From Alphaproteobacteria bacterium (GTDB lineage: Bacteria; Pseudomonadota; Alphaproteobacteria; UBA828): DNA of 64,000 nt. Every line of letters begins with the position of its first letter. Within the stretch, counting starts at the first letter, position 1. The notes below the pieces were generated by a model. That model was not told the DNA's origin. It saw only the letters and a program-made list of their open reading frames with translations, and did not search any database. The stretch spans positions 68,641 through 132,640 of the forward strand of contig CAXXMU010000008.1 of the NCBI GenBank assembly GCA_963667785.2, read 5' to 3'. This document shows, piece after piece, positions 1 through 64,000 of this stretch. The position numbers were made by a program, and so were the translations under genes.

Positions 1-3000
1 GTGGCGCAGGCGGTTCAGCGTCAGCACCTGGTGCACCTCGGCGAGGCCCATCTCCCAGGGCACGCCGGCGTACTTCACGCTGCTCTGGGGCGAGGCGCCG
101 GTGCCGCCGTCGTGGCCGGAGACCAGCACCACGTCGGCCTTGGCCTTGGCGACGCCGGCGGCGATGGTGCCGATGCCGGCCTCGGCCACGAGCTTGACCG
201 AGACGCGGGCGCGCGGGTTGATCTGCTTGAGGTCGTAGATGAGCTGCGCCAGGTCCTCGATCGAGTAGATGTCGTGGTGCGGCGGCGGCGAGATGAGCGT
301 CACCCCCGGCGTCGAATGGCGCAGCCGCGCGATCTCTTCCGACACCTTGAACCCCGGCAGCTGGCCGCCTTCGCCGGGCTTGGCCCCCTGGGCCATCTTG
401 ATCTCGATCTCGCGGCAATGGTTCAGGTACTCTGCCGTCACGCCGAAGCGCGCGGACGCGATCTGCTTGGTCGCGGACGATGCGTTGTCGCCGTTCTCGC
501 GCGGCTCGAAGCGCTCGCGCGCCTCGCCGCCCTCGCCGGAGCACGACGCCGCGCCGATCCGGTTCATGGCGATGGCCAGCGTCTCGTGCGCCTCCTTGGA
601 GAGCGCGCCGTGCGACATGCTGCCGCTGCTGAAGCGCTTGCGGATCTGGGTGATCGATTCCACTTCCTCCAGCCCGATCGGCGTCCGCTCGTGCTTGAAG
701 TCGAGCAGGCTGCGGACATGGATCGGGGGCAGCGCGTAGACGCCCTCGGCGTATTTCTTGTAGGTCGCGTAGGAATCGGTCGCGAGCGCCGACTGCAGCA
801 TGTGGATCAGCGGTCCGTCGAAGGCGTGCACCTCGCCCGAGCGGCGATACTTGAGGAGGCCGCCCACCGGCAGCACCACCGGGCTCTCCTCGTAGGCCTT
901 GCGGTGCTGGTACAGCACGCGGCGCTTGATGCCGCTGAGCCCGATGCCCGAGAGGCGCGCCGTCATGCCGGGGAAGAAATCGGCGACCAGCGCCCGGCTG
1001 AGGCCGACGGCCTCGAAATTGTAGCCGCTCCGGTAGGAGCTCAGCACCGAGATGCCCATCTTCGAGAGGATCTTGAGAAGCCCCGCATCGACGGCGCTGC
1101 GGAAGCGCGCCTCGCAGTCCGCCAGGCTGCGCGTGCCGAAGAGGCCGCGCTCCTGCCGGTCGGCCACGCTTTCGAGCGCGACATAGGGGTTGATCGTGGT
1201 CGCGCCGACGCCGATCAGGACCGCGAAGTAGTGCACGTCCAGGCATTCGGCGGCGCGCACGTTGATCGAGGTGAAGGTCCGCAGACGCTGGCGCACCAGG
1301 TGGCTGTGGACGCCGCCGGCCGCGAGGATCATGGGGATCGGCGCGCGCTCCTCGGAGACATGCTCGTCGGTCAGGATCAGGTGGATCGCGCCGCCGCGCA
1401 CTGCCTCCTCCGCCTGCCCGCGGATGCGCTCGATCGCCGCGGTCAGCCGGCCCGGGCCGGGCTCTGCGTCGAAGGTGCAGTCTATCCACACCGCCTTGTC
1501 GCCCAGTTGCTCGATCAGGCCCGCGAACTCGCCGTTGGTCAGCACCGGCGAATCGAGCTGCGGCAGCGTGGTCTGCTCGGGCTCGTCGGCGAAGATGTTG
1601 CCCATGTTGCCGAGCCGGGTGATCAGGCTCATGACGCTGTATTCGCGCAGGGAATCGATCGGCGGATTGGTCACCTGCGCGAACATCTGCCGGAAGTAGT
1701 AGTGCAGGCCCCGATACTGGCCGGAGAGCACGGCGAGCGGCGTGTCGTCGCCCATCGAGCCGGTCGGCTCCTTGCCGTCGTCCACCATGGGATGGAGCAC
1801 CAGCTCGAGCTCCTCCATGGAATAGCCCACCATCCGCTGGCGGCGGCGGAGCTCGTCGCGCTCGAACATCCGCGGCGCCGACCGGCCGGCGACCAGAGCG
1901 CTGGCGTCGGTCACTTCGGCGGCCCACTTGCCGTAGGGCTTGGCGTCCGCGAGCATGTCCTTGATCTCGCGGTCGTGATAGAGGCGGCCTTCGGCGAGAT
2001 CGACGCAGACGAGCTGGCCCGGGCCGAGGCGGCCGTTCTCGACGATTTCCTCCGGCGCGAGCGGGACCATGCCGGTCTCGGAGCCGACCACCAGCATGTC
2101 GTCGGCGGTGACGCTGTAGCGCATCGGGCGCAGCCCGTTCCGGTCCATCCCGGCGAGGATCCAGGTGCCGTCGGTCGCGGCGACCGCGGCCGGGCCGTCC
2201 CACGGCTCCATCAGCCAGTTGCAGACGCTGTAGAAGGCGCGGTGGTTGGCGGGCATGTCCTGCTTCTTCGACCAGGCGTCGGGAATCAGCAGGCTGTATG
2301 CCGCCGGAACGGAGCGGCCGGCCCGGACCAGGCCCTCCAGCACCCCGTCGAGCGCCATCGAATCCGAGGAGTCCGGCTCGATCAGCGGAAAGAGCTCGTT
2401 GTTGTAGGCGCCGAAGACGTCGCTGGCGGCGCGCGTCTCGTGGCTCGCCATCCAGTTCTTGTTGCCGCGGATCGTGTTGATCTCGCCATTGTGGGCGAGC
2501 ATGCGGAAGGGCTGCGCCAGCCGCCAGGTGGGGAAGGTGTTGGTCGAATAGCGCTGATGGAAGATGGCGAAGCGGGAGACGAAGCGCTCGTCCAGCAGGT
2601 CGGGGTAGAACGCCGAGAGCTGCTCGGCCAGGAACATGCCCTTGTAGATCAGGGAGCGGCTGGAGAACGAGCAGATGTAGAAGCCGTTGACGTGGCGGGC
2701 GAGGACCTGCTTCTCGATGCGCCGGCGGATGATGTAGAGGTCGATCTCGAACTGATCGTCATCGACGCCGCGCTCGTTGGCGATCATGATCTGCTCGATT
2801 TCCGGCCGGCTGGCGTTCGCCTTCTCGCCGATCACAGACGAATCGATGGGCACCTGGCGCCAGCCGAGGATGGCGTGGCCGAAGTGCAGGACCTCGGTCT
2901 CGACGATGCTGCGGCAGATGTCCTGCGCGCCGAGGTCGGTCTTGGGCAGGAACACCATGCCGACGGCGAGCCGCCCGCCCCTGGGCCTCTGGCCGGTCGC

Positions 3001-3261
3001 CTCCACATGCTCCCGGAAGAAGTCCTGCGGGATCTCGACGTGGATACCGGCGCCGTCGCCGGTCTTGCCGTCGGCATCGACCGCGCCCCGGTGCCACACC
3101 GCCTTGAGCGCGTCGATGCCGGCCTCCACCACGTCGCGCCTGGGCGTGCCGTCGAGTGCGGCGATCAGCCCGACCCCGCAAGCATCGTGCTCGAAGGCGG
3201 GATCGTAGAGGCCGACGCCAGGGCCCGTCCCGCCGGGTCCGGCCGGGTGCCCGCTCCTCAT
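1..3261 (-). CDS. gltB: Glutamate synthase large subunit (3' part runs off window)
   Basis: Hand translation of minus strand from ATG at 3261: MRSGHP...GLYDPAFEHDACGVGLIA (Ntn amidotransferase Cys motif); later HQRYSTNTFPTW, AHNGEINT, IKMAQGAKPGEGGQLPG motifs. ATGA overlap with gltD stop. Absent from ORF track because it has no stop in the window. Confidence 0.97.
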   Translation of the reverse strand, partial: MRSGHPAGPGGTGPGVGLYDPAFEHDACGVGLIAALDGTPRRDVVEAGIDALKAVWHRGAVDADGKTGDGAGIHVEIPQDFFREHVEATGQRPRGGRLAVGMVFLPKTDLGAQDICRSIVETEVLHFGHAILGWRQVPIDSSVIGEKANASRPEIEQIMIANERGVDDDQFEIDLYIIRRRIEKQVLARHVNGFYICSFSSRSLIYKGMFLAEQLSAFYPDLLDERFVSRFAIFHQRYSTNTFPTWRLAQPFRMLAHNGEINTIRGNKNWMASHETRAASDVFGAYNNELFPLIEPDSSDSMALDGVLEGLVRAGRSVPAAYSLLIPDAWSKKQDMPANHRAFYSVCNWLMEPWDGPAAVAATDGTWILAGMDRNGLRPMRYSVTADDMLVVGSETGMVPLAPEEIVENGRLGPGQLVCVDLAEGRLYHDREIKDMLADAKPYGKWAAEVTDASALVAGRSAPRMFERDELRRRQRMVGYSMEELELVLHPMVDDGKEPTGSMGDDTPLAVLSGQYRGLHYYFRQMFAQVTNPPIDSLREYSVMSLITRLGNMGNIFADEPEQTTLPQLDSPVLTNGEFAGLIEQLGDKAVWIDCTFDAEPGPGRLTAAIERIRGQAEEAVRGGAIHLILTDEHVSEERAPIPMILAAGGVHSHLVRQRLRTFTSINVRAAECLDVHYFAVLIGVGATTINPYVALESVADRQERGLFGTRSLADCEARFRSAVDAGLLKILSKMGISVLSSYRSGYNFEAVGLSRALVADFFPGMTARLSGIGLSGIKRRVLYQHRKAYEESPVVLPVGGLLKYRRSGEVHAFDGPLIHMLQSALATDSYATYKKYAEGVYALPPIHVRSLLDFKHERTPIGLEEVESITQIRKRFSSGSMSHGALSKEAHETLAIAMNRIGAASCSGEGGEARERFEPRENGDNASSATKQIASARFGVTAEYLNHCREIEIKMAQGAKPGEGGQLPGFKVSEEIARLRHSTPGVTLISPPPHHDIYSIEDLAQLIYDLKQINPRARVSVKLVAEAGIGTIAAGVAKAKADVVLVSGHDGGTGASPQSSVKYAGVPWEMGLAEVHQVLTLNRLRH

Positions 3262-4706
3262 GCCGCCGCCTCCCTCAGGGCGTTGCCTTCCGCCGCGTTC
3301 GCTTCGATGTAGCGGTGGATCGAGGCCGCGGCGTCGCGCCCGTCCTTGATGGCCCAGACGACCAGGGAGGCGCCGCGCACGATGTCTCCGATGGCGAACA
3401 CGCCGTCGAGGCTCGTCATCATGGTGCTCCAGTCGATCAACAGCGTGCCCCAGCGCGTCGTCTTGAGTGCCGGCTCGTCGAAGAGCGCCGGCAGATCCTC
3501 CGGATCGAAGCCGAGCGCCTTGATCAGCAGGTCGGCATCGATGGAATAGCTGGAGCCCGGTATCGGCTGCGGTGTCTGGCGGCCGCTCGCATCGGCGACG
3601 CCGAGATGGATGCGCACCGCGCGCACCCCTTCCACGTCGCTGTCGCCGAGCACCGCCTCGGGCTGCGACAGCCAGACGAACTCGACGCCTTCCTCCTCGG
3701 CGTGGCGCACCTCCTGCATCGAGCCCGGCATGTTGATGCGGTCGCGCCGGTAGAGGCAGCGCACCGACCGCGCTCCCTGGCGCACCGCCGTGCGCACGCA
3801 GTCCATCGCCGTGTCGCCGCCGCCGACGACCACGACGTCCTTGCGGCGGGCGTCGAGGGTGCCGTCGTCGAAGGCCGGCACCGCATCGCCCAGTCCCTTG
3901 CGGTTGCTCGCCGTGAGGTAGTCCATCGCCTGGAAGATGTTGCCGAGGCCGATCCCCGGCACGCTCATGTCGCGGGCCTTGTAGGCGCCGGTCGCGATCA
4001 CCACGGCATCGTGCCGCTCGCGCAGTTCGGCGAGCGACACGTCGCGCCCGACCTCGACGTTGAGGTGGAAGCTGACGCCGCCGTCGATCAGCAGGTCGGC
4101 GCGGCGCTGGACGATGGATTTTTCCAGCTTGAAGTTGGGAATGCCGTAGATCAGCAGGCCGCCGACGCGGTCGTAGCGGTCGTAGATGTGCGCCTGATAG
4201 CCGAGGCGGCGCAGCTCTTCGGCGACCGTCATTCCGCCGGGGCCGGCGCCGACGATGCCCACCGACTGCGGCCGCTCGGCCCGGGGGCGCGGCGGCTGGA
4301 CCCAGCCGTTGTTGAACGCGGTGTCGGTGATGTAGCGCTCCACGGCGCCGATGGTGACCGAGCTGAATCCCTTCTCGATCACGCAGTTGCCTTCGCAGAG
4401 GCGATCCTGCGGGCAGATGCGGCCGCAGATCTCCGGCATGTTGTTGGTCGCCGACGAGATCTCGTACGCCTCTTCCAGCCGCCCTTCCGCGGTCAGCATC
4501 AGCCAGTCGGGGATGTTGTTCGAAACCGGACAGTGAATCTGACAGAAGGGGACTCCGCACTGGGAGCAACGCGCCGCCTGGTCGGCCGCCGCCTCGTGGC
4601 GGAAGTCGTCGTAGACCTCGCCCCAGTCGCGCCGGCGCAGCGCCGGCGCGCGCTTCTCCGGATGCTTCTGCGCGAGCGTCACGAACTTGAGCATGTCTGC
4701 GCCCAC
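3258..4706 (-). CDS. gltD: Glutamate synthase small subunit (NADPH)
   Basis: CSQCGVPFCQIHCP Fe-S motif, GRICPQDRLCEGNC, GAGPGG and GGGDTAMDC dinucleotide motifs; GTG start at 4706 chosen because GAGGGAG precedes it; adjacent to gltB. Confidence 0.95.
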   Translation of the reverse strand: MGADMLKFVTLAQKHPEKRAPALRRRDWGEVYDDFRHEAAADQAARCSQCGVPFCQIHCPVSNNIPDWLMLTAEGRLEEAYEISSATNNMPEICGRICPQDRLCEGNCVIEKGFSSVTIGAVERYITDTAFNNGWVQPPRPRAERPQSVGIVGAGPGGMTVAEELRRLGYQAHIYDRYDRVGGLLIYGIPNFKLEKSIVQRRADLLIDGGVSFHLNVEVGRDVSLAELRERHDAVVIATGAYKARDMSVPGIGLGNIFQAMDYLTASNRKGLGDAVPAFDDGTLDARRKDVVVVGGGDTAMDCVRTAVRQGARSVRCLYRRDRINMPGSMQEVRHAEEEGVEFVWLSQPEAVLGDSDVEGVRAVRIHLGVADASGRQTPQPIPGSSYSIDADLLIKALGFDPEDLPALFDEPALKTTRWGTLLIDWSTMMTSLDGVFAIGDIVRGASLVVWAIKDGRDAAASIHRYIEANAAEGNALREAAA

Positions 4707-5022
4707 GCGCTGTCTCCCTCGGGTCTTCGGGTCGCCGGCCAGCGCCGCTCGAAATGCCTTGGCGCCGCCCTTTGCGTCCACTATAGCCGCAAAGGCGCAC
4801 TCACGCCATGGTTTTTCGCCTCAATAAGGCAGCCTCACTGTCTCAATGGCGACGGCCCGCATTGGTCCATCCAATTGAGGCGCGTGCGGCACTCCCGTTC
4901 CTGCCGATTTTCGGGCCGGAACGGGACTTTATGCAGGGCGTGGCGTCCTGTCCCTGAACGGGCCGGCGATGGTATAAGCGCGGCGGCGGCGAGTCGGCCG
5001 CTACCGACGGAGAAGCGCGGCC

Positions 5023-5832
5023 GTGCCGTTCCTTCATATCGTCGTCCTCACGATCATCCAGGGCATCACCGAATTCCTGCCGGTGAGCTCCTCCGGCCAC
5101 CTCGTGCTGGTGCCGCTCGTCACCGGCTGGCAGGACCAGGGGCTGGTGATGGACGTGGCGGTCCATGTCGGCACGCTGGCGGCGGTCCTGGTCTACTTCT
5201 GGCGGGATCTCGGGCAGATCCTCCTCGGCTGGCTCGGCGGGAAGTGGGGGCGGCGCGACCGGCGCCTCGGGCGCGCGCTGGGCTTCTACGTGGTGGTCTC
5301 GGCGGTTCCCGTCATCGTTGCCGGCGGCGTGATCTACGCGCTGGGGCACTCTGTGCTCCGCGACCCCGAGATCGTGGCCTGGGCGACCGTCGGCTTCGGC
5401 ATCCTGCTCTACCTGGCCGATCGCATGGGCATGACGATCCGCACCGTCGAGCACCTGACCTTCGCCCACGTGCTCTTCATCGGCCTCGCCCAGGTTCTCG
5501 CCCTCGTGCCCGGCGCCAGCCGCTCGGGCGTCACCATGACCGCCGCCCGCTGGCTCGGCTACGAGCGCCCGGCGGCGGCGCGCTTCGCGATGCTGATGTC
5601 GATACCGGTGATCGCGGCGAGCGGCGCGGTGGCCGGGTTCGAGGTCTGGCAGCAGGGCGACCCGATCGTCTACGGCAGCGCGGGGCTCGCCGCGGCGCTC
5701 TCCTTCCTGGTGGCGCTGATCGCGATTGCCGGGTTGCTCGCCCTGATCCGGCGCGTGAGCTTCACCCCGTTCGTCATCTACCGCCTGGCTCTCGGCGGCG
5801 CGGTGCTCGTCTGGCTCTATTACTTGACGTAA
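5023..5832 (+). CDS. uppP: Undecaprenyl-diphosphate phosphatase (BacA/UppP)
   Basis: QGITEFLPVSSSGHL and PGASRSGVT signature motifs; multi-TM. Confidence 0.95.
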   Translation: MPFLHIVVLTIIQGITEFLPVSSSGHLVLVPLVTGWQDQGLVMDVAVHVGTLAAVLVYFWRDLGQILLGWLGGKWGRRDRRLGRALGFYVVVSAVPVIVAGGVIYALGHSVLRDPEIVAWATVGFGILLYLADRMGMTIRTVEHLTFAHVLFIGLAQVLALVPGASRSGVTMTAARWLGYERPAAARFAMLMSIPVIAASGAVAGFEVWQQGDPIVYGSAGLAAALSFLVALIAIAGLLALIRRVSFTPFVIYRLALGGAVLVWLYYLT

Positions 5833-5864
5833 GGGAAGCGGCCGGCTCGCGGCCCGAGGGGGAG

Positions 5865-6866
5865 TCAGACCTCGCCCGCCGTCGCCGATTCGCTGCTGCC
5901 CCGGCGGTGGTCGCGCAGGTAGGTGGGCAGGATCAGCTCCGCCGCCGTCGCCTCGATGCCGAGCGCGGCGAGCCCGGGCGCATCCGGCGCGACGACGTTG
6001 TCGATCCTGAGCAGCTTCACCTGGTCCGGCGTGAGCGGCGGTGCCGGCGCGAATTGCGCGATCCGGGAGAGAATGTCCGCTGCGAAGAAGGGGACCGGGG
6101 CGAACAGGGCGTTTCGCCCCGTCTCGCGCGCGACCAGCGCCATGAGCTCGGCGTAGCTGTAGACCGAGGGGCCGCCCAGCTCGTAGGTCTTGCCCTGCGC
6201 CGCCGAGTCGTCCAGCGCCCGGTGCGTCGCCTCGGCAATGTCGCCGACGAAGACCGGCTGGAAGCGCGTGGTGCCCGCGTCGAACTCGGGCGTGAGGAAG
6301 AGCCCGTCCAGCTTCAGCCGGGGCAGCCCGTCGAAGAACAGCGGCAGCACCGGCACCAGGCGAACGATGGAGGCGAAGCGGTTGAAGAAGTCGTCTTCCG
6401 GCCCGAACACCAGTCCCGGCCTGAAGATGGTGGCGGCGGGGAAGGCCTCCCTCATCGCGGCCTCGCCGGCAGCCTTGGAGCGCGCGTAGTCCGACGGCGA
6501 GGCGGCGTCCGCGCCGAGCGCGGACACGTGGAGCAGGCGGGAGACGCCGGCGTCCGCCGCCGCGCGGGCGATACGCTCGGCGGAGGCGACGTGGACGGCG
6601 TAGAAGGTCTGGCGGCCCCGCTCGTTGAGGATGCCGGTGAGGTTGACGACCGCATCCGCGCCGTCGACCGCGCGGCGCACCGACGCCTCGTCGCGCACGT
6701 TGGCCTGCACCGGCGCGATCTGCCCCACGTCGCCGCAGGGGCGGAGGAAGCCGGCGAGCTCCGGCCGCCGGGTCGCGACACGGATGCCGCAGCCCTCCTT
6801 CGCGAGCCGCTGGACGATGTGGCGCCCGAGAAACCCGGTGCCGCCGAAGATGGTGACGAGTTGCAA
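5865..6866 (-). CDS. Complex I NDUFA9-like NAD(P)-binding (atypical SDR) protein
   Basis: VTIFGGTGFLGR Rossmann motif, GDVGQI, YARSKAAGE, FGPEDDFFNRFA, YELGGP. Confidence 0.9.
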   Translation of the reverse strand: MQLVTIFGGTGFLGRHIVQRLAKEGCGIRVATRRPELAGFLRPCGDVGQIAPVQANVRDEASVRRAVDGADAVVNLTGILNERGRQTFYAVHVASAERIARAAADAGVSRLLHVSALGADAASPSDYARSKAAGEAAMREAFPAATIFRPGLVFGPEDDFFNRFASIVRLVPVLPLFFDGLPRLKLDGLFLTPEFDAGTTRFQPVFVGDIAEATHRALDDSAAQGKTYELGGPSVYSYAELMALVARETGRNALFAPVPFFAADILSRIAQFAPAPPLTPDQVKLLRIDNVVAPDAPGLAALGIEATAAELILPTYLRDHRRGSSESATAGEV

Positions 6867-6957
6867 GGCGTCTCCGCTCGCGCGCCGTTATCGGTGACGA
6901 GGCCTGACTATTAGGACAACGCGCCGCCCACGGCCAGAGAAAACCGTTTCTGCCGCG

Positions 6958-6986
6958 TTGACATCGCCCGGCCTCGGGACTAGGCA
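6958..6986 (+). promoter_or_regulatory. Putative sigma70 promoter for leaderless rnd transcript
   Basis: TTGACA (6958-6963), 17 nt spacer, TAGGCA, then 7 nt to the ATG at 6994; no SD. Confidence 0.5.
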
Positions 6987-6993
6987 GCACGCC

Positions 6994-7611
6994 ATGGCCT
7001 GCCACCTCCATCGCGGCGACCTGCCGCCGGGGCTCACCTTCGGCGATTCGGTGGCGATCGACACCGAGACCATGGGCCTCGACCCGCATCGCGACCGGCT
7101 CTGCCTGGTCCAGCTCTCGCGCGGCGACGGTGACTGCCATCTGGTCCAGCTCCCGCCCGGCGAGGCGATCGCCGCGCCGCACCTGGCGGCGCTTCTCGGC
7201 GACGAGGCGGTGCTGAAGATCTTCCACTTCGCCCGTTTCGACGTCGCCGTGCTGGAGCATGCGCTGGGAGTCGCGTGCGGGCCGGTCTACTGCACCAAGA
7301 TCGCGTCCCGCCTCTGCCGCACCTTCACCGACCGCCACGGCCTCAAGGACCTCTGCCGCGACCTGCTCGGCGTCGAGATTTCCAAGCAGCAGCAGTCGTC
7401 CGACTGGGGCGCGGACCGGCTCTCCCAGAGCCAGCTCGACTACGCCGCGAACGACGTCCTCCACCTGCATGCGCTGAAGGAGAGGCTCGACGCGCTTCTC
7501 GCGCGCGAGGGGCGGACCGCGCTGGCCGAGGCCTGCTTCGCCTTTCTGCCCCACCGCGCCCGGCTGGACCTCGAAGGCTGGCCGGAGGTGGACATCTTCG
7601 CCCACGACTAG
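6994..7611 (+). CDS. rnd: Ribonuclease D-like 3'-5' exonuclease
   Basis: AIDTETMGL...RDRLCLVQL, KIFHFARFD, SKQQQSSDWG, YAANDV (DEDDy). Confidence 0.9.
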   Translation: MACHLHRGDLPPGLTFGDSVAIDTETMGLDPHRDRLCLVQLSRGDGDCHLVQLPPGEAIAAPHLAALLGDEAVLKIFHFARFDVAVLEHALGVACGPVYCTKIASRLCRTFTDRHGLKDLCRDLLGVEISKQQQSSDWGADRLSQSQLDYAANDVLHLHALKERLDALLAREGRTALAEACFAFLPHRARLDLEGWPEVDIFAHD

Positions 7612-8729
7612 GGTATCGCCGAGCCTTCGCCGGAAAAACCTTCGCCGGCGCTGCCCACGAGACCGGCCTGCTCGATCCAAACGCGCTTCTCGGGATCGTC
7701 GACCACCGTCCCGATGCGCTGGCACGCCTTGCCGTGCGCGCCGAGGATGGCGACGGCGCGGGCCTCGTGCTCCGGCGGCACGATCGCGCAGAAGCCGATG
7801 CCCATGTTGAAGACCCGGTACATCTCCGCATCCGCGACCGCCCCCAGCCGCCGGAGCACGGCGAAGACCGGCGGCGGCGCGGGCAGCGCGTCGAGCCGCA
7901 TGCCGACCGTCGCCTCGATGCGGGTCAGGTTGAGGAAGCCGTCGCCGGTGATGTGCGCCAGCGCATGCACCGGCACTTCGCTCTCCAGCAGGTCCAGCGC
8001 CTCGCGGACGTAGATGTGGGTGGGGCGCAGCAGCGCCTCGCCGATGGTCTCGCCGAGGCCGCCCGCGCTGTCGTCCGCGCCGAGGCCCGCATGCTCGAAG
8101 AAGACCCGCCGGGCGAGCGTCAGCCCGTTGCTGTGGATGCCGCTGCTGGCGATGCCGACGATGCTGTCGCCGGGCCGGACATCCGCGCCGACGTTGACGG
8201 CGTCGAGATCGACGCGGCCGACGGCGGTGGCCGCGAGGTCGAATCCCGCACCGGGCACAGCCCCCCTGATCACGTCCCGCATCTCGGCGATCTCGCCGCC
8301 GGCGATGGAGACGCCGGCCAGCCGCGCGCCCTCGGCGAGGCCCGCACCGAGGGCCTCGAGCATCGCCGGCTCGGCCCGCTCCACGGCGATGTAGTCCACC
8401 AGCGTGATCGGCCGCGCGCCGACGCAGACGAGGTCGTTGACGTTCATCGCCACGCAGTCGATGCCCACCGTGTCGTAGCGGCCGGTCATCTGCGCGATCA
8501 GCGCCTTGGTGCCGATCCCGTCGGTGCAGACGGCGACGCCGATGCCACCGAAGTCCACGACACTCGCAAAGTAGCCGAGTCCCGCCCTGATGGAGCCGGG
8601 GCCGGCGTCGCCGGCGGGCCAGGTGGTGCGGACGTGGCGGACCAGGCCGGCGAGACCTGCGTCTATCGCATCGGCGTGGACGCCGGCGCCGTCATAATCC
8701 AGCGATGGCCGCTCCGGCGAGGGTGCCAT
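7608..8729 (-). CDS. purM: Phosphoribosylformylglycinamidine cyclo-ligase (AIR synthase)
   Basis: YDGAGV, TDGIGTK, GIDCVAMNVNDL, SSGIHSNG, AHITGDG, EMYRVFNMGIGF. Confidence 0.92.
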   Translation of the reverse strand: MAPSPERPSLDYDGAGVHADAIDAGLAGLVRHVRTTWPAGDAGPGSIRAGLGYFASVVDFGGIGVAVCTDGIGTKALIAQMTGRYDTVGIDCVAMNVNDLVCVGARPITLVDYIAVERAEPAMLEALGAGLAEGARLAGVSIAGGEIAEMRDVIRGAVPGAGFDLAATAVGRVDLDAVNVGADVRPGDSIVGIASSGIHSNGLTLARRVFFEHAGLGADDSAGGLGETIGEALLRPTHIYVREALDLLESEVPVHALAHITGDGFLNLTRIEATVGMRLDALPAPPPVFAVLRRLGAVADAEMYRVFNMGIGFCAIVPPEHEARAVAILGAHGKACQRIGTVVDDPEKRVWIEQAGLVGSAGEGFSGEGSAIP

Positions 8730-8839
8730 GCGCGCTCTCTTCTCCATCTGCCCGCGGCGGGCATGAGCCTCGCCCATCGGCCGGCCGCCGGCAAGGCGCT
8801 TGCCCGCCCCCCGCCATGGATCGGCGCGGGTACCTCATC

Positions 8840-8932
8840 CCGTCATGCCCGGACTCGTTCCGGGCATCCACGTTCTTTGTTGCTGTCGAACGGACAACCC
8901 GTGGATGGCCGGAACCAGTCCGGCCATGACGG
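8840..8932. repeat. REP-like inverted doublet (CGTC-type palindromic element)
   Basis: CGTCATGCCCGGACTCGTTCCGGGCATCCAC ... GTGGATGGCCGGAACCAGTCCGGCCATGACG: two inverted, internally palindromic units typical of alphaproteobacterial REP/RIME elements. Confidence 0.8.
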
Positions 8933-9109
8933 CCCGAGAGCATGGCGGCCCGAAAGTACACTCCTTGATGGAAGTGGGATTCGGCAGAGGGGGGGCATGC
9001 GGGATTTCGTGGGGTAGCGAGGGATTCCGCGGGGTCTGGCGGCCTCCATATCCCACTTCGCCACCGGCCTGCCTGCCGCGCACCGCTCGTCTCCGCTCTC
9101 GCTCATCAT
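8843..9109 (-). other. Short ORF (88 aa) or non-coding transcript downstream of palindrome promoter copy 1
   Basis: ATG at 9109 sits at the same distance from the palindrome as the portal and DUF5675 ATGs. The ORF has no recognisable family and runs into the REP element. Confidence 0.3.
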
Positions 9110-9160
9110 GCCGCCACCCTCGCACGTCCACCCCGCGCCCTGCACCGCACTATGGTGCGG
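9110..9160 (-). promoter_or_regulatory. Palindromic activator site + -10-like hexamer, copy 1
   Basis: Minus strand CCGCACCATAGTGCGGTGCAG-N18-GAGGGT-N6-ATG; dyad (one mismatch) at 9145-9160. Confidence 0.65.
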
Positions 9161-9286
9161 GGAATCACCTTAGCGTCATGGTTGGGCGTGACGACGAGTT
9201 GGGGGCGTCAGGATTCGAGAAGGGGCGCGCCGGTACCGACACGCGCACGCGTCGGCGACGGGACCCTGGTCACACCGGCGATGCGC

Positions 9287-10675
9287 TCAGCCTTGCGGCG
9301 CTTGCTCGAAGAAGAAGGACTCGTCGCCGAAGGCGGGTTCGAGCTGGTCGAGCCAGGTGGCCTGCGGATCGAAGCGCGCGAAGAAGGGCCGGCCGACCCA
9401 GTCGGGGTTCCGGCCCTGCAGGAAGCGCAGCACGATGACCTTCTCGCCGCCGACCTCCTGCACGCCCAGCACCTCCACCTTGCCCGGCGTCGCGCTCATG
9501 CTCGGGCCGCGGACGGTGCGGCTCAGCCCCGATACCTGCTGGACGGCGTTCCTGAAGACCTCCCAGCAGCGCACCAGCGGCACCTCGAAATACTGCCTCG
9601 GCCCGGTGTCGCGCTCCACGAACATGTAGTAGGGCACGATCCCGAGACGCACCTGCTCGCGCCACATCCGTGCCCAGATGGCGGGATCGTCGTTGATGTT
9701 GGCGAGCAGCGGCGCCTGGCTGCGGATGACCGCGCCGGTATCGCGGATGCGGCGGATCGCCTCGCGCACCACGTCGGTCCGCAACTCCTGCCAGTGGTTG
9801 AAGTGGGCCATGATCGCGACGTGGCGGCCGGCGCGCACGACATCCTCCATGAGGCGGAGCAGATCGTCCGCGTCGTCGTCGTTGACGAAGCGGTGCGGCC
9901 AGAAGGTGAGCGCCTTGGTGCCGATCCTGATGTTCTGCACGTGGGCCAGCGCCGGGTCGTCGACGAAGGGCCGCAGGTAGCCTTCCATGACCCGGGTCTT
10001 CATGATCATCGGGTCGCCGCCCGTCATCAGGAGGTCGGAGACGTCGGGGCGGTCGGCGAGATAGCGATGCAGGCCGACGGCGTCCTTCGACGCGATCTTC
10101 AGCTCCTTGTCGCCGATGAACTGGGCCCAGCGAAAGCAGAAGGTGCAGTAGGCGTGGCAGGTCTGCCCCTGGCTGGGGAAGAACAGGACGGTCTCGCGGT
10201 ACTTGTGCTGGATCCCGTCGAGAATCTCGCCCTCTTCGGCGGGAATGTTCAGCTCCCGCTGCCCCGCCGGATGCGGGTTGAGACTGGCGCGGATGTCGTT
10301 CGCCGCCCGCTCGATTTCCTGCCTCGTGGCGCCCCGGGTCATGAGATCGGCGATCCGCCGGAAGTCGCCGTCCGACAGCATGCCCCTCTGCGGGAACACC
10401 AGCCGGTAGACAGGGTCATCCGGAATCCGGTCCCAGTCGATAAGATTCTCGATAATGTAGCTGTTGGTTCGGAAAGGCAGAACTGAGCTGACGACGCGCA
10501 TGGCAAATAAATCGTCGTCGGTTACCTTTCCATACTTGGAAATCGATTCCAGGCTTTTCTGTGTTAAGGCCTGATATCGCTCCTTTGGACGTTCGCCCCC
10601 GCGCGGGCCGGAGGTGCGATCCGACCTCTGCGATTGGCGAGCGCGGTCAATTCCCTGGATGACATGAATGTTCAT
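9287..10675 (-). CDS. KamA-family radical SAM aminomutase (lysine 2,3-aminomutase-like)
   Basis: HKYRETVLFFPSQGQTCHAYCTFCFRW (CxxxCxxC), TGGDPM, IRIGTK, QAPLL..INDD, PYYMF, PGKVEV. Confidence 0.88.
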   Translation of the reverse strand: MNIHVIQGIDRARQSQRSDRTSGPRGGERPKERYQALTQKSLESISKYGKVTDDDLFAMRVVSSVLPFRTNSYIIENLIDWDRIPDDPVYRLVFPQRGMLSDGDFRRIADLMTRGATRQEIERAANDIRASLNPHPAGQRELNIPAEEGEILDGIQHKYRETVLFFPSQGQTCHAYCTFCFRWAQFIGDKELKIASKDAVGLHRYLADRPDVSDLLMTGGDPMIMKTRVMEGYLRPFVDDPALAHVQNIRIGTKALTFWPHRFVNDDDADDLLRLMEDVVRAGRHVAIMAHFNHWQELRTDVVREAIRRIRDTGAVIRSQAPLLANINDDPAIWARMWREQVRLGIVPYYMFVERDTGPRQYFEVPLVRCWEVFRNAVQQVSGLSRTVRGPSMSATPGKVEVLGVQEVGGEKVIVLRFLQGRNPDWVGRPFFARFDPQATWLDQLEPAFGDESFFFEQAPQG

Positions 10676-11040
10676 TATTGATCTCCCTTAATGTCACTAT
10701 AGCGTGTACCGGCCAAAATGTGAATGGCGGTCTCGCCCGCGCGCTCAGGCGGCGGCAGCGGCGGCGGTGGGCGTGGCCAGAGGCCCCGGCGACCGTCCGG
10801 GCGCGGGAGGCGGACGGCGGCCGCCCAATTCGAGGGCGCCGACCGCGCTCGCTCGTGCGAACGGTCAGGCCGGAAGCGACGTTCGGCAGAGCGTTGTCGA
10901 GGCCCCACCATGCCTGCGGAATGTGTCCGAATTCGGGCGATACGGCCGGCGAACGAAGCGGGTCGAGGGCATGAACTTGTGCGGCCGGCGCCCCTGCAAA
11001 AAGTTGTCGTCCCGCCGCGGTTCTCGGGCGTTCGGGCGGC

Positions 11041-14625
<3,585 letters not shown>

Positions 14626-14780
14626 GCGCGCTGCCCGCCCGTCCCGGCCATCGAGCCCGCCCCCATCGACCACAAAGATGCGCCCTTGTCCAATCGGACG
14701 GCCATATCCGATAAGGCATAAAGTGGATGCAGGTTTCCCCGCCGATGGCATAGGATGCATACGCTCCTGCACCCTGGAGG

Positions 14781-15635
14781 ATGACCATGACCATTCGGCT
14801 GGTCGACAGGACGGTGGGCATCGGGGACGGCATCGACCTGCACTACGTGGAGGCGGGTTCGGGCAGGCCGCTCGTCATCATTCCCTCCTGGTCGCTCACC
14901 GGGGCGGCCTATCGCCACCAGCTCCAGGAGCTCTCGCAGTCGCGGCGGGTGATGGCCTTTGACATGCGCGGCCACGGTGCGTCCAGCACGCCGGCCGGCG
15001 GCTACAGGGTCAGCCGGCTCGCGGCCGACCTGCGCGCCGTGATCGAGCGGCTGGGCCTCGACGAGGTCGATCTCATGGGCCACTCGATCGGCTCGTCGAT
15101 CATCTGGAGCTACATCGACCTCTTCGGCGAGGACCGGCTTGGGCGTCTCGTCTTCGTCGACCAGGCGCCGTCGGTCACCGCGAAGGCGGACTGGTCGGCG
15201 GAAGAGCGCGTCACCTATGGCTGCCTGCTGCCCGATCTCGACGCGCTTGCCGAGTTCTACCTGCAGGTTCTGGCGGCACAGACGCCCGAGGCCACCGTGC
15301 CGGTGATCGCCCGCCTCTTCTCGCCGTCGCTGCCGGCGGCGGAGCTGCTCTGGTTCGCGCGCGAGATCTGCAAGCTGCCGCGCCGGCATGCGGCCGACCT
15401 GCTGCACGATCACTGCGGGCTGGACTGGCGCGACGTGATCAAGCGGGTGCGGCGGCCGACTCTGGTGGTGGGCGCGGAGGCGAGCATCTTCTCGGCCGAA
15501 TCCCAGGAATGGATCGCGGCGCAGATTCCCGGCGCCGAGATCGAGATCTTCAAGGCCGGCGAGGGCGGCTCGCACTTCATGTGCTACGAGAACCCGGCCA
15601 AGTTCAACGCGCTGGTGGACGCCTTCCTCTCCTGA
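14781..15635 (+). CDS. Alpha/beta fold hydrolase
   Basis: DMRGHGAS, GHSIG nucleophile elbow, C-terminal GSHFMCYENP; GGAGG upstream. Confidence 0.9.
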   Translation: MTMTIRLVDRTVGIGDGIDLHYVEAGSGRPLVIIPSWSLTGAAYRHQLQELSQSRRVMAFDMRGHGASSTPAGGYRVSRLAADLRAVIERLGLDEVDLMGHSIGSSIIWSYIDLFGEDRLGRLVFVDQAPSVTAKADWSAEERVTYGCLLPDLDALAEFYLQVLAAQTPEATVPVIARLFSPSLPAAELLWFAREICKLPRRHAADLLHDHCGLDWRDVIKRVRRPTLVVGAEASIFSAESQEWIAAQIPGAEIEIFKAGEGGSHFMCYENPAKFNALVDAFLS

Positions 15636-15653
15636 AACCCTGCCCGGTGCGGT

Positions 15654-15682
15654 TTGACAGCTTTCGGCCTTTTTCCTAGCGT
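15654..15682 (+). promoter_or_regulatory. Putative sigma70 promoter of cofC-fbiC
   Basis: TTGACA, 17 nt spacer, TAGCGT. Confidence 0.5.
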
Positions 15683-15729
15683 CGCGCACCGGCACGCGGC
15701 CCGCCGGCGCCGGCGAGCAAGCCCGCACA

Positions 15730-15765
15730 ATGGCCCAGGGGATGGCCCAGGGAATGGCCCAGGGG
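15730..15765 (+). repeat. 3 x 12-bp tandem repeat ATGGCCCAGGG(G/A)
   Basis: Read directly; lies just upstream of the cofC GTG. Confidence 0.85.
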
Positions 15766-15773
15766 AAGGCGAC

Positions 15774-16454
15774 GTGAGGATCGGGGCGGTGCTTCCGGTC
15801 AAGGACTTCAGCCAGGCCAAGCAACGGCTGGCGTGCCTCCTCGGTGCGGCGGAACGCCGGCGGCTGGCTCACGCGATGGCGGACGACGTGCTGGCCACCC
15901 TTTCGCGGGTGCGGGGGCTCTCGGAAATCGTCGTGGTGACCCGCGACCGGGAGGCGCGCGCGCTCGCCGCCCGTCACGGGGCGCGGGTGCTCGCCGAGCC
16001 CTCGAACGACGGCCAGAGCGAGGCCGTGGCCAGGGCGGCCGCGGCGCTGCAGGAGTCCGGCACGGGCGGCCTGCTCCAGGTGCCGGGCGACGTGCCGGGC
16101 GCGAGCGCAGACGAGATCGAGACGGTGCTGGCGAGCCACGGCGGCGGGTGCGACGGCGGGCCGGCGGTGACCTTGGTGCCGGCGCACGACCGGCGCGGCA
16201 CCAACTGCGTGCTCTGCTCGCCGCCGGGCGCGCTCCCCTTCGCCTTCGGGCTCGAGAGCTTCGGCCCTCACTGCGAGGCGGCGCGGGCGCAGGGCATCGC
16301 GCCCCGGATCGTCCCGCTGCCGGGCCTCGGCCTCGACATCGACACGGCCTGCGACCTGCGCGCCTTCATCGCGAGGCCGGTTGCCGGCCGCACCCTGGAC
16401 TATCTCCGCGAAAGCGGCATCGCCGCGCGTCTCCTGGTCACCGACGCGGCCTGA
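15774..16454 (+). CDS. cofC: 2-phospho-L-lactate/PEP guanylyltransferase (F420 biosynthesis)
   Basis: VLPVKDFSQAKQRL, PGDVP, RRGTN, FGLESF..H, LDIDT..DL; adjacent to FO synthase. Confidence 0.9.
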   Translation: MRIGAVLPVKDFSQAKQRLACLLGAAERRRLAHAMADDVLATLSRVRGLSEIVVVTRDREARALAARHGARVLAEPSNDGQSEAVARAAAALQESGTGGLLQVPGDVPGASADEIETVLASHGGGCDGGPAVTLVPAHDRRGTNCVLCSPPGALPFAFGLESFGPHCEAARAQGIAPRIVPLPGLGLDIDTACDLRAFIARPVAGRTLDYLRESGIAARLLVTDAA

Positions 16455-16459
16455 GGCGG

Positions 16460-18931
16460 ATGCTGGAGACGACCCGCGATCTGCTCACGGCGGTGAGGGA
16501 GGGCCACCGCCCGGAGCCGGGCGAGGCGCTCGCGCTCGCCGCCGAGAGCGACCTCGACGCCCTGCTCGACTGCGCGGCCGCGCTGCGCGACCGGGGACAT
16601 CCGGACCTCGTGACCTATTCGCGCAAGGTCTTCATCCCGCTCACCCATCTCTGCCGCGACGTCTGCCACTACTGCACCTTCGCCCGGCCGCCGCGCCGCG
16701 GCGAGGCCGTCTTCATGACGCCGGACGAGGTGCTGCGGGTGGCGAAGGCGGGTGCGGCCGCCGGCTGCAAGGAGGCGCTGTTCACCCTCGGCGACAAGCC
16801 GGAGCTGCGCTATCGCGCAGCCAGGGAGAGCCTGGAGGCGCTCGGCCACGGGAGCACGCTCTCCTACCTCGCCGCCATGGCGCAGCTCGTGCTGGACGAG
16901 ACCGCGCTGCTGCCGCACCTCAATCCGGGCGTGCTGGGCCGGGACGACCTCAAGGCGCTGCGCGCGGTCTCGGCCTCGCAGGGCATGATGCTGGAGAGCG
17001 CGTCGGAGCGGCTCTCCGCCAGGGGCGGGCCGCACTACGGCTCGCCCGACAAGCGCCCGCAGGTGCGGCTGGAGACGCTGCGCCTCGCCGGAGAGGAGGC
17101 GGTGCCGTTCACCTCCGGCATCCTCATCGGCATCGGCGAGACCCGCGCCGAGCGCATCGAGGCCCTGCTGGCGCTGCGCGAGGCGCACGAGGCCCACGGC
17201 CACATCCAGGAGATCATCGTCCAGAACTTCCGGGCCAAGCCGGGCACCCGCATGGCGGACGCGCCGGAGCCGAGCCTCGACGAGCTGCTCTGGACCATCG
17301 CCGCGGCCCGCATCCTCTTCGGCGCGCACGCGAACATCCAGGCGCCGCCCAACCTGAGCCCCGGCGCGCTGCCGCGGCTGGTGGCCGCCGGGATCAACGA
17401 CTGGGGCGGCGTCTCGCCGGTGACGCAGGACTACGTCAACCCGGAGGCGCCGTGGCCGCACCTCGACGCGCTCGTGCGGGAGACCGCGGCGGCCGGCAAG
17501 ACGCTGGCCGAGCGGCTCACCGTCTATCCGGCTTACGCGCTGGACGGCGCGCGCTGGCTCGCGCCCCCGCTGCAGCCGCGGGTGCTGGCGATGATCGACG
17601 CGAGCGGCCATCCCCGCACCGACGACTGGGTCACCGGCGCGGGCGAGCCGCCGGCGGAGGCCTGCGCGGCGGCGCCGGCCGTGGTCGCGCCCGACATCGA
17701 GCGCCTGCTGGCGCGGGCCGAGGCCGGCGAAGGACTCGGCGAGGACGCGCTGGTGCGGCTGTTCGAGGCCAGGGGCGGCGCGTTCGACGCGGTCTGCGCG
17801 GCCGCCGACGGGCTGAGGGCCGCGCGCAGCGGCCCCGAGGTCAGCTACGTGGTCAACCGCAACATCAACTACACCAACGTCTGCTACTTCCGCTGCCAGT
17901 TCTGCGCCTTCTCCAAGGGCAAGCTGAGCGAGAACCTGCGCGGCCGCCCCTACGACCTGGCGCTGGACGAGATCGTGCGCCGCGTGCGCGAGGCCTGGGC
18001 GCGGGGCGCGACCGAGGTCTGCCTCCAGGGCGGCATCCACCCGGACTACACGGGCGAGACCTACCTCGCCATCTGCCGCGCCATCAAGGAGGCGGAGCCC
18101 GCGATCCACGTTCACGCCTTTTCGCCGCTGGAGATCTGGCAGGGGGCGGCGACGCTGGGCCGCACGGTGCCCGACTTCCTCGCGGCGCTGCAGGATGCCG
18201 GGCTCGGCTCGCTCCCCGGCACCGCCGCCGAGATCCTCGACGACGAGGTGCGCGCCGTCATCTGCCCGGACAAGATCGCCACCGACCAGTGGCTCTCCGT
18301 GATGGAGGCGGCGCACGCGCTGGGCCTGCGCAGCACGGCCACGATCATGTTCGGCCATGTCGACGCGCCGCGTCACTGGGCGCGGCACCTGCTGCGCGTG
18401 CGTGCCCTGCAGGAGCGCACCGGCGGGTTCACCGAGTTCGTACCGCTGCCCTTCGTCGCGACGGAGGCGCCGCTCTACATCAAGGGCCGCGCCCGGCGGG
18501 GGCCGAGCTGGCGCGAGGCGGTGCTCATGCATGCCGTCGCCCGGCTCGCGCTCCACCCGGTCATCGGCAACATCCAGACCTCGTGGGTGAAGATGGGGCG
18601 GGCGGGCGCCGCGGCCTGCCTCGACGCTGGCGCCAACGACCTCGGCGGCACGCTGATGAACGAATCGATCACCCGCGCCGCCGGCGCGAGCCACGGCCAG
18701 GAGTTTCCGCCGGAGGACATCGAGGCGCTGGTCGAGGGGATCGGGCGCAAGCCCGTGCAGCGGACGACGCTCTACGGCCGCGCGCCCGCCGCCCGCCGCG
18801 CCGCCGCCCGCGACGCGGCCCCGCTGGCCCCGGTGGTGAACGCGCCGGCGCGGCGCTACGAGCGGCGCGGGGCCGCAGGCGATCTCGTGCGCCCCGGCCT
18901 CGAGGCAACCGCCGCCGCCTCCGGCGAGTAG
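16460..18931 (+). CDS. fbiC: Bifunctional FO synthase (CofG-CofH fusion)
   Basis: TYSRKVFIPLTHLCRDVCHYC and NRNINYTNVCYFRCQFC (two radical SAM motifs), ANDLGGTLMNESITRAAGA. Confidence 0.95.
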   Translation: MLETTRDLLTAVREGHRPEPGEALALAAESDLDALLDCAAALRDRGHPDLVTYSRKVFIPLTHLCRDVCHYCTFARPPRRGEAVFMTPDEVLRVAKAGAAAGCKEALFTLGDKPELRYRAARESLEALGHGSTLSYLAAMAQLVLDETALLPHLNPGVLGRDDLKALRAVSASQGMMLESASERLSARGGPHYGSPDKRPQVRLETLRLAGEEAVPFTSGILIGIGETRAERIEALLALREAHEAHGHIQEIIVQNFRAKPGTRMADAPEPSLDELLWTIAAARILFGAHANIQAPPNLSPGALPRLVAAGINDWGGVSPVTQDYVNPEAPWPHLDALVRETAAAGKTLAERLTVYPAYALDGARWLAPPLQPRVLAMIDASGHPRTDDWVTGAGEPPAEACAAAPAVVAPDIERLLARAEAGEGLGEDALVRLFEARGGAFDAVCAAADGLRAARSGPEVSYVVNRNINYTNVCYFRCQFCAFSKGKLSENLRGRPYDLALDEIVRRVREAWARGATEVCLQGGIHPDYTGETYLAICRAIKEAEPAIHVHAFSPLEIWQGAATLGRTVPDFLAALQDAGLGSLPGTAAEILDDEVRAVICPDKIATDQWLSVMEAAHALGLRSTATIMFGHVDAPRHWARHLLRVRALQERTGGFTEFVPLPFVATEAPLYIKGRARRGPSWREAVLMHAVARLALHPVIGNIQTSWVKMGRAGAAACLDAGANDLGGTLMNESITRAAGASHGQEFPPEDIEALVEGIGRKPVQRTTLYGRAPAARRAAARDAAPLAPVVNAPARRYERRGAAGDLVRPGLEATAAASGE

Positions 18932-18949
18932 GGACGGAGGCGGCAGGCT

Positions 18950-19297
18950 TCAGTCCTCGAGGAGCCGGATCATCATGTGGCGAACGTGATCCTGCCCGCC
19001 GACGAACACCGCCAGGACCCGAACCGTTTTCCCCGCCTCGTCGACGTCGAACCAGTAGATCGCGCGCCCGATGGCCAGGTGCCGCAGGCCGGGCAGGATG
19101 TCGTCGTGGCGCTCGCCCCGGTGGGGGGCGGGCAGGATACGCTCCGCGGCCGCACGGTATTCCAGGACGCGCGTGCCGGCACGGTCGAGCGCGCTCTCCA
19201 GGTCCTCGCCGAACTCGCGGTAGCTTTGCAGAAGGTGGTCGAAGATCAGCCCGAAGTCGCGTTCTGCCTCGGCCGAGAACTCAAGACGATAAGCCAC
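18950..19297 (-). CDS. Type II toxin, RelE/ParE family
   Basis: YRLEFSAEAERDF..I, PHRGERHDDILPGLRH, VRVLAVF.GGQD; overlaps antitoxin stop. Confidence 0.85.
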   Translation of the reverse strand: MAYRLEFSAEAERDFGLIFDHLLQSYREFGEDLESALDRAGTRVLEYRAAAERILPAPHRGERHDDILPGLRHLAIGRAIYWFDVDEAGKTVRVLAVFVGGQDHVRHMMIRLLED

Positions 19298-19556
19298 GCG
19301 CCCGGCGCTTGTCGGCGATCATTCGGGTGAGCCGCGCGTCCATCTCTTCCGCGCTGACGAACTCGCCCTCGCGGCGGCGCGAAAGCAGCGCGCGCAGCGC
19401 TGCCGTTTCCAGCTCTTCGGTCTCCGTCCGCTGGCGCAGCAGGTCGACGCCCTGCTGCAGGACTGCGCTGAGACTGGAATAGCGTCCGGCCTCGACCAGC
19501 GCCTTGGCGAAGGCGTGCTGCTCGTCGGTGAGCGAGATCGAGGACTTGACCGTCAC
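19281..19556 (-). CDS. Type II antitoxin, ParD/RHH family
   Basis: KSSISLTDEQHAFAKALVEAGRYSSLSAVLQQGVDLL; directly upstream of toxin. Confidence 0.85.
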   Translation of the reverse strand: MTVKSSISLTDEQHAFAKALVEAGRYSSLSAVLQQGVDLLRQRTETEELETAALRALLSRRREGEFVSAEEMDARLTRMIADKRRARGLSS

Positions 19557-19693
19557 GGGTGCCTCCTTGCCGCGAAGGTAATACCTGGTAGTACCGCAGT
19601 CAACGGACCCACGCACGCGGGGAGCGCGCCGCAGGCGTGTGCTAGGCTCGGCCCGCGCGAAGCAGGGGCGGCCGGAGGGGAGGAGCAGCGACC

Positions 19694-20149
19694 ATGGCGG
19701 GTTTCACGATCACGGCGACCAACCACACGAGCTTCACCGTCTCCAGCCTCGACCGCGCGATCGGGCTCTTCCAGGGCGCGCTCGGCTTCGAGCTGCTGAA
19801 CCGGTCGCCGCGCGATCCCAAGTTCATCGAGCAGGTGGTGGGGGTGGCCGGTGCCGACATCGAGGTCGCCTACCTGCAGGCGCCGGGCCACCGGCTCGAG
19901 CTGATCGAGTACCGCGGTCCGGCCGACCGCGGCCGGGTCGAATCGCGCCCCTGCGATGCCGGCTTCGCCCATATCGCCTTCGACGTGGACGACATCCACG
20001 AGGCCATCGCGGCGGTGCGGGCCGCCGGCTCCGAGCCGCTGGGGGCGCCGATCACCGTCAACGCGGGCCCCAACAAGGGCGGCCTCGTGGTCTACACGCG
20101 CGATGCCGACGGCATCACCGTCGAGTTCATCCAGAGGCCGCGCGCCTGA
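19694..20149 (+). CDS. VOC/glyoxalase family protein
   Basis: [38 protein letters not shown]. Confidence 0.88.
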
Positions 20150-20155
20150 CCGGCC

Positions 20156-20773
20156 ATGTTCTACGAGACCGCGCGGAACGATCACGGCCTGCCGCACGAC
20201 CCCTTCAAGTCCTGCGTCGTGCCCCGCCCCATCGGCTGGATCACCACGATGGACCGGGCCGGCGTCCTCAACCTCGCGCCGTTCAGCTACTTCAACGCCT
20301 GCGGCGACCATCCGCCGCAGGTGATGTACGCGCCGAGCGGGCGGCACGCGGAGGGCGGCGTCAAGGACAGCCTGCAGAACGTGCAGGAGACCGGCGAGTT
20401 CGTCGCCAGCCTCGCGACCTGGGAGCAGCGCGAGGCCATGCGCATCTCGTCCAGCCACGTGCTGCGGAGCGTCGACGAGTTCGCGCTGGCAGGCCTCGAG
20501 ACCGAGCCGGCACGGCTGGTGCGTCCGCCCCGCGTCAAGGGCGCGCCGATCCACCTCGAATGCCGGCTCAGCAGGGTAGTCGAGCTCTTGGCAGACGATC
20601 CGGAGCGCTTCCGCAACTGGATCGTGCTCGGCCGCGTCGTCGGCGTCCATATCGACGATTCGGTCATCACCGGGGGGCGCGTCGACCAGTCGAAGTTCCG
20701 GCCCATCGCCCGCCTCGGCTACGCCGACTACACCACCGTCGACAACCACTTCGAGATGCCCTTCCCCGACTAG
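20156..20773 (+). CDS. Flavin reductase-like FMN-binding (split-barrel) protein
   Basis: [40 protein letters not shown]. Confidence 0.88.
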
Positions 20774-20826
20774 CCCCACCCACTACATCTTGCATTACGG
20801 CGTCATTGCGCCTACAAGGGGCGCCG

Positions 20827-21789
20827 ATGCAGCCCGCGCTTCTGCCCTCGGTGTTCAGCGACCGGCATCTGCTGGGGATCGAGGGGCTGTCGGCGGGCGC
20901 GATCGGCCACCTGCTCGACCTCTCCGAGAGCTACGTCGCGCTCAACCGCGAGGTGCAAAAGCGCAAGAGCCTGCTCGGCGGGCGCACCGTGCTGCTGCTC
21001 TTCTTCGAGACCTCCACCCGCACCCGCACCTCCTTCGAGCTCGCGGGCAAGCGGCTCGGCGCCGACGTGATCAACATCGCGGTGGCGGTCTCGGCGATCA
21101 AGAAGGGCGAGACGCTGATCGACACGGCGATGACGCTGAACGCCATGCACCCGGACATGTTGGTGGTCCGCCATCCCGATGCCGGCGCCGCCCGCCTGCT
21201 CGCCAACCATGTCGAGTGCGGCGTCATCAATGCGGGCGACGGCAGCCACGAGCATCCCACCCAGGCGCTGCTGGATGCGCTGACCATCCGCCGCCGCTTC
21301 GGCCGCATCCAGGGGCTGCGGGTCGCGATCTGCGGCGACGTGCTGCACAGCCGGGTGGCGCGCTCCAACATCCTGCTGCTCAACACTATGGGCGCGGGCG
21401 TCCGCGTCATCGCGCCGCCGACCCTGGTGCCGGCGGCTGTCGAGCGGCTCGGCGTCGAGGTCTTCCACGACATGCGCGCCGGCCTCGCCGGCTGCGACGT
21501 GATCATGATGCTGCGCCTGCAGCAGGAGCGCATGCAGGGGACCTTCGTGCCGTCCACGCGCGAGTACTTCCGCTTCTTCGGCCTCGACCAGAGCAAGCTC
21601 GCCGAGGCGCGGGAGGAGGCGCTGATCCTCCATCCGGGGCCGATGAACCGGGGCGTCGAGATCGACAGCGCCGTCGCCGACGACATCACGCGGAGCGCCA
21701 TCCTCGACCAGGTGGAGCTCGGCGTCGCGGTGCGCCAGGGCTGCCTCGATGCGCTCAACCGCAACCTCGGCCCTGCGCCGGTCTTCTGA
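20827..21789 (+). CDS. pyrB: Aspartate carbamoyltransferase catalytic subunit
   Basis: [40 protein letters not shown]. Confidence 0.97.
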
Positions 21790-21817
21790 TCCGGTGCCCT
21801 GACGCGAAGGCCCGCCG

Positions 21818-23125
21818 ATGACGCCCGAACAACCCACCGCCTACCTCAACGCCCGCCTGCTGGACCCGGACAGCGGCCTCGATACCCCGGGCGCGCTGCT
21901 GGTGAAGGAGGGCGCGATCGCCGATCTCGGCCCAGAACTCTTCGCCGGCGGGGTGCCGGACGGGATCGAGACGGTCGATTGCGGCGGCCACTGTCTCGCG
22001 CCCGGCCTCGTCGACATGCACGTTCACTTTCGCGAGCCGGGGCACGAGCACAAGGAGACCATCGCCACCGGCGGCCTCGCGGCGGCGGCCGGCGGGGTGA
22101 CCAGCGTCGCCTGCATGCCCAACACAAGGCCGGTGATCGACGACGCCGCGCTGATCGAGTTCGTGCAGCGCCGTGCGCGCGAGGCCAAGGGGGTGAAGGT
22201 CTATCCCTTCGGCGCGGTGACCAAGGGGCTGGAGGGGACGCAGCTCACCGAGATGGGGATGCTGGCCGAGGCCGGCGCCGTGGCCTTCTCCGACGACGGC
22301 CTGCCGGTCGCCGACAGCCAGGTGATGCGGCGCGCGCTGAGCTACGCGCGGACCTTCGACCTGATCGTGAGCCAGCACGCCGAGGACCTCTCGCTCACCG
22401 GCTGCGGCTGCATGGCAGAGGGCGAGGTCTCGACCCGGCTCGGCCTGCCGGGCATCCCCGACGAATCGGAGATCGTGGTGGTGGAGCGCGACATCCGGCT
22501 GGTGGAGCTCACCGGCGGCCGCTACCACGTCGCCCACATCTCCACCGCCGGCGCGCTGGAGGCGGTGCGCCGGGCCAAGCGGGCGGGCCTGCCGGTGACC
22601 TGCGAGGTGGCGCCCCACCACTTCGCGCTGACCGAGCACGATGTCGGCGACTACCGCACCTTCGCCAAGATGGCGCCGCCGCTCAGGAGCGAGGCCAACC
22701 GCCGGGCGATGGTGGACGGGCTGAAGGACGGCACCATCGACGCCATCGCCAGCGACCACGCACCCCACGATCAGGAGAGCAAGCGCCTGCCGATGGAGCG
22801 TGCGGCCAACGGGGTGGTGGGGCTGGAGACGATGCTGCCGCTCTCGCTGGAGCTCTACCATGCCGGCCATGTGCCGCTCCGCGACGTGCTGCGCCGGCTG
22901 ACCTGCGCGCCTGCGGACCTGATCGGCATCGATGCGGGCAGGCTCAGGCAGGGTGCGCCCGCCGACCTCGTGCTCTTCGACCTCGACGCCCCCTGGCGCG
23001 TCGATCGCGATGTCTTCCGCAGCAAGTCGGACAACACGCCCTTCGACGGCCGCCCGGTGCAGGGCCGCGTGCTGAGGACGGTGGTGGACGGCCGCACCCT
23101 CTTCGCCGCATCGAACGGCGTCTAG
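21818..23125 (+). CDS. pyrC: Dihydroorotase
   Basis: PGLVDMHVHFREPG, CMPNT.P, KMAPPLRS, IASDHAPH, NTPFDG; follows pyrB. Confidence 0.95.
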   Translation: MTPEQPTAYLNARLLDPDSGLDTPGALLVKEGAIADLGPELFAGGVPDGIETVDCGGHCLAPGLVDMHVHFREPGHEHKETIATGGLAAAAGGVTSVACMPNTRPVIDDAALIEFVQRRAREAKGVKVYPFGAVTKGLEGTQLTEMGMLAEAGAVAFSDDGLPVADSQVMRRALSYARTFDLIVSQHAEDLSLTGCGCMAEGEVSTRLGLPGIPDESEIVVVERDIRLVELTGGRYHVAHISTAGALEAVRRAKRAGLPVTCEVAPHHFALTEHDVGDYRTFAKMAPPLRSEANRRAMVDGLKDGTIDAIASDHAPHDQESKRLPMERAANGVVGLETMLPLSLELYHAGHVPLRDVLRRLTCAPADLIGIDAGRLRQGAPADLVLFDLDAPWRVDRDVFRSKSDNTPFDGRPVQGRVLRTVVDGRTLFAASNGV

Positions 23126-23143
23126 CCGGGGGAGGGGGCCGCC

Positions 23144-24367
23144 ATCGTCACCGCCGCCATCGCCGCCATCGCCACCGCCTGCCTCCGCCGACTGCCGCCG
23201 GAGACGGCACACGGCACGGCGCTCGCCCTGCTCGGGCGCGGTTGGCTGCCGCCGCCGGAGCCGCCCGCGCCGGCCCTGGCGACGAACGTCTGGGGGCTGC
23301 GCTTCCCGACGCCGGTGGGACTCGCCGCCGGCTTCGACAAGGACGTGCGCTGCCCGGACGGCGCGGCTGCGCTGGGTTTCGGCTTCGGCGAGCTCGGCAC
23401 GGTGACGCCCCGGCCGCAGCCGGGCAATCCCCGGCCGCGCCTCTTCCGGCTCAGGCGGGAGCGCGCGCTGATCAACCGGATGGGCTTCAACAGCGCCGGC
23501 CTCGACGTGGTCGCGCGTCGGCTGGAGCGTCGGCGCGCGGAGGGGGCGGCCGTCGCCTGCCCGCTCGGGGTCAATATCGGCGTTAACCGCGACAGCGCGG
23601 AGCCTGCCCGCGACTACGCCGCCGGCCTCGCGCGCGTGGCAGCGCTCGCCGACTACGTGGCGGTGAATGTCTCCTCGCCCAACACGCCGGGCTTGCGCGC
23701 CTGGCAGGAGGGCGACGCGCTCCACCGCCTGCTGGCTGCGCTGGCCGATACCTGCGCCCGCCTCGACCCCGCGCCGCCCGTCCTGCTCAAGCTCGCGCCG
23801 GAGATCGACGACGCGGCGCTTGCGGCGCTGCTCGACTCCGCCCGCGACGCGCCCGTCGCCGGGCTGATCCTCACCAACACGACGACCACGCGCCCGCCCG
23901 GCCTCGCCTCGCGCCGGCGGGGAGAGGCGGGCGGCCTCAGCGGTCCGCCGCTCGCACCGCGCGCGCTCGCGGTTCTGCGCAGCGCCTGGGCGCTGAGCGA
24001 CGGCCGCCTGCCGCTGATCGGGGTTGGCGGGATCGATTCGGCCGACGCCGCCTACGCCCGCATCCGCGCCGGCGCGAGCCTGGTGCAGCTCTACACCGCG
24101 CTCGCCTATCGCGGGCCGGGCCTGGTCACCGAGATCACGCGGGGGCTCGCCCGGCTGCTGGCGGCGGACGGCTTCGCTTGCGTGGCGGACGCCGTCGGTG
24201 CCGATCACCGCTCCCCGCCTTCGCGCGCTCAGGATGCAGCGGCGATCTCTCCGGCGATGGCACGCGCCGCGGCGAGCGGATCGGGCGCCTGCGTTATGGG
24301 GCGGCCGACGACCAGCGCCGTCGCGCCGGCGCGCGCCGCATCGGCGGGCGTCGCCACCCGCGCCTGA
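23144..24367 (+). CDS. pyrD: Quinone-dependent dihydroorotate dehydrogenase (start uncertain, possibly ATC at 23144)
   Basis: GLAAGFDK, PQPGNPRPRLFRL, INRMGFN, NVSSPNTPGLR, GGLSG, ASLVQLYT. The conserved N-terminal LPPETAH lies upstream of the ORF-track start 23315. Confidence 0.9.
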   Translation: MVTAAIAAIATACLRRLPPETAHGTALALLGRGWLPPPEPPAPALATNVWGLRFPTPVGLAAGFDKDVRCPDGAAALGFGFGELGTVTPRPQPGNPRPRLFRLRRERALINRMGFNSAGLDVVARRLERRRAEGAAVACPLGVNIGVNRDSAEPARDYAAGLARVAALADYVAVNVSSPNTPGLRAWQEGDALHRLLAALADTCARLDPAPPVLLKLAPEIDDAALAALLDSARDAPVAGLILTNTTTTRPPGLASRRRGEAGGLSGPPLAPRALAVLRSAWALSDGRLPLIGVGGIDSADAAYARIRAGASLVQLYTALAYRGPGLVTEITRGLARLLAADGFACVADAVGADHRSPPSRAQDAAAISPAMARAAASGSGACVMGRPTTSAVAPARAASAGVATRA

Positions 24368-24954
24368 TCGGCCCTGGCGCTGCCGCTCCCGCCTGCGGGA
24401 CGGATGCCGGGCACGACGATGGCGAAGTCCGGGCCGTGCTCGGCGCGGAGCGCGGCCACCTCCTGCGGGCTCGCGATCACGCCTGCGAGCCCCGCTTCGC
24501 GCGCGAGCGCGGCGAGGCGCAGCACCTGCGCGCCGGCTGGGCCGGCGATGCCCTGGTGTGCCAGCGCGGCGTCGTCGAGGCTGGTGAGCACGGTGACGCC
24601 GAGCAGGCCGGGCGGTGCGGTGCCTTGGCGCGCGGCTTCCTCCTCGCCCGCCTCGCGCGCCGCCCGCATCATGGCGAGCCCGCCGGCGGCGTGGATGGTG
24701 AGGTAGTGCGGCGCGAGCGCCACCACGCTCCGCACCGCGCCGGCGACGGTGTTCGGGATGTCGTGGAGCTTGAGGTCGAGGAAGAGCGGCCTTCCCGCCG
24801 CGCCCACGGCGGCGACGCCTGAGGGCCCGTGGGCGCAGAAATACTCGAGGCCGAGCTTGAGGCCGTCCACCGCCGGCGCGAGCAGGCCCGCCAGCCGCTC
24901 GACCTCGGGCCGGTCGCGCGCATCGAGGGCGCAGTAGAGGGAGACGTTCGGCAT
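24229..24954 (-). CDS. pyrF: Orotidine-5'-phosphate decarboxylase
   Basis: FLDLKLHDIPNTV, VTVLTS, VPGIRP, DQARV, VVGRPI. Confidence 0.96.
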   Translation of the reverse strand: MPNVSLYCALDARDRPEVERLAGLLAPAVDGLKLGLEYFCAHGPSGVAAVGAAGRPLFLDLKLHDIPNTVAGAVRSVVALAPHYLTIHAAGGLAMMRAAREAGEEEAARQGTAPPGLLGVTVLTSLDDAALAHQGIAGPAGAQVLRLAALAREAGLAGVIASPQEVAALRAEHGPDFAIVVPGIRPAGGSGSARADQARVATPADAARAGATALVVGRPITQAPDPLAAARAIAGEIAAAS

Positions 24955-25034
24955 CAGCGTTCCATCCGGGCCGGGTTAGTCTACCCTCGGGTGCGGCGCG
25001 GGACGACCGGGCGGCCGAGGTGCGGAGGGCGGCG

Positions 25035-25673
25035 GTGAGCGGGACGGCAGAGGAGATCGCGGCGGCCCTGCTCGACGCGGATGCGCTGCTGGTGCGTCCC
25101 GAAGCGCCGTTCCGGCTTACCTCGGGGCTCCGCGCGCCGTTCTACATCAACTGCCGGCTGATCCTGTCGCGGCCCGACGCCCGCGCCAGGGCCGCGGCGG
25201 CGCTGGCGGATACCGTGCCGATGTCGGCCACCACGGTCATCGCCGGCGGGGTCACCGCGGGCGTGCCCTTCGCCACCCTCGTCGCCGAGCGCCTCGGGCT
25301 GCCGCTGGTCTATGTCCGGGCTGAGGCCAAGGCGCACGGCACCGCCGGCCGCATCGAGGGCGGCGCGGTCGCCGGCGAGCGCGTCCTCCTGATCGAGGAC
25401 CTGATCTCGACCGCCGGCAGCATCCTCGCCTTCACCCGCACCCTGCGCGAGGCGGGCGCGGCGGTGGACGGCGTCAGCGTGCTGTTCTCGCGCGCTGGCG
25501 CGTCGGCGCAAGCCGCGCTGGAGGAGGCGGGCCTCGCATTCACCGCCGTCTGCGATCTCGACACGCTGCTCCAGGTGGCGCTCGCCGAAGGGCGCATCGA
25601 CGAGGCAGCGCTCGGCGAGGTCCGGGCCTTCCTCGCCGACCCCGAGGGCTGGTCCGCCGCCCACGACTCCTAG
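25035..25673 (+). CDS. pyrE: Orotate phosphoribosyltransferase
   Basis: FRLTSGLRAPFYINCR, YVR..AKAHG, IEDLISTAGS PRPP-binding loop; pyr gene context. Confidence 0.9.
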   Translation: MSGTAEEIAAALLDADALLVRPEAPFRLTSGLRAPFYINCRLILSRPDARARAAAALADTVPMSATTVIAGGVTAGVPFATLVAERLGLPLVYVRAEAKAHGTAGRIEGGAVAGERVLLIEDLISTAGSILAFTRTLREAGAAVDGVSVLFSRAGASAQAALEEAGLAFTAVCDLDTLLQVALAEGRIDEAALGEVRAFLADPEGWSAAHDS

Positions 25674-25689
25674 AGAGAGTCCGTCCGTC

Positions 25690-27021
25690 TCAAAAATCGA
25701 TGGCGCGGCCCTTGCGCTCCCAGTCGCCGTAGCGAGTCGGTTCCGGCCCCGCCGGGCCGCCCGTCTCGGGGATGGATTCCAGTCTGTTTTCGGGGCCATT
25801 CCCTGATTGAGGGACCGTCGCAACCTCTGCGAGCTTCGGGGCTGTCTTGCCGGCCCGTGCCAGAACGTCCGGTCCTATCGAGGCGATGTCGGCGAGACCG
25901 CAGAGCCCCATGGCGAGGTCGAGCTCGCGGCGGAGGATGTCGAAGGCGTGGGCGACGCCCGCTTCGCCCGCGACCGCCAGCCCCCAGAACTGCGCCCGGC
26001 CGATGGTGCAGCAGTCTGCGCCCAGCGCCAGCGCCTTGACCATGTGGGTGCCCCGCCTGATCCCGCCGTCGAGCAGCACGGCAGCGCGGCCCGCCACAGC
26101 CTCCGCCACGCGGGGCAGCGCGTCGAGCGCGCTCGCGGCGCCGTCGAGCTGGCGGCCGCCGTGATTGGAGACGAACATCCCGTCCACGCCGTTTGCCACC
26201 GCCTCGGCAGCATCGGCGGGGTGGAGCACGCCCTTGAGCAGCAGCGGTCCCTTCCAGACGGCTCGCAACGCCGCGACGTCGTCCCACTGCATGCCCTGGT
26301 CGGGCAGCGCCAGCATGCGGTGGTGGAGGGTGGTGAGGTCGTTGGCGCCGCCGGGCCTGCGGTAGTTGCCGAAGGTAATGTTCGGAATGGTGCGCCGCAT
26401 CCGCAGCAGCCAGCGCACCTTGGTCGCCATGTTGGCAATCTCGCCGGCGGAAAACCGGGGCGGGATGACGAATCCGTTGCGGATGTCGCGTTCGCGGTTG
26501 CCGAGCATCTGGGTGTCGATGGTGACCACCAGCGCCTCGTAGCCGGCAGCCGCCGCCCGCGCCGCCATCTCGTGGGTGAGTCCGCGGTCCGTGTAGATGT
26601 AGGTCTGGAACCAGCGCGGCGAGAGGCCGGTCTCGGCCAGCTCTTCGAGGGTGCAGACCGAGCCGTGGCTGAGGCAGTAGATCGAGCCTGCCTTGGTCGC
26701 CGCCCGTGCCGAAGCGGCTTCGCCGTTCGGCCAGAGCAGCCCGGCCAGTCCGGTCGGCGGAACGATGAGCGGCATGGAGAGCCGCCGGCCGAAGAGCGTG
26801 GTCGAGAGGTCGCGGCTCGCCGAGCCGCCGATGGGGCGCGGATAGAGGGCCACGTCATCGAAGGCGGAGACGTTCCGCCGCAGCGTGTGCTCGTCGCCCG
26901 CGCCGCCGTCCACGAAATCGAACACCGCGCGCGGCAGCACCCGCCGGGCCTCGGCCCGGAGCGCCTCGATGTTGTAGGCCCGCCGCTTCCAGCGGGGCAT
27001 GCGCTCGCTCGCCATCGTCAT
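25690..27021 (-). CDS. FMN-dependent alpha-hydroxy acid oxidase/dehydrogenase with C-terminal DUF1674-like tail
   Basis: FDFVDGGAGDE.TLRRN, GNRERD, LLLKG, SNHGGRQLDG, DGGIRRG; ends GGPAGPEPTRYGDWERKGRAIDF. Confidence 0.88.
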   Translation of the reverse strand: MTMASERMPRWKRRAYNIEALRAEARRVLPRAVFDFVDGGAGDEHTLRRNVSAFDDVALYPRPIGGSASRDLSTTLFGRRLSMPLIVPPTGLAGLLWPNGEAASARAATKAGSIYCLSHGSVCTLEELAETGLSPRWFQTYIYTDRGLTHEMAARAAAAGYEALVVTIDTQMLGNRERDIRNGFVIPPRFSAGEIANMATKVRWLLRMRRTIPNITFGNYRRPGGANDLTTLHHRMLALPDQGMQWDDVAALRAVWKGPLLLKGVLHPADAAEAVANGVDGMFVSNHGGRQLDGAASALDALPRVAEAVAGRAAVLLDGGIRRGTHMVKALALGADCCTIGRAQFWGLAVAGEAGVAHAFDILRRELDLAMGLCGLADIASIGPDVLARAGKTAPKLAEVATVPQSGNGPENRLESIPETGGPAGPEPTRYGDWERKGRAIDF

Positions 27022-27168
27022 CCCCCGTAGGGAGGTGCGCCAGTATAGGCGGCCGGGCCTCTGCGCGCATGGGCGCCGGGGCTCGCTTGACCCGTACGGG
27101 TGCCGGTAAGACACTGCCCCGCCGCCGGCAACCGATGTCGGCGGACGGACAATCACGCGGTGCGGCCC

Positions 27169-29247
27169 ATGAAGCTGATCGGCGTCGACGTCGGCGGCAC
27201 CTTCACCGACCTCATCATCACCGACAGCGAGACGCGCGAGAGCGCGATCCACAAGGTGCCCACGACCCCGGACGACCCCTCCGACGGCGCCGCGGCGGGC
27301 ATCGCCCAGCTCTGCGAGCGCAGCGGCACGGCGCCCGGATCCATCGCCCACGTCTTCCACGGCACCACGATCTCGACCAACGCGGTGCTCCAGTACGACG
27401 GCGCCGAGACCGGGATGATCACGTCCGCCGGCTACCGCGACATCATCCACATCGGCCGCCACCAGCGGCCGCAGAACTACTCCATCATGCAGGACATCCC
27501 CTGGCAGGCGCGCCCGCTGGTGCGCCGCCGCCATCGGCTGACCGTGGGCGAGCGCCGCGCGCCGCCGCAGGGCGAGGTGCTGGAGCCGCTGGACGAGGAG
27601 GGCGTGCGCGAGGCCGCGCGCAGCCTGCGCGAGAAGGGCGTGGAGGCGGTCGCGATCTGCTTCCTCTTCGCCTACATCGACCCGGAGCACGAGGAGCGCG
27701 CGCGGGCCATCGTGCTGGAGGAATGGCCCGAGGCCTTCGTCACCACCTCGGCCCGCGTGGCGCCGCAGTTCCGCGAGTTCGAGCGCTTCACCACGGCGGC
27801 GATGAACGCCTTCATCGGTCCCAAGGTGCGCACCTACGTGCGCCGCTTCGAGGACCGGCTGAAGCAGGCCGGAATCGCCGGCGACCTCCACATCATGGGA
27901 TCGAACGGCGGCGTCGCGACCGCGGCGATGGTGGCGGACGTGCCGGTCATCACGCTCATGTCGGGGCCGGCCGCCGGCGTGCTCGGCGGCGCCTGGGCGG
28001 CGGAGCACTCCGCCCGCCGCCGGCTCATCACCTTCGACGTGGGCGGTACCAGCGCCGACATCGGCATCGTCATCGACGGCCGCTACAACGAGGCGACGGC
28101 GCGGGATACCTGGATCGGCGGCTACCCGGTGCTGGTGCCGATGATCGACATCACCACCATCGGCGCCGGCGGCGGCAGCATCGCCCGGGTCGACGCGGGC
28201 GGCGCCTTCAAGGTGGGGCCGGAGAGCGCGGGCTCGCAGCCGGGCCCCGCCTGCTACGGCCGGGGCGGCGGCGCGCCGACGGTGACCGACGCCAACCTGG
28301 TGCTCGGCCGGCTGGATGCGGACAACTTCCTCGGCGGCGAGATGACGCTGGCGCCGGAGCGGGCGGATGCCGCGATCGGCGCGCTTGCGGACGCGCTCGG
28401 AGTCGACCGGCACGAGGCGGCGGAAGGCGTACTCACCATCGTCAACGCCAACATGGCGAACGCCATCCGCTCCAAGACGGTGCAGAAGGGGCTCGATCCG
28501 CGCGACTTCTCGCTGGTCGCCTTCGGCGGCGCGGGCCCGCTGCACGGCGCCGAGGTCGCGGCCATGCTCGACGTGCCGGAGGTGGTGGTGCCGCCCCATC
28601 CCGGCATCACGTCTGCGGCGGGGCTGCTCACCACCGATCTCAAGTACGACCAGATCATGACCGCCTTCCAGGTCAAGGGCGCGGTCGACGTCGCGCGCAT
28701 CAACCGCGACTTCGCCCGGCTCAGCCGCGACCTCATGGCGCAGTACGAGGCTGCGGGCCTCGGGCCGGAGCGGGTGGAGGAGCGCCGCGCCGGGGACCTG
28801 CGCTATGTCGGCCAGGGCTACGAGCTGCGCGTGCCCTTCCCGGCGGACGCGCTGGACGAGGCGGGGCTCGAGCAGGTCTGGCAGGCCTTCCACGCGCTGC
28901 ACGAGCGGGAATACGGCCACTGCTTCACCGAGAGCCCCATCGAGATCGTGAACATCCGCATCACCGGCGTTGGCCGCATGCCCAAGATCGCGGCCCCGCC
29001 TGCGCCGGCCGGCGGCTCGCTGGCGGACGCGCTGGTGAAGACCGCGCGCTCGGTCTTCCGCGTCGACGGTGCGCTCGAAGGCTGCGACACGGCGTTCTAC
29101 CGCCGCGACGCGCTGCCGCTGGAGGAGCCCATCCCCGGCCCTGCGATCATCGTGCAGAAGGACGCCACCACCGTGGTGCCGCCCGGCTGGTCGGTGCGCC
29201 TGGACGGGAGCGCCAACCTCATCCTGCGCCTGGGCGAGGAGGAGTAG
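27169..29247 (+). CDS. Hydantoinase/oxoprolinase subunit A
   Basis: IGVDVGGTFTD, HGTT..TNA, SGPAAG, DVGGTSAD, GAGGGSIA, AFGGAGPLH. Confidence 0.93.
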   Translation: MKLIGVDVGGTFTDLIITDSETRESAIHKVPTTPDDPSDGAAAGIAQLCERSGTAPGSIAHVFHGTTISTNAVLQYDGAETGMITSAGYRDIIHIGRHQRPQNYSIMQDIPWQARPLVRRRHRLTVGERRAPPQGEVLEPLDEEGVREAARSLREKGVEAVAICFLFAYIDPEHEERARAIVLEEWPEAFVTTSARVAPQFREFERFTTAAMNAFIGPKVRTYVRRFEDRLKQAGIAGDLHIMGSNGGVATAAMVADVPVITLMSGPAAGVLGGAWAAEHSARRRLITFDVGGTSADIGIVIDGRYNEATARDTWIGGYPVLVPMIDITTIGAGGGSIARVDAGGAFKVGPESAGSQPGPACYGRGGGAPTVTDANLVLGRLDADNFLGGEMTLAPERADAAIGALADALGVDRHEAAEGVLTIVNANMANAIRSKTVQKGLDPRDFSLVAFGGAGPLHGAEVAAMLDVPEVVVPPHPGITSAAGLLTTDLKYDQIMTAFQVKGAVDVARINRDFARLSRDLMAQYEAAGLGPERVEERRAGDLRYVGQGYELRVPFPADALDEAGLEQVWQAFHALHEREYGHCFTESPIEIVNIRITGVGRMPKIAAPPAPAGGSLADALVKTARSVFRVDGALEGCDTAFYRRDALPLEEPIPGPAIIVQKDATTVVPPGWSVRLDGSANLILRLGEEE

Positions 29248-29250
29248 ACC

Positions 29251-31038
29251 ATGGCTGAGACGCCGAACCGCCGCCCCATCGACGCCGTCACCGCGAGCGT
29301 CATCCAGGGCGCGCTGGAGAATATCGCGGTCGAGATGGGCTGGAAGCTCATGCGCATGTCGTATTCCTCGATCATCCGGGAATCCGAGGACTTCGGCGCC
29401 GCGATCATCGACCGCCACGGCCGCCAGCTCTGCGAATCGGTGCACTCGACGCCGCTCCAGTCGGGACCGATCCCGGGCTACGTGAAGGGGATGAACCAAA
29501 TCCTGGAGGAGCGCGGCCAGACGCTGCACGAGGGCGACGTCATCATCCACAACTCGGCCTATCACGGCGCGAGCCACGGGCCGGACGTGGCCTTCATCGT
29601 GCCGGTCTTCCACGGCGGCGGGCTGGTGGGCTACGCCGTCACCACGGCGCACCACCTCGATATCGGCGCGCTCAGCCCCGGAAGCTGCGGCATCGTCGAC
29701 GCCATGGACGCCTACGCCGAGGGCCTGCAGTTCAAGGCGCTCAAGGCCTACGACAGAGGTGCCGCGAACGAGGCGCTCTGGCACATGATGCGCGACAACA
29801 TCCGTGCGCCGGACATGGTGGTGGGCGACATGGAGGCGCAGGTGGCGGCCAGCAGGATCGGCGCCGAGCGCTACCTCGCGCTGATCGAGCGCCACGGGCT
29901 CGACACCGTGGAGGCGGCGGCCGATGCGCTGATGGACTATTCCGAGAGGCTCATGCGCCAGGCCATCCAGGCGCTGCCGGACGGCACCTACCGGGCCGAA
30001 GGCTTCGTGGACGGCTTCCTCGACGACCCGGACAGGCGCCACTTCAAGGTCGCCGTCGCCGTCACCGTCAACGGCAGCGAGATGGTCGTCGACCTCGACG
30101 GCACCGCGCGGCAATGCGACGACCGGCCCATCAACATGCCGCTCGAAGGCACGGTGGATTGCGCGATCTGGCTGACCGTGCGCTCGATCCTGCTGGACAG
30201 CGAGAGCTTCGGCCACATTCCGCAGAACTCGGGTCTCATCCGCCCCATCACCATCAGGGCGCCGGAGGGCACCATCGCCAATCCCACCTTCCCGGCGCCC
30301 ACCATCGCGCGCTTCGTCTCCGGCAACATCGTCGCCGACACGCTGATGAAGGCGCTCGCCCAGGCGGTGCCGGACAAGGTCTCCGCCGGCGTCGGCAACC
30401 TCAAGGTGATCGCCTTCTCCGGCATCAAGGACGGCGGCCACTGGGTCCACATGGACATCCACGAGGGCAGCTACGGCGGCCGTGCCGGCAAGGACGGGAT
30501 GGACGCGGTGGACACGCTCTACGCCAACACCCGCAACAACCCGATCGAGGACATCGAGTCCCACCTGCCGCTCCGCATCGCCCGCTACGAGCTGCGCGAC
30601 GACGCGTCGGCCGCCGGGCGCTGGCGCGGCGGCATCGGCTCGGTCCGCGAGGTCTCCTTCCTCGCCGACAGCTTCATCTCGGTGGAGGGCGACGGCCACG
30701 CCTTCCGCCCCTGGGGCTTCGAGGGCGGCGCGGAGGGCCGCGAGGCGGCGCTGGTCTATCACCGCGCCGACGGCGAGGACATTCCGTTCCCCTCGATGAT
30801 GCCGAACCGCGCGGTCAAGGCCGGCGAGAGGCTCACTCTCACCGGCACCTGCGGCGGCGGCTACGGCGCGGCGGCCGAGCGGACAGCGGAAGCGGTCGCG
30901 GACGACGTGCGCGACGGCTACATCTCGCGCGAGACGGCGGAGACCCGCTACGGCGTCGTGCTCACCGAAGCGGGCGCGCTCGACGCCGCCGCCACCGCCG
31001 CCCGCCGCGCCGAGATGCCGCAGAGCGACGGACGTTAG
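29251..31038 (+). CDS. Hydantoinase/oxoprolinase subunit B
   Basis: SSIIRESEDF, HHLDIG...PGS, EGLQ, NNPIEDIES, GRWRGG, GGGYG. Confidence 0.93.
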   Translation: MAETPNRRPIDAVTASVIQGALENIAVEMGWKLMRMSYSSIIRESEDFGAAIIDRHGRQLCESVHSTPLQSGPIPGYVKGMNQILEERGQTLHEGDVIIHNSAYHGASHGPDVAFIVPVFHGGGLVGYAVTTAHHLDIGALSPGSCGIVDAMDAYAEGLQFKALKAYDRGAANEALWHMMRDNIRAPDMVVGDMEAQVAASRIGAERYLALIERHGLDTVEAAADALMDYSERLMRQAIQALPDGTYRAEGFVDGFLDDPDRRHFKVAVAVTVNGSEMVVDLDGTARQCDDRPINMPLEGTVDCAIWLTVRSILLDSESFGHIPQNSGLIRPITIRAPEGTIANPTFPAPTIARFVSGNIVADTLMKALAQAVPDKVSAGVGNLKVIAFSGIKDGGHWVHMDIHEGSYGGRAGKDGMDAVDTLYANTRNNPIEDIESHLPLRIARYELRDDASAAGRWRGGIGSVREVSFLADSFISVEGDGHAFRPWGFEGGAEGREAALVYHRADGEDIPFPSMMPNRAVKAGERLTLTGTCGGGYGAAAERTAEAVADDVRDGYISRETAETRYGVVLTEAGALDAAATAARRAEMPQSDGR

Positions 31039-31177
31039 GAGCACCGGGCCGCAGGCCCGGACGGCGCGACTGCGCGTCGCACGTCCACGTGCGCAGGCGC
31101 ACGATGCGCCATTGGCGCGTAGCCAAGCGAGCGGAGCGAGCGCCCGGCGACTGAGGGATATGAAGGGAGACGCACCG

Positions 31178-31936
31178 ATGAAGATCAAGGTGATCAACCC
31201 CAACACCACCATGGAGATGACCGAGGGGATCGGCGAGGCCGCGCGCTCGGTCGCGCGCGCGGGCACCGAGATCGCAGCCGTGAGCCCCGCGTTCGGTCCG
31301 GCCTCCATCGAGAGCTTCTACGACGAGCAGGTCGCCGCCTGCGGCGTCCTCGACGAGGTGCGCAAGGGTGAGGGCGAAGGCGTCGACGCCTATGTCATCG
31401 CCTGCTACGGCGACCCCGGCCTCCATGCCGCGCGCGAGATGACCGAGAAGCCGGTGATCGGCATCGCCGAGGCCTCGTTCTACACCGCGTCGATGGTGGC
31501 GGCGCGGTTTTCCGTCGTCTCGGTCATCCCCCGCATCCACACCCTGCTCGAGGAGATGGTGCAGGGCTACGGCATGGCGGAGCGCATCGTCGCCATCCGC
31601 ACGACGCCGCTCTACGTGCTGGACATCGAGCGCGATCCCGAGGGCTCGATGGAGCAGCTCAGGGACGAGGTGCGCCGCTCGGTGGCCGAGGACGACGCGG
31701 AGGCGGTCTGCCTCGGCTGCGCCGGCTTCGCCCGCTTCGCCGCCGAGCTCGAGGCCGAGCTCGGCGTGCCCATCCTCGACGGCGTCGTCTGCGCCACCAA
31801 GCAGGCCGAGGTGCTGGTCGAGCTCGGGCTCAGGACCAGCAAGCGCAAGACCTACCGTCCGCCGGAGCGCAAGCGCTTCACCGGCATGTTCAGCCACTTC
31901 GGCACCGCCGACGACATCGCCGACGCGGCGGAGTAG
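31178..31936 (+). CDS. Hydantoin/Asp/Glu racemase family protein
   Basis: INPNTT..MT, IACYGDPG, CLGCAG (two catalytic Cys), PILDGV. Confidence 0.92.
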   Translation: MKIKVINPNTTMEMTEGIGEAARSVARAGTEIAAVSPAFGPASIESFYDEQVAACGVLDEVRKGEGEGVDAYVIACYGDPGLHAAREMTEKPVIGIAEASFYTASMVAARFSVVSVIPRIHTLLEEMVQGYGMAERIVAIRTTPLYVLDIERDPEGSMEQLRDEVRRSVAEDDAEAVCLGCAGFARFAAELEAELGVPILDGVVCATKQAEVLVELGLRTSKRKTYRPPERKRFTGMFSHFGTADDIADAAE

Positions 31937-32096
31937 GGGAGGGCACTCCCTCCGGCGCTCTTCCGTTTCACGCGGAGACGCTCCGGGCTCTTTGTCGCTT
32001 ACGACAGCCGGCCATCGTTCGATTCCGCGCCTGAGCTCGCGCCTGCAAGGTCGCGAGCGCGGTGGATAAGGGCCGCGGGTGCGGCACAATTGTCCC

Positions 32097-32124
32097 TTGA
32101 CTAAAATAATAATAGTTCTAAGTT
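32097..32124 (+). promoter_or_regulatory. Putative promoter with overlapping Fur-family (PerR/Irr-like) box
   Basis: TTGACT...TAATAATAGTTCTAAG: AT-rich island resembling TTATAATNATTATAA / the ICE half-site TTCTAA, upstream of a peroxiredoxin. Confidence 0.5.
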
Positions 32125-32172
32125 GCATCTCAGGACCCAGGCAGCACACTATCCGGATCAGGAGCAAGCGCC

Positions 32173-32709
32173 ATGCGTGTACCCGAGGTGACGTTCAAGA
32201 CCCGCGTCCGTGACGAGAGTGTCGCGGGGCCGAACCCGTTCCGCTGGCAGGACAGGACCAGCGCCGACATCTTCTCCGGCCGCCGCGTCGTGCTCTTCGC
32301 GCTGCCGGGCGCGTTCACGCCCACCTGCAGCTCGACCCATCTGCCCGGCTACGAGGCGCTGCACCAGCGCTTCATGGACGCCGGCATCGACGAGGTGATC
32401 TGCCTCTCGGTCAACGACGCCTTCGTCATGTACCAGTGGGGCAGGCACCAGGGGGTCGAGAACGTCACCCTGCTGCCGGACGGCTGCGGCACCTTCACCC
32501 GGCAGATGGGCATGCTGGTGGACAAGGACAATCTCGGCTTCGGGATGCGGAGCTGGCGCTACTCGATGCTGGTCGAGGACGGCGAGATCGCCACGATGTT
32601 CGTGGAGCCGGGCCGCTGCGACAACGCGCCGGGCGACCCGTTCGAGGTCTCCGACGCGGAGACCATGCTCGCACACCTGGACTCGCTCGCTCGGTCGCGC
32701 GCGGCCTGA
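32173..32709 (+). CDS. Peroxiredoxin (Prx5-type)
   Basis: [33 protein letters not shown]. Confidence 0.95.
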
Positions 32710-32761
32710 GCGGCGTCGCCTGCCCCGGCGTGTCCTCCCTCGCGCCGGGGCAGGTCCCGCT

Positions 32762-33709
32762 TCAGTTCGCGCGCGGGTGTGCCGCCGTGTAAGCGGCCAT
32801 GAGCCCGGCCTCGTCGACGTCGGTGTAGCGCTGCGTCGTCGACAGGCTGGCGTGGCCCAGCAGCTCCTGGATCGTGCGCAGGTCGCCGCCGCCGGCGAGC
32901 AGGTGGGTGGCGAAGCTGTGGCGGAGCGCGTGCGGCGTCGCCGAGGCCGGCAGCCCGAGCGCGCCGCGCAGGCGCGCCATGGTCTGCTGCACGAGCCTGG
33001 GCTGAAGCCGCCGGCCGCGCACGCCGACGAAGAGGGGATCGCCCGGCTCCAGCCGGTGCGGACAGGCGGCGAGGTAATCGGCGATCGCCTCGGCCACCAC
33101 CGGCAGCACCGGCACCAGTCGCTGCTTGCCACCCTTGCCCGTGATCATCAGGCTGTGCAGCCCGCCGTCGGCGGCCGGCGCGTCCGCACGGTCGAGGCCG
33201 AGCGCCTCGCCGATGCGGAGGCCGCAGCCGTAGAGCAGCAGAAGCACCGCCGCATCCCGGCGGGCTACCCAGTCCGGCGCGCCCGCGCTGCGCCCGTCGA
33301 GATCGACGACGGCTGCAGCCTGGCCCTTGGTGAGAGGGCGGGGCACGCCCCGCGGCGTGCGCGGCCCGCGCACGAGCGAGAGCGCCGACGAGACGGGAAC
33401 GCCCTCGCGCTCGAGGTGGCGGAAGAAGACGCGAACCGCGGACAGGGCGCGGGACGTGGAGCTTCGCGCATATCCGTCGGCCGCGCGGCACGCGAGCCAG
33501 GCGCGCACATCCCGCACGCTGAGCGTGGCGAGCGTTGGGAGGTCGGGCTCTTTGCCTTCATGCTCCGAGAGAAAGCCGAGGAAGTCCTCCACGTCGCGCC
33601 GATAGGCGGCGATGGTGTTGGCGGAACGCCGCTGTTCGTCCGCGAGCTGCCCCAGCCAGGTCTCGACCGCGGCCTGCAGATCCGGCGCGGGCCACCATCG
33701 CAGAGTCAT
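32762..33709 (-). CDS. xerC: Tyrosine recombinase XerC
   Basis: [42 protein letters not shown]; xerC-tal-priA synteny. Confidence 0.9.
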
Positions 33710-34368
33710 GTCAGGATCGACTGGCCCGTCTTCTTCCAGTCGGCGAGGAAGGCGTCGAGCCCCTTGTCGGTGAGCGGGTGGCTCGCCAGCTTGCGCAGCA
33801 CCCCCGGCGGCACCGTCGCCACGTGGGCGCCCAGCTTCGCCGCCTCCACCACGTGGAGAGGATGGCGGATCGAGGCGACCAGGATCTCGGTGCCGATGGT
33901 GTCGGGGTAGGCCCGGTAGATCGTCGCGATCTCGCGGATCAGGCCCATGCCGTCCTGGCTGATGTCATCGAGCCGGCCGACGAAGGGCGAGATGAAGGCG
34001 GCGCCCGCCTTCGCCGCCAGCAGCGCCTGGGAGGGCGAAAAGCAGAGCGTCACGTTGACCTTGGTGCCGCCCTGGCTGAGCGCGCGGCAGGTCTTGAGGC
34101 CGTCCCAGGTGAGCGGCACCTTGACCGCGACGTTGGGGGCGATCCCGGCCAGCGTGCGGCCTTCCGAGAGCATGGTCTCGGCATCGGTCGCGGTGACCTC
34201 GGCGCTCACCGGCCCCGGCACGATCTCGCAGATGCGGCGGATCACGTCGAAGAAGTCGCCGCCGGACTTGGCGATCAGCGAGGGATTGGTGGTGACGCCG
34301 TCGAGCAGGCCGGTGGCCGCGAGGTCGCCGATCTCGTCGATGTCCGCCGTGTCCACGAAGAACTTCAT
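33706..34368 (-). CDS. tal: Transaldolase / fructose-6-phosphate aldolase family
   Basis: [39 protein letters not shown]. Confidence 0.93.
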
Positions 34369-34568
34369 GCCGCCGCTCCGTCTGCGCGCCGCCGCCGGTC
34401 GCCGGCCGGGCGGGATATCGGACTGGACGCCGCCCTGGGAGTGATGCAGGAGGTGCGCATGAGCACAGCGCCTGCGAGTCGACTCGACGCCGGTCCGGCG
34501 GTGCAGGTGGGCGGCCTCTTAGCATGTCCCGTTCGCGGTTTCCATTGCGGGGCCGGCGGAGGGGTGCG

Positions 34569-36743
34569 GTGAGCCGCGTTGCCGTCCTGCTGCCGCTGCC
34601 CTTGGAGCGTGCCTACGACTACGCCGTGCCGGATGATCTCGCCGGCACCGTCGCCCCCGGCTCCTTCGTGCGCGTGCCGCTCTCGGGCCGCGAGCGCGTG
34701 GGTGTGGTCTGGGGCGCGGGCGTCGACGACATCGACGCGAGCCGGGTGAAGCCGCTGACCGAGGTGCTGGAGGCGCCGCCGATGACCGGGCCGCTCAGGC
34801 GCCTCGTCGACTGGGCCGCCGACTACACGCTCGCCAACCGGGGGGCGGTGCTGCGCATGGCGATGAGCGTCCCCGCCTCCATCGAGCCCCCGCGCCTGCG
34901 CACCGCCTACCGGCTTGGACCCGAGGCGGCGGCGCGCATGACGGCGGCGCGGGAGCGCGTGCTCGCCCTGCTGCGGGACGGGCCGCCGCGCACCGCCGCC
35001 GAGATCGCGCGCGAGGCGGGGGTGAGCGCCGGCGTTGTGAGCGGACTGGCCGCTCTCGGCGCCATCGAGGCGGTCTCGCTGCCCGAGCTGGCCTCCTTCG
35101 GCCTGCCCGACGTGCGCCGCGCCGGGCCGGTCCTCTCCGAGGCCCAGTCGGCTGCCGCGACGGCGCTCCGGAAGACGGTGGCCGACCGGGCGTTCTCGGT
35201 CGCCGTCCTCGACGGGGTGACCGGCGCAGGCAAGACGGAGGTCTATTTCGAGGCCCTCGCGGCTGCCGTCGGCGCCGGTTTGCAGGTGCTGGTGATGCTG
35301 CCGGAGATCGCGCTCGGGGCCCAGTGGCTCGCGCGCTTCCGTGCACGGTTCGGCGTCGAGCCTGCGGTCTGGCATTCCGAGCTGGGGGCGCGGCAGCGGC
35401 GCGAGACCTGGCGCGCCGTCGCCGAGGGCCGGGCGCGGGTGGTGGTGGGTGCGCGATCCGCGCTCTGGCTCCCCTTCCGTGCCCTCGGCCTGATCGTGGT
35501 GGACGAGGAGCACGACGCCGCCTTCAAGCAGGAGGACGGCGTGATCTACCACGCCCGCGACATGGCCGTGGTCCGGGCCCGGCTCGAGGGCTGCGCCTGC
35601 GTGCTGGTCTCCGCGACGCCCTCGCTGGAGACCGCGGTCAACGTGGAGAGCGGCCGCTACGGGCGGGTCCGGCTGCCGGATCGCCACGGCGGCGCGCTGC
35701 TGCCGGCGATCGAGACGGTCGATCTGCGCGGGACGCCGCCGGCTCGGGGCACCTGGCTCGCGCCCGCGCTCCGCTCTGCCCTGGCCGAGACCCTGGAGGC
35801 CGGCGAGCAGGCGCTGCTCTTCCTCAACCGCCGGGGCTATGCGCCGCTCACCCTCTGTCGCGCCTGCGGCCACCGCATGCAGTGCGCCGATTGTAGCGCC
35901 TGGCTGGTGGAGCACCGTTTCGCCGGCACCCTCGACTGCCACCATTGCGGCCACCGCCGGCCGTTGCCCGCGGCCTGTCCCGCCTGCGAGGCGGAAGACA
36001 GCTTCGTGCCTATCGGCCCCGGCGTGGAGCGGCTGGCGGAGGAGGTGGACGATAGCTTCCCCGGTGCCCGCTGGGCGGTGTTCACCAGCGACACGGTGCG
36101 CGGCCCGAGCGAGATGCAGGTACTGGTGGACGCCATCGCGGCGCGCGAGATCGACGTGCTGATCGGCACGCAGATGGTGGCCAAGGGGCATCACTTCCCG
36201 GCGCTGACCCTGGTGGGCGTCGTCGATGCCGACCTGGGCCTCGCCGGCGGCGACATGCGCGCGGCCGAGCGCACCTATCAGCTACTCCACCAGGTGGGCG
36301 GGCGGGCCGGGCGCGGCGGCCGGCCGGGGCGGGTCGTGCTCCAGACCTATGCGCCGGAACACCCCGTGATGGCCGCGCTCGCAGCCGGCGACCGCGATTC
36401 CTTCATGGCGCAGGAGGCGGCGGCGCGCGAGGCCCACGGCCTGCCGCCCTTCGGCCGGCTCGCCGCGGTGATCGCGTCGGGGCCGGGCGAGGCGGAGACC
36501 CGGCGCGCCGCGGCGACGCTTGCGCGGCTCGCGCGCGCCGACGAGCGCCGCCTCGGCATCCAGGTGCTGGGGCCGGCGCCGGCGCCGCTCAGGCTGCTGC
36601 GCGGGCGCCACCGCTTCCGCCTCCTGTTCAAGGCGCCGCGCGGCCTGCTGCTGCAGCCCCACCTCGCACGCTGGCTCGCCGCGCTCGAGCGGCGCGCGCG
36701 GACGCGGCTGCAGGTGGACATCGACCCCCAGAGCTTCATGTGA
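34569..36743 (+). CDS. priA: Primosomal protein N'
   Basis: GVTGAGKTEVY, VDEEHD..FKQE, Cys-rich Zn motif, GTQMVAKGH, QVGGRAGR, DIDPQSF. Confidence 0.97.
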   Translation: MSRVAVLLPLPLERAYDYAVPDDLAGTVAPGSFVRVPLSGRERVGVVWGAGVDDIDASRVKPLTEVLEAPPMTGPLRRLVDWAADYTLANRGAVLRMAMSVPASIEPPRLRTAYRLGPEAAARMTAARERVLALLRDGPPRTAAEIAREAGVSAGVVSGLAALGAIEAVSLPELASFGLPDVRRAGPVLSEAQSAAATALRKTVADRAFSVAVLDGVTGAGKTEVYFEALAAAVGAGLQVLVMLPEIALGAQWLARFRARFGVEPAVWHSELGARQRRETWRAVAEGRARVVVGARSALWLPFRALGLIVVDEEHDAAFKQEDGVIYHARDMAVVRARLEGCACVLVSATPSLETAVNVESGRYGRVRLPDRHGGALLPAIETVDLRGTPPARGTWLAPALRSALAETLEAGEQALLFLNRRGYAPLTLCRACGHRMQCADCSAWLVEHRFAGTLDCHHCGHRRPLPAACPACEAEDSFVPIGPGVERLAEEVDDSFPGARWAVFTSDTVRGPSEMQVLVDAIAAREIDVLIGTQMVAKGHHFPALTLVGVVDADLGLAGGDMRAAERTYQLLHQVGGRAGRGGRPGRVVLQTYAPEHPVMAALAAGDRDSFMAQEAAAREAHGLPPFGRLAAVIASGPGEAETRRAAATLARLARADERRLGIQVLGPAPAPLRLLRGRHRFRLLFKAPRGLLLQPHLARWLAALERRARTRLQVDIDPQSFM

Positions 36744-36781
36744 GCCCTGTCATGCGGCCGGATATGCTAAGAAGAGGCGCC

Positions 36782-37606
36782 ATGGAACCGACCGTCGTCG
36801 GCATCGACGACGCCACCGTCGAGCGCTTTCGCCGCGACGGCGTCGTCCACCTCGAAGGCGCCTTCGCCGACTGGGTCGAAACGCTCCGCGCCGGTGTCGA
36901 GCGCAACATGCGGACCCCCGGCCCCTACACCAAGGAATACGAGCCCGAGGGCTCGAAGGGCTACTTCTTCGGCGACTACTGCAACTGGGCGCGCATCCCC
37001 GAATACCGGGACTTCGTGTTCCGCTCCCACGCCGCGGCGCTGGCCGCCAGGCTGATCGGCTCGCGCACGGCGCGCTTCTTCCACGAGCACGTGCTGGTGA
37101 AGGAGCCCCGGACCGAATCGCGCACGCCGTGGCATCACGACCTGCCCTACTACTGCATCGACGGCACCCAGTGCGTGAGCCTCTGGACCCCGCTCGACCC
37201 GGTGCCGCGCGCGGTCTCTCTGGAGCTCGTGGTGGGCTCCCACCGCTGGGGCAAGTCGTTCATGCCGAGGAAGTTCATTGGCGTCGACTACCGGCGCGAC
37301 AGCGAGGCGCTCGATGCCATGCCGGACATCGACGGGCATCGCGACGACTACGAGATCGCCTCCTTCGACATGGCGCCGGGCGATGCCATCGCCTTCCACT
37401 TCCTCACCGTCCACGGCGCGCCGGGCAACGCCTCGCCGTCCGCGCGCCGCCGTGCCTTCGTCCACCGCTGGGTGGGCGACGACGCGCGCTTCAAGGTCCG
37501 GCCCGGCGAGGTCTCGCCGCCGTTCCCCGAGGTGCACGAGCGGCTCGGCGACGGCGATGCGCTCGACGATCCCGAATTCCCGCTCGTGTGGCAAGCGGAC
37601 GGCTGA
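36782..37606 (+). CDS. Phytanoyl-CoA dioxygenase (PhyH) family Fe(II)/2OG enzyme
   Basis: TPWHHD (HxD), GSHRW, PGDAIAFHFLTVHGA, RRRAF. Confidence 0.88.
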   Translation: MEPTVVGIDDATVERFRRDGVVHLEGAFADWVETLRAGVERNMRTPGPYTKEYEPEGSKGYFFGDYCNWARIPEYRDFVFRSHAAALAARLIGSRTARFFHEHVLVKEPRTESRTPWHHDLPYYCIDGTQCVSLWTPLDPVPRAVSLELVVGSHRWGKSFMPRKFIGVDYRRDSEALDAMPDIDGHRDDYEIASFDMAPGDAIAFHFLTVHGAPGNASPSARRRAFVHRWVGDDARFKVRPGEVSPPFPEVHERLGDGDALDDPEFPLVWQADG

Positions 37607-37720
37607 GGCCGTCCCCGCCGCGCCATATCCCGCCCGCCGTGACTTGCCCCGGTGCGTTTGCTAGGGTTCCGCAGGCCCGACCGCCGGCGCGGTCCCGACC
37701 GGCGCGCAGGGGAGGATGCC

Positions 37721-38551
37721 ATGATCATCCAGAGCTCGACGGGCGAGCGCGATGACGGCGCCCGCTTCGCCATCACCCTCGACGAGCATCTGCAGCTTGT
37801 CGGCCAGCTCGCCGAGAACTTCGGCAACGACGCCTTCGCGCAGCCCGAGCCGCGCGAGTACTTCCTCTACGCCTGCCGCTGGCACGACAAGGGCTGGAAG
37901 GATCTGGACGACAACCCGCCGCTCGATCCCGCGACCGGGCTGCCCTACAACCTGGTGGAGACGCCGATCCCCATCATCACGCTGACCGGCTGCCGCTCGC
38001 CCGAGTACAACGAGGCGCACCACGCCTATTGCGGGCTGCTGGACAGCATGCACATCTGGGGCCTCTACAACGGCCGCTACGGCCTCTCCGACAAGGTGCT
38101 GATCGATATTGTGCCGGAGCAGCACAAGCTCGCCGCCGAGACCATGCTGAGCACGGAGCGCCAGCGCCAGGAGCGGCTCACCCGGGTGCTGCAGGACGAC
38201 TCCGAGACCGCGCCCTGGGTCGAGGAGGAGCGCCTCTTCGCCAGCTACAAGGCGCTGCAGTTCTTCGACACCTTCGCCCTCTACTTCAACTGCGTGCACC
38301 CGGAAGGACGCGGCGAGAGCACCTTCGCCAACGTGCCGCGCGGCGTCGGCGACGATGTCGACGTGGAGGTCCGCGCGCTCGGCGACGGCGTCTACAGCCT
38401 CGACCCCTATCCCTTCCGCGACGACGGGCTGGAGGTCTCGTTCACCGGCCGCCATCTCACGCCCTTCGGCGCGGACGAGGCGCCCGACATGGCGGCGGTG
38501 ATGCGCGAGACGCCGCGCGAGCGCCAGAGCGCCCGGCTGATCGCGGCCTGA
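37721..38551 (+). CDS. DUF3891 family protein
   Basis: EH..L.GQLA..FGN, WHDKGW..LD..P..D..TG.PY, LL.SMH...LY, LDPYPF; GGAGG upstream. Confidence 0.75.
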   Translation: MIIQSSTGERDDGARFAITLDEHLQLVGQLAENFGNDAFAQPEPREYFLYACRWHDKGWKDLDDNPPLDPATGLPYNLVETPIPIITLTGCRSPEYNEAHHAYCGLLDSMHIWGLYNGRYGLSDKVLIDIVPEQHKLAAETMLSTERQRQERLTRVLQDDSETAPWVEEERLFASYKALQFFDTFALYFNCVHPEGRGESTFANVPRGVGDDVDVEVRALGDGVYSLDPYPFRDDGLEVSFTGRHLTPFGADEAPDMAAVMRETPRERQSARLIAA

Positions 38552-38592
38552 GCCGCCGCCGCGTCGTCCGAGCCCGAGGCCAGAGAGCGACC

Positions 38593-39111
38593 GTGCCCGC
38601 CACCCCGTCCGCACGCCCGAGCCCCGTCGAGGTGCTGGGGCTAGATCATGTCGTGCTGCGGGTGGCCGACATCGAGGCCTCGCTCGACTGGTACCGGCGC
38701 GTGCTCGGCTGCACCGTGGAGCGGCGCATCGAGAGCTTCGGCCTCTATCAGCTTCGCGCGGGCACCAACCTGATCGACCTGGTGCCTGTCGGCAGCAGGG
38801 CCGGCCGGCCCGGCGGCGGCGCACCGGGGAAGACGCGGCGCAACATGGAGCACTTCGCGCTCAGGCTCGCCGCCTTCGACGAGACCAGGCTCAGGCGCCA
38901 TCTCAGGCGGCGGGGCGTCGAGGCGGGCGAGACGGCGCGGCGCTACGGCGCCGACGGTCACGGCCCCTCGCTCTACCTGACCGATCCCGACGGCAACACG
39001 GTCGAGCTCAAGGGGCCGCCCGATGCCGACCAGGACGAGAGGGTGGCGGACGCCGAGTACCCGGCGAAGGCGAGGCGGCGGACTCCGGCCGGCAGGAGCG
39101 CGAGAGCATGA
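38593..39111 (+). CDS. VOC family protein
   Basis: GLDHVVLRVAD, QLRAG..LIDL, HFAL, RYGADG.GPSLYLTDPDGNTVELKGP. Confidence 0.88.
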   Translation: MPATPSARPSPVEVLGLDHVVLRVADIEASLDWYRRVLGCTVERRIESFGLYQLRAGTNLIDLVPVGSRAGRPGGGAPGKTRRNMEHFALRLAAFDETRLRRHLRRRGVEAGETARRYGADGHGPSLYLTDPDGNTVELKGPPDADQDERVADAEYPAKARRRTPAGRSARA

Positions 39112-40154
39112 AGGCGGTCGTCATCCACCGGCACGGCGGGCCGGAAGAGCTCGTCTACGAGGACATCGAGACGCCGGCGATCGGGCCCGAGGACGTGCTC
39201 ATCAGGCTGGAGGCGGTCGGCCTCAACCACTTCGACCTCGACGTCTGCGACGGCATCTCCGGCTATCTCGACCTCGACATGCCGCACATCCTCGGCGTCG
39301 AGGGCGCGGGCACCGTCGCCGAGACCGGCGCCGCCGTAAGCGCCTTCCGCCCCGGCGACCGGGTGATGCCCTTCCTCACCATCACCTCCGGCCTCTGCCG
39401 CCACCGGGTGTGCAACTGCGCGCTCGGGATGGACAACATCTGCCTCGATTTCGAGAAGCTGGGAGTCACCTGCTGGGGCACCTACGCGGAGTACGTGAAG
39501 GTCTCGCACCACAACGTGATCCGCGTGCCCGACGGGCTCTCGTCGCTGGATGCGGCGGCAGGCCAGGTCGCCTTCGCCACCGCCTGGGAGCTGGTGGTGA
39601 AGAAGGCCCAGGTCCGCCAGGGCGAGGACGTGCTCATCAACGCCGCCGGCAGCGGAGTCGGCTCCGCCGCGATCCAGTGCGCCCGTCTCGCCGGCGCGCG
39701 GGTGATCGCAACCGCCGGCACGGGCGAGAAGCTCGCGCGCGCCCGCCAGCTCGGCGCGGACGAGGTCGTCAACTACAACGAGACCCCGGCCATCGGCGAT
39801 GCCGTGCGCGCGCTCACCGGCGGGCGCGGCGTCGACGTCTGCATCGAGATGGTGGGGGGCGCCGTGCTGCAGCAGAGCCTCGATGCGCTCGCGCTCAACG
39901 GGCGGCTCGCCACCTGCGGGGCGCATGCGGGCGAGAAGGTCGAGATCGACATGATCGAGTTCTTCCGCAAGCAGATCACCATGACGAGCTGTCACTTCGC
40001 GCCGAAGTCGACCAACAACGAGGTCCTGCGCCTGATGGAGCAGGGCAAGCTGAGGCCGGTGATCGGCGAGGTTCTGCCGCTGGCGGAGATGCGCACCGCC
40101 CACGAGCGGCTGGCGAACCGCGCCGTCTTCGGCAAGATTGTGCTCGAAGTCTAG
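39108..40154 (+). CDS. Zinc-binding medium-chain dehydrogenase / quinone oxidoreductase
   Basis: HGGPEEL, GLNHFD, ILGVEGAG, AAGSGVG, FGKIVL. Confidence 0.88.
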   Translation: MKAVVIHRHGGPEELVYEDIETPAIGPEDVLIRLEAVGLNHFDLDVCDGISGYLDLDMPHILGVEGAGTVAETGAAVSAFRPGDRVMPFLTITSGLCRHRVCNCALGMDNICLDFEKLGVTCWGTYAEYVKVSHHNVIRVPDGLSSLDAAAGQVAFATAWELVVKKAQVRQGEDVLINAAGSGVGSAAIQCARLAGARVIATAGTGEKLARARQLGADEVVNYNETPAIGDAVRALTGGRGVDVCIEMVGGAVLQQSLDALALNGRLATCGAHAGEKVEIDMIEFFRKQITMTSCHFAPKSTNNEVLRLMEQGKLRPVIGEVLPLAEMRTAHERLANRAVFGKIVLEV

Positions 40155-40165
40155 CGGGGCAGGGC

Positions 40166-41164
40166 ATGGCCGAATTGGAACTGCATAAGGTCGAGTGCTG
40201 GCTTCGCCGGCAGGTCGTCCTCGACAGCCTCAGCATGAGGGCGCCGTCGGGGCGCATCACCGCGCTGCTGGGCGACGAGGAATCGGGCCGGATGACCGCG
40301 CTCAAGGTCATCGCCGGGACCGAGAAGGTCCAGGACGGCGCCATCCTGATCGACGGCGAGGACGTGCTCGGGCAGCGCCCGGGGGTGCGGAGCGTGGCGA
40401 CGGTCTTCCGCACCGCCGCGCTGATGCCGCACCGGACGGCCTACGAGAACATCGCCTATCCGCTGCGGATCGCCCGCTTCGACCAGGAGACGATCCAGGC
40501 GCGCACGATGGCCGTCGCCGAGCACTTCGGGCTCACCGAGGTGCTCACGCAAAGGCCCAAGAAGCTCCCGGCCGTTGAGTGCTACCAGATCGGCCTCGCC
40601 CGCGCGCTGGTGCGCGATCCCGCGGTCTACCTCTTCGAGCTGCCGGCGGAGGACGATTCGGACATTCGCGATCTGGCGCTCGCCGAGATGCGCCGGCTGC
40701 GGGACGAGTTCGGCCGCACCGTGCTCTATGCCACCGGGAACGTCGACGACGTGCGCGGGTTCGCCGACTGGATCGTCGTCCTGCACGAGGGGCGGCGGCT
40801 GCAGATGGGGAGCTTCGAGCGGATCGTCAAGTGGCCCACCACGCGGCGGGTGGCCGGGCTCTTCGGCGCGAAGCTGCGGGCAGCCCGCGTGCTCGAGGTC
40901 GCCGGCGACGGCGCGCTCACCGTGAGCCTCAAGGACGGCACGACGCTCGAACTCCCGTGCGATTCGGACGGCGCCGCGGCCGGTGAGCGCGCCACCCTCG
41001 CCATCTGGCCGGAGCACATCGGGCGCGAGGGCGATGCGCCGGTCTATCCGGCCGAGCACTGCTACCTGTTCAGCGAGAAGGGGCGGCTCGTGCTGGGGCC
41101 CTCGGGTCTGCCGCCCAAGCGAAAGCCGAAGAAGAGCGCCCGCCCCCGGGCCCGGCGGCGCTGA
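40166..41164 (+). CDS. MalK-like ABC ATP-binding protein with degenerate catalytic motifs
   Basis: MalK-like layout (RSVATVF, LMPHRTAYENIAYPL, ARALVRDP, TOBE-like tail), but Walker A = GDEESGRMT, signature = LPAVE, Walker B = LFELP. Confidence 0.75.
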   Translation: MAELELHKVECWLRRQVVLDSLSMRAPSGRITALLGDEESGRMTALKVIAGTEKVQDGAILIDGEDVLGQRPGVRSVATVFRTAALMPHRTAYENIAYPLRIARFDQETIQARTMAVAEHFGLTEVLTQRPKKLPAVECYQIGLARALVRDPAVYLFELPAEDDSDIRDLALAEMRRLRDEFGRTVLYATGNVDDVRGFADWIVVLHEGRRLQMGSFERIVKWPTTRRVAGLFGAKLRAARVLEVAGDGALTVSLKDGTTLELPCDSDGAAAGERATLAIWPEHIGREGDAPVYPAEHCYLFSEKGRLVLGPSGLPPKRKPKKSARPRARRR

Positions 41165-41444
41165 TCGGCGGGCAGCGCCGCCCGCCGCAATCCCGCCTCG
41201 GCTGCGGGCAGCGGTCGAGTCGCGACACGTCCCGTGCAGGACGCAGCCCCGGCACGTCCGAACCATCAATATATGGAAACGAGTTAAGACTTGATCACAA
41301 CATCGTGTAAGCATTGATAAAGCGTGAGACAGGAAGCCGCCTGTCATTCATTATGCCGGCCCGCGCGGCCGCGTTGCCACTCACGCGCCGCCCACACTAG
41401 GATGAGAAGCGGCCACGCCCGCCCACGAACGGACTCCTCAGCAG

Positions 41445-42101
41445 ATGATGGACCACGCCGCCGCCCGCCGAAACATGGTCACGGGCCAGATCATGACCAA
41501 CCGCGTCACCGACGAGCGGTTGATCGAGGCGATGGCGGACATTCCGCGCGAGCGCTTCGTCCCCCATGCCAGGCGGGGCGTCGCCTACGTGGACGAGGAC
41601 GTGGAGGTCGCGCCCGGCCGCTACCTGATGGAGCCCATGGTGCTCGCCCGCCTGGTGCAGGAGGCCGGCGTCACGGCCGACGACGTGGTCCTCGATGTCG
41701 GCTGCGGCACCGGCTACGCGACGGCCGTCATGGCCCGCCTCGCCGCCACCGTGATCGCGCTGGACGTGGACGAGGCGCTCGCCGCCGAGGCGGAGCGCGC
41801 GCTGAGCGCCGTTGGTGCCGACAACGCCATCGTGGTGAGCGGCCCGCTTGCCGAAGGCCACGCCCGCCAGGCGCCTTACGACGTGATCCTGATGGGCGGC
41901 GCGGTCGATCATCTGCCGCAGGCGCTGGTGGATCAGCTTGCCGAGGCGGGCAGGGTCGTCGGCGTCCTGTGCGAGCCCGACACGATGGGGCAGGCGACGC
42001 TCTGGGCGCGCCACCGGGGCGCGCTCTCCAGCCGCCGGCTGTTCGAGGTCTCGCTGCCGGCTCTCCCCGGCATCGCCCGGCCCGCGCGCTTCGAGTTCTA
42101 G
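41445..42101 (+). CDS. pcm: Protein-L-isoaspartate O-methyltransferase family
   Basis: ARRNMV..QI, PRERFVP, VLDVGCGTGY, APYDVI; pcm-rhodanese-tolC synteny. Confidence 0.9.
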   Translation: MMDHAAARRNMVTGQIMTNRVTDERLIEAMADIPRERFVPHARRGVAYVDEDVEVAPGRYLMEPMVLARLVQEAGVTADDVVLDVGCGTGYATAVMARLAATVIALDVDEALAAEAERALSAVGADNAIVVSGPLAEGHARQAPYDVILMGGAVDHLPQALVDQLAEAGRVVGVLCEPDTMGQATLWARHRGALSSRRLFEVSLPALPGIARPARFEF

Positions 42102-42105
42102 GGCG

Positions 42106-42435
42106 ATGGAGGGGGAGGTGCCGGCCCTCTCGGTCGGGGATTTCGCGGCGCTGCGCGCCCGCGCCGAGCCTTACGCGCTGCTCGACGTGCGCGAGCCCTG
42201 GGAGGTGGCGCTCGGCGCGCTGCCGGAGGCGATGGCCATACCCATGAGCGAGCTGCCCGACCGGCTCGACGCACTGCCGGCGGATCGCCCGCTCGTGGTG
42301 CTCTGCCACCACGGCCAGCGGAGCGGCCACGTCACCGCGTGGCTGCGGCGGCTCGGTTACGACAATGCGGTCAATCTCGAGGGCGGCATCGACGCCTGGG
42401 CGCGGACGGTCGATCCGGCCATGGCGACCTACTGA
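42106..42435 (+). CDS. Rhodanese-like domain protein
   Basis: LLDVREPWE, LCHHGQRS, NLEGGIDAW. Confidence 0.92.
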   Translation: MEGEVPALSVGDFAALRARAEPYALLDVREPWEVALGALPEAMAIPMSELPDRLDALPADRPLVVLCHHGQRSGHVTAWLRRLGYDNAVNLEGGIDAWARTVDPAMATY

Positions 42436-42447
42436 AGGGAGCGGACC

Positions 42448-43851
42448 ATGTCTCGCGACCGATGGCACGGGAAGGCGACTCAGGGGGCGACGTTCGGCGC
42501 GCTGCTCGCGGCGCTCCTCGCCGGCGTAGCGGCGCCGCTCGGCGGCGCTGCCGCCCAGACCCTGGAGGAGGCTCTCACGAGCGCCTATCTGAACAACCCG
42601 ACCCTGCAGGCCGAGCGCGCCCGGGTCAGGGCGGTGGACGAGGAGGTGCCGGCGGCGCTGGCCGGCTGGCGCCCCACGATCGAGATCGCGGGCGACGCCG
42701 GCAGCGCATTCAGCGAGACCGAGGGCGACCCGCCCATGAACCGGAGCGATACGTTCGCCCCCTATGGCGTCGGGCTCAGCATCGTTGCTCCCCTCTACCA
42801 GGGCGGGCGCATCCCGGCCCAGGTTGAAGCGGCGGAGAGCCTGGTCGACGCCGGACGGGCGCAGCTCCGCGCCGTCGAGCAGACGATCATGCTCGACACC
42901 GTGACCGCCTACATGGACGTGCTGCGCTATCGCGCCGAGATCGAGCTCAGCCTCAGCAGCGAGCGGGTCGTGGGCCGCCAGTTGCAGGCGGCGCGGGACC
43001 GGCTGGAGGTCGGCGAGGCGACGCGGACCGATGTCGCCCAGGCCGAGGCCCGGCTCGCGCAGGCGAACGCCGAGCGCGTGGCGGCGGAAGGCGGCCTCAT
43101 GTCCGCCCGCGCGTTCTACGTGCAGGTGACCGGCTCGGTTCCGGGCGCGCTCGCGTGGCCGCTCGTCCCCATGGGCCTGCCGGAGACGGAGGAGGAGACG
43201 TTGCTCTCGGCTACCGGCGGCAATCCCTCGATCGAGGCAGCCTCGTCGCTGGCCGATGCGGCGCAGGCGGATATCGAGGCTGCGGCCGCGGCGCTGAAGC
43301 CGCAGGTCGCGATCGTGGGCGACCTCCGCCAGCGCTACAACCGCTCGGACATGGTCGAGCAGGCCACCGACGCCTCCGTGATGGCCACGCTGCGCGTGCC
43401 GCTCTATCAGGGCGGGGCCGCGAACGCGCGCGTCCGCCAGGCCAGGCAGGTGGCGGCGCAGCGGCTTCTCGAGTTCGACCAGAGCCGGCGCACGGTGCAG
43501 GAGCAGGCGGCGCACGCCTGGCGGGCGCTCACCGGCGCGCGAGCGCAGATCGATGCGTTCGAATCGCAGGTTGCGGCCGCGGCAGTGGCGCTGGACGGCG
43601 TCGAGCAGGAGGCCCGGGTCGGGCTGCGTACCACGCTCGACGTGCTCGACGCCGAGCAGGAGCACTTCCAGGCGCAGATCAACCTGGTCAGGGCGAAGCG
43701 CGAGGAGATCGTCGCCGCCTACCAGGTGAGGTCGGCGGTCGGCGCGCTGACGGCGCGCGAACTCGGCCTGCCGGTCGAGCTCTACGATCCCGAGGAGCAC
43801 TACCGGAACGTGCGCGGGAGCCAGGGCACGTGGCTCTGGGGAGAGGAATGA
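42448..43851 (+). CDS. TolC family outer membrane protein
   Basis: Signal peptide, QTLEEAL..AY.NNP, VPLYQGG, VGLRTTLDVLDAEQE, YDPEEHY. Confidence 0.92.
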   Translation: MSRDRWHGKATQGATFGALLAALLAGVAAPLGGAAAQTLEEALTSAYLNNPTLQAERARVRAVDEEVPAALAGWRPTIEIAGDAGSAFSETEGDPPMNRSDTFAPYGVGLSIVAPLYQGGRIPAQVEAAESLVDAGRAQLRAVEQTIMLDTVTAYMDVLRYRAEIELSLSSERVVGRQLQAARDRLEVGEATRTDVAQAEARLAQANAERVAAEGGLMSARAFYVQVTGSVPGALAWPLVPMGLPETEEETLLSATGGNPSIEAASSLADAAQADIEAAAAALKPQVAIVGDLRQRYNRSDMVEQATDASVMATLRVPLYQGGAANARVRQARQVAAQRLLEFDQSRRTVQEQAAHAWRALTGARAQIDAFESQVAAAAVALDGVEQEARVGLRTTLDVLDAEQEHFQAQINLVRAKREEIVAAYQVRSAVGALTARELGLPVELYDPEEHYRNVRGSQGTWLWGEE

Positions 43852-43878
43852 CCACCGCTCTGAGGGAGGAGTGACGAC

Positions 43879-44475
43879 ATGGAGAAGCCGGCGCTGGCCG
43901 ATCACCCGATCCACGAAATCATGGTGAGGCGCTGGAGCCCGCGCGCCTTCGCCCCTCGTCCTCTTCCCCGCGAGCAGATCCTCATCCTGCTCGAGGCCGC
44001 CCGCTGGGCGGCGTCGAGCTTCAACCAGCAGCCCTGGCACTTTCTCGTCGCCACCAGGGACGACGAGGCGCGGTTCGCGCAGATGCTGGAGTGCCTGGTG
44101 CCCGGCAACCAGGTGTGGGCGCGCGACGCCTCGCTGCTCATCCTCACCGTCACCAAGGGCACCTTCGACCATAACGGCAAGCCCAACAGCTGCGCCGTTC
44201 ACGACATCGGCCTCACCGCCTGCCAGCTCGTGCTGCAGGCCACGGCCCTAGGCCTCGCCACCCACCAGATGGCGGGCATCGAGGCCGACAAGATCCGCGA
44301 GGTCTACGGCGTGCCGGAGGGCTTCGATCCGGTGACCGGGATCGCCGTCGGCTATCCGGGCGATCCGGACACGCTGCCCGACGACCTGCGCGAGATGGAA
44401 CTCGCGCCGCGCACGAGGCGGCCCTTCGCCGAGTTCGTCTTCGCCGACGGCTGGGGCAATCCCGCCGGCTACTGA
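43879..44475 (+). CDS. Nitroreductase family protein
   Basis: RRWSPRAF, ARWAASSFNQQPW, HQMAGI, AVGYPG. Confidence 0.92.
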   Translation: MEKPALADHPIHEIMVRRWSPRAFAPRPLPREQILILLEAARWAASSFNQQPWHFLVATRDDEARFAQMLECLVPGNQVWARDASLLILTVTKGTFDHNGKPNSCAVHDIGLTACQLVLQATALGLATHQMAGIEADKIREVYGVPEGFDPVTGIAVGYPGDPDTLPDDLREMELAPRTRRPFAEFVFADGWGNPAGY

Positions 44476-44496
44476 AGATTCGCGCGGGACGCAGGC

Positions 44497-44970
44497 CTAC
44501 GCCTGAACGATCTCCGGCCTGTGCTCGACGGGGAAGTTCACCGAACGCGCGACGAAGCAGTTGGCGCCCGCCGTCTCGTGCAGGCGCGCCGCCGTCTCGG
44601 CGCAGCTCCCGGTCGCGATGGTCACGCGGGGCGCGAGCGTGACGCACGAGAACTGGCCGGCGCCGTCCGGTGGCCCGGTCTCCATCACGCCGGACGCCGT
44701 GTCCTCGTAGGCCGTGATCACGACGCCCGCGACCGAGCAGAGGTGCAGGTACCAGAGCATGTGGCAGGCCGAGAGCGCCGCCACCAGCAGGTCTTCCGGG
44801 TTGTGCCGGTCCGCATCGCCCCGGAAGACGGTGTCGGCCGAGCCCCGGATCGTCGGCTTGCCGGGGCAGGCGATCGTGTGGTCGCGCCCGTAGGCCTTGT
44901 AGCCGGCGGTGCCCTCGCCGCGGTTTCCGGTCCAGGTCACCGTCGCTTCGTATCTGTGCTCTCGCTCCAT
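44497..44970 (-). CDS. OsmC family protein
   Basis: WTGN.G.GT, NPEDLLVAALSACHMLWYL, CFVARSV. Confidence 0.92.
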   Translation of the reverse strand: MEREHRYEATVTWTGNRGEGTAGYKAYGRDHTIACPGKPTIRGSADTVFRGDADRHNPEDLLVAALSACHMLWYLHLCSVAGVVITAYEDTASGVMETGPPDGAGQFSCVTLAPRVTIATGSCAETAARLHETAGANCFVARSVNFPVEHRPEIVQA

Positions 44971-44987
44971 GGCCCGCTCCCGCCCCG

Positions 44988-46256
44988 CTAGAAATCCTCT
45001 CTGAACACGTCCAGCGGCGAGCAGGGCGGCGGGATCGAGATGGCCTGGATGACGGTCTCGGGCCGCCGCAGGTAGTCGCCGAGCTCGATCTCCCCGGCGC
45101 TGCGCCCCGGAGTCTCGACATGCGTGCCCAGGCGGCGGCCGAAACGCACCAGGGAGCGGCCGTAGCGGGTGCGCTCCGCGTCGTAGCGGGCCAGCGCGTA
45201 GGCGAGCTCGCCGGGGTAGGCGCCGATCAGGTCGGCGAGGAGGACCGCGTCGCCGGTCGCCTTGACCACGCCCATGCCGGTGTGGGGCCGCGCGGCGAAC
45301 GCCGCATCGCCCAGAAGCGCGACCGGCCCCTCGACCATCTGCGGCGTCTCCAGGTCAACGATGGTCTGGAAGAAGAGCCCGCGCGAGCGGATCATCGGCT
45401 CCGCCAGCACCGGCGGCAGGAGGTTTTCTGCCGCCTGCCTGACCTCGTCGACGAGCGAGGGGACGATGAGATCGGGCGCGATCCCCGCCTCGTGATAGTG
45501 GCCGGATTCGTCGGTCTGCATCTCCCGCAGCCGCTCCGCCGTGGCCAGCCTGTACCAGACGATGTTGAAGCGTCGCCTGCCGGGGCTCCCGTCGCCGTCC
45601 GCGCCCGCCACCGGATAGCCGACGACATGCTCTCCCGGCGGCAGGCAGACGATGAAGTGCTCGAACAGGATGTCCCGGTGCGCCGCCGAGAGACGCTCCT
45701 CCTCGACGATGCCGCGCCATGCCACGTAGCCGGCGTATTCCGGCACCGCGTCCGGCCAGAGCTGGGCGCGAACGGTCGAGCGCACGCCGTCGGCGCCGAT
45801 CAGCAAGTCGGCCTCGATGCGGCTGCCGTCGGCGAAGTGGGCGAGAACGCGATCGCCCTGCGCCTCCGCCCGCGTGAAGGTGGCGCCGGCGACATAGCGC
45901 TCCGCCGGGAAGATTTCCCGCAGCGAGCGGTAGAGGTGGCCCCAGGTCGACTGGATCTGTGGCAGGCGGAGGCGCGCGAGGATTTGCCCGTCGGTGCCGA
46001 GCGTGATGCGCTCCTCCAGTCTGGTCCCGAACGCCTCGTCGATGAGGAGCCCGAGGCGCTCGAAGGCGGCGTGAAGCTCGGGATGGGTGGCGATGCCGAC
46101 GCCGCGCTCGGCGAGCTCGGTGCCGATCCGCTCGTGCACCGTCACGTCGCAGCCCGCGCGGTGCAGCAGATTGCCCGCGAGCAGCCCGCCCAGCGAGCCG
46201 CCGACGATGACGACGCGCAGGCGCGGGGCGGCGTTTCCCTCGGAGCCGTCAGCCAT
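44988..46256 (-). CDS. FAD-dependent monooxygenase (2,6-dihydroxypyridine hydroxylase-like)
   Basis: VGGSLGGL, GADGVRS, YAGYVAWRG, LLGDAAF.ARPHTGMG. Confidence 0.85.
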   Translation of the reverse strand: MADGSEGNAAPRLRVVIVGGSLGGLLAGNLLHRAGCDVTVHERIGTELAERGVGIATHPELHAAFERLGLLIDEAFGTRLEERITLGTDGQILARLRLPQIQSTWGHLYRSLREIFPAERYVAGATFTRAEAQGDRVLAHFADGSRIEADLLIGADGVRSTVRAQLWPDAVPEYAGYVAWRGIVEEERLSAAHRDILFEHFIVCLPPGEHVVGYPVAGADGDGSPGRRRFNIVWYRLATAERLREMQTDESGHYHEAGIAPDLIVPSLVDEVRQAAENLLPPVLAEPMIRSRGLFFQTIVDLETPQMVEGPVALLGDAAFAARPHTGMGVVKATGDAVLLADLIGAYPGELAYALARYDAERTRYGRSLVRFGRRLGTHVETPGRSAGEIELGDYLRRPETVIQAISIPPPCSPLDVFREDF

Positions 46257-46399
46257 GCCGGGTGAGCCCCCGCACGATTCCTGCCGTGCAGCCGCACGGC
46301 GGGTTACCGGCATGGGTCGTCGAGATGCGTTCGTCGCTGGTCTTCATCGGTACCGAATCACCCGCTCCCCAGCCTACGCGAGAAGCGCGCAGCCGGCCA

Positions 46400-47551
46400 T
46401 CACGTCGCGCCGGGCGCAGCGTCGGGTGTCGCGGCGTCACGGCGGATGCGGGGAGCGGCGGCGTCGGGGAAGTTCCAGCGCGTCAGCCAGCGGGCGAGGG
46501 AGCCGTTCAGCGCGCTGTCCAGCAGGCGGCAGTCGGCGGCGACGGTCTCGTCGCGCACGTCGCGCTGCACCTCGGCCGTGCCGCGCCAGGGCCCCTGGTC
46601 GGTGGTGGACGACTGCCCCAGGATGGTGGTGGCGATGGCGCGGTCGAGGTAGGCGACGAAGGCCTGGAAGTCGCCGCCCGCGCGCTGCGCGCTGTCGACG
46701 ATCTCGATCTCCTGGCCCTCGGGCAGGACCACGCCGAGACTGGTGGCGAAGGACTCGACCAGCGCCAGCAGCTCGGCCTTCTGCTCGGACGTGGCGTTGC
46801 GCGGATAGGTGCCCTTGACGCCGGGGGCGCCGAACCGCTCCAGCGCGACGGACCAGAACTTCAGCCCGTGACGCTTGAGCCAGACCGGCCAGAAGCACCA
46901 GCGGGCGAGGCCGGGCCCGTGCGGCAGGTCGCCGTGCTCGCCGGGGCGGCGGAGGACCACGAACTTGCCTGCCGGCAGCGGCTCGCCCAGAGGGTGGGTA
47001 TCGGTACGCAGCAGCGGCTCGCCCTCGTCGGACCAGCGGAAGCGGTCCGGCGCGCGCACCGCGAGGCGGTCCAGCACGACGCGCTCTCCGTCCTCGGCCC
47101 AGAGCGCCTCGGCGATGGCGTAGCCGTACCAGACCCCGTGCAGGAGCTGGCGACAGGCGGCGTCGAAGCCCGCGTCCGCGAGCTGGCGGGCGAGGTCGTC
47201 CGCCGCGGCGCGGTCTAGCGCGCCGTCGCCGCCGGGCTCGACTGTCCAGGGCCGCGCGATGGCGGCGTCGAGACGCTGGTCCAGCGCGGCCTGGCAGCGC
47301 TCGTCCCGCAGGATGTCGCGGTAGATGCGGAGCGCATGCGCGTCGTCGCGCAGGCGCTGGGCGTAGCGCGAGGGCTGGCGCGGGTTGAGCGGCAGCTCGC
47401 CGATATAGGGCTGGAGGCGGCCGGCGATGCTGGCGGCCGCGGCTTCGCCGGCGGGCGGGGCGGCGGGCGCGCCCGTGCGGGTGCGCGGCAGTAGCCGGCC
47501 GAGGCGGGTGGCGAGGCGGGGCGTGGAGGTGAAGACAGGTCGGGCTCTCAT
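46400..47551 (-). CDS. Mu-like phage portal protein (gp29/DUF935 family), orphan
   Basis: YRDILRDERC.AALDQR..A...W.VEPGG, LL.GVWYGYAIAE.LW, P.G.GLARWCFWPVWLKR..LKFW...LERFG.P..G.Y, I...ILGQ..TT, L.RWNFP. Confidence 0.85.
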   Translation of the reverse strand: MRARPVFTSTPRLATRLGRLLPRTRTGAPAAPPAGEAAAASIAGRLQPYIGELPLNPRQPSRYAQRLRDDAHALRIYRDILRDERCQAALDQRLDAAIARPWTVEPGGDGALDRAAADDLARQLADAGFDAACRQLLHGVWYGYAIAEALWAEDGERVVLDRLAVRAPDRFRWSDEGEPLLRTDTHPLGEPLPAGKFVVLRRPGEHGDLPHGPGLARWCFWPVWLKRHGLKFWSVALERFGAPGVKGTYPRNATSEQKAELLALVESFATSLGVVLPEGQEIEIVDSAQRAGGDFQAFVAYLDRAIATTILGQSSTTDQGPWRGTAEVQRDVRDETVAADCRLLDSALNGSLARWLTRWNFPDAAAPRIRRDAATPDAAPGAT

Positions 47552-47604
47552 GGCCCGATCATCGCCGCCTCTTCGCGCCCTGTGCACCGCACCATGGTGC
47601 GGTG
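47552..47604 (-). promoter_or_regulatory. Palindromic activator site + -10-like hexamer, copy 2 (portal promoter)
   Basis: Perfect 20-bp palindrome CACCGCACCATGGTGCGGTG (47585-47604); minus strand ...GTGCAC-N18-GATGAT-N6-ATG. Confidence 0.8.
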
Positions 47605-47637
47605 TCTTTCGCGGGCGGAGAGGGGAAGTGCTGGCCG

Positions 47638-50019
47638 CTATGGCGCCTGCGCGCGGTTGGCACGGCGCTGCCGCCAGAACTGCGACAGCACGACGAGGCC
47701 GAGCAGGGCGAGGCCGGCGGGGTAGATGAGCTGCTTGGGCGGCAGGTCGATCTGCTCGACGTCGACTCCGGTGACGTAGTCGCCCCAGTCGATGCCCGCC
47801 TGCTCGGCCATCCCGTTGAAGGCGAGATCCACCACCGCGTAGCGGCCGTCCGCCTCCTGCTCGAGCCCGACGCCGAAGGTTTCCGTCGGCGTCGCCGCCT
47901 GCTCCGCCGGGGTCTCGAGCACGAAGAGCTTGTAGCGTTCGCCGTAATCGGTCTCGCGCGTCACGTGCAGGCGGACCTCGCGGCCGGTCTCGGGCACGAA
48001 CTCGCCCGAGGCGAAGGACTCGAAGGCGACCGCCTCGAAGGGCGGCACGATCTCGTCCATGAAGAAGCCGGGGCGGAAGAGCATGAAGCAGGCCGCGGCC
48101 AGGATCACGGCCTCGTACCACCGCACCTTGACGAGCATCCACCCTTGCGTGAGCGAGCTGAAGGCGAGGATCGCGAGCAGCGACATGATGGCGACGAGGG
48201 CACCATGCCAGAAGCTGTCCACGCCGATCAGCAGCAGCTCCGTGTTGAAGAGGAAGACCAGCGGAAGGATGGCCGTGCGGATGTCGTACATGAAGGACTG
48301 CACGCCGGTCTTCAGCGGGTCGGCCCTGGATATGGCCGAGGCCGCGAAGGCGGCAAGGCAGACGGGTGGCGTCGAATCCGCCAGCAGGCCGTAGTAGAAG
48401 ACGTAGAGGTGGACGGCGATGAGCGGCAGCACGAGCCCCGCCGCGCTGCCGAGCTCCACCAGCACGCCCGCGAGCAGCGAGGCCACCACCAGGTAGTTGG
48501 CGGTGGTCGGCAGCCCCATGCCGAGCACGATGCAGAGGATCGCGGTCAGCCCGAGCAGGATGTAGACGTTGCCGCCGGCGATGGCCTCGACCACGCCGAC
48601 CATGGCGTTGTTGAGGCCGGTGGACGAGACGGCGCCGACGATGATGCCGGCGGCGGCGACGGCCACGGCGATGCCGATCATGTTGCGCGCGCCGGCCACC
48701 ATGCCGAGATAGATCTCGGTGAAGCCGTCTCGCACCGCCTCGCCCATCGGCTGGCCGCCGCCGCGGGCCGCCGCGACCACCCGGCGGACGAGGATGATCA
48801 CCATCACCGAGAGGATCGAGTAGAAGACCGCGCTGTGCGCGCTCCAGCGCTCGACCATCAGCAGGTAGACCAGGATGAAGATCGGAATCAGGTGGTGCGC
48901 GCCGCCGAGGAAGGTGTGGCGCAGCCGCGGGATGTCGGCCCGCGGCAGGCCCGAGAGGCCGAGCTTTTTCGCCTCCAGGTGGGAGATGTAGAGCAGCGCG
49001 ATGTAGCTGAGCACGGCGGGGATCGCCGCGGCCGCGACCACGTCGAAATAGGAGATGCCGATGAACTCCGCGATGATGAAGGCGGCCGCCCCCATGATCG
49101 GCGGCATGAGCTGGCCGTTGGTGGACGCTGCCACCTCGATGGCGCCGGCCTTCACCGCGGGCATGCCGATCCGCCGCATCACGGGGATGGTGAAGGTGCC
49201 GGTGGTGACGACGTTGGCGATCGACGAGCCGGAGACCATGCCGGTCATGCCAGACGCGAGAATCGCCGCCTTGGCCGGCCCGCCGGTGTAGCGACCCACC
49301 AGGGCGAAGGAGAGGGCGAGGAAGTACTGGCCCGCGCCGGCCTTGTCGAGCAGCGCGCCGAACAGCACGAACAGGAACACGAAGCTGACCGAGACGCTGA
49401 GCGGAATGCCGAAGACCGCCTCGCCCGTGAGCCACTGGTAGCCGATCAGCCGGTTCAGGCTCAGCCCCTTGTGGGAGATGACGTCGGGCATCGACTGGCC
49501 GAAGATCGAGTAGACGAGGAAGACCGCGCAGACGATGACGAGCGGTATCCCGATCGCGCGCCGCGTCGCGTCCAGCAGCAGCAGCATGCCGACGCCGCCG
49601 AGGATGGCCTCCACCGCAACGCCGTTCCAGACGTAGAGGAGGCCGTGGCGGGAGACGAGGCCGTCCCAGCCGAAGAACAGGTAGAGCGCCGCGACGCAGC
49701 CGACGAGCGCGCAGGCGATGTCCCAGGGCGGCAGGCCGCGCTCGCTCCAGCGGCGCGACAGCGGGTACATCAGGAAGCAGAGCAGCAGCGCGAACGAGAG
49801 GTGGATGCCGCGCGCCGGCACGTCGCCGATAATGGCGAAGTCGAACATGAAGGGCAGGGGCGAGGCGATCCAGAGCTGGTAGACCGACCACAGGAAGCAG
49901 AGCAGGCTTATGAGCAGTGCCAGGCGCGGCCCCTGCCGGCGCCCCTGGTACTCGACCTTCTCCAGGGTCTTCTGGACATCGGCGGCCGTGGCCGCCGCGC
50001 TCGGCTCGCTATGCGTCAC
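47638..50019 (-). CDS. TRAP transporter fused 4TM/12TM permease (TAXI-associated)
   Basis: GGPAKAAI, SGSSIANVVTTG, MPPIMGAAAF, GMGLPTTANY, TPPVCLAAFA. Confidence 0.93.
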   Translation of the reverse strand: MTHSEPSAAATAADVQKTLEKVEYQGRRQGPRLALLISLLCFLWSVYQLWIASPLPFMFDFAIIGDVPARGIHLSFALLLCFLMYPLSRRWSERGLPPWDIACALVGCVAALYLFFGWDGLVSRHGLLYVWNGVAVEAILGGVGMLLLLDATRRAIGIPLVIVCAVFLVYSIFGQSMPDVISHKGLSLNRLIGYQWLTGEAVFGIPLSVSVSFVFLFVLFGALLDKAGAGQYFLALSFALVGRYTGGPAKAAILASGMTGMVSGSSIANVVTTGTFTIPVMRRIGMPAVKAGAIEVAASTNGQLMPPIMGAAAFIIAEFIGISYFDVVAAAAIPAVLSYIALLYISHLEAKKLGLSGLPRADIPRLRHTFLGGAHHLIPIFILVYLLMVERWSAHSAVFYSILSVMVIILVRRVVAAARGGGQPMGEAVRDGFTEIYLGMVAGARNMIGIAVAVAAAGIIVGAVSSTGLNNAMVGVVEAIAGGNVYILLGLTAILCIVLGMGLPTTANYLVVASLLAGVLVELGSAAGLVLPLIAVHLYVFYYGLLADSTPPVCLAAFAASAISRADPLKTGVQSFMYDIRTAILPLVFLFNTELLLIGVDSFWHGALVAIMSLLAILAFSSLTQGWMLVKVRWYEAVILAAACFMLFRPGFFMDEIVPPFEAVAFESFASGEFVPETGREVRLHVTRETDYGERYKLFVLETPAEQAATPTETFGVGLEQEADGRYAVVDLAFNGMAEQAGIDWGDYVTGVDVEQIDLPPKQLIYPAGLALLGLVVLSQFWRQRRANRAQAP

Positions 50020-50157
50020 CGGCGTTCCATTCCGGCCCGAGCGTCCTCTCGTGCCGCCTGATCGCAGGCACTCTCACGCGACGAGAATGCCAGACACTCC
50101 GTTGCAGGAGCGAGACGGCCGGCACCCGTTGCCGGGCGCCGGCCGCCGAGGCTCGGG

Positions 50158-51159
50158 CTACATCCAGCCCTGTTCCGCGTAGTACTTCGCCGCGCCCGGA
50201 TGGATCGGCGCGCTGAGACCGTTCTTGATCATGTTCGCGGGATCGAGGTTGTTGAAGGCGGGGTGCAGGTTCCTGAAGTCGTCCAGGTTCTCCATCACCG
50301 CCCGGGTGACCTCGTAGACCACGTCCTCGGGCACGCTCTCATGGCTGACGAACGTCGCCATCACGCCGAAAGTCGTCACGTCGCTGGTCGTGGTCTTGTA
50401 GGTGCCGGAGGGGATGGTCGTGAAGGCGTAGTAGGGATTGTCCGCCACCAGCTTCTGCTCAACCTCGCCGTTGAGGTTGACGATGTAGGCCCCGCAGCCG
50501 TCGGTCGCCACCGCCACGCCGGCATTGGGCACGCCGACGGTATAGCCATAGGCGTCGATCTTGCCGTCGCAGAGCGCCTGCGACTGCTCGGTCGACGTCA
50601 GCTCGGTCGCCGCCGCGAAGTCGTCGGCGGACAGGCCGTAGCCTTCCATCAGCACCTCGGTCGTGCCGCGCTGGCCCGAGCCCGGGTTGCCGATGTTCAG
50701 CCGCTTGCCCTTGGTTTCGGTGAAGGATCCGATTTCCGTCCCGGCGCCGGCGATCAGGTGGAAGGGCTCGCCGTGCACGGAGAAGACCGCGCGCAGGCCG
50801 GGGCAATTCGTGACCTTCTCGGAGCTGCCGTTGACGGCATGGAACTGCCAGTCGGACTGGGCGACGCCGAATTCGAGCTCGCCCTGGCAGATCTGGCCGA
50901 TGTTGTAGGTCGAGCCGCCGGTGGACGGAGCGGCGCAGCGGATGCCGTGCTTGCGGCCTTCCTTGCGGCCCTCCGCGGCCTCCTTGTGGACCATGCGGCA
51001 GACCGAGTTGCCGACCACGAAATAGACGCCGGTCGGTCCTCCGGTGCCGATGGAGATGAACTTCCTGTCTTGCGCGCTCGCCTCGCCGGCGGCGCCGAGG
51101 GTGAGCCCCATCAGGGCCGCGGCGGCCAGCGCGCATGTGGTGATCCTGAGTGCTTTCAT
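50158..51159 (-). CDS. TAXI family TRAP solute-binding protein
   Basis: Signal peptide, IGTGGPTGVY, STGGS..N, AQSD, GNPGSG, PIHPGA..YY. Confidence 0.93.
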   Translation of the reverse strand: MKALRITTCALAAAALMGLTLGAAGEASAQDRKFISIGTGGPTGVYFVVGNSVCRMVHKEAAEGRKEGRKHGIRCAAPSTGGSTYNIGQICQGELEFGVAQSDWQFHAVNGSSEKVTNCPGLRAVFSVHGEPFHLIAGAGTEIGSFTETKGKRLNIGNPGSGQRGTTEVLMEGYGLSADDFAAATELTSTEQSQALCDGKIDAYGYTVGVPNAGVAVATDGCGAYIVNLNGEVEQKLVADNPYYAFTTIPSGTYKTTTSDVTTFGVMATFVSHESVPEDVVYEVTRAVMENLDDFRNLHPAFNNLDPANMIKNGLSAPIHPGAAKYYAEQGWM

Positions 51160-51341
51160 GACGTGCATTCCTCCCGGTTAATGCGAGCGGATGTTAGCGG
51201 TGCGCGGTGAACAATGCCACGAATCCGTTCGTCCTGCGCGGCGCGGGCACGGGACCGCGCCTTCGACGGGCGCGGCGGCGGCGCGCTATGGTGCACCCGC
51301 GGTGCGTCCGCGGTGCGACGAAGCAGGGGAGGGGAGCCGCC

Positions 51342-52775
51342 ATGGCGGACTTCGCGGAGTACGACTCATGTGACGGGCTCGGCCTCGCGGCGCTGATCCG
51401 GGCGGGAGAGGTCAGCGCGGCGGAGGTGCTGGATGCGGCCATCGCCCGTGCCGACGCGCGCAATCCCGCGATCAACGCCGTGGTGATGGAGCTCCACGAC
51501 CACGCCCGCGATGCCATCGCGGCGGGGCTGCCGGAGGGGCCCTTCACCGGCGTGCCCTTCCTGCTCAAGGATCTCGGCTCGTCGCTTGCCGGCGCCAGGA
51601 CCGCGCGGGGCAGCCGGTTCTTCGCCGACCTGCCGCCGGCCGCCGAGGACAGCGTCCACGTCCGCCGGCTGAAGCGCGCAGGCCTCGTGATCTACGGCAA
51701 GACGAGCACCTGCGAGCTCGGCCTCAGCCTGACCTGCGAGCCCCGGCTCTACGGGCCCTCGCACAATCCCTGGGACCTGGAGCGGACGCCGGCGGGCTCG
51801 AGCGGCGGCGCCGCCGCGGCGGTCGCGGCCAGGCTGCTGCCGGTCGCCCACGCGTCTGACGGCTTCGGCTCGATCCGCGCGCCGGCGGCGTCCTGCGGCC
51901 TGGTCGGCCTGCGTCCGACCCGCGGGCGCAACACCATGGCGCCCTATTTCGGCGAATCGCTGGGCGGGCTCGCCATCGAGCACGCGGTATCGCGCACCGT
52001 GCGCGACAGTGCGGCGCTGCTCGATGCGACGGCGGGGCCCGCGCCCGGCGACCCGTACATCGCGCCGCCGCCCCGGCGCCCCTTCCTCGAGGAGGTGGGT
52101 GCCGACCCCGGCACGCTGCGCATCGCCTTCACCGGCAAGGCGCCGAACGACGCGCCGGTGGAGGCCGAGCCGCTGCGCGTCCTGCAGGAGACCGCGTCGC
52201 TCTGCGAGGACCTCGGCCATCGGGTCGAGGCGGTCGATCCCGCGATCGACCGGGCCGTCGTGATTCCGACCTTCCGCACCATCAGCGCGATCCAGATCCT
52301 CTACCTGGTGCGCGCCCATCCCTCGGGCCGGGCGCCGGCGCCGGGCGAGCTGGAGACCGTGGTCGCCGACACCGCCGCACTCGCCGAGCGGATCGACGGC
52401 GCGACCTACATGGGGGCGGTCCACACCGCCCACCGGATCGGCCGCCAGATGGCCGCGTTCCACGAGGACTGGGATGTGCTGCTCACGCCCGGGCTCGGCA
52501 CGCTGCCGCCGAAGCTCGGCTGGCTCGACATGATGATGGACGACCTGGAGGAGTACTGGCGGCGGGTGTTCGCGTTCAGCCCGTTCACGGTCTGGTTCAA
52601 TCTCACCGGTCAGCCGGCGATGATGATCCCGCTCGGCGAGACGGCGGACGGCCTGCCGGTCGCGGTCCAGGCGATCGCCCGCTACGGCGACGAGGCTACG
52701 CTGTTCCGCCTCGCCGCCCAGCTCGAGGCGGCGCGCCCCTGGATCGACCGCACGCCCGCGCTCGCGGCAGGCTGA
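51342..52775 (+). CDS. Amidase-signature family amidase
   Basis: [42 protein letters not shown]. Confidence 0.93.
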
Positions 52776-52996
52776 GCCCGGCGGCCTCCCGCAATTCGTT
52801 GGGGCGGCCGCCAGCCGGCGCCCTAAAATTCATAAGATTTGCTGATAAACCCTTGCGGTCAGATAGGGTGCGGGCATGATAGGGCGTGCTGCCGCCGGTT
52901 CCCTGTCCTCGCCGGGTGGGACGCAGCTCGTCGCGGCGCTGTGACCGCACTCGGGCCGGTGGCGGACGAGGCCCCGTGCGCCGGGTGTACTCCCCG

Positions 52997-53422
52997 TCAC
53001 GCGGCGCCGGGGCCGGGCCTCCGCACGCCGGGACTCTCTGCGGCGCCCGTCAGCAGGTGGGCGTTGATCTGGTCGAGCTGCTTGTCGAGACCGGCGATCA
53101 TCCTGTCCATGCCGTCGAGCGTCGCGCGGAGCGCCGCGATCTCCCCCTGCACCGACGTGACCGAGCGGCCGAGCGTGGCGAATTCGCGGGCGTCGGGCAG
53201 GGATTCGAGCGCCACGGAGAGCTTGACCAGGCCCCGCTCGACGGTCTCCATCCGGCTCGCGAGCGCGTCCACGCCGGTGTCGCGCTTCTCCAGGTCGCTG
53301 AGGCTCTTGCTGGCGACGGCGCCGGCGGACTCGAGCCGGCGCACCCGCACAAAGAGGCCGACGCAGGCGGCGACGACGGCGCTCACCACGCCGCGCGCGA
53401 TCCAGGCCTCGAGATCGGTCAT
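52997..53422 (-). CDS. DUF2730-like (Mu gp25-like) membrane-anchored coiled-coil phage protein
   Basis: N-terminal TM, coiled coil, LP..EF..L...V..V.GEI..L pattern; ATGA overlap with the holin-like gene. Confidence 0.65.
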   Translation of the reverse strand: MTDLEAWIARGVVSAVVAACVGLFVRVRRLESAGAVASKSLSDLEKRDTGVDALASRMETVERGLVKLSVALESLPDAREFATLGRSVTSVQGEIAALRATLDGMDRMIAGLDKQLDQINAHLLTGAAESPGVRRPGPGAA

Positions 53423-53952
53423 CGGCTGCCCGCACCGCCGTCCGAAACCGAGCGCCGCTTCTCGATCTGGCGCGCGCCGAACCACCAGAGCACGGCCGCC
53501 GTCGAGAGGTAGAGCACGGTCTCGACGATGCGGGGCCGAATGGCCTCGTCCGCGAGGTCCGAGGCGCCGAGCAGGAAGTAGATCGCGCCCACCAGCGCGA
53601 GCAGGCTCCAGGTGAGCGCCGGCCGGGTCAGCCCGCGCACGACGTCGATGAGCTGCATGGCCCAGCCCTCGCCGGGGCGGGACCAGCGCCGTGCGGCCTC
53701 GCGGTAGCTGGCTTCCAGCGCCTCCCATTCGGCGCGTGCCTGGGCGCTCTCGGCCTCGATGGCGGCGTGGGCCGCGGCGCCCCCGGCCTCGACCTTGGCA
53801 AGCTCGATGTCGAGGCGGCGGAGGTCCATCTCCTGCCCGTGACGCTGGCGGGACTGGAAGAAGTCGATCGCGCCCGAAAGCGCCGTTCCCAGCAGGCCGG
53901 TGGCGCCGCCGGTCAGCACCGAGGCGCCGAGATTCAGCAGAGTCTCAAGCAT
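53419..53952 (-). CDS. Putative phage holin (3TM / GTA-holin-like)
   Basis: Gly-rich hydrophobic N-terminus, VRGLTRPALT followed by two TMs, WWFGARQIEK C-terminus; overlaps the DUF5675 stop. Confidence 0.65.
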   Translation of the reverse strand: MLETLLNLGASVLTGGATGLLGTALSGAIDFFQSRQRHGQEMDLRRLDIELAKVEAGGAAAHAAIEAESAQARAEWEALEASYREAARRWSRPGEGWAMQLIDVVRGLTRPALTWSLLALVGAIYFLLGASDLADEAIRPRIVETVLYLSTAAVLWWFGARQIEKRRSVSDGGAGSR

Positions 53953-54403
53953 CGTCGTTCTCCCGCGCGCCTTCCGGCGCGACTATCTCCAGGGCGAAGG
54001 GCCGATCCGCGACCCAGTCCATCAGCAGGCGCTGGGCCGTGCGCGAGGCGAGAACGGCCGCCTGCCGGCGCCCGGATACGTCGATCCGTCCCCGGCGCAG
54101 GCCCGGCAGCAGGCAGCCCATGGTGTGGGTGTGCCAGCCGCGATCCGTGTCTCCGCCCAGGTTGCCGGCGTGAAAGAGGATGTGGCTGCGGCCGGGCACC
54201 TGCGTCACCAGCAGGCAGCGCCGGAAGCGCGGCGAGAGGTGCGGCACGACCTCGTAGAGCCCCGCCGGAATGCAGGAGCGGTTGCGCCGGTTGTCCCGCC
54301 AGGGCGGCTCCATCATGTGGAGCGGCGCGAGGCCGGGGCCCGAGAGCACGCCGATGGTGCCTTGCTCTCCCGATCGCCCCCGCCTGAGAACCGCATGCCG
54401 CAT
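53945..54403 (-). CDS. DUF5675 family phage protein (putative His/Cys peptidoglycan-acting enzyme)
   Basis: GTIG.L, EPPWRDN....SCIPAG.Y, VPGRS.ILFH.GN, T.GCLLPG, S..A...LM. Confidence 0.8.
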   Translation of the reverse strand: MRHAVLRRGRSGEQGTIGVLSGPGLAPLHMMEPPWRDNRRNRSCIPAGLYEVVPHLSPRFRRCLLVTQVPGRSHILFHAGNLGGDTDRGWHTHTMGCLLPGLRRGRIDVSGRRQAAVLASRTAQRLLMDWVADRPFALEIVAPEGARENDDA

Positions 54404-54455
54404 GGGGCGATCATGGCCGGGCCCGCCCCGCCCGTGCACCGCACCATGGTGCGGT
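54404..54455 (-). promoter_or_regulatory. Palindromic activator site + -10-like hexamer, copy 3 (lysis cassette promoter)
   Basis: Perfect 18-bp palindrome ACCGCACCATGGTGCGGT (54438-54455); minus strand ...GTGCAC-N18-CATGAT-N6-ATG. Confidence 0.8.
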
Positions 54456-54513
54456 CACTTTCAAGCCTCGCCGGCGCCCTCTCCGCTCCGCGGGCGGGTG
54501 CGGCTATCCGTCC

Positions 54514-55299
54514 CTAAAGGTCGATGTCGACGCCGACCGGGCAGTGGTCGGAGCCTCGCTCGTCGGGCCAAATGAAGGCGCCCCGCACGCGCTTCATCGC
54601 CGCCGGCGAGGCCAGCACGTAGTCGATCCGCCAGCCGACGTTGCGCTCCCGCGCGCCGCCCCGTTGCGTCCACCAGGTGTAGTGGCCCGCATCGTCCGGA
54701 TGCAGCGCACGGAAGGTGTCGACCCAGCCCGCCGAGAGCCAGCGGTCGAGCTCGGCCCGCTCTTCCGGCAGGAAGCCGCTGTTCTTGACGTTGTCCCTGG
54801 GCCGCGCCAGGTCGATCTCCCGGTGCGCGGTGTTGTAGTCGCCGATCACCAGCACCGGGCAGCGCCGGCGCATCCGCTGCACTCGCTCGAAGAGCGCATC
54901 GTAGAACTCGAGCTTGTAGGGGACCCGGCTGTTGTCGCGATCCCTGCCGCTGCCCTTGGGGAAGTAGGCGTTGACCACGGCGAAGCGCCCGCGCTCGCTG
55001 CGGAAGTGCGCGGCCACGTAGCGGCCCTCGACGTCGAACCGGGCCTCGCCGAGCCCGGTCTCCACCCGCTCGGGCTTGAGCCGGGCGTAGAGACCGACGC
55101 CGCTGTAGCCGCGCCGCTCGGCCGCGACGAACGCGGTGTGCCAGCCGGCTGGCGCCCGCGCCTCGTCGGGAATCTCCTCGTGGAGCGCGCGGACCTCCTG
55201 CACGCCGAGGACGTCGGCCCGCGAGCGCGCCAGAAAATCCGCGAACCCCTTCTTCACGCAGGCGCGGATTCCGTTCACGTTCCAGCTCACCACACGCAT
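54514..55299 (-). CDS. xth: Exodeoxyribonuclease III
   Basis: SWNVNGIRA, QE, GYSGV, GDYNTAH, GWRIDY, GSDHCPV. Confidence 0.95.
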   Translation of the reverse strand: MRVVSWNVNGIRACVKKGFADFLARSRADVLGVQEVRALHEEIPDEARAPAGWHTAFVAAERRGYSGVGLYARLKPERVETGLGEARFDVEGRYVAAHFRSERGRFAVVNAYFPKGSGRDRDNSRVPYKLEFYDALFERVQRMRRRCPVLVIGDYNTAHREIDLARPRDNVKNSGFLPEERAELDRWLSAGWVDTFRALHPDDAGHYTWWTQRGGARERNVGWRIDYVLASPAAMKRVRGAFIWPDERGSDHCPVGVDIDL

Positions 55300-55331
55300 C
55301 GGTCGCTCCTTCGCCAAAGACGGATACGCTT

Positions 55332-56141
55332 CTACTCCGCCTCGACGACCAGGCGCTGGGCGAAGGCGTCGCCGTCGTCGAAACCGCCGAAGCGCGCGAT
55401 CTCGTCTTCCGGCGGCGGCTCACAGGACCACATCCGGCTCGGCACCCAGCCGCACTGGCGCTTAAGTTGAGCGGCATACTCGGCGCGCTTCAGCGCCGCG
55501 ATGGAGGGGTCGATCACGGGCACGCCGACGGCCTTCTCCACCTCGCGGTAGAAGCCGATCTCCAGCGTGCAGCCGAGGATCAGTGCTTCGGCGAAGTCCT
55601 CCTCCACCGCCTTGCGGCCGGCCGCGACGAGGCGCCGCTCGGTCTCCGCGTGATCGGTCTGGAAGTCGTTGACGCCGAGCTCGACGTGATAGAAGCCCGA
55701 GAGCCGCTCGCCGTAGCCGTGCTCGCGGGCGACGGCGTTCATCTGGTTCACCCACTTGCGCCGGCCGACGATGATGCCGAAGCGGTTGGCGAGGCTGGCC
55801 GCGATCTCGCAGGACGCGAGGCAGGGCGCGGTCACGACCATCTCACCGGAGATCTCGCGGGCGTCGTGCAGGCCCGTGTCGTAGAAGCAGCCGATGGCGA
55901 GCGCGTCGAAGCCCTCGCGGGCCGCCTGGCGCGTCGCCTGGATGATGCCGCGCGAGACGATGGTCTCGTAGGCGCGGTACTCGATGTGCGTGAAGCCGCC
56001 GCCCGGGTCCGCCAGGCAGGTGATGTGCACCTCCGTGCCGGGCAGCTTGTAGCTGCGCGCCATCTCGGCAAAGACGGCATCGTAGGCATCGGTGCCGACC
56101 GGGTTGAGATACATCAGCTTGAGGGGGGCGTTGGCCTTCAT
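55332..56141 (-). CDS. Asp/Glu/hydantoin racemase family protein
   Basis: LNPVG, AIGCFYDTG, ILGCT, VPVIDP; follows hydantoinase B. Confidence 0.88.
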   Translation of the reverse strand: MKANAPLKLMYLNPVGTDAYDAVFAEMARSYKLPGTEVHITCLADPGGGFTHIEYRAYETIVSRGIIQATRQAAREGFDALAIGCFYDTGLHDAREISGEMVVTAPCLASCEIAASLANRFGIIVGRRKWVNQMNAVAREHGYGERLSGFYHVELGVNDFQTDHAETERRLVAAGRKAVEEDFAEALILGCTLEIGFYREVEKAVGVPVIDPSIAALKRAEYAAQLKRQCGWVPSRMWSCEPPPEDEIARFGGFDDGDAFAQRLVVEAE

Positions 56142-57844
56142 GCGGTCCTCCCGTCGTCCGAATCGATTGTCACTCCGTAGACCTCCCGCGCGCGCTCGGC
56201 GCTGATGAGTCCGTTGCTCACGTCGCGCCGCACGCGCTCGCGATCGCGCCGTCCGGGGTCGCCGAAGCCGCCGCCGTTTCCGGTGACGACGCGGATCACG
56301 TCGTCCTTCCGGGTCTTGAGGCCGGAGACGAAGGCGAAGCGCTGGCGCTCTCCCTCGCGCGGGATGAACTCGACGTAGTTGGGCGAGCCCTCGTTGCCGC
56401 CGTCGAGCGCCCAGGCGGGGTGCTTCGAGCGCGTGTAGCCCACGGTGAGGTAGCCGTCGTCGGCGCGCACGCGGTAGTCCATGACGATGCCGCGCCCGCC
56501 GGTGAACGCGCCCTCGCCGCCGGGCTCGAGGTTGAGCGCCATCTGGTCGACGTAGAGCCCGTTGCGCGCCTCGTTGATCTCGGCCGGGCAGTTGAAGGTC
56601 TCGCCGTGGAAGCCGCAGAACATGGCGTTGTTTCCGTCGATCCCCTCGCGGCCGCCCCAGCCGCCGAGCTGCGGCTCGATGATGGTGTACTGGCGCCCGG
56701 TGTCGGGGTGGATGCCGCCGATGAAGGTGCCGCACACGGAGGCGAAGTGCCCTGCGGCCAGGCGCTCCGGCATGTGCTGGGCGAGGCAGCGCCACATGAC
56801 GTCGTAGGCGCGCAGGTCGATCTCGTAATAGAAGCCGACGGGCGCGGGCTCCTTCGCGTGGAACACCGAGCCCTCCCGCGTCAGCAGCCGGATCGGGCGG
56901 AACGAGCCGGCGTTGCAGGGCGAGTAGGGATCGGTCAGCGACTTGAAGATCATCTGCGCCGCCACCATCACCCCGTCGCGGCTGGTATTCACGGGGCCGC
57001 TCGCCTGGTCCGGGTTGTCCCGCAGGTCGACGACGAATTCGTCCTCGCCGATGGTGATGCTGACATTGAAGAGCTGGCCGTCGTCCTGCTCTTCCGTGAG
57101 CGCGAAGGTGCCTCTCGGCAGCTTCGCGAGCTCCGTGCGCGAGACCCGCTCGCCATAGTCCATGAACGCCGCCATCGCCTGCTCGAAGGTGGCGGCGCCG
57201 TACTTCTCCGCGATCTCCTCGAGGCGGGCGGTGCCGATGCGGACCGATGCGATCGCCGCCCACACGTCGCCTTCCAGCACGTCCGGCATGCGGGAGTTGA
57301 CCGTGATGATCTCCAGCACCGGCTGGATCGGCTCGCCGCGCGCGATCATCTTGACGGCGGGCAGCCGGAGCCCTTCCTGGAAGATCTCCGTCGCCTCGCC
57401 GGTCAGCGAGCCGGGCGCCATGCCGCCCACGTCGGAGTTGTGGGCGATGTTCGCGGTCCAGGCGATGATGCGGCCCTCGGCGAAGACCGGCATGACCACC
57501 ACGATGTCGTTCAGGTGCGTCACGCCGCCGTAATAGGGGTCGTTGGTGACGAACACGTCGCCAGGCTCGACCGCGCCGGGTGCTGCGAACTTCTCCACGA
57601 TCACCGTCACCGCCTTGTCGAGCACGCCGACGAAGGCCGGGATTCCGGCGCCGGAGCAGGCGATCTCGCCCTTCGCGTCGGTGATCCCGGTGCCCATGTC
57701 GAGCACCTCGTAGATGATCGAGCTCATCGCCGTCTTCTTCATGGCCGCGAACATCTCGTCGGCCGCGCTCTGCAGCGAGTTCTGGATGATCTCGAGGGTG
57801 ATCGGATCGTTGGTCATCGTCGTCTTCGCTGTCTTTGCCGTCAT
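56138..57844 (-). CDS. Hydantoinase/oxoprolinase subunit B
   Basis: DPITLEI, SSIIYE, NDPYYGG.THLND, EGLRLP, GGGFGDP. Confidence 0.93.
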   Translation of the reverse strand: MTAKTAKTTMTNDPITLEIIQNSLQSAADEMFAAMKKTAMSSIIYEVLDMGTGITDAKGEIACSGAGIPAFVGVLDKAVTVIVEKFAAPGAVEPGDVFVTNDPYYGGVTHLNDIVVVMPVFAEGRIIAWTANIAHNSDVGGMAPGSLTGEATEIFQEGLRLPAVKMIARGEPIQPVLEIITVNSRMPDVLEGDVWAAIASVRIGTARLEEIAEKYGAATFEQAMAAFMDYGERVSRTELAKLPRGTFALTEEQDDGQLFNVSITIGEDEFVVDLRDNPDQASGPVNTSRDGVMVAAQMIFKSLTDPYSPCNAGSFRPIRLLTREGSVFHAKEPAPVGFYYEIDLRAYDVMWRCLAQHMPERLAAGHFASVCGTFIGGIHPDTGRQYTIIEPQLGGWGGREGIDGNNAMFCGFHGETFNCPAEINEARNGLYVDQMALNLEPGGEGAFTGGRGIVMDYRVRADDGYLTVGYTRSKHPAWALDGGNEGSPNYVEFIPREGERQRFAFVSGLKTRKDDVIRVVTGNGGGFGDPGRRDRERVRRDVSNGLISAERAREVYGVTIDSDDGRTA

Positions 57845-57848
57845 CGTC

Positions 57849-59936
57849 TCACCGCCGCTCCGCTCGGTTCGCGATATGGATGTGGATGTTGCCGAAGCCG
57901 TCGACCTCGGCCCGGCTGCCGGGATGGACCACCACCGTCGTGCCCGAATCCTCGACGATGGCGGGGCCCGCGAAGGCCATGCCGGGCTCCAGCCCCGCGC
58001 CGTCGTAGATGGCCGCCTCACGCAGCCCTTCGAGGGCGTAGTCGACCGTGCGCACGCCCTTCTGCGCCTCGCCCGCCGGCCTGCCCGTGGCGGTGCGCCG
58101 CGTCATGGCGAGCTTGCCGATCTCGACCCGGGCGACCACGTGCAGGCCCACCATCTCCACCGGGGCCGCGAGCCGGTAGGTGTACTCCCGCTCGTAGGTC
58201 TCGTGGAAGGCGGCCTCGATGGCGGCGATGCGATCCGCCGTCACGGGGCCGCCCTCGAGCGGCACCTCCGTTGTGTGCTCCTGGTTCTGGTAGCGGAACC
58301 GGCCGAAGCGCGCGAGCGTGACGGCCGACGCCTCGATGCCTTCGGCGGCGAAGCGCGCACGCGCCCGTTCCTCCGTCTCGCAGAAGGCGGCCTCGATGGC
58401 ATCTGCATTCTCCGCGTTCAGGTCCACGAGCAGGGTGAGGACGTCGTCGCGCCGCAGGTCCGACATCATCATGCCCCAGGCGGAGAACACCGAGGCGTCC
58501 GCCGGCACCACCACCTTGGCGACGCCCAGCTCCTGCGCCAGCGCCGCGGCGTGCATGGCGCCGCCGCCGCCGAAGGCGATCAGGGTGAAGTCGCGCGGGT
58601 CGAAGCCGCGGTTGACGGAGACCAGCTTGAGCGCGTTGACCATGTTGTTGTTGGCGATGCGCACGATGCCGCGGGCGGCTTCGTCGGCGTCGACGCCGAG
58701 CCGGGCTCCCACCGCCTCGATCGCCTTCTCCACCGCGTCCATGTCGGCCTCCACCTCGCCGCCGCAGAAGTAGTCGCGGTTGATGCGCCCGAGCCAGAGA
58801 TTGGCGTCGGTGGTGGTGGCCTCGGTTCCGCCGCGCCCGTAGGCCGCCGGGCCCGGCACGGCGCCGGCCGAGCGCGGACCGACGCGCAGCTTGCCATAAT
58901 CGTCGACCCAGGCGATCGAGCCGCCGCCGTTGCCGATCTCCACCAGGTCCACGACGGGCACCATGATCGGGTAGCCAGCCGAGGCGCGCGTGCGTCCGAT
59001 CCAGTAGTCGGTCTTGATCCGCACGCGCGCGTCCTCGATCAGCGAGCACTTGGCGGTGGTGCCGCCGATGTCCAACGCCAGCACGTTGGGCTCGCCGATC
59101 AGGCGGCCGAGCTCGGCCGCGCCCCAAACGCCGGACGCCGGCCCCGATTCCACCATGGTGATGGGAACGCGCGAGACTGTGTCGACGGAATCGACGCCGC
59201 AGTTCGATTGCATGATGTAGAGGCCGCCGGCGAAGTCGCGCGCGGCGAGGCCCTCGTCGAGGCGCTGCAGGTAGCGCTCCGCCACCGGCTGCACGTAGGC
59301 CGACAGCACGGTGGTGCTGGTGCGCTCGTACTCGCGCCATTCGCGCGTGATCTGGTGCGACGAGATGGCGGAGACCTCCGGCCACAGCCGCTCGAGTTCG
59401 GCCAGCGCCGCTTGCTCGTGCGCCGGGTTGGCATAGGCGTGGAGGAAGCAGATCGCGACCGCTTCCACGCCTTCCGCCCGGAAGTCCGCGACGATGCCGG
59501 GCAGCGGCCCGAGGTCGAGGGGACGCAGCTCGTCGCCGCGGTAGTCCATGCGGCCCGGCAGCTCGCGGCGCAGGCGGCGCGGCACGAAGGGCTCGGGCTT
59601 TTCGTAGTGGAGGTTGAAGAAGTCCGGCCGGTTGCCGCGCGCGATCTCCAGCGTGTCGCGAAAGCCTTCCGTGGTGACGAGGCCGACGCTCACGCCGGTG
59701 CGCTCGGTCAGCGCGTTGATGACGACGGTGGTGCCGTGGGCGAGGAAGCCCACGGCCTCGGCCGCGACTCCCGCCTTCGCCATGACGTCGAACACGCCCT
59801 CTTCGTAGCGGGGCGAGGTGGTGTCGGTCTTCGCCGTGCGGACCGCCGCCTCGCCGGTGGCCTCGTCGGTCTCGAAGACCAGCAGGTCGGTGAAGGTGCC
59901 GCCGACGTCGGTTGCGACACGGATGGTCCTGGCCAT
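57849..59936 (-). CDS. Hydantoinase/oxoprolinase subunit A
   Basis: DVGGTFTD, HGTT..INA, ESGPASG, DIGGTT, GNGGGSIA, AFGGGG..H. Confidence 0.93.
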   Translation of the reverse strand: MARTIRVATDVGGTFTDLLVFETDEATGEAAVRTAKTDTTSPRYEEGVFDVMAKAGVAAEAVGFLAHGTTVVINALTERTGVSVGLVTTEGFRDTLEIARGNRPDFFNLHYEKPEPFVPRRLRRELPGRMDYRGDELRPLDLGPLPGIVADFRAEGVEAVAICFLHAYANPAHEQAALAELERLWPEVSAISSHQITREWREYERTSTTVLSAYVQPVAERYLQRLDEGLAARDFAGGLYIMQSNCGVDSVDTVSRVPITMVESGPASGVWGAAELGRLIGEPNVLALDIGGTTAKCSLIEDARVRIKTDYWIGRTRASAGYPIMVPVVDLVEIGNGGGSIAWVDDYGKLRVGPRSAGAVPGPAAYGRGGTEATTTDANLWLGRINRDYFCGGEVEADMDAVEKAIEAVGARLGVDADEAARGIVRIANNNMVNALKLVSVNRGFDPRDFTLIAFGGGGAMHAAALAQELGVAKVVVPADASVFSAWGMMMSDLRRDDVLTLLVDLNAENADAIEAAFCETEERARARFAAEGIEASAVTLARFGRFRYQNQEHTTEVPLEGGPVTADRIAAIEAAFHETYEREYTYRLAAPVEMVGLHVVARVEIGKLAMTRRTATGRPAGEAQKGVRTVDYALEGLREAAIYDGAGLEPGMAFAGPAIVEDSGTTVVVHPGSRAEVDGFGNIHIHIANRAERR

Positions 59937-59982
59937 CAACGGACTCCCTTAGAGCTGGGGCGGGTGCGGAGCGTGCGCGCAT

Positions 59983-60797
59983 TCACGGCTGGAGACCTCC
60001 CTCTGCGAGCCGGTCCCGCACCATCTCCTCCTCGCGGGAGACGACCGGCACCGCGCTGATGAGGCGCCGCGTGTAGGCGTGGCCGGGTGCCGCGAACAGC
60101 GTCTCGGTGACGCCGATCTCGATCAGGCGGCCCTTCTCGAACACCGCGACGCGGTCGGCGAAGTTGCGGACGACCGAGAGGTCGTGGGTGATGAAGAGGT
60201 AGGTGAGGCCGCGCCTCGGCTGCAGCTCCTCCAGCAGTTGCAGCACGCGCGCCTGCACCAGCACGTCGAGCGAGGAGGTGGGCTCGTCCAGCACCACCAG
60301 CTCCGAGCGGCAGGCCAGCGCCCGGGCGACGGCGACGCGCTGCCGCTGCCCGCCGGAGAGCGCCGCCGGATAGCGCCTGGCGAAGTCGGCGGGCAGGCCG
60401 ACCTCCTCCAGCAGCGTCGCCACGATCTCCGGCCGCTCGCGCCGCTCGCCGATGCGATGCACGTCGAGGGCGAGGCGGAGCGAGGCGCCGACGGTGCGCT
60501 TCGGGTTGAGGGTCGACAGCGGGTTCTGCTGGACGAGCTGGATGGCGCGCCGGTGCTCGCGCCGCCGCCGGGCGGGCAGGGGCTCGCCGTGCATCCGGAT
60601 CGAGCCGGATGTCGGCGGATAGACGCCGAGGATGAGGTTGGCGACGGTGCTCTTGCCGGCACCCGATTCGCCCACGATGGCGAGGCACTCGCCTGCCTCC
60701 ACGTCGAGCGACACGTCGAGCAGGGCAGCGGACCTCCCGGTCCTCCAGCCGGAACACCTTGGAGACGATTGTGCACCTCCAGCAGTGGCGGGCTCAT
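59983..60797 (-). pseudogene. Dpp/Opp-type ABC ATPase with two +1 frameshifts near the 5' end (pseudogene or sequencing error)
   Basis: MSPPLLEVHN [extra base] VSKVFRLEDREVR [extra base] ALLDVSLDVEAGECLAIVGESGAGKST; rest intact (LSGGQ, LDEP). Confidence 0.75.
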
Positions 60798-61678
60798 CGA
60801 GCCGCCTCCGCGCGCGTGGCGTGGACCACCAGGGGCTGCGAGAAGTCGCGCGGCTCGTCGCCGATGTCCGGCAGCCCGCCGCCGGTGATGCGCGGCACCG
60901 CCGCCATCAGCGCGCGGGTGTAGGCGTGGCCCGGCCGATCGAACACCGCCCCGGTGGGCCCTTCCTCCACGATCCGGCCCTTGTAGATGACGTAGACGCG
61001 GTCGGCGAACTCGCGCACCACGCCGAGATTGTGCGAGATGAACAGCACCGCGGTGCGGTGCTGCTCGACCAGCTCGCGCATCAGCGTGAGCGTCTGGGCC
61101 TGGACCGTCACGTCGAGCGCGGTGCCGGGCTCGTCGGCGATGAGCAGCGCAGGCTCGTTGGCGAGCGCCATCGCGATCATCACCCGCTGGTTCATGCCGC
61201 CCGAGAGCTGGAAGGGGTAGGAATCGAAGACCCGGTCCGGGTCGTCGATGGAGACCTCCATGAGCATCCGCGCCGCGCGGTCCCTGGCGGCTGCCCCGGT
61301 GATTGCCGGCTCCGCCCGCCTCAGCACCTCGTGGAACTGGGTGCCGATGCGATAGACCGGGTTGAGCGACGAGGTCGGGTCCTGGAACACCATCGTCATG
61401 CGCGTACCGCGCAGCCGGCCGCGCTCGCGCGCCGAGAGCCGGTCGAGGTCACGCCCCTCGAAGACGACCTCGCCCGAGATGCGTGCAGACCGCAGAAGCT
61501 GCAGGAGGCCCAGCACGATGCGCGCCGTGACCGACTTGCCGGAGCCCGATTCGCCCACCAGCGCCACCCGCTCGCCGGGCTGGATGGAGAGCGAGATGCC
61601 GTGCAGCACCTCGACGAAGGCCTCGTAGGTCCTGAAGCCCAGCCTGAGATCGCGGATGTCGAGCGTCGGCACGGTCAC
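60794..61678 (-). CDS. Dpp/Opp-type ABC ATPase (DppD-like)
   Basis: GESGSGKS, FQDP..SLNP, LSGGMNQR, ADEP.TALDV. Confidence 0.92.
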   Translation of the reverse strand: MTVPTLDIRDLRLGFRTYEAFVEVLHGISLSIQPGERVALVGESGSGKSVTARIVLGLLQLLRSARISGEVVFEGRDLDRLSARERGRLRGTRMTMVFQDPTSSLNPVYRIGTQFHEVLRRAEPAITGAAARDRAARMLMEVSIDDPDRVFDSYPFQLSGGMNQRVMIAMALANEPALLIADEPGTALDVTVQAQTLTLMRELVEQHRTAVLFISHNLGVVREFADRVYVIYKGRIVEEGPTGAVFDRPGHAYTRALMAAVPRITGGGLPDIGDEPRDFSQPLVVHATRAEAAR

Positions 61679-62508
61679 TGGTCGGCCCCGAAGAGCTCGC
61701 GCATGGCATCGCCGATGAGGTTGAAGCCGAACACCGCGACCAGGATGGCGAGGCTCGGGAAGATGGTGAGCCACCACGAATCGGGCAGGTACTTGGCGCC
61801 GTCGGCGACCATCGAGCCGAGATCGGGCGTCGGCGGCTGCACGCCGAGGCCGAGGAAGGAGAGCGAGGAGGCGATGAGGATGATGAAGCCGAGGTCCAGC
61901 GTCATCTTGGTGATGATGGAGGGGAAGCAGTTCGGCAGGATCTCGCGGAACATCACGTGCAGCGGCGAGGCGCCGATCACCTCGGCCGCGAGCACGTAGC
62001 CCTCCTCCTTCTCCGCCCGGGTCATGTTGTAGACGAGCCTTGCGTACCACGGCCACCACATCGCGGTGACCGCGATCATGCCGTTGATGAGGGTCGGCTC
62101 CAGCACGCCCATGATCGACATGGCCAGCACCAGCGGCGGGATCGAGAGGAAGACGTCGGTCACGCGCATCAGCACGTAGTCGGCGTAGCGCCCGAAATAG
62201 CCGGCGATCAGCCCCACCGTCACGCCGATGGGAACCGCGATGGCGAGCACCACGGCGCCGAGGATCAGCGAGATCCGGTAGGCGTAGATGACGCGGCTGA
62301 AGAGATCGCGGCCGACCAGATCGGTCCCCATGAGATGCGGCCAGCTGGGCGGCTGGTTGAAGTTGGCGAAGTCGACCACGGCGCCGCGATGCTCGGGGAA
62401 GGGCGCGATGAAGTCGGCGAAGACGGCGCAGAAGAGAATGATGCCGATCAGGATCAGCCCCAGCATGGAGAGCGGGTTCGAGGTCAGGATCGCGACCGCG
62501 CGCCTCAT
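61675..62508 (-). CDS. Dpp/Opp-type ABC permease (DppC-like)
   Basis: GTDLVGRDLFSR, LSFLGLG.QPP.PD.G. Confidence 0.92.
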   Translation of the reverse strand: MRRAVAILTSNPLSMLGLILIGIILFCAVFADFIAPFPEHRGAVVDFANFNQPPSWPHLMGTDLVGRDLFSRVIYAYRISLILGAVVLAIAVPIGVTVGLIAGYFGRYADYVLMRVTDVFLSIPPLVLAMSIMGVLEPTLINGMIAVTAMWWPWYARLVYNMTRAEKEEGYVLAAEVIGASPLHVMFREILPNCFPSIITKMTLDLGFIILIASSLSFLGLGVQPPTPDLGSMVADGAKYLPDSWWLTIFPSLAILVAVFGFNLIGDAMRELFGADQ

Positions 62509-63533
62509 GTCCGCCCCCGGGAATAGCGGATGCGCGGATTGATGAAGGTGACCAGCACGTCGACGATGAGGTTCATGATGAGGAAGGTCGCCGAGATGAT
62601 GAGCACCGTGCCGACGATGGCATCGAGGTCCTTGCGCAGGATCACCGAGACGCCGTAGCGCGAGAGGCCGGGCCAGGCGAACACCGCCTCGACCAGGAAG
62701 GCGTTGCCGAGCATGGCCGCGAAGTCGAGCCCGATGATCGTGAGCGAGGGGATGAGCGAGGGCTTGAAGGCGTAGCGGCCCGCGATGCGGCGGTCCGGCA
62801 CGCCGTAGGAGCGCGCCATCTCGATGAAGGGCTTGTCGTAGGTCTCCACCATGTTGGCGCGGGTGAGCCTGGCCGTCTGGCCGATCCCGGAAAGCGCCAG
62901 CGCGAAGGCGGGCAGGATGATGTGCCAGGCGGCATTGCCGAAGGCGCCGAGATTGCCGGCGATCAGCGTGTCGAGCATCAGGAAGCCGGTGACCTGCTCG
63001 ATGGCGTAGGTGTCCGAGATGCGGCCCGCGATGGGGAAGAGCGGCAGGAAATAGGCGAACAGCAGCATCAGGATCACGGCCCAGACGAAGCTCGGGGCCG
63101 AGACGCCGAGCAGGGCCACGAGGCGGATGGAATTGTCCACCCAGCTTCCTCGGTAGCGCGCGGACGCGATGCCGAGCGGCAGTCCGATCAGGATCATCAT
63201 GGCGCCGGCGACGAAGATGAGCTCGAGGGTGGCGGGCAGGAACTGCGCGATATCCACCACCACGGGCCGGTTGGTGTAGAGCGAGATGCCGAGGTCGCCC
63301 TGCGCGAGGTCGCTCAGAAAGTGCCCGTACTGGACGGTGATCGGCTCGTCGAGGCGGAGCTCGGCCCGGAGCTTGTCGACCGCCTCGTGGGTTGCGCTGG
63401 GGCCGAGCGCGATGCGTGCGGGATCGCCCGGGATCACCCGGGCGACCGCGAAGATCAGCATCGAAACCCCCAGCAGGACGATGCATGAGGTTCCGACGCG
63501 CCTGGCGAATACGAGGATCGTCGGCGTCACCAC
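62505..63533 (-). CDS. Dpp/Opp-type ABC permease (DppB-like)
   Basis: PGDPA, GDLG.S, PATLEL, E.VF.WPGL, NPRIR. Confidence 0.92.
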   Translation of the reverse strand: MVTPTILVFARRVGTSCIVLLGVSMLIFAVARVIPGDPARIALGPSATHEAVDKLRAELRLDEPITVQYGHFLSDLAQGDLGISLYTNRPVVVDIAQFLPATLELIFVAGAMMILIGLPLGIASARYRGSWVDNSIRLVALLGVSAPSFVWAVILMLLFAYFLPLFPIAGRISDTYAIEQVTGFLMLDTLIAGNLGAFGNAAWHIILPAFALALSGIGQTARLTRANMVETYDKPFIEMARSYGVPDRRIAGRYAFKPSLIPSLTIIGLDFAAMLGNAFLVEAVFAWPGLSRYGVSVILRKDLDAIVGTVLIISATFLIMNLIVDVLVTFINPRIRYSRGRT

Positions 63534-63601
63534 CCGCCTCTACGCGGCGGGACGGACACGCCAACGGCATTGCCGGCGCGCCCGCCCCGCCGCGGGAAAG
63601 T

Positions 63602-64000
63602 CTACTCGGTCATTTCCATGAGGCGGAAGGTGAAGCCGAAGCCGTCGAGACCAAAGGCCATGGCCGGATCGCTCAGCGCCGGCACCCTGACCCGGTTCGA
63701 CGCCGCGAAGACCGACTGCGAGTCGTGGGCGTAGATGGTGGGCGAGATCGCGATCAGCCGGTCGTTGAGCGCCGAGTAGGCCTCCTGCCGTGCTTCCGGC
63801 GTCGCGCCCGTGCGCCCGGCATCCAGCAGGCGGTCCACCTCGGCGTCGTTGAGGTGCTCGGGCGATTGCCACGTGCCGGCTGCGCTGGAGTGGTACATGC
63901 CGTAGAGCAGCGTGTCGGTATCGCCGGTCACGGCCGTGACGTAGACCTGCGACACGTTCGGCGTGGTCTCGGCGTTCGAGACCTGCTCCGCGAACAAGGC
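63602..64000 (-). CDS. Dpp/Opp-type ABC substrate-binding protein (C-terminal part; 5' end outside window)
   Basis: EVDRLLDAGR...PEAR..AY..L....P typical family-5 SBP C-terminus; position upstream of the permeases. Confidence 0.8.
   Translation of the reverse strand, partial: ALFAEQVSNAETTPNVSQVYVTAVTGDTDTLLYGMYHSSAAGTWQSPEHLNDAEVDRLLDAGRTGATPEARQEAYSALNDRLIAISPTIYAHDSQSVFAASNRVRVPALSDPAMAFGLDGFGFTFRLMEMTE

Follow-up and report, generated by a model that had tools for sequence, protein, structure and literature searches.

The 383-codon portal-like open reading frame (ORF) that stands between two host genes of the window (the whole stretch of 64,000 nucleotides analysed here) belongs, as comparisons with related genomes firmly indicate, to a dispersed, vertically inherited and selectively maintained set of phage genes. 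We consider it probable that the ORF derives, as the portal gene, from an ancient Mu-like prophage, which was split, was kept by the genus as a set resembling a gene transfer agent (GTA), and was eroded further in the genome studied here.

The portal ORF and its predicted product

The ORF list, the translation and a match to Portal_Mu place the portal-like ORF at 46400..47551 on the (-) strand; the frame is intact, with 383 codons and a stop within 47551..46400, and the C-terminus of the protein reads ...TRWNFPDAAAPRIRRDAATPDAAPGAT*. The upper limit of 47604 used in the preliminary description includes, besides the ORF, 53 nt of the leader in front of it. Upstream on the same strand lies the gene of a TRAP fused permease (DctM/DUF3394; 47638-50019), beyond which a TAXI-type binding protein gene is found, and downstream, again on the same strand, a FAD-binding monooxygenase gene with Pfam FAD_binding domains (44988-46313) is followed by OsmC-like and nitroreductase genes. 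The ORF, Pfam and translation data thereby bear out the preliminary description of an intact 383-aa DUF935-like ORF that stops shortly after RWNFP..A.P.I. and is flanked by a TRAP permease and a flavin monooxygenase. Its statement that the G+C content is host-like also stands (0.73-0.78 for the ORF and 0.66-0.77 for the other host genes of the window, which we counted as inside the host range), as does the absence of a terminase gene upstream and of an F-like (gpF) gene downstream, neither of which occurs in the 10 kb around the ORF. The proposal of an own promoter did not hold up: a sigma-70-type scan of 46200-47900, a tool poorly suited to a high-GC alphaproteobacterium, returned zero promoter-like sites, and what is retained in front of the ORF is a conserved leader of ~65 nt. 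An Rfam search of 46200-47800 matched zero families at E up to 1. In the frame of the portal ORF, 1,163 codons follow one another without a stop, a stretch that reaches into the TRAP gene.

The 3' junction of the ORF is spanned by a contig of run X3 (358 nt with 0 differences, 46189-46546) and by a contig of run X1, which comes from another study (829 nt at ~96% identity, 46125-46956). Since two sequencing runs bridge it, the junction is not an assembly artefact, and the 383-aa arrangement is real and common to at least one other strain. Contigs of the RNA run X20 match 16 of 30 bins at ~90-95% identity, which is too weak to call expression; one X20 metatranscriptome contig, ~92% identical over 46542-46963, gives a weak hint of transcription in a relative.

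The portal assignment, for which the preliminary description had called for HMM searches and a structural comparison with the Mu portal, is supported by both. The protein matches Pfam Portal_Mu (PF06074, formerly DUF935) with E 1.3e-83 and 281.6 bits against a cut-off of 23.9, and PHROG 113, 'portal protein', with E 1.4e-77; a search of NCBIfam with the 383-aa protein gave zero matches. Residues 75-375 align to positions 2-304 of the 336-position Portal_Mu profile, so that the final 32 positions are absent, and the orthologs described below span positions 2-335. Sequence matches in the PDB include 8rka (E 3e-22) and 9khx (E 2.9e-20). The AlphaFold2 monomer model of the 383-aa protein (pLDDT 75, pTM 0.70) was matched by Foldseek best to the JBD30 portal 8rka_A (E 3.3e-16, TM 0.57/0.54) and also to the Mu portal 9knu_A (E 9e-14), with the G20c portal among the top matches as well. 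The predicted portal fold of wing, stem and clip was recovered both for this model and for that of a full-length paralog. A prediction of a two-copy complex of the 383-aa protein (score 0.01, mark 0.42) was counted neither way.

The paralog was useful for mapping what the short protein lacks. The genome has four Portal_Mu genes; three of them, at C1:210 kb, C5:3 kb and C6:499 kb, span the full domain and belong to prophage-like head modules, and the fourth is the window copy. For the full-length paralog (505 aa), AlphaFold2 predicts a long wing helix (305-340) that is followed by a strand (348-351) and by two crown helices (359-372 and 379-385); the chain continues with a low-confidence or disordered linker (386-423) and a C-terminal bundle of four helices (424-496). 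The model of the 383-aa protein stops just past the strand that precedes the crown helices, hence both of these helices are absent from it. Aligned with the Mu virion portal 9khx, the paralog model pairs its residues 3-380 with residues 6-388 (Z 19.6); in VIA comparisons the same model gave Z 21.6 to JBD30 8rka (rmsd 9.9, 305 residues aligned), Z 19.6-20.0 to Mu and Z 16.4-16.7, with 10-11% identity, to the portal of the Rhodobacter capsulatus GTA (RcGTA). As stated in PMC11915804, the Mu virion portal is without the last 124 of its 512 residues, which the authors of that work attribute to cleavage by protease I. Taken with this cleavage as reported there, the structural alignment indicates that the ~412-aa form found across the genus corresponds closely to the mature, processed Mu portal, only the linker and the C-terminal bundle being lost; the ~412-aa form ends ~10-15 residues beyond the position that matches the last ordered residue of Mu (388).

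Orthologs, partner genes and selection across the genus

Forty related genomes were searched for the portal. An ortholog with 83-87% identity is held by 16 of the 20 same-genus genomes (one of them, in G020, is partial), and the 20 genomes from outside the genus gave no match. The genus consists of uncultured Rhodospirillales/Alphaproteobacteria known from MAGs, and the runs that contain the sequence are mostly labelled as sponge metagenomes. Fourteen of the 16 orthologs are intact at ~412 aa without a frameshift and end a few residues past a conserved ...HIERTYGGEWE motif, just after the crown helices; the C-terminus is frameshifted in G013, and in G020 the gene is disrupted by an internal deletion and stops early. 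The question raised in the preliminary description, whether truncation and position are conserved in relatives, therefore has a divided answer, the ~412-aa end being shared by the 14 intact orthologs and the 383-aa end being lineage-specific. Degenerate downstream remnants, which the preliminary description had named as evidence against a maintained portal, are not found within 2.5 kb downstream of the orthologs, where a tblastn search with the C-terminus of the paralog portal and with the F protein yielded nothing at E <0.1. The output of a tblastx search for such remnants was compositional noise only and was discarded.

A quick maximum-likelihood analysis of 60 proteins grouped the 15 short ones in a single clade (SH-aLRT 100), which has a stem of 0.26 substitutions per site and is nested among full-length phage portals of 495-546 aa. 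A search of 5.8 billion proteins gave a similar division, since whole-length matches with at least 81% identity measure 380-464 aa and those with at most 76% identity mostly 495-546 aa, with the caveat that some of the longer 'short' lengths reflect the start choice of gene callers and that fragments are present too. The tree topology indicates a single origin of the short form, out of full-length phage portals. Among the database proteins, P0043 is frameshifted and P0011 is cut near the same point as the 383-aa form. P0002 (94% identical, 412 aa, on a contig of 1,357 nt) was set aside as a possible chimera, its middle being that of the protein studied here and its ends resembling other species.

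The preliminary description called the gene solitary, which is correct for its immediate surroundings but not for the genome, which conserves a terminase partner and a set of head and tail genes at other sites; genome-wide searches covered the portal, the large terminase (TerL) and the major head protein. In 10 of the 13 relatives' portal loci that were fetched, a TerL gene (Terminase_6C, ~450-490 aa) lies upstream of the portal gene and in most of these adjoins it directly, with one inserted gene between the two in G003 and G020; TerL of G007 is split by a ~5-kb insertion. Host genes border the TerL-portal pair, with a MetE-like gene at one end and a pyruvate carboxylase gene at the other, and most of the 13 loci have these same flanks. 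A TerL ortholog occurs in 15 of the 20 same-genus genomes (with one copy running off a contig end and another disrupted by an insertion), and the genome studied here carries its own, 79-81% identical, at C1:6751-8103. Around this gene, C1:3-27 kb holds Mor-like, Gam-like and S24-repressor genes, a head maturation protease/scaffold gene (C1:10289-11380) and genes for a cement protein, a capsid-E-like major head protein, a Phage_tail_S neck protein, a tail terminator, a tail tube, a 256-aa tape-measure-like protein, tail-tip proteins and a J-like protein of 2,036 aa. This cluster includes no portal and no F-like gene, and neither a small terminase (TerS) gene nor an F-like gene was found with the conserved set. 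A search of the genome for Mu-like_gpT (PF10124) gave no match, the head protein here being capsid-E-like. By comparison, the gene order in an intact-type paralog prophage is TerS-TerL-portal-F, with protease-cement-head as an inverted block. The idea that the portal is truncated because the protease was lost could be ruled out, since the phrog_976 head maturation protease still adjoins the cement gene. We also considered whether the short tape-measure-like protein is an internal deletion of the 754-aa protein of the paralog prophage, and found no clear homology between the two.

Sixteen of the 20 same-genus genomes carry the major head protein at 90-93% identity, and its gene lies 85 kb to >1 Mb from the portal gene, or on another contig or replicon. 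Portal and head orthologs co-occur in 15 of the 20 genomes and both are missing from G011, G015 and G016, counts that are descriptive only, as the genomes are kin and not independent. G012 has the head gene without the orthologous portal and TerL, and G018 has portal and TerL without a head-gene match. Gene order within the structural cluster is kept in the ten relatives' loci fetched, and the tree of the portal and that of head plus tube share the same main groups. In G000 and G002, Mor, Gam and the S24 repressor persist next to the cluster. The Mu transposase C-terminal domain is absent near the clusters of the genome studied here; its only two occurrences there, at C1:198.6 kb and C6:510 kb, fall within other prophages, and C1 itself starts 3 kb from the cluster. 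Moreover, one component or another is eroded in ~7 of the 17 carriers: only the protease, cement and head genes are left at the head locus of G013, the protease gene is interrupted in G020, and the protease gene and the 5' end of the head gene are damaged in G003.

To gauge selection, we calculated dN/dS as Nei-Gojobori pairwise medians, which are rough at a GC3 of ~0.93, so that host-gene controls are the relevant yardstick. Values were 0.17-0.22 for the portal and 0.25 for TerL, compared with 0.06-0.19 for seven host genes from the same loci, and dS was 0.29-0.47 for portal, TerL and host neighbours alike. Among the structural genes, the major head protein (0.10), the tail terminator (0.13), cement (0.15) and the tail tube (0.22) gave low values and the tail-tip genes higher ones (0.46-0.55). 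Within the portals of 11 relatives, dN/dS was 0.17 for the core and 0.13 for the crown segment, which is absent from the genome studied here; it reached 0.44 in the N-terminal leader of the portal and 0.75 in the 8-11 residues past 'WE', a near-neutral value of the kind expected of junction-derived sequence. The portal branch of the genome studied here (~0.20) does not exceed its sisters (0.17-0.26), so its substitution rates carry no sign of relaxation yet. With shared flanks, a shared truncation end, dS values like those of host genes and congruent main groups, the gene set shows vertical inheritance under purifying selection at both loci, the erosion in some carriers notwithstanding.

Changes specific to this genome

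The notion of a trimmed but maintained portal fits the ~412-aa form of the genus, which is intact in 14 of 16 orthologs, forms one clade and has a dN/dS of 0.17-0.22, but it does not extend to the 383-aa form, whose end occurs only in this genome and in the ~96% identical strain of run X1. The difference arises from a lineage-specific segment of 1,437 bp (44985..46421, (-) strand) that carries the FAD monooxygenase gene. In a blastn comparison with the L026 locus, homology ends at 46422 and restarts at 44984, and the intervening stretch measures 215 bp in L026 and 444 bp in L025. The segment replaces the last ~35-45 codons of the portal together with the intergenic region of the closest relatives, and the replaced codons encode both crown helices. 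In the protein alignment, homology to the orthologs ends past codon 377, and the remainder of the frame consists of six non-homologous codons (AAPGAT) and a stop that come from the replacing DNA (46400..46420, (-) strand); a gapped alignment to L025 extends to ~46392. TerL, which now lies on another contig, is no longer adjacent to the portal gene; G002 and G018 likewise have the two genes apart, and the OsmC neighbour is common to them as well.

The 5' end was changed as well. In all 13 relatives examined, an upstream ORF (uORF) of 14-20 codons precedes the portal gene, its TGA overlaps the portal ATG, and its start sits in an invariant GATCGGGSCATG motif. In the genome studied here, a deletion of ~41 nt (junction ~47526/47525) removed the Shine-Dalgarno sequence and ATG of the orthologs and fused the uORF in frame, and the leader alignment shows that the first ~9 codons (MRARPVFTS; 47526..47551, (-) strand) are uORF-derived. 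By alignment, the uORF start, which is the ORF start codon here, lies in the motif GATGATCGGGCCATGA (47548..47563, (-) strand), in which GATGATCGGG and CATG do not vary among the 12 sequences aligned; the position that separates the two is S (G or C), and the final A is nearly invariant. In front of it, ~65 nt of genus-conserved leader (47552..47616, (-) strand) are retained, as seen in blastn comparisons with L025, L026, L027 and L033 and in the alignments; this leader corresponds to the TerL-portal intergenic region of most relatives, and DNA homology starts at ~47616. It includes the palindrome-containing motif GCACCATGGTGCGGTGCACAGG (47579..47600, (-) strand), a dispersed repeat that was also flagged as a hairpin. 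A role of the palindrome as a portal-specific operator was ruled out, as the genome has 9 copies (at most 2 mismatches) and 0 of the reversed control.

Since the segment that was lost is strongly constrained in the relatives (dN/dS 0.13), we infer that the 383-aa copy is probably impaired or in early decay and not newly adapted. The sign of decay lies in the lost parts, because the substitution rates do not show it.

Origin and possible role of the gene set

Our favoured reading, which we regard as probable, begins with an ancient Mu-like, long-tailed prophage that would have become fixed in the ancestor of this uncultured Rhodospirillales genus. A single breakpoint between about portal codon 412 and the protease gene may then have split the prophage and taken with it the C-terminal domain of the portal and the adjoining F-like minor head gene; such a breakpoint would explain at once the two loci, the missing C-terminus of the portal and the missing F gene. 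The host would still obtain a phage-like particle from the leftover genes, much as with a gene transfer agent. That the set still builds a GTA-like particle is possible, at somewhat less than even chances. A shade more tentatively, we speculate that it represents a GTA-like system of independent, Mu-type origin, encoded by at least two loci in uncultured sponge-associated Rhodospirillales, in which the portal would be 'pre-matured', lacking from the outset the C-terminal domain that proteolysis would take off in Mu-type phages, and the F-like protein would be absent.

The most serious competitor is that the phage genes are plain cryptic prophage debris, functionless and slowly decaying, with an ORF that is a pseudogene held open by high GC. 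Erosion of different components in ~7 of 17 carriers would fit such debris, as would the failure to find TerS and F, the loss of the native start, the crown helices and the TerL neighbour from the window copy, and the ease with which long spurious frames stay open here (1,163 codons, into the TRAP gene). However, the packaging and head genes have dN/dS values of 0.10-0.25 at a dS of 0.3-0.45, which equals the range of the flanking host genes, and 14 of 16 orthologs have remained free of frameshifts over ~412 codons. Moreover, the tail past 'WE' is nearly free to change (0.75), whereas constraint (0.13) holds for the crown segment that directly precedes it, and even the own branch stays at 0.20. 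Hence, we regard debris as rather unlikely, albeit the strongest of the alternatives. Less likely still is a stand-alone ring or decoy, in which the truncated portal, with or without TerL, would block the assembly of related Mu-like phages, e.g., by co-assembly, and so act in superinfection exclusion. In its favour, this genome has three other Portal_Mu genes, which lie in prophage-like head modules and one of which is 67% identical; the portal persists in G018 where no head gene was found, it stands apart from TerL in G000, G002 and G018, and the conserved leader with its coupled uORF is present in 13 of 13 relatives. Against this, portal and TerL match zero PADLOC defence models, literature searches gave no experimental precedent, and a role in a particle accords better with the fact that 15 of 20 genomes have both the portal and the conserved head gene. 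Since TerL, head and tail genes are conserved elsewhere in the genome, we rate membership of a split set of particle genes as likelier than the stand-alone 'repurposed ring' suggested in the preliminary description.

Selection could also have acted on the phage instead of the host, if an active phage had inserted recently and independently in each species, and related full-length portals with 66-76% identity do circulate in the same bacterial group. We consider this scarcely credible: the truncation end is identical in 14 intact orthologs, the same host flanks occur in most of the 13 loci, dS equals that of host genes, no transposase lies beside the copies of the genome studied here, and the short forms are a single clade. 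The synteny already contradicts independent insertion.

If particles are made, the split, GTA-like set that we favour would add a GTA lineage of Mu-type ancestry, in unculturable symbionts, and would offer a natural experiment on the dispensable parts of a Mu-type portal, namely the C-terminal domain throughout the genus and the crown helices here. If they are not, the set would still document well how packaging and head genes of a phage can stay under host-level constraint when the prophage itself has long been broken up. In either case, a 'solitary' phage gene needs to be judged against the whole genome and against its relatives.

Literature searches, at the level of listings and abstracts, returned the Mu and JBD30 structure papers and no description of a Mu-type GTA, of a DUF935 prophage remnant or of this genus element. 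The closest known portals are Mu gp29 (PDB 9khx, 9knu) and JBD30 gp32 (PDB 8rka), which the protein resembles in strong HMM and sequence matches and in the same predicted wing-stem-clip fold. The C-terminal ~100-124 residues, which Mu encodes and which PMC11915804 takes to be cleaved off, are missing here from the gene itself; moreover, unlike the Mu and JBD30 portals, the window copy is without crown helices, has a foreign N-terminal extension and lies outside any phage head operon. As a system, the set differs from GTAs of the RcGTA type, known from Rhodobacter capsulatus and other Alphaproteobacteria (6te8, 6toa), in having a Mu-type portal and a capsid-E-like head protein, with the RcGTA portal matching at the fold level only, and in being visibly eroded in several species and lacking a detected TerS. 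It resembles RcGTA in that phage genes at more than one locus are vertically inherited under purifying selection, in that no means of self-propagation were found near the set as far as contig C1 extends, and in having a short tape-measure-like protein, of ~250 aa here.

Leader and reading frame of the portal gene

In all 13 of the 13 relatives, the portal gene is preceded by a conserved upstream ORF (uORF) of 14-20 codons (e.g., L033:7340-7432); the corresponding stretch of the window is 47525-47563. The uORF starts within the invariant motif GATCGGGSCATG and ends in a TGA that overlaps the start codon (ATG) of the portal gene, an arrangement which suggests that the two are translationally coupled. 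The encoded peptide is variable, and the flanking nucleotides are invariant. The frame of the portal gene itself is open over 1,163 codons (window 46400-49891, minus strand), passing through the TRAP permease gene, which uses another frame; at 72% G+C, such openness is little evidence of a gene.

The motif GCACCATGGTGCGGTGCACAGG, the core of a 24-nt palindrome, is found at window positions 47579-47600 and 54431-54452, as well as on contigs C1, C2, C5, and C6 of the same genome (G000). Nine copies were detected genome-wide at no more than two mismatches, whereas the reversed motif, used as a control, gave none. The motif resembles an intergenic repeat dispersed in the manner of REP elements, or else a site for a global regulator.

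Genes and insertions around the domesticated terminase

In phages, the portal and F genes are expected between TerL and the protease, whereas in the structural cluster of G000 a homocysteine S-methyltransferase gene (C1:9121-10047) is located between TerL and the head protease. In same-genus relatives, insertions are seen at the TerL-portal locus. The TerL ortholog of G007 is interrupted by a segment of approximately 5 kb (L029, contig C3, 8882-13983), whose products include a Toprim/DUF3991 protein, and which looks like a mobile element within the domesticated terminase. In G003, TerL and the portal gene are separated by an inserted gene (L027, 5770-7119) whose 449-aa product has RTX repeats (HemolysinCabind); the same position in G020 is occupied by a 449-aa ORF (L036, 7956-9305).

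Other Mu-like modules in the genome

G000 also carries a pair of near-identical Mu-like head modules (C5:1-8000 and C6:494000-511000), which have equal Portal_Mu scores and share both the F-like gene and the Mu-like protease. Their TerL genes differ, being 49% and 68% identical to the TerL ortholog at C1:6751-8103, and one of the modules is located at a contig start. The pair may represent a duplicated prophage, or else an effect of assembly or contamination (estimated at 6.6%).

A Mu-like prophage is additionally present at C1:182000-213000, and its transposase, which is of the Mu type, maps to 198.6 kb. The TerS-TerL-portal-F genes of this prophage (208-213 kb) occupy a single strand and its protease-cement-major head-tail genes (182-192 kb) the opposite one; the packaging and head blocks are inverted relative to each other. 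Compared with the domesticated proteins, its portal is 67% and its head protein 83% identical.
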